Assembly: GCA_047651235.1 (NCBI GenBank)
Contig: CP178758.1
Span: 2,730,001-2,762,000 of the forward strand
Length of the DNA: 32,000 nt
Direction: 5' to 3'
Origin: Candidatus Electrothrix yaqonensis
GTDB lineage: Bacteria; Desulfobacterota; Desulfobulbia; Desulfobulbales; Desulfobulbaceae
Shown here piece after piece: positions 1-32,000 of this stretch. Position numbers and translations under genes: made by a program. Within the stretch, counting starts at the first letter, position 1, and each line of letters opens with the position of its first letter. The notes beneath the pieces were generated by a model, which was not told the origin of the DNA, did no database searches, and saw nothing but the letters and a program-made list of their open reading frames with translations.

Positions 1-1442
1 AAAATGCCGGAAGGTGTCAGGCCGGGACGGCACATATCTGCCAGAGCATGGGCCAGCTGACGGAGATTGTCTTTCCATTTGGCAGCGGTCTGGTACTGCA
101 TCAGAGCGGCAACAGGATCATCCTGGCCCGTGACAGTGTCCAGGATTTTCTGCGCCGTCTTGGGCCCGACCTTTTCCATCTGCAGGAGGATACGGCTCCA
201 GGACAGATTATCCCAGGGATTGATCAGGACCCGGAGAAAGGCCAGAGCATCCTTGATATGGGCTGATTCAGTCAGCTTCATGCCGCCGCGTTTCTCGAAT
301 TCCAGGCCGTGGCTGGTCAGCTCCATTTCCAGCTTATATGAGTGGAAACCGGAGCGGAACAGCACGGCAATTTCGTCATTCGGCGTTCCGGCAGCCAGCA
401 GCTCCTTAATCCGGTCAACCACAAACCGGGCCTCGCCGCCTTCATTGCGGGCCGCATAAACCACCGGCCTGTTCCCGCCTTCGATTTCGCTGAACAACTC
501 TTTCGCGTACTTTTCTTCAGCTTTGTCGATAATGGCGTTGGTCAGGGCAAGGACAGGCTGGACCGAGCGGTAATTCTGTTCCAGCTTAATGATTTCGGTA
601 TCAGGAAACTGATCCTGAAAACGCATGATGTTCTGAAAATCCGCGCCCCGGAAGCTGTAGATGGACTGGGCATCATCGCCGACCACCATCACGTTGTCGT
701 GCTCAGCCGCCAGCAGGCGGACGATCTCGGCCTGAATCAGGTTGGTGTCCTGGTATTCATCCACTAGGATATAGCGGAACTGGGAGCAGATTTCCTGCTG
801 GGCCTGATCCGATTCACTGAGCAGGCGGTGCCAGTTGACCAGCAGATCATCGTAATCCATCAGACCGTTATTCAACTTGAACTCCCGGTATTCTTTGCGG
901 ACATTCAGGATGTCATCGGTGAACTCAAGCAGATGGGAGTGGTTTTCAAAGAGCAGGTCTTCCAGAGGACGGGACTTGTTCACTGCGCCGGAGATCAGGT
1001 TGAGGATCACCCGTTTGCCGGGGAAACGCTTTCCGGCCCCGGACAGGCCCAGGGAGGTCCTGAGCAGATTGATGATGCCCTCGGCATCACCCCGGTCGAT
1101 GATGGTGAATCCGGAACCGAAGCCCAGATGATGTCCGTGCCTGCGCAGCAGCATGTTGGCCGTGGCATGAAAGGTCCCGCCGACCACCCGGCTGCAGGAA
1201 TGCCCGGAGATCCGTGTAGCCCGATTGAGCATTTCCTGAGCAGCTCTGCGGGTAAAGGTCAGCAGAAGGATGGATTCCGGTTCCACGCCCCGGTCCAGCA
1301 GCCGGGCCATACGGTGCACCAAAGTACGGGTCTTGCCGCTGCCTGCTCCGGCAATAACCAGCACCGGCCCGTCTCCATGAGTGACCGCTCTGCGCTGGGC
1401 AGCATTCAGCTCGGCTTCCTGTGACGATAGAGTATGCATCAT
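1..1442 (-). CDS. UvrD/PcrA/Rep-family SF1 DNA helicase, N-terminal ~480 aa (C-terminal part lies beyond the left window edge)
   Basis: Absent from the ORF track (no stop in window). Reverse-strand translation from ATG 1442-1440 gives MMHTLSSQEAELNAAQRRAVTHGDGPVLVIAGAGSGKTRTLVHRMARLL... Motifs seen: Walker A AGAGSGKT, FRYILVDEYQDTN (motif II), VVGDDAQSIYSFRGA (motif III), LEQNYRS (motif IV), FEKRGGMKLTESAHIKDALAFLR. The frame stays open to nt 1. Plus-strand ORFs 342..767 and 828..1424 are antisense shadows of it. Confidence 0.9.
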   Translation of the reverse strand, partial: MMHTLSSQEAELNAAQRRAVTHGDGPVLVIAGAGSGKTRTLVHRMARLLDRGVEPESILLLTFTRRAAQEMLNRATRISGHSCSRVVGGTFHATANMLLRRHGHHLGFGSGFTIIDRGDAEGIINLLRTSLGLSGAGKRFPGKRVILNLISGAVNKSRPLEDLLFENHSHLLEFTDDILNVRKEYREFKLNNGLMDYDDLLVNWHRLLSESDQAQQEICSQFRYILVDEYQDTNLIQAEIVRLLAAEHDNVMVVGDDAQSIYSFRGADFQNIMRFQDQFPDTEIIKLEQNYRSVQPVLALTNAIIDKAEEKYAKELFSEIEGGNRPVVYAARNEGGEARFVVDRIKELLAAGTPNDEIAVLFRSGFHSYKLEMELTSHGLEFEKRGGMKLTESAHIKDALAFLRVLINPWDNLSWSRILLQMEKVGPKTAQKILDTVTGQDDPVAALMQYQTAAKWKDNLRQLAHALADMCRPGLTPSGI

Positions 1443-1484
1443 GGCGCATGGTTTACCACAACCGACCACTCCCTGCAACGGATG

Positions 1485-1514
1485 TTGACAGGTTTCCGCT
1501 TTTTGGGGTACATT
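1485..1514 (+). promoter_or_regulatory. Candidate sigma70-type promoter facing the 1676 CDS
   Basis: TTGACA (1485-1490), 18-nt spacer, TACATT (1509-1514). By-eye consensus match only. Confidence 0.35.
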
Positions 1515-1517
1515 TAC

Positions 1518-1539
1518 CTGCTGTATCAGTGTACAGCAG
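1518..1539. promoter_or_regulatory. Perfect palindrome with a CTGT-N8-ACAG core (LexA/SOS-box-like operator candidate)
   Basis: CTGCTGTA (1518-1525), N6, TACAGCAG (1532-1539). The core CTGTATCAGTGTACAG (1521-1536) fits the E. coli-type SOS box CTGT-N8-ACAG. It lies 76 nt upstream of the helicase ATG and immediately downstream of the plus-strand -10 candidate. Confidence 0.4.
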
Positions 1540-1675
1540 AAGCCTCACCGGCTCCGGCAGAGTACGTGGAAACGGACAGCTCCGCCTGCCGGATGCACAG
1601 CCGTGTATATGTGGCATCAGCAACACATCAACCCATCAAACTCAACTCAATAGAGAACAACAGAGCAGAACGCAA

Positions 1676-2068
1676 ATGGAATCCATGCATGATGTATTTA
1701 CCGAGGATGTACTGAAGGAACTTTTTCCGGCCCAACGGGCTGATGAATTTTTTGAAGCCCTGTTCGGCGATGCGGACGAAGGCGCCTATGACATTGCCCT
1801 GAGCTTTCAGGGCCACGATGAGCATACCAACACCCTGAACTTCACCCTGGACCTGAACGAACGTCCCGGCCGCTGCCTGGCCTGCAACCTGACCAGCGGC
1901 CTGCCCCAAGTGTTCTCCCGCCACAAGGTAATTAATATTGACGGGCTGGTTACGGATGTAGAAAAGAAGCTGCAGGGCAGGGCCAAATGCGGGGCCTGGA
2001 AGCTCGGCAGAACGCAGCAGCCGACCGGAAACCTGCACAGTATCCCGCTGCAGATTGATCTTGCCTGA
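1676..2068 (+). CDS. Hypothetical small acidic protein (130 aa)
   Basis: ATG at 1676 inside ORF-track ORF 1421..2068. The upstream 85 codons overlap the promoter/palindrome region. Product starts MESMHDVFTEDVLKELFPAQRADEFFEALFGDADEG and contains GRCLACN. No family recognised with confidence. It is the only convincing plus-strand gene. Confidence 0.55.
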   Translation: MESMHDVFTEDVLKELFPAQRADEFFEALFGDADEGAYDIALSFQGHDEHTNTLNFTLDLNERPGRCLACNLTSGLPQVFSRHKVINIDGLVTDVEKKLQGRAKCGAWKLGRTQQPTGNLHSIPLQIDLA

Positions 2069-2088
2069 AGCATCCTACCGTAAATCCG

Positions 2089-2111
2089 GCGGGGCGGTTC
2101 CCATGCCCCGC
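2089..2111. terminator. GC-rich hairpin between convergent genes (weak intrinsic-terminator candidate)
   Basis: GCGGGGC (2089-2095) pairs with GCCCCGC (2105-2111) across a 9-nt loop. It sits between the stop at 2068 (+) and the stop at 2120 (-). The T tract is poor (CGCATTTAAT). Confidence 0.3.
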
Positions 2112-2119
2112 GCATTTAA

Positions 2120-2965
2120 TCAGAAGCAATCAAGCGCGGTTCCGTCATAGGCTGCGTACATGACATTCATGTTCTCGGTTTCTCCGATTGTCACTTCACC
2201 GGTTTGGGTGAGGGCAATCAGTCCCAGGCGGTAGCCGTATGCATTGGATTCCGTAACCAGCCTGCTGATGGCAGCAGCAAGGGGCATTCCGTCTTCCACA
2301 CGGGTGACGAGCGAAGATGCTGCGGCCTGATTGACAATATCCTCACCCCGTCCTGTGCAGGAGACGCCGCAGACGCCGGTGGCATATGTTCCGGCAACGG
2401 TTGCGCTGTCGCCGATCCTGCCGGGCAGTTCATAGCCTATGCCGCCGGTTGATGTTGCCGCCGTTATACTACCTTGGGAATCCAGTGCTACAGCACCTAC
2501 GGTTCCGGTTTCGCCGACAAGTTTGTCGCGGTATTCCTGCAGCCTGTGCGATGTTGCCGGATTATAAAAGCGAACGTTTTTCTGCCGGGCAAAATCAGTG
2601 GCCTCTTCCCCGGCAAGCACGGTATGTCTTTCTGCGTGAAGCATATCCGCAATCTGAATCGGATTCTTTACGTTACGAATGTTGGCAACCCCGGAAAAAC
2701 GTTTATCCGCTGAACTCATAATGGCGGCCGACATCCGTATCTGCCCGTCCCGCTGAATTTTCGAGCCTGTCCCGGCGTTAAACAGCGGATCATTTTCCAT
2801 TGCCGCAACGGCATACAGACAGGCATCTCTGGCCCCGTCTTTTGCAAGAACCGCGAAACTGCGTTTGACAATTCTCTTCAGTTTCTGTCTGTACTGCTTG
2901 GCATCGCAGTGAGCTCCTTCCCATTTACCGGCACCGCAGTGGATGATTATGCATGGTTTGTTCAT
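2120..2965 (-). CDS. Isoaspartyl peptidase / L-asparaginase (Ntn-hydrolase, asparaginase-2 family)
   Basis: ORF 2120..3013. The likely start is the internal ATG at 2965 (MNKPCIIIHCGAG...). GTVGAVALD carries the autoprocessing/nucleophile Thr context. GGIGYELPGRIGDS and CTGRGEDI are typical of plant-type asparaginase/isoaspartyl peptidase. Confidence 0.8.
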   Translation of the reverse strand: MNKPCIIIHCGAGKWEGAHCDAKQYRQKLKRIVKRSFAVLAKDGARDACLYAVAAMENDPLFNAGTGSKIQRDGQIRMSAAIMSSADKRFSGVANIRNVKNPIQIADMLHAERHTVLAGEEATDFARQKNVRFYNPATSHRLQEYRDKLVGETGTVGAVALDSQGSITAATSTGGIGYELPGRIGDSATVAGTYATGVCGVSCTGRGEDIVNQAAASSLVTRVEDGMPLAAAISRLVTESNAYGYRLGLIALTQTGEVTIGETENMNVMYAAYDGTALDCF

Positions 2966-3076
2966 AACGGTATTTTCTGGATTTTGTAAATATAAACAGG
3001 CGACAGGTTGCATTCTGTTCCTGCCGGTACCGTAAGGCTAAGGCATCACCGGCAGAGGGGGAATGTACTTCCAGGA

Positions 3077-3721
3077 TTACAGGAGTTCTCCTGAAGTATA
3101 GTCGAGTAATAATGCAGAGCGCAACACGCCGTTTTTGCCCTGAACATTACAGTTGATATATCGTGTGGCACCATGTCTGATCATGCCGTGATGGTTGTGG
3201 ATATGGCCAAAAATATGATATTTGGGTTGTACGACAGCCACAGCGGCTGCGAGGTCTGAACAGCCGTGACAGACCGGGCCGTTCCGGTCAAGGATACCGG
3301 CCGGAGGCGTATGCGTGACAAGAATATCGACTTGCGGCGGGATCATCTCCCATTTTTTTCTGATAATTTTCCCGCGCGGCAGGGCAAAGGCATCACAGGC
3401 AATGTCGTTGAACAGCGGCTGCCAGGGTGCCCCGTAAATAGTGATATGGTCAATGACGACAGATTCGTCTTGCAGATAAATTGCCTCTGAAAGAAGGGCA
3501 TTGGCCTTTTCCAGATCACAACAGGCAAGCCGATGGTCGTGGTTCCCGGCAACCACGATTTTATGCCTATGCGGCAGGCTGCCGAGGAAGTTGTTAAAGT
3601 TTCGCACATCCCGGTCGGTTCTGCAGTGGGTCATATCACCGGCAAAGATCAGCATATCTGCATTCGGGATATTGATTTTCTCATGTAAGGTATGGGTATC
3701 GCTGAAGAGTGCTATTTTCAT
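3077..3721 (-). CDS. Calcineurin-like metallophosphoesterase
   Basis: ORF 3077..3910. The likely start is the ATG at 3721 (MKIALFSDTHTLH). Motif series: SDTH, FAGDMTH, VAGNHDH, VTHTPP, FGHIHNHHG. The alternative start at 3736 cannot be excluded. Confidence 0.8.
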   Translation of the reverse strand: MKIALFSDTHTLHEKINIPNADMLIFAGDMTHCRTDRDVRNFNNFLGSLPHRHKIVVAGNHDHRLACCDLEKANALLSEAIYLQDESVVIDHITIYGAPWQPLFNDIACDAFALPRGKIIRKKWEMIPPQVDILVTHTPPAGILDRNGPVCHGCSDLAAAVAVVQPKYHIFGHIHNHHGMIRHGATRYINCNVQGKNGVLRSALLLDYTSGELL

Positions 3722-3869
3722 GACGCAGGTCGGCATTGATTTTCCGGTTGCTATCGGGCGGTTCTCAACAATATACCCAGAGCAGCAGGGCAGGGCGGAT
3801 GATAGATATTTCCGGGAGATTTGGTGGTGATTTTGGGTCAGTAATAGCCTCCGGTCAGGCCGAACCAGT

Positions 3870-4298
3870 TTATAGATTGGGAAATAAGTGGGCGTCCTCT
3901 TTTCGGGCATGAACCAGTATCATTTCGAGCAGCTTCCTGCTTGACAGCATAATGTCTTCAACCTGTTCTTCCGTGGGCTGGTCCCCGTACGAAGCAACTC
4001 TTTCCATAAACACAGCAAGTTTGTGTAATATTTTTATATGGTCCTGTTGCAGTATCCGAACCAATCTTCTTTCTTTTTCATTGCCGTATTGGATGATAAG
4101 GGGGAATATCTCCTCCTCTTCAAACTGGAAATGCTTCACTATATATTCATCTGAGAACTTCCGGAGTCTTTTGATGTAGTCCTGTACTTCATCGGCATCT
4201 ATTCCTTCGATGAATTTTTTAAAGAACGTCATCTCTTCGGAAATCATACCGTGATCAAGGTATGCCTTGGTCAGTTTGTCCATTTTTACGTCTTTCAT
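3870..4298 (-). CDS. Hemerythrin-like (HHE cation-binding) domain protein
   Basis: 142 aa. Repeated H...E...FP units (HFQFEEEEIFP, HARKEDAHLFP; also QQDHIKILH). AT-rich like the three genes upstream of it: about 32% GC in the 60-nt line at 4021, by hand count. Confidence 0.65.
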   Translation of the reverse strand: MKDVKMDKLTKAYLDHGMISEEMTFFKKFIEGIDADEVQDYIKRLRKFSDEYIVKHFQFEEEEIFPLIIQYGNEKERRLVRILQQDHIKILHKLAVFMERVASYGDQPTEEQVEDIMLSSRKLLEMILVHARKEDAHLFPNL

Positions 4299-4359
4299 GA
4301 TTGTTGTTCGAAACAGATAATATCAATTAAACCTAATGATTTATGACTATATATGTCAA

Positions 4360-4977
4360 CTAATTATCCGTATCAATTGGTTCTTCTTTCTTCAATATAT
4401 TTTGCCGTTCCAGTTCAAACGCTATAAAAGGATATCTTTTCTGTAAGTGTTTAAAAGAAATTTCATTCTTGAAATAATGAGAACAGCAGATCTGTCGCTC
4501 TATAACTAAATCTTCATCATCATTGAGCTTCAAGTGCTTTATCGTTTCCTGTAAAGGTTCTTGTTCTTTCGGAGAAAGTTTCGGGTTCGGCTTTATAAGG
4601 AATGATCTGAAATCAAGAACAAACGAGTTGGGGAGTAACTTGAACGGATCAACAACAGAATGCGTTCCTTTTCTGGCGTTGAATCTGAGAGAGGAGTACC
4701 TGTAATTATCCCATTCATAGGCCAATTCAGGTTGTCGTGATTTTGGGATAAAATGATCTATTGAGTGATTGCCTGTGCTGTGCGGAATCCAGGATGCCGA
4801 GTAGGCGCAAATTCCTTTATATGCCTTGCGCATATCAGGCAAAACACGCTGCCAGTATTCTCTGCCCCGCCATTGCTGAGAAGTCGGGCTGTGGTTTTCA
4901 GAGAGAAAGTGTTTCCCGGGATTTCGTACCCGCTTTGTAAAATCAGGAGGTTCCGGGTGCTGCTGAACGGGGATCAT
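4360..4977 (-). CDS. HNH (His-Me finger) nuclease-like protein, PtuB/TIGR02646-like
   Basis: 205 aa. Core is NHSIDHFIPKSRQPELAYEWDNYRYSSLRFNARKG (about nt 4666-4767) with the DH...N...N arrangement. Its ATG overlaps the stop of the upstream ATPase (ATGA at 4974-4977). Confidence 0.7.
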   Translation of the reverse strand: MIPVQQHPEPPDFTKRVRNPGKHFLSENHSPTSQQWRGREYWQRVLPDMRKAYKGICAYSASWIPHSTGNHSIDHFIPKSRQPELAYEWDNYRYSSLRFNARKGTHSVVDPFKLLPNSFVLDFRSFLIKPNPKLSPKEQEPLQETIKHLKLNDDEDLVIERQICCSHYFKNEISFKHLQKRYPFIAFELERQNILKKEEPIDTDN

Positions 4978-6905
4978 AACTCTACACCGTGTTCTTCAGC
5001 GAAAAATGTCCATCGAGGCCAGAAAGGATCATGCGCTGCAAGATATTTCACCAGAAGATCCGATACTTCGGCAACCTCTGCGCGTGTAACATTCTCTTTA
5101 TCTTGGATTTTCTTCGCGTCTTCAATAGCCTTTTCGCCTTCCAGAGAACGCGGTTGCGCAAGTTCAAAGAACTCAGATTGCAGCCAGGAATTGACAGTGC
5201 CGTATCTGATGAATTCCGGTTCCTGCAACACAACTTCAGCTCCTGAATGCTTATTGACTAAATTCAGATGAAAAATTCTGTCTTTATTCCTTTCAAAGAG
5301 AGGTTCAACAGCGGACAGTAATAAAGGGGAATGCGTGGCAATCAGAAGCTGCACGTTCAACTCAGGTGCCAAATCTGCTTGGATGCCTAATAATGCGGGA
5401 AGAATTTTTCGCTGCCACTGCGGGTGTAAATGCGCTTCGATCTCATCCACCAAGATCACCATTCTTCTTTGCGGCGGTTTGCGAATCAAACCGGACTGCG
5501 TTTTATGTTCTTCCCAAGCCCAAACAATCAGATAGGCCAAGGCCACTATCCGGCGGACTCCGGCTGAAGCATAGATAAGCGGTACCTCACCATAGGAATG
5601 CTTAATGGTCGGCATCCAACGGCTGTCATTGGATACTCGGGTCGGTTTTCCCGGTTCCAGTGTACCAAGATCCCCTTTGTCCAGATCCGGTGGAGACAGG
5701 CGTTTCAAGACCCGTTTCAATGTTGCAAACGGTTCTTTTTCAGGACTGTTCTGCCAGAGAATCCAGTCTGCAATTAACCCGTTTGATAAAAAGGTGGTCT
5801 GACCACCAGTTATCTCCTGCAGACCATTCCAGATTTCATTTCTTGTAAAAATGAGCGGTCTGGAAAATTTCCTTTGAGCGGATTCGGGCCAATAGTCCCT
5901 TGCCGGATCCCATACAGCAAAAGCTCCATCAACACGGGCATAAAGAAGAAGGCCGGGTATTGCCGGACGTTCCTCAAGCAGAGACCAGTCCTGTTTCTCC
6001 CAGTTATACTCAGAGAGGCCCTTATTTAGTTTTCCTGTTTTTCCTTTGATCTCAAAAGATATTTTTGACTCGTAGGCATTCGTGTTCTGTCCGGGATAGG
6101 CAGGAAAACCAGTCCAGTTTCCGCTTAATGCCCACCAAGCACATTCCAAAACAAAGCTTTTCCCTAATCCGTTGTCACCTGTAAAGAGGTTGATTCGTTC
6201 CGCCAAGTGCAGGTCAAGTTTTTTTGCCGGACCAACTCCTTCAATCAAGAGTGCTGAAAGGGTTCCGCCTTCGTCCTTAGGAGCATCGTCAGGCACCGGA
6301 ATATTCAACTTTTCTACCAATTCTTGCCAAGAAAAGAGGTGCTCACTAAAAATAGAGTCTCCTTGGCAAGTTCTATCTATTGATGTATCAAATAATTCTT
6401 CCTGTTCTATATCATTAATTTTGAATTTCTTAAAAAATTCATCAATTATTTGTTGCGCTGTTGTAGACAAATGCCATTTTTTTTCTCGGAATATCCATAC
6501 AGCAAGAGCAAATGCCGGTATTAGTCGTTCCTGATAAAGATGTCGCTTTAGAATGGTTACATACTCTTTCTTCCAGCCCCATTGATCTGTTCCTTTAGCA
6601 TGGATAAATGCCTCCCCAAATGTACTTGTCCTTAATTTTTGCGAGCCTTTCCAAGGATAATCTGGTCGAAGCCAAAATTTACTTTTATCTGATACCCTGA
6701 AAGGTCTATAGAAGTATTTGGAATCGGACTCCGGTTGAAAATATTTCTGTAGAAATATTTCTTCTTCACGGTTTATAGCAAATGATAAAGCAGTTCCTAC
6801 AGGAAAATCAAGTTGTTTAGCGACGAGGAAGTTGATCCCAAAAAAAGGATGTACCAACTCAAGAGAATTGAGACAATTTTCAATCTGTATTTGACTCAAA
6901 AACAT
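4974..6905 (-). CDS. ABC/SMC-like AAA ATPase (AAA_15/AAA_21-type, PtuA-like) with an unassigned ~235-aa N-terminal domain
   Basis: 643 aa. Walker A INLFTGDNGLGKSFVLE (GDNGLGKS about nt 6156-6179). Signature-like ASAGVRRIVALAYL. Walker B RMVILVDEIEAHLHP (about nt 5421-5462). H-loop region LLIATHSPLLL. An AAGGA Shine-Dalgarno overlaps the methyltransferase stop 9 nt upstream. Confidence 0.75.
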   Translation of the reverse strand: MFLSQIQIENCLNSLELVHPFFGINFLVAKQLDFPVGTALSFAINREEEIFLQKYFQPESDSKYFYRPFRVSDKSKFWLRPDYPWKGSQKLRTSTFGEAFIHAKGTDQWGWKKEYVTILKRHLYQERLIPAFALAVWIFREKKWHLSTTAQQIIDEFFKKFKINDIEQEELFDTSIDRTCQGDSIFSEHLFSWQELVEKLNIPVPDDAPKDEGGTLSALLIEGVGPAKKLDLHLAERINLFTGDNGLGKSFVLECAWWALSGNWTGFPAYPGQNTNAYESKISFEIKGKTGKLNKGLSEYNWEKQDWSLLEERPAIPGLLLYARVDGAFAVWDPARDYWPESAQRKFSRPLIFTRNEIWNGLQEITGGQTTFLSNGLIADWILWQNSPEKEPFATLKRVLKRLSPPDLDKGDLGTLEPGKPTRVSNDSRWMPTIKHSYGEVPLIYASAGVRRIVALAYLIVWAWEEHKTQSGLIRKPPQRRMVILVDEIEAHLHPQWQRKILPALLGIQADLAPELNVQLLIATHSPLLLSAVEPLFERNKDRIFHLNLVNKHSGAEVVLQEPEFIRYGTVNSWLQSEFFELAQPRSLEGEKAIEDAKKIQDKENVTRAEVAEVSDLLVKYLAAHDPFWPRWTFFAEEHGVEL

Positions 6906-6914
6906 TGGCTATCC

Positions 6915-7751
6915 TTATAGCTTTGATAAACTTTCGACTATATATTGGCAGAATTCCGGGTTAAGATCAATACCTGTAGCAGAACATCCAGACTGAACCG
7001 CAACCCGCAACGTAGTTCCTCCTCCAGCGAATGGATCAAGCACAGAACCTCCTATAGGACATCCAATATCAAGACATCTTTGTACCAATTCATCTGGATA
7101 AGGAGCTGTACCTATATGTGTTCCTTTAGGCCGCGCCGAGATCGTCCACATGTCTTCTTGCTCTTCAGCTTCAAGAGCTTGCCTATTAAAGTAATATTTA
7201 CGATTTTTGACAAACATGAAGATATGTTCATAACTTCTTCGTGGTCGATCCTGCACTGATTCTGGCAAAGAATGTTTTCGATACCAAATAATAGGACTCC
7301 GCAATACCCAATTGCGTTTACACATTTCCAAAGCCACTCTCCAAGGAATACCTATAAGAGATTTCGGCTTAACTCCGATATCTAAGCCGCCACTCTTATC
7401 CACCGCCCGTAAACCGAATCGCCGTTTACTGCTTTTTTTATCAACTCCGTGTGATTTTCCTTTACCGGAATAATAGGTGTCTCCAATGTTTAAAAAAAGT
7501 ACACCGTCTTGTTTGATTACTCGGTAAACTTCATCCATCACATTACTAATGGAATCAACATATCCTTCAACAGTATCTTCAATACCAATTTGTCCGTCAA
7601 CTCCATAATCGCGTAACCAGTAGTACGGAGGTGATGTAACTACACAATTATAGTGTTCAGCTGGTAATTCTTTGAGAATTTTAAGGGCATCTCCCTTATA
7701 AACAGTCCAATCTGTATTCGACTTTGTGTGTCCATAAAACTTTTGAATCAT
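6915..7751 (-). CDS. Beta-class DNA amino-methyltransferase (N4-cytosine or N6-adenine)
   Basis: 278 aa. Motif IV VVTSPPYYWLRDYG (SPPY about nt 7623-7634) precedes motif I VLDPFAGGGTT (about nt 7011-7037). That is the circular permutation of beta-group MTases. SPPY rather than DPPY leans toward m4C. Confidence 0.85.
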   Translation of the reverse strand: MIQKFYGHTKSNTDWTVYKGDALKILKELPAEHYNCVVTSPPYYWLRDYGVDGQIGIEDTVEGYVDSISNVMDEVYRVIKQDGVLFLNIGDTYYSGKGKSHGVDKKSSKRRFGLRAVDKSGGLDIGVKPKSLIGIPWRVALEMCKRNWVLRSPIIWYRKHSLPESVQDRPRRSYEHIFMFVKNRKYYFNRQALEAEEQEDMWTISARPKGTHIGTAPYPDELVQRCLDIGCPIGGSVLDPFAGGGTTLRVAVQSGCSATGIDLNPEFCQYIVESLSKL

Positions 7752-8148
7752 ATATCAGTTGGTTATAAAAGACAATTAGGAGTTGAAAGTTGCTGTCAGC
7801 ATCAGCATGGTAAGTGTGATCGATTCTTCAGAAATTCTCTGGAATCCCAAGACCAGTCTGACTACTGTTTTCACGGTATCAAAAGAACCATGCTGCCTCG
7901 AAAAAGTAAACAGAAATCCGCTGTTGTGAGAGAAAAAGGAGTCCTCGACCAAAGTGGACTGCTTGAGGAATTCAGACACGGATCTGATAGGTGAACAGAC
8001 CGTTCAGGTTCTGCAGAAGCTGATTGCGCGGGTGGTTGCAGCTCGGTCTGCGATGTTTCAGTGAGATTGAGATAATCCGGCAGGGTGCAATGGCCGCAAC
8101 GAGATCAGGAAGTTTTCTTTTTAACAGCAGCCTGATCCGGTGCATAAA

Positions 8149-9813
8149 TCATTTTTCTGCATCAAGGCTGTACGTAAGTTCTCTGACCCTATACTGTGGC
8201 GGTTCTCCGGTCAGTAAAAAGGTGATGGAGCCTGTGCTGGCAACGCGCCTGGACGGGGAATAGGTCAGCAGCACCTTGAAGCGCCCTGTGACAGCGACGT
8301 CTTTTCCTTTCAGGTCGGTTGTCACCAGAGTGATATCGTAATCAATGGACTGAACAGAGTTGAAGAGCCGGGTGTATTTTTTGCGCATTGCAGAAAACCG
8401 CGTACCGTTCTCCTGTGCATCGGGGGTAAAGAATGCGGCGAATTTCCGTATCTCCCTGCTTGTATAAGCAGTTGTATAGCGGGAGAAGAATCCTTGTAAA
8501 TCCTGTAAAGAGGGTGTGGACGGGACCGTTGTTTTTCGGGAGACGGCTTTGTCCTCATTATCTTCAATAACCTTCTTTTTCTGAATCTTTTTTCTCGTAG
8601 GCAGTATAACGGCCTTCCGATATTTGGCACCGGCAAAAGGCGATTTCCTTTCCTGCTCTTTGTCCGACTGAGCAGGGACAGATTGTATATTTTCTGTTTC
8701 TTTTTCCGGCCGGGGTTGTTTCTCGGCAGAAGCAGCATCGGTAGCTACGGGAGCTGGTTGCCGCTCATCATCCGCCGGACCAGCTGACGGGAGTTGAACA
8801 GCTTTCTCCTGCACATCGGCTGGTTCGGGTAATTCGGGTGATTCCTGTGGCAGGACATCATAGGACACCGTTGATGCAGAGGAACTGGAACTGTCTTGGT
8901 CTATTTTTTTATACGGCGTTTCCGGTTGCTGTCGGGGTGGTGCTGCTGCAACAAATAGGGGAAGCGGCTCGGCTGCTTTAGTCTGCGGTGTGAGTGCCAG
9001 CATATCTTCCTCCCATTTTTCGTGGGCTTGGGAAGAATGGGAGATTGTTTCCGGCTGTGCTGTGGTGTCGTGTTGTACAGTCTGCGGGGTCGGAGCGGCG
9101 GGTGGCTGTATCTGCTGTCCAGCAGGTTTGGCCGGAAGAACCGGAAGAGTTTCTTTATCCTTAGAGTTAGAGGACGGGGGAGAGAAACTGTCAGAATCAA
9201 GTCGACTGAGGTTGTTCAGCATTGCCTGTTTCTGATAGAAGAGAGAAACGGCAATGATGAGGACCAAAAACGCCCCTGCAAACAGAGAGGCCAGGTAGAT
9301 GTATCTGTTTTTTCCTTCTTTCTTTGCAGGTTGCCTTTTTTTTTTATGCCGCCAGACAGTCGGGCGGGCCGCTTTGTCACCCGCTGTTGCCGGACGATTC
9401 ATTATGCTTTGGTAGGCCCTGCTGATTTCAATAAATTTTGCTGTATTTTCTTTACCGGAGGTGTCAGGATGATATTTTATGCTGAGCTGACGGAATGCCT
9501 GCTTCACCTGCGCACGGTCTGCATCGGCATCAAGTCCGAGAATCTGATATTCTTTACTGACATTTTTCTGCGGCGCGAAAATACTCAATATCTGCTGCAG
9601 TTCCAGGGAAAGCAGATCAACAGAAAGATGATGACTGCGGCAGAACAGATCCAGCTCCCGAAGTTCCTGTTTGTTTTTCCGCGCTATTTTCCTCCGCAAG
9701 TCTGTGCAGACTTTGGTCATTGCGTCATCTTCCGCAATAAACAGAATCAGTTCCTCCGTGGAAGGACGGGAAGCTATCTTTACGATAAGATGTTGTTCGT
9801 CGGCCAGCATCAT
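8149..9813 (-). CDS. J-domain (DnaJ-like) membrane protein with a Pro/Gln-rich linker and an NTF2/SnoaL-like C-terminal domain
   Basis: 554 aa. J-domain YQILGLDADADRAQVKQAFRQLSIKYHPDTSG...ISRAYQSI (HPD present). One TM segment (YIYLASLFAGAFLVLIIAVSLFY). A long low-complexity P/Q/S/E region. The C-terminal LQGFFSRYTTAYTSREIRKFAAFFTPDA...VTGRFKVLL reads as an NTF2-like fold, which is inference. The start overlaps the upstream stop (ATGA-type, 9810-9813). Confidence 0.7.
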   Translation of the reverse strand: MMLADEQHLIVKIASRPSTEELILFIAEDDAMTKVCTDLRRKIARKNKQELRELDLFCRSHHLSVDLLSLELQQILSIFAPQKNVSKEYQILGLDADADRAQVKQAFRQLSIKYHPDTSGKENTAKFIEISRAYQSIMNRPATAGDKAARPTVWRHKKKRQPAKKEGKNRYIYLASLFAGAFLVLIIAVSLFYQKQAMLNNLSRLDSDSFSPPSSNSKDKETLPVLPAKPAGQQIQPPAAPTPQTVQHDTTAQPETISHSSQAHEKWEEDMLALTPQTKAAEPLPLFVAAAPPRQQPETPYKKIDQDSSSSSASTVSYDVLPQESPELPEPADVQEKAVQLPSAGPADDERQPAPVATDAASAEKQPRPEKETENIQSVPAQSDKEQERKSPFAGAKYRKAVILPTRKKIQKKKVIEDNEDKAVSRKTTVPSTPSLQDLQGFFSRYTTAYTSREIRKFAAFFTPDAQENGTRFSAMRKKYTRLFNSVQSIDYDITLVTTDLKGKDVAVTGRFKVLLTYSPSRRVASTGSITFLLTGEPPQYRVRELTYSLDAEK

Positions 9814-11042
9814 TGAAGACTATCCTGCACAGGAGGAGGAGCGGTTGTTTCCTGCAGAGAAAAGTTAGTGAGCCACAGGTCACCGCTGATGAGATTGTCA
9901 ATATTTCTGCTTGGACGGCGGCGCACCAGAACCATTACGCCCTGTCCGCATTCTTCAGGTACTGTAAAGGGAAGAGTGAACCGTGTCCAGTCCTGATCTG
10001 CCTGCACCATATCTGTATCAGAACGCAACTCGCAGTCCCTTCCGAGAACCTCGATGAACGGCTTCTGGTCTGTTGTCAAGGCATGGCTCCGCAGTTCACC
10101 GGAAAGAATGAAATGCCTGCCGGGCGGCAAGGGAATGATCTGCCTGACATGATAATAACTAATATTTTCTGCACCGTTGAAACGGATATGCATTGCTGAT
10201 GTCTCTCCTGCCTGCCCGGTGGAATCTGCCTCAACTTCCTCAATCTTCCAGATCCTCCAACCAAATCCTCCCCTGACAAGAGGGGGGGTAAATGTTCCGT
10301 TATACAGAAGATTACCGTCGGGCCACGGGAAGTATTCTTTCCAGGCGGCAGCCGCTGTATCAATCTGTTTTTCGTTGATCAGCAGACTTATATATCGAAC
10401 TATCTGCTGCTGGTCAAGATCTGCAGGGCGTATTCTGTCCCACAGAAAAGATGCTGTTTCGACTTTCTGTGAGAGTACAGCATGATGAAACAGAGGAAGA
10501 ATGTTCTCCTGCCCCATTCCGCGCAGCAAGTCTTCCGGGTCGGACCAGAGGGAAAACGAAAAATTGATGATTTTTTTTCTGGTTGCCCGGCTGGTCTGTT
10601 CCTGCTGCAGCAACCAAGCGATATCCGTTTTCAGGATATCCTGCCGCCCCAGAAGATAGGCCAGCATTGCCTTTTCCCAGCGCCAGCGGATGACGTCCTG
10701 CATCAGGTCATCAAGATATTCCAGTATCTCCGCAGCACGGTCGGCATTACCGCTGTCATTTTCCAGTTCAGCCAGAGCCAGCCAGGCCGGGATGTACAGC
10801 GGGTTGGCCAGCAGAGCTTTCTGCAGCCATTCTTTTCCTTCCTGCTGATCACCTGTCAGAATCGCCTGTTTACCGTACATGACCAGCAGACCGGGATCCC
10901 GCTGATATTTGCGTATAGTTTTATTCGCGGAAATATTGCTGCTGTACACAGTCTGTGCAACTGTGGCAATACGCACCTCAAGAAAAGTCAGGATAACAAG
11001 TCCTATAAAAAGGAGGATGCGCAGAAGATATCCGGGCAGCAT
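9810..11042 (-). CDS. TPR-repeat protein with an N-terminal membrane anchor and a C-terminal beta-sandwich (carbohydrate-binding-module-like) domain
   Basis: 410 aa. N-terminal hydrophobic segment LLRILLFIGLVILTFL. TPR-like helices (EGKEWLQKALLANPLYIPAWLALAELENDSGNADRAAEILEYL). The C-terminal 150 aa are rich in beta-strand pattern (FGWRIWKIEE...WTRFTLPFTVPEE...DLWLTNFSL). Confidence 0.6.
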   Translation of the reverse strand: MLPGYLLRILLFIGLVILTFLEVRIATVAQTVYSSNISANKTIRKYQRDPGLLVMYGKQAILTGDQQEGKEWLQKALLANPLYIPAWLALAELENDSGNADRAAEILEYLDDLMQDVIRWRWEKAMLAYLLGRQDILKTDIAWLLQQEQTSRATRKKIINFSFSLWSDPEDLLRGMGQENILPLFHHAVLSQKVETASFLWDRIRPADLDQQQIVRYISLLINEKQIDTAAAAWKEYFPWPDGNLLYNGTFTPPLVRGGFGWRIWKIEEVEADSTGQAGETSAMHIRFNGAENISYYHVRQIIPLPPGRHFILSGELRSHALTTDQKPFIEVLGRDCELRSDTDMVQADQDWTRFTLPFTVPEECGQGVMVLVRRRPSRNIDNLISGDLWLTNFSLQETTAPPPVQDSLQ

Positions 11043-11085
11043 GACTGATTACCAAACAAAGGTATAGCCGGATAACGAAGCTGAT

Positions 11086-13398
11086 TTATCCATCTCTTCG
11101 GGATTCACCGTAGTTGTAGTCATATTTGTAGGCGTAATAACTACTGTATTTGCTGTATGCGCCGTACCCCTTCTGCTGCCCTGTTTTGTTGATAAGGGCG
11201 CCGAGTATTTTGCCGTTGACATTCAGGACAGAACGTCGGAAATGTTTTACTCCATCCCGCGGCGTATCTCCCTCAACAGTGACCAGAATAAGGCCGTCAA
11301 CCATATTGGCCAGCACCAGAATTTCAGCAAATCCCTGGAAGGGCGGCGCATCAAGAATAATATGGCTGTAATGTTCGCTGACATTTTTCAGCAGCTCCCG
11401 CATCCTGTTGGATGCGATCAGTTCCGCCGGATTAGGGGGCAGAGGGCCGCTGGAGATATAATCCAGCCCTTTATAGTCTGTCTTCTGAATAACATCTTTC
11501 AGACTGCTGATGCCGCTGAGCACGCTGGAAAGCCCTTCTCCTTTCCGTTCCGCATCAAAAACATGATGGAGGCTCGGCTTTCTGAGATCAACATCAATGA
11601 TCAGGCATTTTTCCCCGGTTGACAGATAGGAGAGCACTGTATTGGTGGACAGAGAGCTCTTTCCGGCCCCGGCCAGGATGCTGGTGACCAGAATGGTTTT
11701 CGGCGGGTGTCCGGCAGCGGAGAGATCAATGGATGTAATGGCCGTGCGGACCGATTCGGCAACCGGAGAACGGGGATCAGTATATGATTTCAGGGCCATA
11801 TCCCTCCGTCTGTGTTCGCATTCCTTATCAAAGGGGATAAGGCCCAGCACCGGGATATGGAAGCGGCTGATCAATTCTTCCGGATTCTTGACCGTATCAT
11901 CAAGATATTCGACCAGGAATGCCACTCCGACACCGCTGAACAGGCCCAACAGCAGACCCAGCAGCAGGTCGCGGGCGACTCTGGGTTTTGAGGGATATAA
12001 CGGAACCCTGGCCCGATCTATAATATTGATATTGGTAACAGCGGCGCCGAGAGTAGCCTCGATTTCCTTTGCCCGCTGCAGCAGACTTTCATAAACGGTT
12101 TTATTGGTTTCTGTTTCCCGCAGCAGTATTTTGTACTGGGTAGCCCTGTCATTCAGCTCAATGGCGCGCTGTTTTTGCTCTTCCGCCTTGACCTCCAGAT
12201 ATTCCTGTTTTTTCAGCGCTGCTTCGTAATCATTTTTGATGGATTCAACAATAAATTGTTTTTCTTCCCGGATACGCTGTTTAATGTCATTTATCTTGGC
12301 CTGTAGCTGCCGCATCTTGGGATATGCGGGTTTGAATGTGGTGGACAGATCCTGGTATTCCGCTGTCAGCAGTGAATACTCACCTTTCAGTTGTTTAATC
12401 AGATCATCCTGAAGGATCTGCGGCAGATTCTGATTGTCTTTGCTGATGGCCTCCTGATACAGGGATTCCTTGCTGATACGTTCAGCACGGGCCTTGGCAA
12501 GGGCGTCATTCAGTTCCTCCAGCTGTCGCATGATCAGATTGAGTTTCGGGTCCAGAGAGACCAGACCGGCCTGACGGGAAAAATTATTGAGTTCTTTTTC
12601 CGACTGCTCAAGTTTTATCTGGGCAGCCTGTATCTGTTTTTCCAGAAATTGGGCAGCGTTTCTGGATGAGTCCATATTGGTATCCATGTGCATCTGGATA
12701 AACTCATCCATCGCTGTATTGACTAGTGCAGCAGACAGTTGTGCATCCGGGGATTCAAAGCTGAGTTCGATCAATTCGCTGTTGCGTATCGGGTTTATTT
12801 TCAACCCATCCTGCAGTTTTTCAACAATCTCTTCGGTAAGTAAACGTTTTTTTCCTTCCTCATGCAGAGTATTGTCCACTTCAGAGCTAAAACGGATAAA
12901 GTTGCGGATAGAGGCCAAGCCGAGCCGGACCAAGCCAGCAAAAGATGCGTCTTCTCCCTGACCTGCCTGTATTTCCTCATTAAAAAAAGGTTGGTTCTCC
13001 AAGTCAAGTTTTTTGATAAGACGTATTGAGAGCTGTTCACTTTCCAACAGATTCACCTGCGTCTGTTGGAATTCTATGGATTTGAGGGCGTCTATCTGGA
13101 GATCTTCAAAACTGGTCACCTTGCTCTGAGCAGCAGACGCTTTCAGAGTGCCCTTTCCTTCAAACAAAGGGGTACGGGTCAGGGTGAACATTGCTGTTGC
13201 AGAAAAGATGAAGAGGAGAGACGTGATGATAACCCATTTTCGACGGATAACGACATCAATATAGTCCCGCAGATGGATTTCTTCATCCTCCAGCCGGGCG
13301 ACTGTTTCCTGATAGTCAACCGAAGGCAGATTCCGGCTGTCAGAGGCGGAACCTACTATAATTTGCCGTTCCGTATCGTTCGGGCGCGGTTGGTCCAT
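11086..13398 (-). CDS. Polysaccharide co-polymerase / bacterial tyrosine autokinase (Wzc/EpsG/GumC-type BY-kinase)
   Basis: 770 aa. Wzz-like N-terminal domain with a TM segment (WVIITSLLFIFSATAMF). Long coiled-coil periplasmic region and a second TM. Kinase Walker A ILVTSILAGAGKSSLSTN, Walker A' IIDVDLRKP, Walker B IILDAPP. C-terminal Tyr cluster GYGAYSKYSSYYAYKYDYNYG. Confidence 0.9.
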   Translation of the reverse strand: MDQPRPNDTERQIIVGSASDSRNLPSVDYQETVARLEDEEIHLRDYIDVVIRRKWVIITSLLFIFSATAMFTLTRTPLFEGKGTLKASAAQSKVTSFEDLQIDALKSIEFQQTQVNLLESEQLSIRLIKKLDLENQPFFNEEIQAGQGEDASFAGLVRLGLASIRNFIRFSSEVDNTLHEEGKKRLLTEEIVEKLQDGLKINPIRNSELIELSFESPDAQLSAALVNTAMDEFIQMHMDTNMDSSRNAAQFLEKQIQAAQIKLEQSEKELNNFSRQAGLVSLDPKLNLIMRQLEELNDALAKARAERISKESLYQEAISKDNQNLPQILQDDLIKQLKGEYSLLTAEYQDLSTTFKPAYPKMRQLQAKINDIKQRIREEKQFIVESIKNDYEAALKKQEYLEVKAEEQKQRAIELNDRATQYKILLRETETNKTVYESLLQRAKEIEATLGAAVTNINIIDRARVPLYPSKPRVARDLLLGLLLGLFSGVGVAFLVEYLDDTVKNPEELISRFHIPVLGLIPFDKECEHRRRDMALKSYTDPRSPVAESVRTAITSIDLSAAGHPPKTILVTSILAGAGKSSLSTNTVLSYLSTGEKCLIIDVDLRKPSLHHVFDAERKGEGLSSVLSGISSLKDVIQKTDYKGLDYISSGPLPPNPAELIASNRMRELLKNVSEHYSHIILDAPPFQGFAEILVLANMVDGLILVTVEGDTPRDGVKHFRRSVLNVNGKILGALINKTGQQKGYGAYSKYSSYYAYKYDYNYGESRRDG

Positions 13399-13498
13399 AA
13401 TTTTTTAATGTATCCTGATAAGTAATTCTGATAAATTCAGCATGATGAACCATATGGCAGAAACGCTGAGTTTTACCGGCAGGTACTGTAAAGAAGCA

Positions 13499-14311
13499 CT
13501 ATAAGCGCGCCGGATGCGTATAACATACCGCTTTTACTGTTTCCGTACCAAGGATTTTGTTCAGTTGCCGGTATTCTTTTTTCCCCGGCGGCGGACGTCG
13601 GACTGCATCATGCGCATCTGAAGCGACAAAGTGAATGCAGTTGTGTCGGGCAAGCCAAAGGGCGGTTTCTGCGCTCTGCTGCCCGAATTTCCCTAACATG
13701 CTGCCTGCGTTGACCTGCAGCATGATGCCCTGTTCAACCAGTTCTTTCAGCAAATCGACGTTCTTCTTTAGGAAGGGATTACGCTCCGGGTGTGCCAGAA
13801 TAACATTGCACCCGGTATCTTTAAAGGCCAGCAGAACGTCTGTCAGGTTATCCCGAAAGTCCTGAAAAGGCGGTTCCAATAAATATAGCTGGAGCAGTAT
13901 AAACTGAATACAGGATCAGCTATCTGAAAGGCGTGAAGGCAAAACTTATGCCTCTTGTGGGCATATTCAAATTATGTTGCTCCAGCTATAACAGTTACTT
14001 TGTCCCAACGGCAGCAGCTCATTTCGGTTCAGTTCTTTCAGCAGATGCGGATGAAGAGAGATTTCCATGCCGGGATGCACGGAAAGAGGAATATTTTTCT
14101 GCTGCAGAACCTGCTGCAGTTCGTTCACCTGCTGCCGGATTTGCCGGACAGAAGCAGACCAGGCGGTTCCGAGAATATGGTGCGGAGTGGCGAAAACCTG
14201 GGTAACACCTCCGGCAACAAGGGCACGGGCCAGTGCCATGCTTTGGCCGATATTCTTCGGGCCGTCATCAATGCCGGGCAGAATATGACAGTGGATATCA
14301 ATAAAGGGCAT
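13499..14311 (-). pseudogene. CpsB/YwqE-type (PHP-family) protein-tyrosine phosphatase, interrupted by a 103-bp insertion
   Basis: The N-terminal fragment (ORF 13967..14329, likely ATG 14311) starts MPFIDIHCHILPGIDDGPK...ATPHH. The C-terminal fragment (ORF 13499..13879) reads ...NVILAHPERN...FVASDAH. Both fragments are in the same frame. Deleting 105 bp (element plus one TA) gives ...LPLGQSNCYLLEPPFQDF... and a protein of about 240 aa, normal for this family. As it stands a TGA at 13967-13969 terminates the N-terminal part. Confidence 0.8.
13886..13988. mobile_element. MITE-like 103-bp insertion with 11-bp perfect terminal inverted repeats and a TA target-site duplication
   Basis: Plus-strand reading: TA (13884-13885) | TAGCTGGAGCA (13886-13896) ... 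81 bp ... TGCTCCAGCTA (13978-13988) | TA (13989-13990). No coding capacity. Excision restores the phosphatase reading frame. TA duplication is the hallmark of IS630/Tc1-mariner-type elements (established knowledge). Confidence 0.65.
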
Positions 14312-14337
14312 ATCGGTTGTTTGTATCAAACAGAGTT

Positions 14338-15906
14338 TTACCTGCCGGAGGATGATGGGTGTCTTTTGTGCCTTTTGTGGAGGTCTGCGGAGTTCAGTTG
14401 CTGATCATCTCGTTTTCGGGTTACGGCAGGCCGGAGGCGTGAAGTATGACGATAATGATGACTCTGCTGAGGCTGAGGACGGGTGCCGTGAACAAGCAGA
14501 ACAAGCAATGTGGTGAAGTAGAGTAAATTTACCGGAAGACGCCAGCCGAAATCTGCTGTTCCGTGAAAAAGGAAGCCGATAATTCCGGCAAAAGCGACAA
14601 GAGCAATAATTGTGGCTGAACGAAGTTGAGGTAATTTTTTTGTTGAATAAGAGCAGAGATGTCGAGCATACCCGGCAAGAATTATAAAAAAACTGCAGAA
14701 AAAAAACAAGGCGGCCGGGAGTCCGAACTCAATGGCGAACTCCAGATAGTCATTATGTGCCCGATCAAAGATGATCTGTTCGGGAAATTGCTTCAGATAG
14801 ACAGAAGAAAGTGATTCATAGGCTCCGACTCCGATGCCGACCGCCAGATGATCGGAGAGCATGGTCAGGCTGGACAGCCAAATACGAAAACGTCCCTGCC
14901 CGGATTCCTGGATACGCATGAACCGCTCAACCACGGAGGAAAAATCGATAAAAGAACCGTACAGCACAACGAACAGCAGAAGAACTCCGGTCAGACGGAG
15001 TTTGTTTTTTTTGCTGACAGGCAGAGCGACCAGCAGCAGAAGCAGGATAATTGCCATGGAAATGATACCTCCTCTGGACTGGGAGAATACCACGGCCATC
15101 ATAATAAACGAGGCAAGGAAAAGAAAAACAGTTCCACGCAGTCGGCGACTTGCAATATATTCTTCTTCTGACCGGCTCCGCTTCCGTTTGCTTGTATGTT
15201 GTGATTTTTTACGATGTGATCGGGATTGCGAAGGCCGGATTCTGAAGTGCAGCAGGGCTGCTCCGACAGCAAGAGGCCAGCACATATTGAGCAGAGAAGC
15301 ATACTGATTTTTATAAATAATAGTTCCCCGGGCCATTCCTTTGAATTGTGTAATGTCCGTCAGCCATAACACGCCGAGTTCAGGGTTGATCGCCTGAAGC
15401 ATACCATACACTGCTTCCAGCAGACCGATTCCTATACAGGCATACAGGATTCTCTGCAGCAGGGAGCGGTCTGCTGCCAGCAGAACCTTGAGTGCAGTGC
15501 CATAAAGGAACAGAGCAAAGAGAAAAATTGCCGTCATGATCGCGGCGGAGCTGTTATATGCCAGAGGAGCCCGGACTATCTGCATCTCCGCCAGCTGATT
15601 GACATGCTGAAGGTAGGCAGCCCGTATAGGGGATATGGATTCTAGCAGACTGAGGGGCAGGGGAATGATGCTGCAGATAATCCAGGTGATCAGCACAAAC
15701 AGCACAATAGTCCGACGGGAAAATAGACTGTTTCCAGGCAGTACCCTGCTGTTGAGGAGCAGCCATCCGCCTATGATTATAAGGATAAACGACGTATATG
15801 CACCGATAACAACGGGATGCACTGCGCCGAAGAGCACAGGCATGGTTGTGAGCAGGAAAAGAACAGAAAAATGGGCTGTTTTTTGGAGTTTCAGACCGCG
15901 ATTCAC
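14338..15906 (-). CDS. O-antigen ligase/polymerase-like (Wzy_C family) polytopic membrane protein
   Basis: 522 aa with at least 10 hydrophobic helices. Family-typical QSRGGIISMAIILLLLL and AHNDYLEFAIEFGLP motifs. His/Arg-rich hydrophilic tail. The GTG start overlaps the Wza-like stop (15903-15906); a later start is possible. Confidence 0.7.
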   Translation of the reverse strand: MNRGLKLQKTAHFSVLFLLTTMPVLFGAVHPVVIGAYTSFILIIIGGWLLLNSRVLPGNSLFSRRTIVLFVLITWIICSIIPLPLSLLESISPIRAAYLQHVNQLAEMQIVRAPLAYNSSAAIMTAIFLFALFLYGTALKVLLAADRSLLQRILYACIGIGLLEAVYGMLQAINPELGVLWLTDITQFKGMARGTIIYKNQYASLLNMCWPLAVGAALLHFRIRPSQSRSHRKKSQHTSKRKRSRSEEEYIASRRLRGTVFLFLASFIMMAVVFSQSRGGIISMAIILLLLLVALPVSKKNKLRLTGVLLLFVVLYGSFIDFSSVVERFMRIQESGQGRFRIWLSSLTMLSDHLAVGIGVGAYESLSSVYLKQFPEQIIFDRAHNDYLEFAIEFGLPAALFFFCSFFIILAGYARHLCSYSTKKLPQLRSATIIALVAFAGIIGFLFHGTADFGWRLPVNLLYFTTLLVLLVHGTRPQPQQSHHYRHTSRLRPAVTRKRDDQQLNSADLHKRHKRHPSSSGR

Positions 15907-16949
15907 TTGCGTCTATCGACGGACGGATTGCGGTATTCGATCCCGGTTCCCATAAAACCAAGATTGAAGCCTAAACCGGTTGAAAGCAGGCCGGAACTGC
16001 TGGATTCAGCATACACGATATCCTGATCCTTCAGTTTGATGCTCTCTCCCAGTCCTTCCTGAAGATCATTGAAGCTGAGGCTGATTATTTTTCGCTTCCC
16101 GTCTCCTGTGTAACGGATCAGTTTGATTTTATCATTGTCAGCATAGGCTGTCAGGCCGCCAGCAAGGACAATGGCTTCTGTAATGGTCATTTCGCCTTTA
16201 ACAGGATATGTTCCTGGGGTTCTGACCGCTCCATCAACAAAGCATTTTCCTGCCTCCGGAATAAACAGAACGTCTCCTCCGGAGAGAGCAACATTGTAGT
16301 CCATATCACCGCGTTTGATTAATGAATCAAGATCAATGATATAATTTTTCTGCTTCCCGTTTTTTTTATCACGACGGGTCAGGTAGGCTATAGAAGCAGC
16401 GTCTTCGGTCACTCCCTGAGCAACGGCAATGACATCAAGCAGGCGTCGTCCGGCAACATAATCATAATTCCCCGGTTCATTAAAAGCACCGACAAGGGTG
16501 ATCCGGTCGCTTACTTTTTCTTTTATAAAGACAGAAACATGAGGATCCTGGAGATAGTTTTCCCGCAGCAGCTGCTCAATTTTTTCTTCCGCTTCAGCAG
16601 GTGTAAGGTTGAACACGTCCACCTGATCCAACATAGGGAGACTGATATATCCGCGTGAGCTGACGCGGGTTTCTGTGTTTAATTCTTCCGATTCAAGAAC
16701 ATTGACAGTAAGGAGATCTCCCGGTCCCAGCACGGATTCAGCTTCATCAGGCGGGAGTGTAAGCACTGAATCAAACATATCCTGCTGCACAGTTCTGTCT
16801 GCAAGCGGATCCTCCTGAATTTCCAGCTCGTTGAATTCTTCTATCTCTGTATTGCTTGTAAAACGTTCACTTGCACATCCGCTGAGAAACAGAGACAGCG
16901 TCAGGACGAACAGAAAAAAAAGGTGCGGTGAAAAATATTTTTTGTCCAT
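15903..16949 (-). CDS. Outer-membrane polysaccharide export lipoprotein (Wza-like; Poly_export + SLBB domains)
   Basis: ORF 15903..16997. The preferred ATG at 16949 gives the lipoprotein signal MDKKYFSPHLFFLFVLTLSLFLSGC. LGPGDLLTVNVLESEELNTETRVSSRGYISLPMLDQVDVFNLTPAEAEEKIEQLL matches the Poly_export pattern. Two SLBB-like repeats follow (GDVLFIP..., DQDIVYA...). Confidence 0.85.
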   Translation of the reverse strand: MDKKYFSPHLFFLFVLTLSLFLSGCASERFTSNTEIEEFNELEIQEDPLADRTVQQDMFDSVLTLPPDEAESVLGPGDLLTVNVLESEELNTETRVSSRGYISLPMLDQVDVFNLTPAEAEEKIEQLLRENYLQDPHVSVFIKEKVSDRITLVGAFNEPGNYDYVAGRRLLDVIAVAQGVTEDAASIAYLTRRDKKNGKQKNYIIDLDSLIKRGDMDYNVALSGGDVLFIPEAGKCFVDGAVRTPGTYPVKGEMTITEAIVLAGGLTAYADNDKIKLIRYTGDGKRKIISLSFNDLQEGLGESIKLKDQDIVYAESSSSGLLSTGLGFNLGFMGTGIEYRNPSVDRRK

Positions 16950-16994
16950 TTTTGTTCGGATAATCTGAAAAGGAGGTGTGCGGAAAAAGGATTG

Positions 16995-17035
16995 CATCAG
17001 GAGGAGAACCGGTATAAGAATGTTTCCTCCTGATG
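16995..17035 (-). terminator. 10-bp-stem hairpin between the FecR-like paralog and the Wza-like gene (terminator/attenuator candidate)
   Basis: CATCAGGAGG (16995-17004) pairs with CCTCCTGATG (17026-17035) across a 21-nt loop. On the minus strand it is followed by CAATCCTTTTTCC, so the T5 run starts 6 nt after the stem. Confidence 0.3.
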
Positions 17036-17053
17036 AGCTGTCGGGCTGTCAAA

Positions 17054-17791
17054 TTATCTGCTTGCACTGGCATCGTCGTCGTCATCATCGCCGAGAAGAT
17101 CAGCACCGGCAAATTCCGCAACACCGATAGCTGCACTCGCTCCTACCACAGCAACTGCAGTATGAAACGGAGCGTTTTCAATCGATAATAGTTTGCAGCC
17201 GTTATCTGCTTCTGCAGCACGTTCCGTCGAACTCTCCATCGGTTCTGCTGCTGACGGGTCCATTGCCTGAGCCAGAACAATATGGTTGTTGCCGTCAACA
17301 GTTGCAGGTCCGTCCACTGTATTAAAGATCATGCGGCCTTCATAGACACCGACCTGAGTACTGCCGTTTTCCTCAACCTGCATATAACCGCGAACCGGAG
17401 AATGGGTACCTGCATTGAAAATAAGATTTGCAACAGTGTATTGTCCGTCAGGTGTATAAAATCCCATTTTGCCTACTGTATCATTGATAACAAAATCGAC
17501 CTTTCCCTGCCTGAGGAGCAGATTGAACTGCTCCTGATCGGTTTTGACGGACAGTTCGGCTCCGTCCGTACCGATCAGAGAAATACCTGTGGATTTCAGC
17601 ATACATTGACCGTCACAGATCAGCAACGCTTCTTCTTCAACAGGATTTCGCCCTGTAAACTTGGTTGCCAGCTTCCCATTTTTGTAGACCGAAATATTAC
17701 CCTGAGCAACTATGGGCATACTTTGGGCACCTGCTGCAGCAGCTGTCAGTAATGCCACCATAATTCCGGTCGCTATAATTTTTATCTTCAT
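17054..17791 (-). CDS. Secreted FecR-like beta-domain protein, paralog 1 (245 aa)
   Basis: ORF 17054..17848. ATG 17791 is preceded by AAGGAGG and gives the signal peptide MKIKIIATGIMVALLTAAAAGAQS. The core (GNISVYKNGKLATKF...EALLICDGQCMLKSTGISLIGTDGAELSV...) resembles FecR-type sensor domains. C-terminus is hydrophobic stretch + DDDDDDASASR. Confidence 0.7.
   Translation of the reverse strand: MKIKIIATGIMVALLTAAAAGAQSMPIVAQGNISVYKNGKLATKFTGRNPVEEEALLICDGQCMLKSTGISLIGTDGAELSVKTDQEQFNLLLRQGKVDFVINDTVGKMGFYTPDGQYTVANLIFNAGTHSPVRGYMQVEENGSTQVGVYEGRMIFNTVDGPATVDGNNHIVLAQAMDPSAAEPMESSTERAAEADNGCKLLSIENAPFHTAVAVVGASAAIGVAEFAGADLLGDDDDDDASASR
17266..17755. repeat. Copy 1 of a 490-bp near-identical segment (tandem gene duplication, period 949 bp)
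   Basis: Hand alignment to 18215..18704 at constant offset 949 finds 4 mismatches in 490 nt. Start codons (17791/18740) and stop codons (17054/18003) are at the same offset. Confidence 0.9.
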
Positions 17792-18002
17792 CTGGGCCTC
17801 CTTTTTGTGTGATTTCAGGCGACGACTTACTTTCAAAAGAAACATCATTGTTTCGGACTCAACTGCGCACTATACCAAACCAAACACCACTATAGTTCAG
17901 GTTTATTCTGAACAGCAGTGATTGGAGCAGCTTTTTCGATCTATTTCATCTCTTAAATATGGATTGTTTTGGCAAGATAACCTCCTGATGAGCTGGCATA
18001 AA

Positions 18003-18740
18003 TTATCTGCTCGCACTGGCATCGTCGTCGTCATCAATAAAGCTGCCATCTTTTGTATAATCGTAAACGCCGACAGCAAGCCCTGCTGCTACAAGACCTC
18101 CACCAATAAGAGCTGCAGAAGACATGGCACCGCCTGTTCCTGCAGCAGCCTCCGCAGAAGCACTAGGCAGAGTTGCACCTTCTGAAGGAGGAGTATCAGG
18201 TAAATCTAAATTTCCCTGAGCCAGAACAATATGGTTGTTGCCGTCAACAGTTGCAGGTCCGTCCACTGTATTAAAGATCATGCGGCCTTCATAGACACCG
18301 ACCTGAGTACTGCCGTTTTCCTCAACCTGCATATAACCGCGAACCGGAGAATGGGTACCTGCATTGAAAATAAGATCTGCAACAGTGTATTGTCCGTCAG
18401 GTGTATAAAATCCCATTTTGCCTACTGTATCATTGATAACAAAATCGACCTTTCCCTGCCTGAGGAGCAGATTGAACTGCTCCTGATCGGTTTTGACGGA
18501 CAGTTCGGCTCCGTCCGTACCGATCAGAGAAATACCTGTGGATTTCAGCATACATTGACCGTCACAGATCAGCAACGCTTCTTCTTCGACAGGATTCCGC
18601 CCTGTAAACTTGGTTGCCAGCTTCCCATTTTTGTAGACCGAAATATTGCCCTGAGCAACTATGGGCATACTTTGGGCACCTGCTGCAGCAGCTGTCAGTA
18701 ATGCTGCCATGATTCCGACGGTCATGAATTTTTTCTTCAT
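18003..18740 (-). CDS. Secreted FecR-like beta-domain protein, paralog 2 (245 aa)
   Basis: ORF 18003..18773. ATG 18740 is preceded by AAGGAG and gives the signal peptide MKKKFMTVGIMAALLTAAAAGAQS. The core is the same as paralog 1. The C-terminal part is different (…LIGGGLVAAGLAVGVYDYTKDGSFI) and ends in DDDDDASASR. Confidence 0.7.
   Translation of the reverse strand: MKKKFMTVGIMAALLTAAAAGAQSMPIVAQGNISVYKNGKLATKFTGRNPVEEEALLICDGQCMLKSTGISLIGTDGAELSVKTDQEQFNLLLRQGKVDFVINDTVGKMGFYTPDGQYTVADLIFNAGTHSPVRGYMQVEENGSTQVGVYEGRMIFNTVDGPATVDGNNHIVLAQGNLDLPDTPPSEGATLPSASAEAAAGTGGAMSSAALIGGGLVAAGLAVGVYDYTKDGSFIDDDDDASASR
18215..18704. repeat. Copy 2 of the 490-bp near-identical segment
   Basis: See copy 1. 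The four mismatches are P1 versus P2: ataagatTtg/ataagatCtg, cttcAa/cttcGa, caggattTcg/caggattCcg and aatattAc/aatattGc. Confidence 0.9.
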
Positions 18741-19017
18741 TTGCGACTCCTTTTTTCGTTTGTTTGCAGGCAACTGGCCTATCTTGCCTACCTTAATGTG
18801 CAGGATAAACTATATAGTCATTGTAGCGTAGTCAACTACCGTATACAAGAGAAAAATGCAGCCCTCTACCAATCCTGATCCGGCTGCTTCATGGACAATA
18901 TCACGGACTTTTTCTGGAACAATCATCACACGGGACGCGACAGTTAACGGGATTATTGTGCAGAGAGAAGTACGATATATTTTTCCTCTGATTATAGAAG
19001 CATACTTTTCAGCAGGG

Positions 19018-19707
19018 TTAGTCTGCCATTAGAAATGATTGGTATATTTTGAATGCTTCAAGTTTGGTTTGCGGAGGCAATCTATGGAACGCAGCCCATG
19101 CCTCTGATATGCTGTCGGAATAGCCTTGTTCCATAAAACGTTTTCCATGCTGACTTGAATGCATGTTTATTGCTTCGATTTTTTTTTGGAATCCCTCTTC
19201 TGAAATTTCAACATAAAAGTTGGGGGCAAATTCGTTAGGAACAGTTGACGGAGCCTGGTACAGTAAAATATCTCCGTGAAAATCCCGCGCAGCAGATAGA
19301 GTTGCGTAAAATACTTGCCTGTGGTCATCGTGCAGGTCACCGGAAGCATGAGTGAGGATTAAATCCGGTTTAATTTCTTTGATCCATTGTTCAATAACTT
19401 CTATTAATTTATGTACGTTTTTGTGCAGTTCGCAGTCCCTGAGATAAGCAAAACGAATATAATCTTTTGATTCAGACAGTTCGAGTTCGAGCAAAGTACA
19501 GGCAGCTTTTTTTGCTTCATCCGCACGTGTATTAATGAGTGGATCCGGGGAGTATGGTTGACCATACGTCATAATTCCAAAATAGATTTCTGCCCTGACT
19601 TCTCTTCTTAGTTTCGCCAGAAAGCCGCCGGCCCCAATTTCTATATCATCAGGGTGCGCCCCCAGAGCGAGTACTTTCAGTTCATTGGGATAGCTTGCTA
19701 TAAACAT
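19018..19707 (-). CDS. PIG-L/LmbE-family N-acetylglucosaminyl deacetylase
   Basis: 229 aa. VLALGAHPDDIEIGAGG and HASGDLHDDH are the family zinc-site motifs. A GGAG Shine-Dalgarno lies upstream of the ATG at 19707. Confidence 0.8.
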   Translation of the reverse strand: MFIASYPNELKVLALGAHPDDIEIGAGGFLAKLRREVRAEIYFGIMTYGQPYSPDPLINTRADEAKKAACTLLELELSESKDYIRFAYLRDCELHKNVHKLIEVIEQWIKEIKPDLILTHASGDLHDDHRQVFYATLSAARDFHGDILLYQAPSTVPNEFAPNFYVEISEEGFQKKIEAINMHSSQHGKRFMEQGYSDSISEAWAAFHRLPPQTKLEAFKIYQSFLMAD

Positions 19708-19912
19708 GTTTACTCCAAAATACGCATTGTGCAGTCCAAGTTGCCACCTGTAGTACAGCGGTCTGCATACGGACTGCTCTTATGCTGCCGTATGCGTATA
19801 GCGTTCTGCACACAACAGAAAAAGATAACTACCTTTTTTCGGTCTGAAAGTCAAGTCTATAAGCAGTGCGTAATCCAGATAGATTACAGGACAAGGAGAG
19901 AGGTGTGAAAAG

Positions 19913-19927
19913 CTCGGTCGCACCGAG
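19913..19927 (-). terminator. Small hairpin + T run downstream of acs (minus-strand orientation)
   Basis: CTCGGT (19913-19918), CGC, ACCGAG (19922-19927). On the minus strand it is followed by CTTTTC. Confidence 0.3.
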
Positions 19928-19964
19928 GAAAAACATCTGCAGCAGATTGAAGCGATATATCAAG

Positions 19965-20003
19965 AAGCCCAAGGGAAAGAGCACCTCTCCCCCGGGCTTT
20001 TTT
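19965..20003. terminator. Intrinsic-terminator-like hairpin 13 nt beyond the acs stop; canonical T6 tract on the PLUS strand
   Basis: AAGCCC (19965-19970) pairs with GGGCTT (19994-19999), with inner GGG/CCC pairs. T6 on the plus strand at 19998-20003. The minus-strand version is preceded by A6 and followed only by CTTCTTG, so it may be bidirectional. Confidence 0.45.
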
Positions 20004-20015
20004 ACTTGGAGATGA

Positions 20016-21998
<1,983 letters not shown>

Positions 21999-22227
21999 GA
22001 GACTTTCTCCTTAGAAAAGCAGTCGGTTGATTATACAGGTGCGTAAAATATACATATAACCTCCTATGGTGTCATTTTAGGAGGAATTAGTCAACTGTTT
22101 TACAGTGTCCGGTAGTCAACCTGTATTTTTTCTGAAAAGAAAGGAACCTCTATTTCGATTTATCTTGTTGTTTTGTCGATATTATATAAAATTATGGGCA
22201 TGCACATCAGAGCCATTCCGTCTCTCC

Positions 22228-23937
22228 TCATCCTTTCTGCCGGATTGCTGAAAACCGTTCCTCAGCTTCATTGGTGCCGATCAGCACAAGCCGGTCATCC
22301 TGCCAGAATTCCGTTTCCGGAGCCGGGTTGATAATCTGGTCTTCACCGCGTTGAAGGGCAAGGACGGTACAGCCGCTCTGTTCCCGAATTCCGCTCTGAG
22401 CAAGCGTTTTGCCGACCAGAGATGCAGGCATGGATATGCTCGAAATATTCAGACCTTCGCTGAACATGGAAAATTCATTTGGCCGGAGAAGATTGAGAAT
22501 CGAGTTGGCCCCGAGAGAAGCAACAGACATCACCAGATCAGCACCTGCCCTGTAGAGTCTGGAAACCGTTCGTTCCGCCACAGCCCTGCTGATGATTTCA
22601 ACCTTCGGACGCAGCTTGCGGCAGTAAAAGGCCAAGTAGATGTTCACGGCATCATCCCGGGTGGTGATCAGGACGGTTTTTGCCTGCTCAATGCCTGCTC
22701 TGCGCAGCACGTTAATATCAGCGGCATCTCCCTGCAGGCATTTTCTCCTGTTCTTCCGGCCAACCTCCTCGGCAACAGCGGCATCTTTTTCCACAATAAT
22801 ATATTGCAGTCCATGCTCTTCCAGGGTATCTGCCGCAGCCCTGCCCACCCTGCCGCCGCCCAGAATCAGCACCGGCACGTCATCTGCAGCAGACGGAACA
22901 GGCTGAAACAGGCTGTCATATATTCTGAACTGTTCCTCCGAGCCTGCCAGGACCAGCACCATAGACGCTGTGATCACTGTCTCCGCTTGCGGGGGGATAA
23001 ATTTTCCCCGGTTCCACAGACCGACAACCGACAGGCCGCTCTTTTCTTTAATTCCGGTCCGGCGCAATGTCTGCCCTTCAAAGGCGGTCCCCACAGCAGG
23101 AAACTCGGCCACCAGCAAACCGTTCAGGTTTCCCAGCACACCGGCCCCCAGGCTGACCGCGTTGATTCTGCCAGCAAGCCCCTGTCCCAGCATTCTGGTG
23201 AATTCAAACACCTTGGTATTGCCGGAGAATTCGAGAATATCAACGGAATGCACATTGTCCGCATCCGTGGCAATAGGCACCCTGTCGGTCAGTTCTCGCA
23301 CCGTGAAGCAGATGGAGGTGTTGGTCAGATCATCATTGGTGGCCAAGACAAGAGCCGCCTGATGCAGACGGACCCGCTCATAAGTTGCCGGATCATCATA
23401 CTCTCCTGCTGCAACCGTGTATCCGGCCTGGTGGAGTTCCTGGGCCCTGTTCAGATCAGGCTCGATCAGCACATACTGATACCCGTAGCGCTGCAGTTTT
23501 CTGATCAGACTTGTGGTTATCTCATCAAGACTGGTCATGATGATATGCTCTGATGTGTTTTCCGGCAGCTCCCTGGGGGTTTGAGCTTTCTGCTGCGCTT
23601 CCAGCCAAGGCTGGTAAAAAAACTGGACAAAGGTGAAGGGGAGCAGAATCAGAAGAAAAATGACCCCGGAGAGCAGAACAATCAGGGTGAAAAAGAGACC
23701 GAGATCGGTATGAAAGGTAATGTCACCGAAACCGAGAGTGGACATCACCGTGAGTGACCAGTAGAATCCGGTTATCCAGCTGTAATTTCTTCCCTCATAG
23801 AGCATGAGGAGGTGAAACAGAACGCTGTACAGAGAGACAAGGGCAGAAAGAAAGGCGACAAATTTGGCCAGGACAATGAAATTTCTTTTTGTGGTCTTGT
23901 TGTGCAGAAAATAAATGAAAACAGGAAGGGATTTCAT
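22228..23937 (-). CDS. Two-TM potassium channel with tandem RCK (TrkA-N/TrkA-C) domains
   Basis: 569 aa. Pore/selectivity filter TVMSTLGFGDITF flanked by two TM helices. Second RCK Rossmann motif VLILGGGRVGRAAA. TrkA-C-like segments (…LVGKTLAQSGIREQSGCTVLALQRG…). Confidence 0.85.
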   Translation of the reverse strand: MKSLPVFIYFLHNKTTKRNFIVLAKFVAFLSALVSLYSVLFHLLMLYEGRNYSWITGFYWSLTVMSTLGFGDITFHTDLGLFFTLIVLLSGVIFLLILLPFTFVQFFYQPWLEAQQKAQTPRELPENTSEHIIMTSLDEITTSLIRKLQRYGYQYVLIEPDLNRAQELHQAGYTVAAGEYDDPATYERVRLHQAALVLATNDDLTNTSICFTVRELTDRVPIATDADNVHSVDILEFSGNTKVFEFTRMLGQGLAGRINAVSLGAGVLGNLNGLLVAEFPAVGTAFEGQTLRRTGIKEKSGLSVVGLWNRGKFIPPQAETVITASMVLVLAGSEEQFRIYDSLFQPVPSAADDVPVLILGGGRVGRAAADTLEEHGLQYIIVEKDAAVAEEVGRKNRRKCLQGDAADINVLRRAGIEQAKTVLITTRDDAVNIYLAFYCRKLRPKVEIISRAVAERTVSRLYRAGADLVMSVASLGANSILNLLRPNEFSMFSEGLNISSISMPASLVGKTLAQSGIREQSGCTVLALQRGEDQIINPAPETEFWQDDRLVLIGTNEAEERFSAIRQKG

Positions 23938-24118
23938 ATTGCGCCGGTTACGGAGATGCGTGTATTGCGTGTATTGAACTCTGCCTTCTTTTCCCTCTGG
24001 CAGTCCTGCAACGAGATGATCTTTTTCCTTTTTTACGCATACTTAGGAGGGGTTCTGTCCGGAAAGCAGAATAGGGGGAATAATTTCAGCAACGAGAGAA
24101 AAGGGGAAGGGGGCAGGT

Positions 24119-24463
24119 TTACAGCTCCTGCAGCCTACGGATCAATTCATCGACATCCTGCATACTGTTCAGCTCCGCCTGCCCGACCACCTCCTGCAAC
24201 GCGCCGTTTTCCTGCTCTTGCAGGATGACCGGATAGCCTGTCTGCATCGGATACTTTTCTTCAAATTCATCCTTATGGAGAAATTCGAGTTCGTGTCCGC
24301 TGGCTTCTCTGAATTCCTTCCATCCCTCTTTTTCCTTCAGCAGGCCGTGGGTCATCTGGCAGAGGTTGCAGGAATAGGTCTGGGGACTGAGCAGTTTATG
24401 CCCGATATCCAGCATAGTGTTTATTTTTCCGCTGTCGGCATTGTAGACAAAGATCAGTTTCAT
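24119..24463 (-). CDS. Small conserved hypothetical protein (114 aa)
   Basis: MKLIFVYNADSGKINTMLDIGHKLLSPQTYSCNLCQMTHG...FLHKDEFEEKY. I recall similar small proteins in other bacteria but cannot name a family. The coding call rests on length, composition and the single clean frame. Confidence 0.55.
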   Translation of the reverse strand: MKLIFVYNADSGKINTMLDIGHKLLSPQTYSCNLCQMTHGLLKEKEGWKEFREASGHELEFLHKDEFEEKYPMQTGYPVILQEQENGALQEVVGQAELNSMQDVDELIRRLQEL

Positions 24464-24669
24464 GTTCCCGTATTGGTTATTGGTGGCCTTTGTTCAGGGA
24501 TGACCGTCATCGTGGGCAGGGGCTGACGGATTGCAGCGATGAAATGACATCTGCTTTTGGTAGTGAGCTGCTGCAGCAGAAAAATTGTTGGGGGCTAACG
24601 CTGGAGTTAAGCCGCAGCGCGTAGCACCGCAGGAATCAAATGTTGGGCCGGTACGGTCAACTCGGCATT

Positions 24670-24702
24670 CCAAAGGCGTGGCCCGAAGGGGCGCGCCTTT
24701 GG
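24670..24702 (-). other. GC-rich nested hairpin capped by a UUCG loop (on the minus-strand RNA) in a 479-bp non-coding gap
   Basis: CCAAAGGCG (24670-24678) pairs with CGCCTTTGG (24694-24702). The minus-strand inner part reads CGCCCCUUCGGGCCA, with C(UUCG)G closing pairs. No adjacent T tract on either strand, so it is not a classical terminator. Confidence 0.35.
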
Positions 24703-24942
24703 AACCATTAGGTTATCAAAGAATCAGTCCTCATAGCTGCCGAAAACTGACATTCTCAGGAAAAATATCCGATGTGCTATTTATCAGTACATTTTCCCAG
24801 ATAACTTGAATTAGTTCCATCTTTAACGCATCTTTCAGATATGTCAAGAGAAATACAAGACGAATGAAATACAGAAATTTTTTCACCACCCGATCCAGCG
24901 CATCGATCAGGGCAAAGGGCGGATGGGCGGAGAAAAGCCCGG

Positions 24943-25992
24943 TTATAAAAAAAGACCTGCATATATCCGCAGCAACCCGTTTCCCTTGCCCTCAGCCCGG
25001 CGCCTGCGCATGATGGAAGCAACCACTGACTTCTCGGCATCCCGCAGGCGGAAAGCAAATTCTGCTGTTGTCAGCACATCATGGCAACGCAATTCGTAAT
25101 ATTTCTTCCGCATTTTTTTCCATCCTGCCAGAGCCTGCCGCATTCCCTGAAAATAGGCGGGGAACTGCCGCTTTTTCAGGGCAAACAGAAACCAGAAGAA
25201 CTGGTAGATGCAGATTATCGGCAGGAAACGGATAAACAACGAGGCCGGATAATTTTTCAGCAGCACATAAATGGAATTCCGGGTGGAGAGCGTGACCGTA
25301 AAGGGATTGATCTTGGAGCCGCTGGTTGCACTGCCGATATGGTACACCTGCGCAGCAGGCACGTAATATCCCCTGCTGCCGGATCGGTTGATCCGCAGAT
25401 TCAGATCCACATCTTCCAGATAGGCGAAGAAATCCTCGTCAAACAGACCGATCCGGTCAAACAAGGAACGCCGGTACAGCGCCGCCCCGGCGCAGGCCCC
25501 GAAAACCGGGCCGGGCCGGTTATACACCGCGCTGTCCTGTTCCATCGTGCCGAGCCGATAGCCTGCCCCGCCGCGCAGATATCCGTCACCGGCACCGTCG
25601 AGCACAATGCGGTTGTGGAAACTCAGCATTTTGGGAGCGAAAAAATCATACTCCGGTAGCTTTTCCGCTGCAGTCAGCAGATGCTGCAGACAGTCCGGCG
25701 GCAGCTCGGTGTCGTTGTTGAGAAGAAAAACATAGGGCGCGCTGCTGCTGCGGATGCCCGCATTCACGGCAGCGCTGAAGCCCCGGTTTTCCGGCAGGGC
25801 AATCAGCTGCATCTGCGGATGCTCCTGCCGCAGATATTCTCTTGAGCCGTCATCAGAGCCGTTATCCACAACCGTAATCTGCAGGGAGGAATATGTCTGC
25901 CGCGCTATTGAAGTCAGACAGGTGGGCAAAAAACGCAGACCGTTCCAGTTGGGAATAATAAGATTAACTGCAGCTTCCTGATCACTGGCCAT
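24943..25992 (-). CDS. Family-2 glycosyltransferase (GT2, rhamnosyl/galactosyl-transferase-like)
   Basis: 349 aa. NLIIPNWNGLRFLPTCLTSIARQTY, ITVVDNGSDDGS and VFLLNNDTEL are the GT-A fold motifs. The start shares one nt with the upstream stop (TAATG at 25990-25994). Confidence 0.8.
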   Translation of the reverse strand: MASDQEAAVNLIIPNWNGLRFLPTCLTSIARQTYSSLQITVVDNGSDDGSREYLRQEHPQMQLIALPENRGFSAAVNAGIRSSSAPYVFLLNNDTELPPDCLQHLLTAAEKLPEYDFFAPKMLSFHNRIVLDGAGDGYLRGGAGYRLGTMEQDSAVYNRPGPVFGACAGAALYRRSLFDRIGLFDEDFFAYLEDVDLNLRINRSGSRGYYVPAAQVYHIGSATSGSKINPFTVTLSTRNSIYVLLKNYPASLFIRFLPIICIYQFFWFLFALKKRQFPAYFQGMRQALAGWKKMRKKYYELRCHDVLTTAEFAFRLRDAEKSVVASIMRRRRAEGKGNGLLRIYAGLFL

Positions 25993-26957
25993 TAACTGTT
26001 CTTTTCTTTCTGCTGCCGTGTGCTCAGCACTTTGCGGACCACGTAAATAGGTTTGTTCTGCGATTCATGATAGGTTCTGACCTGCAGTTCTCCCAGCAGC
26101 CCTATGGAGATAAACTGCATTCCCATGAACATAAGTAGAATGGCCAGCAGCAGGAGAGGGCGGTCGCCCATGCCGACGTGAAAAAACAGTTTCTGGATGG
26201 TCATGATCAGAGCGATGAAAAAACCTGCTCCGCCGCTGACAAGACCGAGCATCCCGAAGACATGAATCGGGCGGGTTCCGTAACTGAGCAGGAATTTGAC
26301 CGTAGTCAGATCAAGGATAACCCGCAAGGTTCTCGAAATTCCATATTTCGAGGTACCGAAACGCCTGGGCCGGTGATTTGCCCTGACCTCGGCGATTCTG
26401 CCGCCCACGCCGCTGGCAATGGCCGGAATAAAGCGGTGCATCTCGCCGTAGAGGTGAATCCCTTGGGTGATTTCTTTACGGAAGGTTTTCAGGGTGCAGC
26501 CGTAGTCATGCAGATGAACCCCGGTGACCAGCGAGATGATCTTGTTGGCAATCATGGAGGGCAGACGGCGGTTGAGAAAGGGATCCTGCCGTTTGTACCG
26601 CCAGCCGCTGACCAGTTCGTACCCTCCTTCCATTTTTGCCAGGAATTTCGGAATATCATGAGGATCATTCTGCATATCCCCGTCCATGGTCACGATCACA
26701 TCTCCGGAGGCATGATCAAACCCGGCGGACATCGCTGCGGTCTGGCCGAAGTTGCGGCGGAAGGAAACCACCACCACGTTTTTATCCTGCGCCTGAATTT
26801 TTTCCAGCAGGGCAAGGCTGGAGTCGCTTGAGCCGTCATCAACAAAGATCACTTCATGATCGTGTTCCAGGGGGACAATAACGCCCTTCAGCTCGTCGTA
26901 GAGCGGATTGATGTTTTCTTCTTCGTTGTAGATCGGGATGACGACCGAAAGTTTCAT
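25992..26957 (-). CDS. GT2 polyprenyl-phosphate glycosyltransferase (GtrB/ArnC/DPM1-like) with two C-terminal TM helices
   Basis: 321 aa. LSVVIPIYNEEENI, VIFVDDGSSDSS, TMDGDMQNDP (DXD), then two hydrophobic helices near the C-terminus. An AAGGAAG Shine-Dalgarno is present. Confidence 0.85.
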   Translation of the reverse strand: MKLSVVIPIYNEEENINPLYDELKGVIVPLEHDHEVIFVDDGSSDSSLALLEKIQAQDKNVVVVSFRRNFGQTAAMSAGFDHASGDVIVTMDGDMQNDPHDIPKFLAKMEGGYELVSGWRYKRQDPFLNRRLPSMIANKIISLVTGVHLHDYGCTLKTFRKEITQGIHLYGEMHRFIPAIASGVGGRIAEVRANHRPRRFGTSKYGISRTLRVILDLTTVKFLLSYGTRPIHVFGMLGLVSGGAGFFIALIMTIQKLFFHVGMGDRPLLLLAILLMFMGMQFISIGLLGELQVRTYHESQNKPIYVVRKVLSTRQQKEKNS

Positions 26958-26982
26958 TATCTTCCTTAAAAACTTAATCTAA

Positions 26983-27903
26983 TTACGCAGAGTATTTCTT
27001 TAGTTCCTGCTCAAAAAGCTGCCGGGCGTTTCTTTCTCTCTCGATGTTCAAGCCTAACTTCATATGCCCCTGCGACTCCAGTTTAAGCCATATTGACAAA
27101 CCTTCAATCACCCCGAACTTGTCCGTTTCCGGATTGACTCCATCCAGAAAATCTTCAGGTGAAAGTGCCATATCTTCGGGATACCATTTTCTACCCTTGA
27201 TTCCCTCAATGGCGCCTTTGCCGTTCCAGCCGAGCATTGTTTGGCCGTCAGATATTGATTTGATCAACTTGGATGGTGCGGATATGCCAAAAACATGAAG
27301 TCTACGGTACAACAAGCACTTAGCTATATAAGCAGTTAAATATCCACGGACCATCCCAGATGAATATATCCACTCATTCGACAAGTGATAACGATAATAA
27401 GAGTTGTCAGCGGTATTGCCAATCTTTTCTTCAAACAGAAGCAGAGCAGGTTGTCCGTAACTTTTCTCGTCGGGCTTTATTAAAATTACACGGATATACG
27501 AATCGGGATTTTCTGAAGTCAACTGAGTGATGAAATCAGTAAATTCGTCAAAGTCTTTAGAAAAGTGATGAATAGGATAAATCTCACTGCTTGCCCCGTC
27601 CAACCATTCACGGCGCACAGCAAAACGTTTGCAGGCATCCTCCAGTATTTCCTCTGAGAGCCTACTCAATAGAGCGTCAGCACTGGCAACGTCTGCAACT
27701 GTAAGATTATGTCCAAAAACGCGGGGAATTTGATTCCGATGCACCCCGTGGCTTTCACATAACCGGATAAAACGAGATGCGACAGAGTCTTCTTTTTTCG
27801 GTTTGATTAGCTTGATTCGTTCCAAGATAGACCAAGCCGCATTGATTTGAGTGAAATACATGTTGGGATGATTAATACAAATAAATGTCCGGCCAGTTAT
27901 CAT
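26983..27903 (-). CDS. Orphan hypothetical protein in an AT-rich insert (292-306 aa)
   Basis: Single long clean ORF. About 42% GC in a representative line (27301), against about 67% in the neighbouring GT2 gene (26701), by hand counts. ATG 27903 would overlap the upstream gene by 32 nt; the alternative ATG 27861 (MYFTQINAAW) sits 10 nt after that stop. No motif recognised. Confidence 0.55.
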   Translation of the reverse strand: MITGRTFICINHPNMYFTQINAAWSILERIKLIKPKKEDSVASRFIRLCESHGVHRNQIPRVFGHNLTVADVASADALLSRLSEEILEDACKRFAVRREWLDGASSEIYPIHHFSKDFDEFTDFITQLTSENPDSYIRVILIKPDEKSYGQPALLLFEEKIGNTADNSYYRYHLSNEWIYSSGMVRGYLTAYIAKCLLYRRLHVFGISAPSKLIKSISDGQTMLGWNGKGAIEGIKGRKWYPEDMALSPEDFLDGVNPETDKFGVIEGLSIWLKLESQGHMKLGLNIERERNARQLFEQELKKYSA

Positions 27904-29971
27904 TACCGGTATGGAAGCTCAGGCGGGCCGTATTGCCCATAGGCGTGCCGATAGGCCAGAGAAAAATTTCATAATCCGCTGTATCATGCTCATGGCCGCC
28001 TGTACTTGCCCCGAAGACCAGCATGTCCCCGGTATTGGAAACCTTGGGAAAATACTCATGACTATATTCGCCTGGTGCATCATACCACAGTTCCCGCGTC
28101 ATTGTCTCCGGATTGACTTTGAAAAAGGCATTGCTGCCCCTTTTGGCGTGATCCACATGATAGAGATAGGAGGAATCTGGGGCCCAGGTCAGTTCACAGC
28201 CCTTGCCCACCTGGCGGAGGGACTTATCTTTATTGATCACAAAGGTGCCGCGCGCACCGCCTCTGAGCGTCACGGCCATGGCCTGCCTGTTCCCGCTCCA
28301 GCCGGGAGTTTCCAAAGTAATCGAGGCGCTCAGGGGCAGATTTTTTCCTGTCTCAAATACCACAGTTTCTTTCTGATCGGCAAGGGTATATTCGACAAAC
28401 TGGTTTGCCTGGCGCAGAAAATACACCTTCTCACCGTCTGCCGACCAAGTCGGCGTGTTGGCATTTTTCGCCAGCAGATGAACTTTTCCTGTGGTCAGCT
28501 CAAGCAGCCAGGTGTCCCAGGCATATTTGTTCCGCTGAGACACCCAGGGTTCTTGAGACCGGCAGAAAACTACCTTGGTACCGTCCGGCGAAATCCTTGG
28601 AAAATATTCTGTATGCGGATCCGTGGTCAGCTGGGTCAGTTCGAGTTCCGGCAAGGTCAGCATGACCAGATCATGATTGCCGAACCGGTTGCTGCTCCAG
28701 ATGACAAAGCCGTGCAGGTCATTCAGCACAGGGCTGGTGCGCTGGTCGGCGTGTGAGGTGCCGGGAATGGTTTTTCCGGGCAACGGCGGATGAAACGTGC
28801 CCATTTTCTGCACAGTCCGGACCTGGATTCCAAGAAAGAGTATTCCGGCTGTACAGATAAATGCAGCAGCAAAAAGCCATATTCTGCGCTTTCCGGCAGC
28901 GCGTTGCGCAGCACCTTGTCTGCCGAAAACCGAAAGAATAAAGACAATTGACGCGCCGATCCCGAAGGTATAGTCCACAGCCTGACTCCAGATATGCAGG
29001 GCCAGCATGACCACTGCAGAGGTTGCTTTGCCCACGCCCAGCGCAACCAGGGCAAGGGTGCCGCCCGCTTCATAGGTGCCGAAACTCATAAATGCCGGGA
29101 CCGGCAGCCCGGCAGCAGCCTCGGCGCTGACCAGGGCCGTGACAACCTCGGCAACTTCTCTGGTGATATCCGGAAAAGAAGAGGCAACCACGCCGGAAAA
29201 CAGGAGGTACAGTCCGGTGTATTTGGCAATACGCACCCCCACGGAAAGAGCCAGCACCTGCCCGGTAATTCCTCCTTTGGCGGTCTGCTGCAGAGAAGCC
29301 GAGGTATCCCGGATCAACTTGAACAGACGCTGCTTTAGTTCAGCCGCCCTGCCGCTGAACTCGGCATCTGCAGTATCACCTTCGGCAACACGCAACCGGC
29401 TGCTCAGTTTCTCCAGGACCGGAAAGAGCAGAATAAGCGCACAACCGCTGGCCAGGAAGAGCAGGAGAACCGTACTGATCAGCCAGAGCTGCACGTCTGC
29501 GGACAAAAGCTGGAAAGCGATCAGGCCCGCAAGCATCAGCGCTAGGGCAAGCAGGTCAAAGACAAAGGAGATGACAAGGGAGGACAGGCAGGCGTCGGCA
29601 CCGACCCTGAAGCCCCGATTCAGCATGGCAACATAACTCAGTTCCCCCAGACGGGCAGGCAGCATATCGACAAACATATTCCTGCTCATGGTCACGATAA
29701 ACAGGTGAAACAGGCCGGGCAGCTTCCGGGGATCATCAACTGCATTTTTCAGCAGAATCCGGTAGCGGACAGTCCGTAAAAACGTCTGCGTCAGACCGGC
29801 CAGCATGTACAGTCCGATGGCAGCCCAGGACGTATGACTGAGCACGGTCACCAGTTTCGGCCGGATTGCCGGTTCTGCCGAAGTATTAAAGCCGTTGAGC
29901 AGAAAAGCAAGCAGAAGGAGCGAAACGCCTATGGAAAGCAGAATATTCAGGGAAGAGCGACTGTTGATCAT
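27872..29971 (-). CDS. Fusion protein: flippase-like/LPG_synthase_TM (UPF0104) polytopic membrane domain + TolB/PD40-like beta-propeller
   Basis: 699 aa. The N-terminal ~390 aa have multiple TM helices and the family motif DMLPARLGELSYVAMLNR. The C-terminal ~280 aa (about nt 27872-28714) carry repeated PD40-type units: FPRISPDGTKVVF, PTWSADGEKVYF, LTWAPDSSYLYH, YFPKVSNTGDMLVF. Confidence 0.7.
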   Translation of the reverse strand: MINSRSSLNILLSIGVSLLLLAFLLNGFNTSAEPAIRPKLVTVLSHTSWAAIGLYMLAGLTQTFLRTVRYRILLKNAVDDPRKLPGLFHLFIVTMSRNMFVDMLPARLGELSYVAMLNRGFRVGADACLSSLVISFVFDLLALALMLAGLIAFQLLSADVQLWLISTVLLLFLASGCALILLFPVLEKLSSRLRVAEGDTADAEFSGRAAELKQRLFKLIRDTSASLQQTAKGGITGQVLALSVGVRIAKYTGLYLLFSGVVASSFPDITREVAEVVTALVSAEAAAGLPVPAFMSFGTYEAGGTLALVALGVGKATSAVVMLALHIWSQAVDYTFGIGASIVFILSVFGRQGAAQRAAGKRRIWLFAAAFICTAGILFLGIQVRTVQKMGTFHPPLPGKTIPGTSHADQRTSPVLNDLHGFVIWSSNRFGNHDLVMLTLPELELTQLTTDPHTEYFPRISPDGTKVVFCRSQEPWVSQRNKYAWDTWLLELTTGKVHLLAKNANTPTWSADGEKVYFLRQANQFVEYTLADQKETVVFETGKNLPLSASITLETPGWSGNRQAMAVTLRGGARGTFVINKDKSLRQVGKGCELTWAPDSSYLYHVDHAKRGSNAFFKVNPETMTRELWYDAPGEYSHEYFPKVSNTGDMLVFGASTGGHEHDTADYEIFLWPIGTPMGNTARLSFHTGNDNWPDIYLY

Positions 29972-30030
29972 ATCTGGGAGCCTTGGTGAAAGAATTCTGC
30001 TGTCAGCCTATACAGTGACCTGTCGCCCTG

Positions 30031-31065
30031 TCAAGTTTCCAGGGAATTTTTTGATTCCTTTTTCGGTTCAACAGGTTTAACGTTTTCGGACGTATCAGGC
30101 AGATCAGGAAACAGCACCCGCAGGAGGTACAGTATGCCTCCCAGCAGAGAATAACAGACAGAAATACCGAGAAACAGCAGGGCCAAAGATCTGGTCTGCA
30201 GATCACTCATCCCGGCCCAGCCGAAAAAAAACACATAGCCGGCATCACGCAGCCCCAGCCCGAAAATGGAGATCGGCACAGCCTCCAGCAGGGTGATCAG
30301 CGGCACAAAGGCGCTGAAATAAAAAAACGGGACCGAGGCATGGAGCGACAGGGCCAGCAGCTGGACAATCACGATCACCGAGAGCTGAAAGGTGAACGAG
30401 ATCAGCATGACCCGCAGCAGCAGCCTGCGGTCGGCGCCGTAGCACTGGAACGAAAGAAAAAATTTTTCCGCCAGCCCGACCAGCAGCGGGAAACGGTTCA
30501 GTCGGGTGATCTGCAGAAAGATGCGTACCGGTTTTTCTCTGGCCAGCGCCACCAGCACAGTCAGCAGGGTCAGCAGAATCAGGAGTGGGGCGAAAAAAAA
30601 GAACAGGTTGTCAAATGCACGGGCCACCAGAACCGAGGAAATCAGACTGAGCAGCACCAGGGCCAGAAAGCCGGAAAAGCGGTCAGCAAAAACGGACGCA
30701 GCAGAACGCACCCCGTCCCGGCTCTTTTTGGCGATATCATAAATCCGGTAGGAATCCCCGCCGATGTTGGACGGCAGAAACAGGTTATAAAAGCTGCCGA
30801 TCAGATAGGTCATGGTCAGGGTGGGCAAAGGGATATCCACGCTGTCCGCCAGCAGGAACAGCCGCCACTTCAGGGCACTGAGCACCGTATTCAGAAACAG
30901 AAGCAGTGAGATGGGCAGAAAATACCGGAAATCAATTTCCAGCAGCAGGTCACGCAGGTCAGCAACAGGAATTTTCCGGTAGAGCAGAAAAATAAGGCTG
31001 CTGCTGAACAGCACCTTAAAGGCGACAAACAGCCTTCTTCTGCTCCTATTGGCTTTTCTGCTCAT
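30031..31065 (-). CDS. Flippase-like/LPG_synthase_TM (UPF0104) membrane protein
   Basis: 344 aa, polytopic. Basic N-terminus, LSALKWRLFL and FLPSNIGGDSYRIYDI motifs typical of the family. The start overlaps the upstream stop (31062-31065). Confidence 0.7.
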   Translation of the reverse strand: MSRKANRSRRRLFVAFKVLFSSSLIFLLYRKIPVADLRDLLLEIDFRYFLPISLLLFLNTVLSALKWRLFLLADSVDIPLPTLTMTYLIGSFYNLFLPSNIGGDSYRIYDIAKKSRDGVRSAASVFADRFSGFLALVLLSLISSVLVARAFDNLFFFFAPLLILLTLLTVLVALAREKPVRIFLQITRLNRFPLLVGLAEKFFLSFQCYGADRRLLLRVMLISFTFQLSVIVIVQLLALSLHASVPFFYFSAFVPLITLLEAVPISIFGLGLRDAGYVFFFGWAGMSDLQTRSLALLFLGISVCYSLLGGILYLLRVLFPDLPDTSENVKPVEPKKESKNSLET

Positions 31066-31808
31066 GCCTGCGGCTCCGGTTTCCGGCTTCTGACAACCCG
31101 GGCAGGTACGCCGAGAGAAACGGTATAGGCCTCAACCGATCTGGTCAGCACGGCCCCGGACCCGGCCACACTGCCCTTTCCCATGGTTACTCCGCCCAGT
31201 ACGGTCACGTTGCCGCCCAGCCAGATATCCGCTTCCAGCCGGACTCCGCTGTCAGGCCGGATTCCCTGCTCCCGCATGGGAATATCCAGCCGGTCAATAT
31301 GGTAACTGCCCCCGCCGATAAGAAAACAGCGCTGGCCGATGATGCAGTCCGGCCCGATCTCCACCGGACAGTTGGTGGTGGACTGGACAATGGTCTGAGC
31401 GTTCAGGCCGCAGTTGTCACCGATACTGATGCTGCCGTTTTTGCAGGAAAGCATGACGTTATTTGAGAGAATAACATTATCGCCCAAACGGATGGAGACC
31501 GGTTCGCTTGCATGCCGGCCGTCGAGAATGCAGCCCTCGCTGATGACCACAGAATTTCCAAGGTGGAGTCTGCCGGGCTGCCGCAGGACAATATTGGCAG
31601 CAAACATGCAGCCTCTGCCGCAGCTCCCGAACATCCGGGGCCAGAAAATTTTACGCAGCACCATGCCCATAGCGCCGGGAATCGGGCCCAGCAGCAGGCA
31701 CCACTCGTAATATAAAAAGGAAACCAGGGAACGGCTTCCCACCATGATGTCCTGATATTTGGACAAAGGGGAACCGTTCCCGGCAACAGCATTGCGTGTA
31801 TTTTTCAT
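31062..31808 (-). CDS. Left-handed beta-helix (hexapeptide-repeat) acyl/acetyltransferase, WcaF-like
   Basis: 248 aa. Hexapeptide periodicity throughout the C-terminal two thirds (LGNSVVISEGCILDG, LGDNVILSNNVMLS, IGDNCGLNAQTIV, IGPDCIIGQRCFL, IWLGGNVTVLGGVTMGKGSVAGSGAVL). Confidence 0.75.
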   Translation of the reverse strand: MKNTRNAVAGNGSPLSKYQDIMVGSRSLVSFLYYEWCLLLGPIPGAMGMVLRKIFWPRMFGSCGRGCMFAANIVLRQPGRLHLGNSVVISEGCILDGRHASEPVSIRLGDNVILSNNVMLSCKNGSISIGDNCGLNAQTIVQSTTNCPVEIGPDCIIGQRCFLIGGGSYHIDRLDIPMREQGIRPDSGVRLEADIWLGGNVTVLGGVTMGKGSVAGSGAVLTRSVEAYTVSLGVPARVVRSRKPEPQA

Positions 31809-31898
31809 CCGTCCGGCCCAGAATTCCGTATTTTGCTCAGCTCAGTGCATCAGCAGCAGGCAGCAACAGTAACATTTTTTCAACATGCTGGCAACCGG

Positions 31899-31927
31899 TT
31901 GACATCTTCGGCAGGACAGCATAGATT
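31899..31927 (+). promoter_or_regulatory. Candidate sigma70 promoter pointing out of the right window edge
   Basis: TTGACA (31899-31904), exactly 17 nt, TAGATT (31922-31927). It is divergent from the minus-strand glycosylation operon. The gene it would serve lies outside the window. Confidence 0.4.
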
Positions 31928-32000
31928 GTGTAAATGGATGCAGCGGATGTGCAGCAGATATTGTCGGTCGCTGCCGCTGTTTACATGTACCGAGGAAATA

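Follow-up and report, generated by a model that had tools for sequence, protein, structure and literature searches.

A DNA methyltransferase coupled to a Septu PtuA-PtuB pair with a clade-specific PtuA N-terminal domain: a candidate restriction-modification-like cassette

Introduction

Septu type I, reportedly described by Doron et al. in 2018, consists of the ABC ATPase PtuA and the HNH nuclease PtuB. In Septu type II, or retron I-A (Retron-Eco7/Ec78), a third element lies 5' of ptuA-ptuB and is contacted by an N-terminal extension of PtuA (PMC8565338, PMC12673091). In the PADLOC paper, PtuAB and RT+PtuAB are the only combinations listed (PMC8565338).

Other systems combine a DNA methyltransferase (MTase) with a nuclease. 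In the Pac25I/XcyI type II restriction-modification (R-M) systems the MTase, which carries a TSPPY motif, comes first and its stop codon overlaps the start of the nuclease gene. Cfr9I and XmaI are isoschizomers in this group; all cut CCCGGG, and the modification is m4C. Methylation of this type (4mC) at CCCGGG has been reported in Xanthomonas (PMC5117858). LlaJI consists of MTases, a McrB-like R1 and a McrC-like R2, that is, an NTPase with an N-terminal specificity half and a separate nuclease (PMC1459862). The N-terminal domain of the McrB family is a DNA reader; in LlaJI the unique N-terminal half of R1 is the sole specificity determinant, and unmethylated DNA is restricted (PMC7680126, PMC1459862). 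Here we compare with these systems a locus in which an MTase precedes a PtuA-PtuB pair.

Results

The window, a 32,000-nucleotide stretch of DNA from Candidatus Electrothrix yaqonensis, contains a tightly packed minus-strand trio of genes encoding an MTase (6915-7751, 278 aa), PtuA (4974-6905, 643 aa) and PtuB (4360-4977, 205 aa). Its features are as follows.

7747..7775, minus strand: weak sigma-70-like promoter match (9/12 consensus matches), immediately 5' of the start of the MTase; low confidence
6915..7751, minus strand: beta-class DNA methyltransferase of the Pac25I/XcyI family, 278 aa (Pfam, PADLOC, motif order)
6912..6916, minus strand: AAGGA Shine-Dalgarno-like site read from the sequence, overlapping the MTase stop codon, 6 nt 5' of the PtuA ATG
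6261..6905, minus strand: PtuA N-terminal domain (NTD), aa 1-215, clade-specific (AF2 model); proposed reader of the MTase target site
4974..6260, minus strand: PtuA ABC-ATPase body, aa 216-643 (PADLOC, Pfam AAA_21/AAA_15/AAA_23, PDB sequence matches)
4360..4977, minus strand: PtuB His-Me/HNH nuclease, 205 aa (PADLOC PDLC00348, AF2 and Foldseek)

The MTase stop codon TAA (6917-6915) is followed by nine nucleotides, GGATAGCCA, and then by the PtuA ATG at 6905; the AAGGA over the stop codon suggests translational coupling of the two genes. The PtuA stop and the PtuB start share the ATGA at 4974-4977, a 4-nt overlap. The initial annotation had described three co-directional genes with this overlap and this AAGGA, and the sequence bears it out throughout, coordinates included. 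The adjacency and common direction of ptuA and ptuB are the same in related loci. Across 23 related loci, drawn from more than 10 phyla and with flanks unrelated to one another, MTase and PtuA are separated by -50 to +30 nt; such close packing is not a chance effect.

All three proteins carry intact catalytic motifs. The MTase scores 133 bits with Pfam N6_N4_Mtase (PF01555) and 267 bits with the PADLOC MTase_II model PDLC03387, which gives 461 bits on M.Pac25I. Its SPPY (aa 40-43) is N-terminal to FAGGG (aa 241-245), the order of the beta class; the coding positions are 7623-7634 for motif IV (TSPPY) and 7017-7031 for motif I (FAGGG). SPPY or SPPF together with FxGxG is found in 22/22 MTases compared (21 loci and the window), and this invariance of the catalytic motifs argues for selection on methyl transfer itself. 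The protein is 39-42% identical, over 91-100% of its length, to MTases located 5' of XcyI-family restriction endonucleases (REases). The SPPY motif is typical of m4C enzymes. Hence, motif and similarity to the Pac25I/XcyI methylases together point to an N4-cytosine-type MTase, whose product is probably N4-methylcytosine. The window has 5 CCCGGG sites where 8 are expected, which is no depletion, and at about 40% identity to the Pac25I/XcyI enzymes the specificity of this MTase may differ.

PtuA matches the PADLOC PtuA model PDLC00270 over its full length (775 bits, positions 1-627 of 627), PDLC00307 over aa 216-641 (505 bits) and Pfam AAA_21, AAA_15 and AAA_23; its PDB sequence matches include Septu PtuA (8ee4) and retron Ec78 PtuA. 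The ATPase body contains Walker A GDNGLGKS (aa 243-250, with K249; encoded at 6156-6179), the signature SAGVRR (aa 447-452), ILVDEIEAHLHP (aa 484-495), Walker B ILVDEIE (encoded at 5436-5456) and the H-loop ATHSP (aa 523-527), and the Walker A/B, signature and H-loop motifs are invariant across homologues. PtuB matches PDLC00348 over its full length (219 bits), with no match to Pfam HNH models. Its catalytic core, D74-H75...N91...N100 (encoded at 4678-4758), is invariant in both clades of the family, those with the long and those with the short form of PtuA. The AF2 model of PtuB (pLDDT 91.5) has as its top Foldseek match the PtuB of retron Ec78 (9u9y_H, E=8e-7, probability 1.00), followed by the PtuB of E. 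coli Septu (8eea_G, E=7e-6, TM 0.61, probability 1.00); Cas9 HNH domains rank after these two. A beta-class MTase, a PtuA-like ATPase and a PtuB-like nuclease with a DH...N...N core were the assignments of the initial annotation; the profile matches and the PtuB superposition confirm all three, and the motifs quoted for them are present, with residues that are invariant across homologues.

The first 215 residues of PtuA form a separate, clade-specific domain that had been overlooked in that annotation. Its AF2 model (pLDDT 92, pTM 0.88, with residues 212-218 disordered) is that of an autonomous fold, which a Pro-rich linker at about aa 200-218 connects to the ATPase. The central segment, aa 61-145, is basic (net charge +10) and contains the invariant residues W78, H102, W109-G110-W111, Y115 and W137, of which H102-W111 are encoded at 6573-6602. 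The NTD has no match in Pfam, in the PDB (best E=0.31; a profile search was also without a match) or among viral structures (BFVD). No recognisable DNA-binding fold was detected, winged-helix matches being non-significant (prob <=0.10). A B3-like fold, as described for the NTD of an H. pylori LlaJI.R1 homologue (PMC7680126), is likewise absent from the fold matches. A profile of the NTD gave 302 matches among 1.84 billion proteins; among the 150 of these that were listed, the match begins nearly always at the protein's own N-terminus and the proteins are of about 550-670 aa or are shorter fragments. Mean pairwise identity is 34% for the NTD and 56% for the MTase, which is the most conserved component.

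Presence of the NTD and presence of the MTase go together. Among species-representative genomes, an MTase lies directly upstream on the same strand in 24/27 loci with a long-form, NTD-bearing PtuA, which span more than 10 phyla, compared with 0/52 loci with a short-form, NTD-less PtuA (Fisher p=2.6e-17). Among the nearest neighbours of the short-form loci, the sole MTase is an unrelated C5 enzyme adjoining a Bpu10I REase. With the MTase as the starting point instead, look-ups recovered the trio in three of three cases. In a mirror-tree comparison the MTase co-varies with the NTD (r=0.70) and with the ATPase (r=0.67), and 0/2000 permutations were as high. Conservation of the MTase with the ATPase/HNH pair, which the initial annotation had set as a test of its proposal, is thus evident in both the counts and the identities. 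Individual loci are informative. L025 has a short form nested among long forms in the ATPase tree and lacks both NTD and MTase, indicating their joint loss. In L019, which is without the MTase, S, L, E and L stand in place of the NTD residues H102, W109, G110 and W111, but the Walker and HNH motifs are intact; such changes are what the loss of a protecting methylase would demand. Two sister cyanobacterial loci, L004 and L005, have an intact NTD and ATPase (and, in L004, an intact HNH) with no adjacent MTase, which argues against lethal self-restriction unless an MTase sits elsewhere in those genomes.

The same MTase family is used with other nucleases. Relatives with 39-42% identity precede XcyI-family type II REases with a 4-nt overlap, and others with 44-50% identity precede pairs of an AAA_5 (McrB-like) and a McrC-like protein, some of them on plasmids; these sister cassettes carry AAA_5 and McrBC PF10117. 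Where metagenomic loci include the upstream DNA, the MTase precedes the McrB/McrC-like pair in 44/44. With hhalign, the PtuA NTD aligns start-to-start, over 159 columns, with the N-terminal region of the McrB-like ATPases that are linked to the MTase (Prob 93.6-94.6%, E=7e-8; Prob 0.1-4.9% for mismatched-domain controls). An HMM built from the PtuA-associated NTD set ranks 41 McrB-like ORFs first of 1515 ORFs, with marginal individual E-values; the reverse HMM does not discriminate. The two NTDs are probably homologous, judging from these alignments, and the MTase together with the NTD resembles a specificity module that is portable between different NTPase-nuclease engines, as in LlaJI.

Discussion

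Our results suggest that the trio is a self-contained, horizontally mobile, R-M-like cassette, and we hold this reading to be probable, with some reserve. The Pac25I/XcyI-family MTase would mark host DNA, probably with m4C at a short specific site, and the 215-aa NTD that PtuA has gained would recognise that site in its unmethylated state. This recognition may then be relayed via the PtuA ATPase oligomer to the bound PtuB, whose HNH nuclease would cut foreign DNA. An R-M-like interpretation had already been put forward in the initial annotation. It gains independent support, at the level of sequence comparison, because the MTase family is found in the same 5' coupled position before XcyI-family REases and before McrB/McrC-like pairs. 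Two reports count against such a mechanism: the PtuAB of Retron-Eco7 degrades tRNA-Tyr rather than restricting DNA at a specific site (PMC12673091), and Septu is ATP-regulated according to a review preprint (bioRxiv 10.1101/2024.10.26.620412). The lack of a recognisable DNA-binding fold in the NTD and the weak enrichment of defence genes around the cassette also weigh against it. The implied trigger here would be the methylation state of DNA, as opposed to an ATP level or a phage protein for Septu. If the cassette is R-M-like, it gives a new route to test how Septu discriminates self from foreign DNA.

In type III systems, Mod supplies site recognition for Res. By analogy, the NTD may be an adaptor that docks the MTase on the PtuA oligomer, with the MTase setting the site for modification as well as restriction. 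Such docking would fit the strict co-occurrence and co-variation of NTD and MTase, the greater conservation of the MTase and the NTD's lack of a recognisable DNA-binding fold; translational coupling would suit a stoichiometric assembly, and the N-terminal domain of Retron-Eco7 PtuA contacts the third component of its system (PMC12673091). However, the probably homologous NTD of the McrB-like relatives stands in place of the McrB DNA-reading domain, the cyanobacterial loci retain an intact NTD with no adjacent MTase, and the basic, aromatic-rich patch at aa 61-145 has the look of a nucleic-acid surface rather than of a protein interface, so we regard docking as unlikely. It is also conceivable, though quite improbable in our judgement, that PtuAB is an abortive toxin in a guard or toxin-antitoxin arrangement similar to retron I-A, restrained through the NTD by the MTase or by methylated DNA. 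PtuAB would be set free, and the infected cell killed, once a phage factor inhibited the MTase, depleted SAM or acted as a DNA mimic. In Retron-Eco7, PtuAB alone indeed impairs growth, and RT-msDNA, in contact with the PtuA NTD, keeps it in check (PMC12673091), Septu is grouped with abortive-infection systems in the introduction of a 2024 paper (PMC11232893), and the ATP regulation described in the review preprint points the same way. Solitary methylases beside ABC-ATPase defence systems are also mentioned in the Menshen paper, which assigns them no definite role (PMC12065111). An MTase that acts as a restraint is, however, difficult to reconcile with a family that, paired with XcyI-family REases, supplies the modification half of ordinary type II systems and does the same in McrBC-type cassettes resembling LlaJI, with the invariance of its catalytic motifs, and with a coupled, MTase-first order that is the same as in the XcyI-type R-M relatives.

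An orphan or remnant type II MTase could, finally, have come to lie beside an ordinary two-gene Septu with no functional link. PADLOC models assign the two downstream genes to Septu PtuA/PtuB and class the MTase as type II, and PDC-S10, a PADLOC candidate defence gene, is two genes away from the trio. Coincidence is nevertheless very improbable and is effectively refuted by the comparative data: the difference in counts (p about 3e-17), the narrow range of gaps across phyla with unrelated flanks, the co-variation of MTase and PtuA and the recovery of the trio from the MTase side. Nor are the loci near-clonal copies, as PtuA identities among them range from 33% to 77%.

Only the PtuA-PtuB pair, and not the trio, maps onto a named system; a match of the whole trio would have counted against the proposal of the initial annotation. 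That system is Septu type I (PADLOC septu_type_I; PDB 8EE4/8EEA), whose PtuA and PtuB models match at full length, with intact motifs and adjoining genes. Compared with this two-gene system, the clade of the trio adds the conserved upstream MTase and the 215-aa PtuA NTD, whereas its closest short-form relatives have neither. Retron I-A shares the position of a third element 5' of ptuA-ptuB, and retron PtuB structures are the best structural matches of PtuB. The third component is, however, an MTase here; a Pfam scan of the neighbouring ORFs gave no RT domain, and no Rfam RNA family was found in 2000-10000. The NCBIfam retron equivalog models score below their cut-offs (78 versus 500 for PtuA and 42 versus 150 for PtuB), and the 215-aa NTD is not demonstrably related to the 63-aa NTD of the retron protein. 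LlaJI has the same order of logic but differs in its parts: it has an AAA+ McrB GTPase where this locus has an ABC ATPase, a PD-(D/E)xK McrC where this locus has an HNH nuclease, and two m5C MTases where this locus has a single beta-class enzyme of m4C type. If the proposed mechanism is true, the restriction engine of this cassette is a Septu ABC-ATPase/HNH pair working in LlaJI-type logic. In the Pac25I/XcyI systems the restriction partner is a single XcyI-family endonuclease, whereas here it would be the ATPase and HNH pair; the genes downstream of the MTase are PtuA and PtuB, and no PADLOC REase_II model matched the window genes scanned. No account of an MTase-PtuA-PtuB trio came up in full-text searches of the literature. 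The three-gene combination with the NTD is therefore undescribed in the literature searched, while the PtuA/PtuB pair is already known as Septu.

As to the genomic setting, a consensus scan gave promoter-like sites in the region in numbers no higher than in shuffled sequence, and enrichment of defence genes in the flanks is weak. The cassette lies in a low-GC island (39-41% GC versus about 51% in the flanks). Its flanks are not conserved in other genomes; hence, the three-gene cassette moves as a unit.

Organization of the locus

Three genes on the minus strand encode a DNA methyltransferase (MTase), an ABC ATPase (PtuA) and an HNH nuclease (PtuB):

6915-7751, minus strand, MTase, 278 aa
4974-6905, minus strand, PtuA ATPase, 643 aa
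4360-4977, minus strand, PtuB nuclease, 205 aa

The initial annotation saw in these ORFs a tightly coupled candidate for a methylation-gated Septu-like module. The three ORFs and their junctions are confirmed: the MTase stop (TAA, 6917-6915) lies 9 nt from the PtuA ATG at 6905, an AAGGA 6 nt 5' of this ATG overlaps that stop, and an ATGA at 4977-4974 is common to the PtuA stop and the PtuB start. All of the motifs quoted for the proteins are present, and the numbering of K249 and H75 is right. The MAG of Candidatus Electrothrix sp. YB6 contains each of the three proteins at 100% identity. The MTase and PtuA ORFs share a frame, with only TAA GGA TAG CCA (two stops) between them (6903-6917, minus strand); no natural MTase-PtuA fusion occurs among the 150 best matches to the N-terminal domain of PtuA. 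The trio region is a low-GC island (39-41% versus ~51% in the flanks) with an exopolysaccharide gene cluster on one side and housekeeping genes on the other. We looked for a tRNA gene, flanking direct repeats and an integrase at the island boundaries and found none, and a promoter and terminator scan gave results no better than shuffled sequence. A small upstream ORF (7776-7979) was considered as a controller protein and rejected, having no family match and no conservation.

The MTase matches Pfam N6_N4_Mtase (133 bits) and has the motif order of the beta class, TSPPY before FAGGG; SPPY or SPPF together with an FxGxG motif is present in 22 of 22 MTases compared (21 loci and the window). Among PADLOC models it scores best on MTase_II PDLC03387 (267 bits), a model that represents the Pac25I/XcyI family since M.Pac25I itself scores 461 bits on it. 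Its nearest relatives in the PDB are N4-cytosine MTases and the TSPPY-bearing TTHA0409; m4C would be the expected product. A basic loop at aa 90-122 (7386-7484, minus strand; GDTYYSGKGKSHGxDKKSSKRRFGLRAVDKSGG) is near-invariant among PtuAB-linked MTases and has no alignment to TTHA0409. We rejected this loop (G90-G122) as an interface specific to the PtuA N-terminal domain, as it is also present in XcyI-type MTases; being recognizable in McrBC-linked MTases as well, it is a family feature. The number of CCCGGG sites in the window (5 versus 8.0±2.6 expected) was uninformative as to depletion.

By profile and fold, the PtuA/PtuB pair belongs to Septu. PtuB matches the PADLOC PtuB model PDLC00348 from end to end (219 bits) and none of the Pfam HNH models. 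Its predicted structure (pLDDT 91.5) has as best PDB match the solved PtuB of retron Ec78 (9u9y_H, E=8e-7), and it also matches the Escherichia coli Septu PtuB (8eea_G, E=7e-6, TM 0.61), with Cas9 HNH domains ranking after the solved PtuB chains; residues D74-H75, N91 and N100 are invariant. PtuA likewise matches a PADLOC PtuA model, PDLC00270, from end to end (775 bits), whereas with PDLC00307, another PtuA model, the match is confined to aa 216-641 of the ATPase, which reveals a separate N-terminal module.

The N-terminal domain of PtuA

Modelled in isolation, this N-terminal domain (NTD; aa 1-215) is predicted with confidence to fold (pLDDT 92, pTM 0.88); a disordered Pro-rich linker comes after it. 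The NTD has no match in Pfam, and none in the PDB by sequence profile; Foldseek returned nothing significant from BFVD or from the PDB, where the best E value was 0.31 and only low-probability winged-helix matches appeared. The central segment (aa 61-145) is positively charged (net +10); within it, W78, H102, W109-G110-W111, Y115 and W137 are invariant. Searching 1.84 billion representative proteins with an NTD profile gave 302 matches. Among the 150 matches listed, the start was nearly always the protein's own N-terminus, the proteins were ~550-670 aa long or shorter fragments, and no other architecture was found. There were no matches to the NTD among 50,697 phage records, and PtuA on plasmids was of the short form only, i.e., lacking the NTD.

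Linkage of the MTase to the long form of PtuA

A scan of one genome per species gave 80 PtuA loci, all of whose ORFs were searched with the window proteins; one locus cut at a contig end (L007) was left out of the counts. An MTase of the window type lies directly upstream of PtuA in 24 of the 27 loci with the NTD (long form) and in 0 of the 52 loci without it (short form; Fisher's exact p=2.6e-17). Of the 113 ORFs that are nearest neighbours of short-form loci, only one is a DNA MTase, a C5 type adjoining a Bpu10I restriction endonuclease. In 23 complete trios the gap from MTase to PtuA is -50 to +30 nt. Carriers belong to the Chloroflexota, Cyanobacteria, Desulfobacterota, Acidobacteriota, Planctomycetota, Alpha-, Beta- and Gammaproteobacteria, Bacteroidota, Spirochaetota, Nitrospinota, Zixibacteria and Firmicutes. 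Some carriers are in culture, among them Trinickia soli GP25-8 (L022), Sphingopyxis sp. JAI128 (L021), Microcoleus sp. BROC3 (L003), Coleofasciculus and Leptolyngbya 'hensonii'. Their flanks are unrelated, and no recurrent fourth gene was found beside the trio in the loci compared; the 140 ORFs flanking the 27 loci gave only scattered defence matches. Recurrent 'mad2/mad3' matches in these flanks were discarded, being in fact UvrA and ABC transporters.

The linkage is also seen from the side of the MTase: look-ups on long contigs found the trio in three of three, and about 30 of the best 120 MTase matches are on a contig of the same size as that of a top PtuA match. Of the components, the MTase varies least (mean pairwise identity 56%, versus 46% for the ATPase, 41% for PtuB and 34% for the NTD), and its identities co-vary with those of the NTD (r=0.70) and of the ATPase (r=0.67), values reached in 0 of 2000 permutations. 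This comparative evidence, in which the MTase co-occurs and co-varies with NTD-bearing PtuA, supports the earlier proposal of a restriction-modification (R-M)-like system with an ABC-ATPase/HNH restriction arm.

In a neighbour-joining tree of the ATPase part, long and short forms separate; one short form (L025), lacking both NTD and MTase, is nested among the long forms. Three long-form loci lack the MTase. In one of these, from Blastocatellia (L019, 6855-8738), the NTD has S, L, E and L in place of H102, W109, G110 and W111, and the Walker/ATPase and HNH motifs are intact; in the two sister cyanobacterial loci (L004, L005) the NTD signature and all else are intact.

Other partners of the MTase family

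A tblastn search of plasmids with the MTase returned 118 records. Plasmid MTases of 39-42% identity are the modification genes of Pac25I/XcyI-type systems and are followed, with a 4-nt overlap, by an 'XcyI family restriction endonuclease'. Those of 44-50% identity precede an AAA_5 (McrB-like) ATPase, after which comes a McrC-like (PF10117) or unknown protein. The parallel cassette of MTase, AAA_5 McrB-like ATPase and McrC-like PF10117 protein occurs on three plasmids and in metagenomic loci (L088, 4004-7756; L090; L091; L094-L140).

In the McrB-like ATPases ~250-300 aa precede the AAA+ domain, aligned start to start with the PtuA NTD and, like it, without a Pfam match. Comparison of the two regions by hhalign gave a Prob of 93.6% (E=2e-7) with four sequences and of 94.6% (E=7e-8; 159 columns, residues 2-165 versus 3-182) with 38 and 54 sequences, as against 0.1-4.9% for mismatched domain pairs. 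An NTD HMM from the PtuA-associated set, run on 1515 ORFs, ranked 41 McrB-like ORFs ahead of all others; the reverse HMM, from the McrB-like set, was not discriminating on PtuA loci. We therefore regard homology of the two regions as likely but short of proof.

A metagenome scan with the McrB-like NTD yielded 47 loci. An MTase homologue (E ~1e-75) is immediately upstream in 44 of the 44 that include upstream DNA, and a McrC-like gene is downstream where the contig reaches far enough. PtuAB-linked and McrBC-linked MTases fall together in the MTase tree, with the XcyI type apart. The MTase is found 5' of, and coupled to, three nuclease modules, namely, a single type II restriction endonuclease, a McrB/McrC-like pair and the PtuA/PtuB pair; in both NTPase-based versions the N-terminal domain of the NTPase is the same (probably homologous). 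The earlier interpretation is extended by the NTD and by its apparent reuse on McrBC-like engines.

A third variant is present on a Mycobacterium paragordonae plasmid (NZ_CP025548.1; L087, 4085-8737), which has the closest plasmid MTase (50% identity). After this MTase come a 625-aa AAA_5 ATPase, whose N-terminus resembles the NTD (weak HMM match, 12.5 bits), and then a 669-aa protein that has no Pfam or PADLOC match and may be another effector type.

Proposed mechanism and alternatives

In enzymes of the McrB family, the N-terminal domain is a variable DNA reader (PMC7680126). In LlaJI, specificity is set solely by the McrB-like R1 protein, which has a unique N-terminal half; R2 does the cutting, protection comes from two MTases, and the DNA that is restricted is unmethylated (PMC1459862). 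By analogy with these enzymes, the best-supported model, and one that we think somewhat more likely than not, is that the MTase would mark self DNA, the NTD would bind and read the unmodified site, and a PtuA oligomer would then license PtuB to cut. The Blastocatellia locus, where the methylase is lost, the NTD signature destroyed and the enzymes intact, fits this model. A broader reading, to which we give an even chance, is that the MTase and the 215-aa NTD together are a specificity module that can be moved between systems and, by fusion or coupling, makes otherwise unrelated NTPase-nuclease engines, PtuA/PtuB (ABC ATPase and HNH) and McrB/McrC-like (AAA+ and PD-(D/E)xK), restrict unmethylated DNA. 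The trio would then represent an unnamed ATP-dependent R-M class with a Septu oligomer as restriction enzyme, and the NTD a new fold reading an unmethylated (m4C-type) site.

The co-variation of MTase and NTD, and the lack of a recognizable DNA-binding fold in the NTD, would also fit a type III-like arrangement, in which the NTD binds the MTase and the MTase supplies recognition; we consider such docking unlikely. We are more doubtful of a guard or toxin-antitoxin role as in Retron-Eco7, where RT-msDNA is contacted by the PtuA NTD and PtuAB is toxic by itself (PMC12673091), since the R-M pedigree of the MTase and its invariant catalytic motifs argue against it. A retron as such was rejected, there being no RT among the neighbouring ORFs and no Rfam RNA family in 2000-10000. 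Chance adjacency of an MTase and a Septu pair is very improbable, being effectively excluded by the linkage (24 of 27 versus 0 of 52), the narrow gaps and the co-variation.

Relation to known systems

Septu is among the bacterial defence systems most often detected in genome surveys. How PtuAB recognizes infection is still debated, with ATP depletion (stand-alone Septu) and retron msDNA (type I-A retrons) as proposed triggers. If PtuAB depends on the MTase and NTD, the same effector would be workable through epigenetic self/non-self discrimination, and the border between abortive-type systems and R-M would be blurred. The trio opens a direct way to examine by experiment how a Septu effector may tell self from foreign DNA, the NTD is a candidate DNA-reader domain, and the apparent reuse of MTase and NTD on McrBC-like engines is a testable example of modular restriction-system assembly.

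PADLOC distinguishes Septu type I (PtuAB) and type II (RT and PtuAB) (PMC8565338), and the Hma operon, which is separate and comprises a helicase, an m5C MTase and an ATPase, is often near Septu (PMC8565338; PMC11232893); none of these is the MTase-PtuA-PtuB trio, and the trio clade departs from the definition of Septu as a two-gene system. The Menshen paper noted solitary methylases beside another ABC-ATPase system and left their role open (PMC12065111). In its mode of action the trio may come closest to LlaJI-type R-M, a family to which it does not belong. A full-text search of incomplete coverage found no description of an MTase-PtuA-PtuB system; the trio, though widespread, appears previously unremarked. 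In public records its proteins are annotated as 'DNA-methyltransferase', 'AAA family ATPase' and 'hypothetical protein'. We would expect PADLOC and similar pipelines to label trio loci as plain Septu and a separate methylase, with the consequence that R-M-like transformation barriers would be under-counted, those of cable bacteria (Candidatus Electrothrix) included.

Other features of the window

Two genes downstream of the trio is a calcineurin-like metallophosphoesterase (3077-3910, minus strand) that matches the PADLOC candidate defence family PDC-S10 (235 bits) and overlaps a hemerythrin-domain gene (3870-4298) by 41 nt. Upstream of the island (8149-13398, minus strand) are genes for a 554-aa DnaJ-domain protein, a TPR protein and a Wzc-like tyrosine autokinase; elsewhere in the window are Wzy, Wza-like and GT2 genes, an acetyl-CoA synthetase and a TrkA-type channel. 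These genes, from the DnaJ-domain protein onward, are ordinary chromosomal context. Within the exopolysaccharide cluster, two adjacent genes (17054-17848 and 18003-18773, both minus strand) have the look of a recent tandem duplication: across 196 aa their products are 90% identical, both have a hydrophobic stretch at the N-terminus that is possibly a signal peptide, and neither matches Pfam.

Follow-up and report, generated by a model that had tools for sequence, protein, structure and literature searches.

A 103-bp MITE-like element inserted at a TA dinucleotide in a CpsB/CapC-type tyrosine phosphatase gene in a Desulfobulbaceae bacterium close to the cable bacteria

Small TA-Flanked Elements in Bacteria

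Bacterial MITEs are described as sequences of small size with inverted repeats and TA ends, which hold stop codons in all frames and whose transcripts form a long stem-loop (PMC2229807). An exact duplication of the dinucleotide TA is the hallmark of the IS630/Tc1-mariner family, as well as of the bacterial MITEs RUP, Correia, and ERIC (PMC2229807). The 103-bp element that interrupts a phosphatase gene in the 32-kb stretch of DNA analysed here (referred to as the window) matches this description in its size, its inverted repeats, its TA ends, its stops in all frames, and its long stem-loop transcript.

RUP (repeat unit of pneumococcus) from Streptococcus pneumoniae is 107 bp long, and is thought to be mobilised by IS630-Spn1 (PMC2229807). 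Both RUP and the 103-bp element hold terminal inverted repeats, are inserted at TA, carry stops in the six frames, and lack any known internal motif. RUP is found in around 108 mostly intergenic copies and has a partner IS with similar ends, whereas the element described here is intragenic; moreover, the hosts belong to different phyla, that of the present element being a member of the Desulfobulbaceae.

The Correia elements of Neisseria, also known as NEMIS, exist in forms of approximately 107 bp and 155 bp. They share with the present element the TA duplication, the length of the short form (~107 bp), and a stable stem-loop transcript, and their terminal inverted repeats of 24–26 bp compare with the imperfect repeats of 25 nt found here. 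In both cases, the element has been defined by the alignment of a filled site with an empty one. However, the end sequences appear to be unrelated, and neither an IHF site nor an outward promoter was detected in the element of the phosphatase gene. ERIC/IRU and other enterobacterial MITEs, like this element, are small and imperfectly palindromic, and TA is found at their termini. They are transcribed together with their neighbours and can alter mRNA stability (PMC2229807). Nevertheless, ERIC elements are mostly intergenic and some of them are translatable, while the element described here lies in a coding sequence and stops its translation; the search of a plasmid collection returned no sequence matching it.

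Among autonomous elements, those of the IS630/Tc1-mariner family, exemplified by ISY100, duplicate a TA target and hold terminal inverted repeats of 20–30 bp (PMC2170065). A TA duplication and terminal inverted repeats are also present in the phosphatase gene, although the element that they bound has no transposase gene and is about one tenth as long. In its size, TA target, stops in all frames, and hairpin transcript, the element behaves like RUP or the short Correia form; as the searches revealed no sequence link to these families, it is placed in none of them.

Anatomy of the Element

Read along the plus strand, the element and its flanks follow the order TA (13884–85), TAGCTGGAGCA (13886–96), interior, TGCTCCAGCTA (13978–88), and TA (13989–90), in the context ...CCAATAAA-TA-TAGCTGGAGCA...TGCTCCAGCTA-TA-ACAGTT... 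(Table 1). A repeat search delimited two arms, 13884–13910 and 13964–13990, of 27 nt each, which are 85% complementary and separated by 53 nt, and a base-by-base comparison showed that the element ends pair at positions 1–11, 14–17, and 20–25. When the ends were written as a degenerate 27-nt pattern, they were the only matches in the window, and the pattern was found in none of 100 shuffles. The 11-mer alone, at a tolerance of one mismatch, is more easily matched by chance (at least two matches in 14 of 100 shuffles), and the significance is therefore derived from the extended arms and their position.

Table 1. Features of the interrupted phosphatase gene, the inserted element, and the adjacent genes (positions in the window).
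Feature	Position	Strand	Details
wzc-type BY-kinase gene, 770 aa, intact	11086–13398	-	Pfam GNVR + AAA_31; downstream of the phosphatase
Phosphatase C-terminal fragment	13499–13885	-	Residues 108–235 + stop; PF19567 118–231, E = 1.6e-22
TA, target-site duplication copy 1	13884–13885		Empty site of ortholog L004 holds a single TA
MITE-like element, 103 bp, non-coding	13886–13988		Absent from ortholog L004
Left terminal inverted repeat	13886–13910	+	Perfect over 11 nt (13886–13896), imperfect to 25 nt
Right terminal inverted repeat	13964–13988	-	Perfect over 11 nt (13978–13988), imperfect to 25 nt
TA, target-site duplication copy 2	13989–13990		Comparison with L004 and period-105 repeat
Phosphatase N-terminal fragment	13967–14311	-	PF19567 profile positions 1–103, E = 8e-23
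Wzy_C/O-antigen-ligase-like membrane protein and Wza-type Poly_export protein	14338–16997	-	Upstream, EPS locus

The 107 nt that comprise the element and both TA copies fold as single-stranded DNA with an energy of -20.2 kcal/mol (z -4.45), and the RNA in the sense of the operon folds with -39.4 kcal/mol (z -6.4), values that were equalled by 0 of 200 shuffles. The GC content of the element is 41.7%, compared to 51–53% in the surrounding gene and 50% in the window. All six frames contain stops, and the element therefore holds no ORF. With its 103 bp and its lack of coding capacity, the element resembles bacterial MITEs, which are smaller than about 300 bp. Its inverted repeats are situated at the exact boundaries of the 105-bp indel that distinguishes this locus from its ortholog, and TA is found on both sides of it, while the ortholog has a single TA. 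These features agree with the original prediction, made from the sequence alone, which had described a 103-bp element with 11-bp terminal inverted repeats, TA flanks, and no ORF. The direct repeat of period 105 at the junctions extends over 3 nt (ATA on the plus strand, at 13883–85 and 13988–90); the target duplication is TA under a symmetric reading, and a duplication of 3 bp is formally possible.

The left 38 nt of the element (13886–13923) also constitute an imperfect palindrome on a smaller scale, TAGCTG...CAGCTA, whose arms (13885–13900 and 13908–13923) are 75% complementary. The interior of the element therefore bears a degenerate version of the terminal repeat, the third in the element. 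Rfam matches at the element were below threshold and amounted to noise, and the window as a whole gave no Rfam family.

The Interrupted Gene

The insertion affects a minus-strand gene encoding a CpsB/CapC-type (PHP) tyrosine phosphatase, which belongs to an EPS locus with the composition wza, wzy-like, cpsB, and wzc. Due to its Wza, Wzy_C-type, and Wzc neighbours, the gene is identified as the phosphatase of an EPS/capsule tyrosine-kinase module, in which the Wzc kinase is presumed to be the substrate and partner of the phosphatase. Directly downstream of wzc, the minus strand holds two large ORFs (8149–11042), one of 410 aa without a Pfam or PADLOC match and another of 554 aa with a DnaJ domain only.

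Translation places both phosphatase fragments in one frame, to which the element adds three stops. The N-terminal fragment comprises residues 1–107, encoded by 13991–14311, and a 7-codon tail (YSWSNII) followed by a stop, which are encoded by the TA and the element. This 114-aa product is also called on two contigs from independent assemblies (L003 and L008, see below). The complete minus-strand translation reads MPFIDIHCHILPGIDDG...LPLGQSNC-YSWSNII-stop, includes two more stops, and ends with ...LLQL-YLLEPPFQDF...THPARL-stop. Deletion of the 105 bp between 13886 and 13990 restores ...GQSNC-YLLEPPFQDF... in a protein of 235 aa, which aligns to PF19567 (CpsB_CapC) in one stretch, from position 1 to 231 of 234 (E = 1e-50; 172.6 bits against a cut-off of 27). 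The alignment also shows that the invariant residues H7, H9, D15, D16, H44, E83, H87, H139, D197, and H199 are all present in the restored protein. Both the splitting of the gene into same-frame fragments and the fusion of GQSNC to YLLEPPFQDF by removal of 105 bp had been anticipated from the sequence, with a protein length put at about 240 aa. The two CpsB fragments should be annotated as one interrupted gene.

As for the effect on the protein, the first of the in-frame stops, 7 codons past Cys107, would cut off the metal motifs of the N-terminal portion (HxH, D, H44, E83, and H87) from those of the C-terminal one (H139, D197, and H199). With its metal ligands separated in this way, the phosphatase is almost certainly inactive, and the insertion explains the pseudogene state of this capsule/EPS regulator in its host. 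The transcript, for its part, is predicted to carry a stem-loop of -39 kcal/mol, which may have polar or stability effects on wzc. A weak terminator-like hairpin is found on the minus strand at 13965–13947, and 0 outward sigma-70-like promoters were predicted in the element.

The Empty Site and the Age of the Insertion

When the restored 235-aa protein was used as the query, 2,590 homologs were obtained at E <= 1e-10. Foremost among them is P0001, also of 235 aa, which is 91% identical with a query coverage of 100% and is encoded on L004, a JGI metagenome contig of 1,181 bp from sample 3300036936. This contig is syntenic with the locus, as the end of a Wzy-like gene precedes the phosphatase gene and the start of wzc (MDQPRPNDTERQIIVGSAS...) follows it, and its DNA identity is 90.5%. 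The sole large indel between both sequences comprises exactly 105 bp, which the ortholog lacks, with the inverted repeats and TA at its boundaries. At this point the ortholog reads AGCAACTGT-TA-TTTATTGGAGCC, which represents the empty site, and its junction, AACTGT-TA-TTTATTGG, contains a single TA.

Fourteen homologs with identities between 39% and 91% align without gaps across the junction and have no extra residues there, the family consensus being LLPLGxSNCYLLEPPFQ. These ungapped homologs, together with the empty site of the ortholog, demonstrate that the extra DNA is an insertion and not an ancestral segment. The original prediction had proposed ...AACTGTTATTTATTGG... as the empty site, a sequence that is matched exactly in the syntenic ortholog; it had also named homologous sequence at this position in intact orthologs as the finding that would speak against an insertion, and none of the 14 homologs holds any.

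Compared to the ortholog, the phosphatase gene shows dN = 0.046 and dS = 0.345 (dN/dS = 0.13), and no frameshift or stop is found in it besides the insertion. The low dN/dS indicates that the gene has been under purifying selection through nearly all of the divergence time and, together with the lack of any other lesion, argues for a recent insertion, as had been suggested from the precision of the junction. No intact allele of more than 91% identity was present among the returned homologs. This textbook-clean pair of filled and empty sites documents recent transposon activity in a poorly studied relative of the cable bacteria. The kind of event is well known, clean but ordinary; it involves no new mechanism and would be unsurprising to a specialist.

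Junctions in Independent Assemblies

Logan contigs (k = 31) from two SRA runs, SRR31704081 and SRR31704082, were compared with the window, and they exhibit 0 mismatches over 2.9–12.8 kb per contig. Two of them (L001 and L002) start at window position 13910, and comprise the flank plus 25 nt of the element; another two (L003 and L008) stop at position 13963, and comprise the flank plus 26 nt. The ends of the four flanking contigs, 25–26 nt into the element, thus coincide between the runs, whereas the other breaks in the window differ by run (17295 versus 16890, 24554 versus 24531, and 9675 in one run only). The interior of 52 nt (13911–13962) is present only in the window's own assembly, with the Logan contigs flanking it. 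Since both junctions are reproduced in independent assemblies of two runs, the assembly error that had initially been considered as a possible source of the feature is unlikely, the reproduced portion being that outside the interior.

The identical breaks in both runs are indirect evidence of a repeat or a polymorphism. No repeated k-mer of at least 14 nt is found in the element region of the window, and the branch in the assembly graph therefore originates from sequence elsewhere in the samples. This branching sequence must contain GTTA plus positions 1–26 of the element, and positions 79–103 plus TATTT. The usual reading, with which these data fit, is that further copies of the element exist with flanks that match 2–3 bases beyond the TA, and such sharing of flanks is estimated to be likely at a few tens of copies. 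A variant of the same locus with a different interior also fits. Both readings would imply that the element ends are present more than once in the sample. An element in multiple copies, if this is the case, would also explain the fragmentation of the short-read assemblies of the host.

Two other causes of the breaks were considered and rejected. An inverted interior predicts a break after position 25, where the contigs reach 26, and a collapse of inverted-repeat k-mers inside the window is at odds with the lack of a shared k-mer of at least 14 nt in the region. The 23.4-kb Logan contig that begins in the element terminates, at its far side (L009, 20290–20968), within an incomplete gene of 225 aa or more, and bears no terminal inverted repeat there.

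Searches for Further Copies and for a Partner

Scans with the 11-mer and with the degenerate end pattern found no second copy of the element in the 32-kb window, in line with what the original prediction had reported, and none was found in the ~9.5 kb by which the same Logan contig extends beyond the window start. The single-end pattern of the terminal inverted repeat, TAGCTGGAGCANNATAANNTGAATA, gave 0 matches in 185,579 GTDB species genomes and 0 in JGI metagenome contigs, and the paired pattern, with a gap of 66–96 nt, gave 0 matches in the GTDB species genomes and in IMG/VR. Three JGI matches to the paired pattern were discarded, two of them being long perfect palindromes and the third an apparent chance match, none of which is element-like. 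The blastn comparison of the element with plasmids and phages returned no meaningful match, and its terminal repeat sequence appears in the full text of the literature only in primers and barcodes. The only element frame with start codons was read as a 30-aa peptide, which had one match (P0249) among 1.84 billion representative proteins. This protein is not considered a relative, because it is a tandem-repeat junk ORF whose score is summed over nine weak repeats.

The element's own copy was likewise not returned by the scans of these collections. Either these collections lack the source genome or it is masked in them, and their negative results therefore say little about the copy number of the element in that genome. 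Neither the window nor the adjacent contigs hold a transposase gene.

Origin of the Element

The interruption of cpsB is very probably due to a MITE, or to another very short non-autonomous derivative of a DDE-type IS, that was inserted at TA and mobilised in trans. Through a cut-and-paste mechanism, the element would have been inserted into the TA inside the codon for Tyr108 of the phosphatase gene, with the duplication of this dinucleotide. As the element has no transposase, its mobilisation is expected to have been carried out in trans by another element with matching ends. This partner would most likely be of the IS630/Tc1-mariner type, since this family duplicates TA, the duplication being the one feature that points to this affiliation.

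It is this affiliation that is disputed by the proposal of another TA-duplicating family, such as IS5 (IS427 or ISL2 groups), or of a 3-bp ATA duplication. Some groups of the IS5 family also produce duplications of 2–3 bp, the direct repeat at the junction can be read as 3 nt (ATA), and neither an IS630-type partner nor a matching inverted repeat was obtained in the GTDB and JGI scans. However, the two ends of the element are equivalent only under a symmetric TA with perfectly symmetric inverted repeats, and an exact TA duplication is the hallmark of IS630/Tc1-mariner, RUP, Correia, and ERIC. Another family is hence unlikely, though it retains an appreciable chance, and it is compatible with a non-autonomous element mobilised in trans. 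The anatomy of inverted repeats plus TA duplication is also predicted if a full-length IS was inserted at TA and later lost its transposase by an internal deletion, leaving single-copy ends that never transposed as a MITE. The lack of a second copy in the searched collections, the 32-kb window, and the ~9.5-kb flank would be in keeping with such a remnant. Nevertheless, the four Logan contigs from two runs, with their coincident end positions, point to a graph branch and thus to ends that are shared in the sample; furthermore, the compact interior of 53 nt and the hairpin formed by the whole element are typical of established MITE families, which makes the remnant improbable.

The remaining two explanations question the insertion itself. 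A sequencing or assembly artefact at 13884–13990 could draw on the interior (13911–13962), present in the window's own assembly only, but it is very hard to reconcile with the recovery of both junctions, each free of mismatches and with 25–26 nt of the element, in k-mer assemblies made independently from two runs, or with boundaries that display the anatomy of a textbook transposon. The idea that the 35 extra codons represent ancestral or functional sequence lost in other lineages (for example, a linker specific to this lineage or a programmed split gene) takes its appeal from an insert length that is a multiple of three and from fragments that are in frame. It is effectively refuted by the three in-frame stops of the segment, by the homologs (0 of 14 hold a residue there, including the one with 91% identity), and by ends that consist of inverted repeats beside a duplicated TA.

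Beyond the MITE insertion as such, it may be speculated that the element is the first of an undescribed and still active MITE family confined to a lineage of Desulfobulbaceae near the cable bacteria, with tens of copies in the 3.74-Mb genome, and that the hit in cpsB is a recent knock-out of the phosphatase, perhaps an adaptive one, by which the Wzc kinase is reset. A family with tens of copies is consistent with graph branches that need copies sharing 2–3 bases beyond the TA, and this broader proposal is regarded as possible, though doubtful. If true, the resetting of Wzc would change the production of exopolysaccharide or sheath in the sampled population.

Host and Neighbouring Loci

The host belongs to the Desulfobulbaceae and is placed near the cable bacteria (Ca. 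Electrothrix). The partial UvrD at the window start (1–1478) shares 100% identity with a 727-aa protein (P0127) encoded on an NCBI contig of 3,738,687 bp, apparently a closed genome. Among named genomes, Desulfobulbus sp. N2 and several of Ca. Electrothrix come next, with an identity of only around 80%. Genes for type II secretion are clustered just past the window end.

A few genes downstream of wzc, the minus strand holds a Septu anti-phage system (4360–7751), composed of PtuA (643 aa, E = 9.5e-234) and PtuB (205 aa, E = 1e-65), which is adjoined by a type II N6/N4 DNA methyltransferase of 278 aa. Together, Septu and the methyltransferase give the impression of a small defence island next to the EPS locus.

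The Logan contigs of both runs also break in an intergenic region at 24531–24704, where a gap of ~125 nt (24555–24679) lies outside both flanking contigs of SRR31704081 and a GC-rich hairpin is found at 24668–24704. Within this region, a segment of 35 nt (24595–24629) exhibits 94% identity to the 3' half of a classical integron attC (59-be) site. The central palindrome of attC is not conserved in it, and Rfam gave no match. The match recurs on 1,745 enterobacterial plasmids, of which one record (NZ_CP022156) was inspected and has the attC site between gene cassettes adjacent to intI1; the segment in the window may represent a decayed or atypical attC-like repeat.
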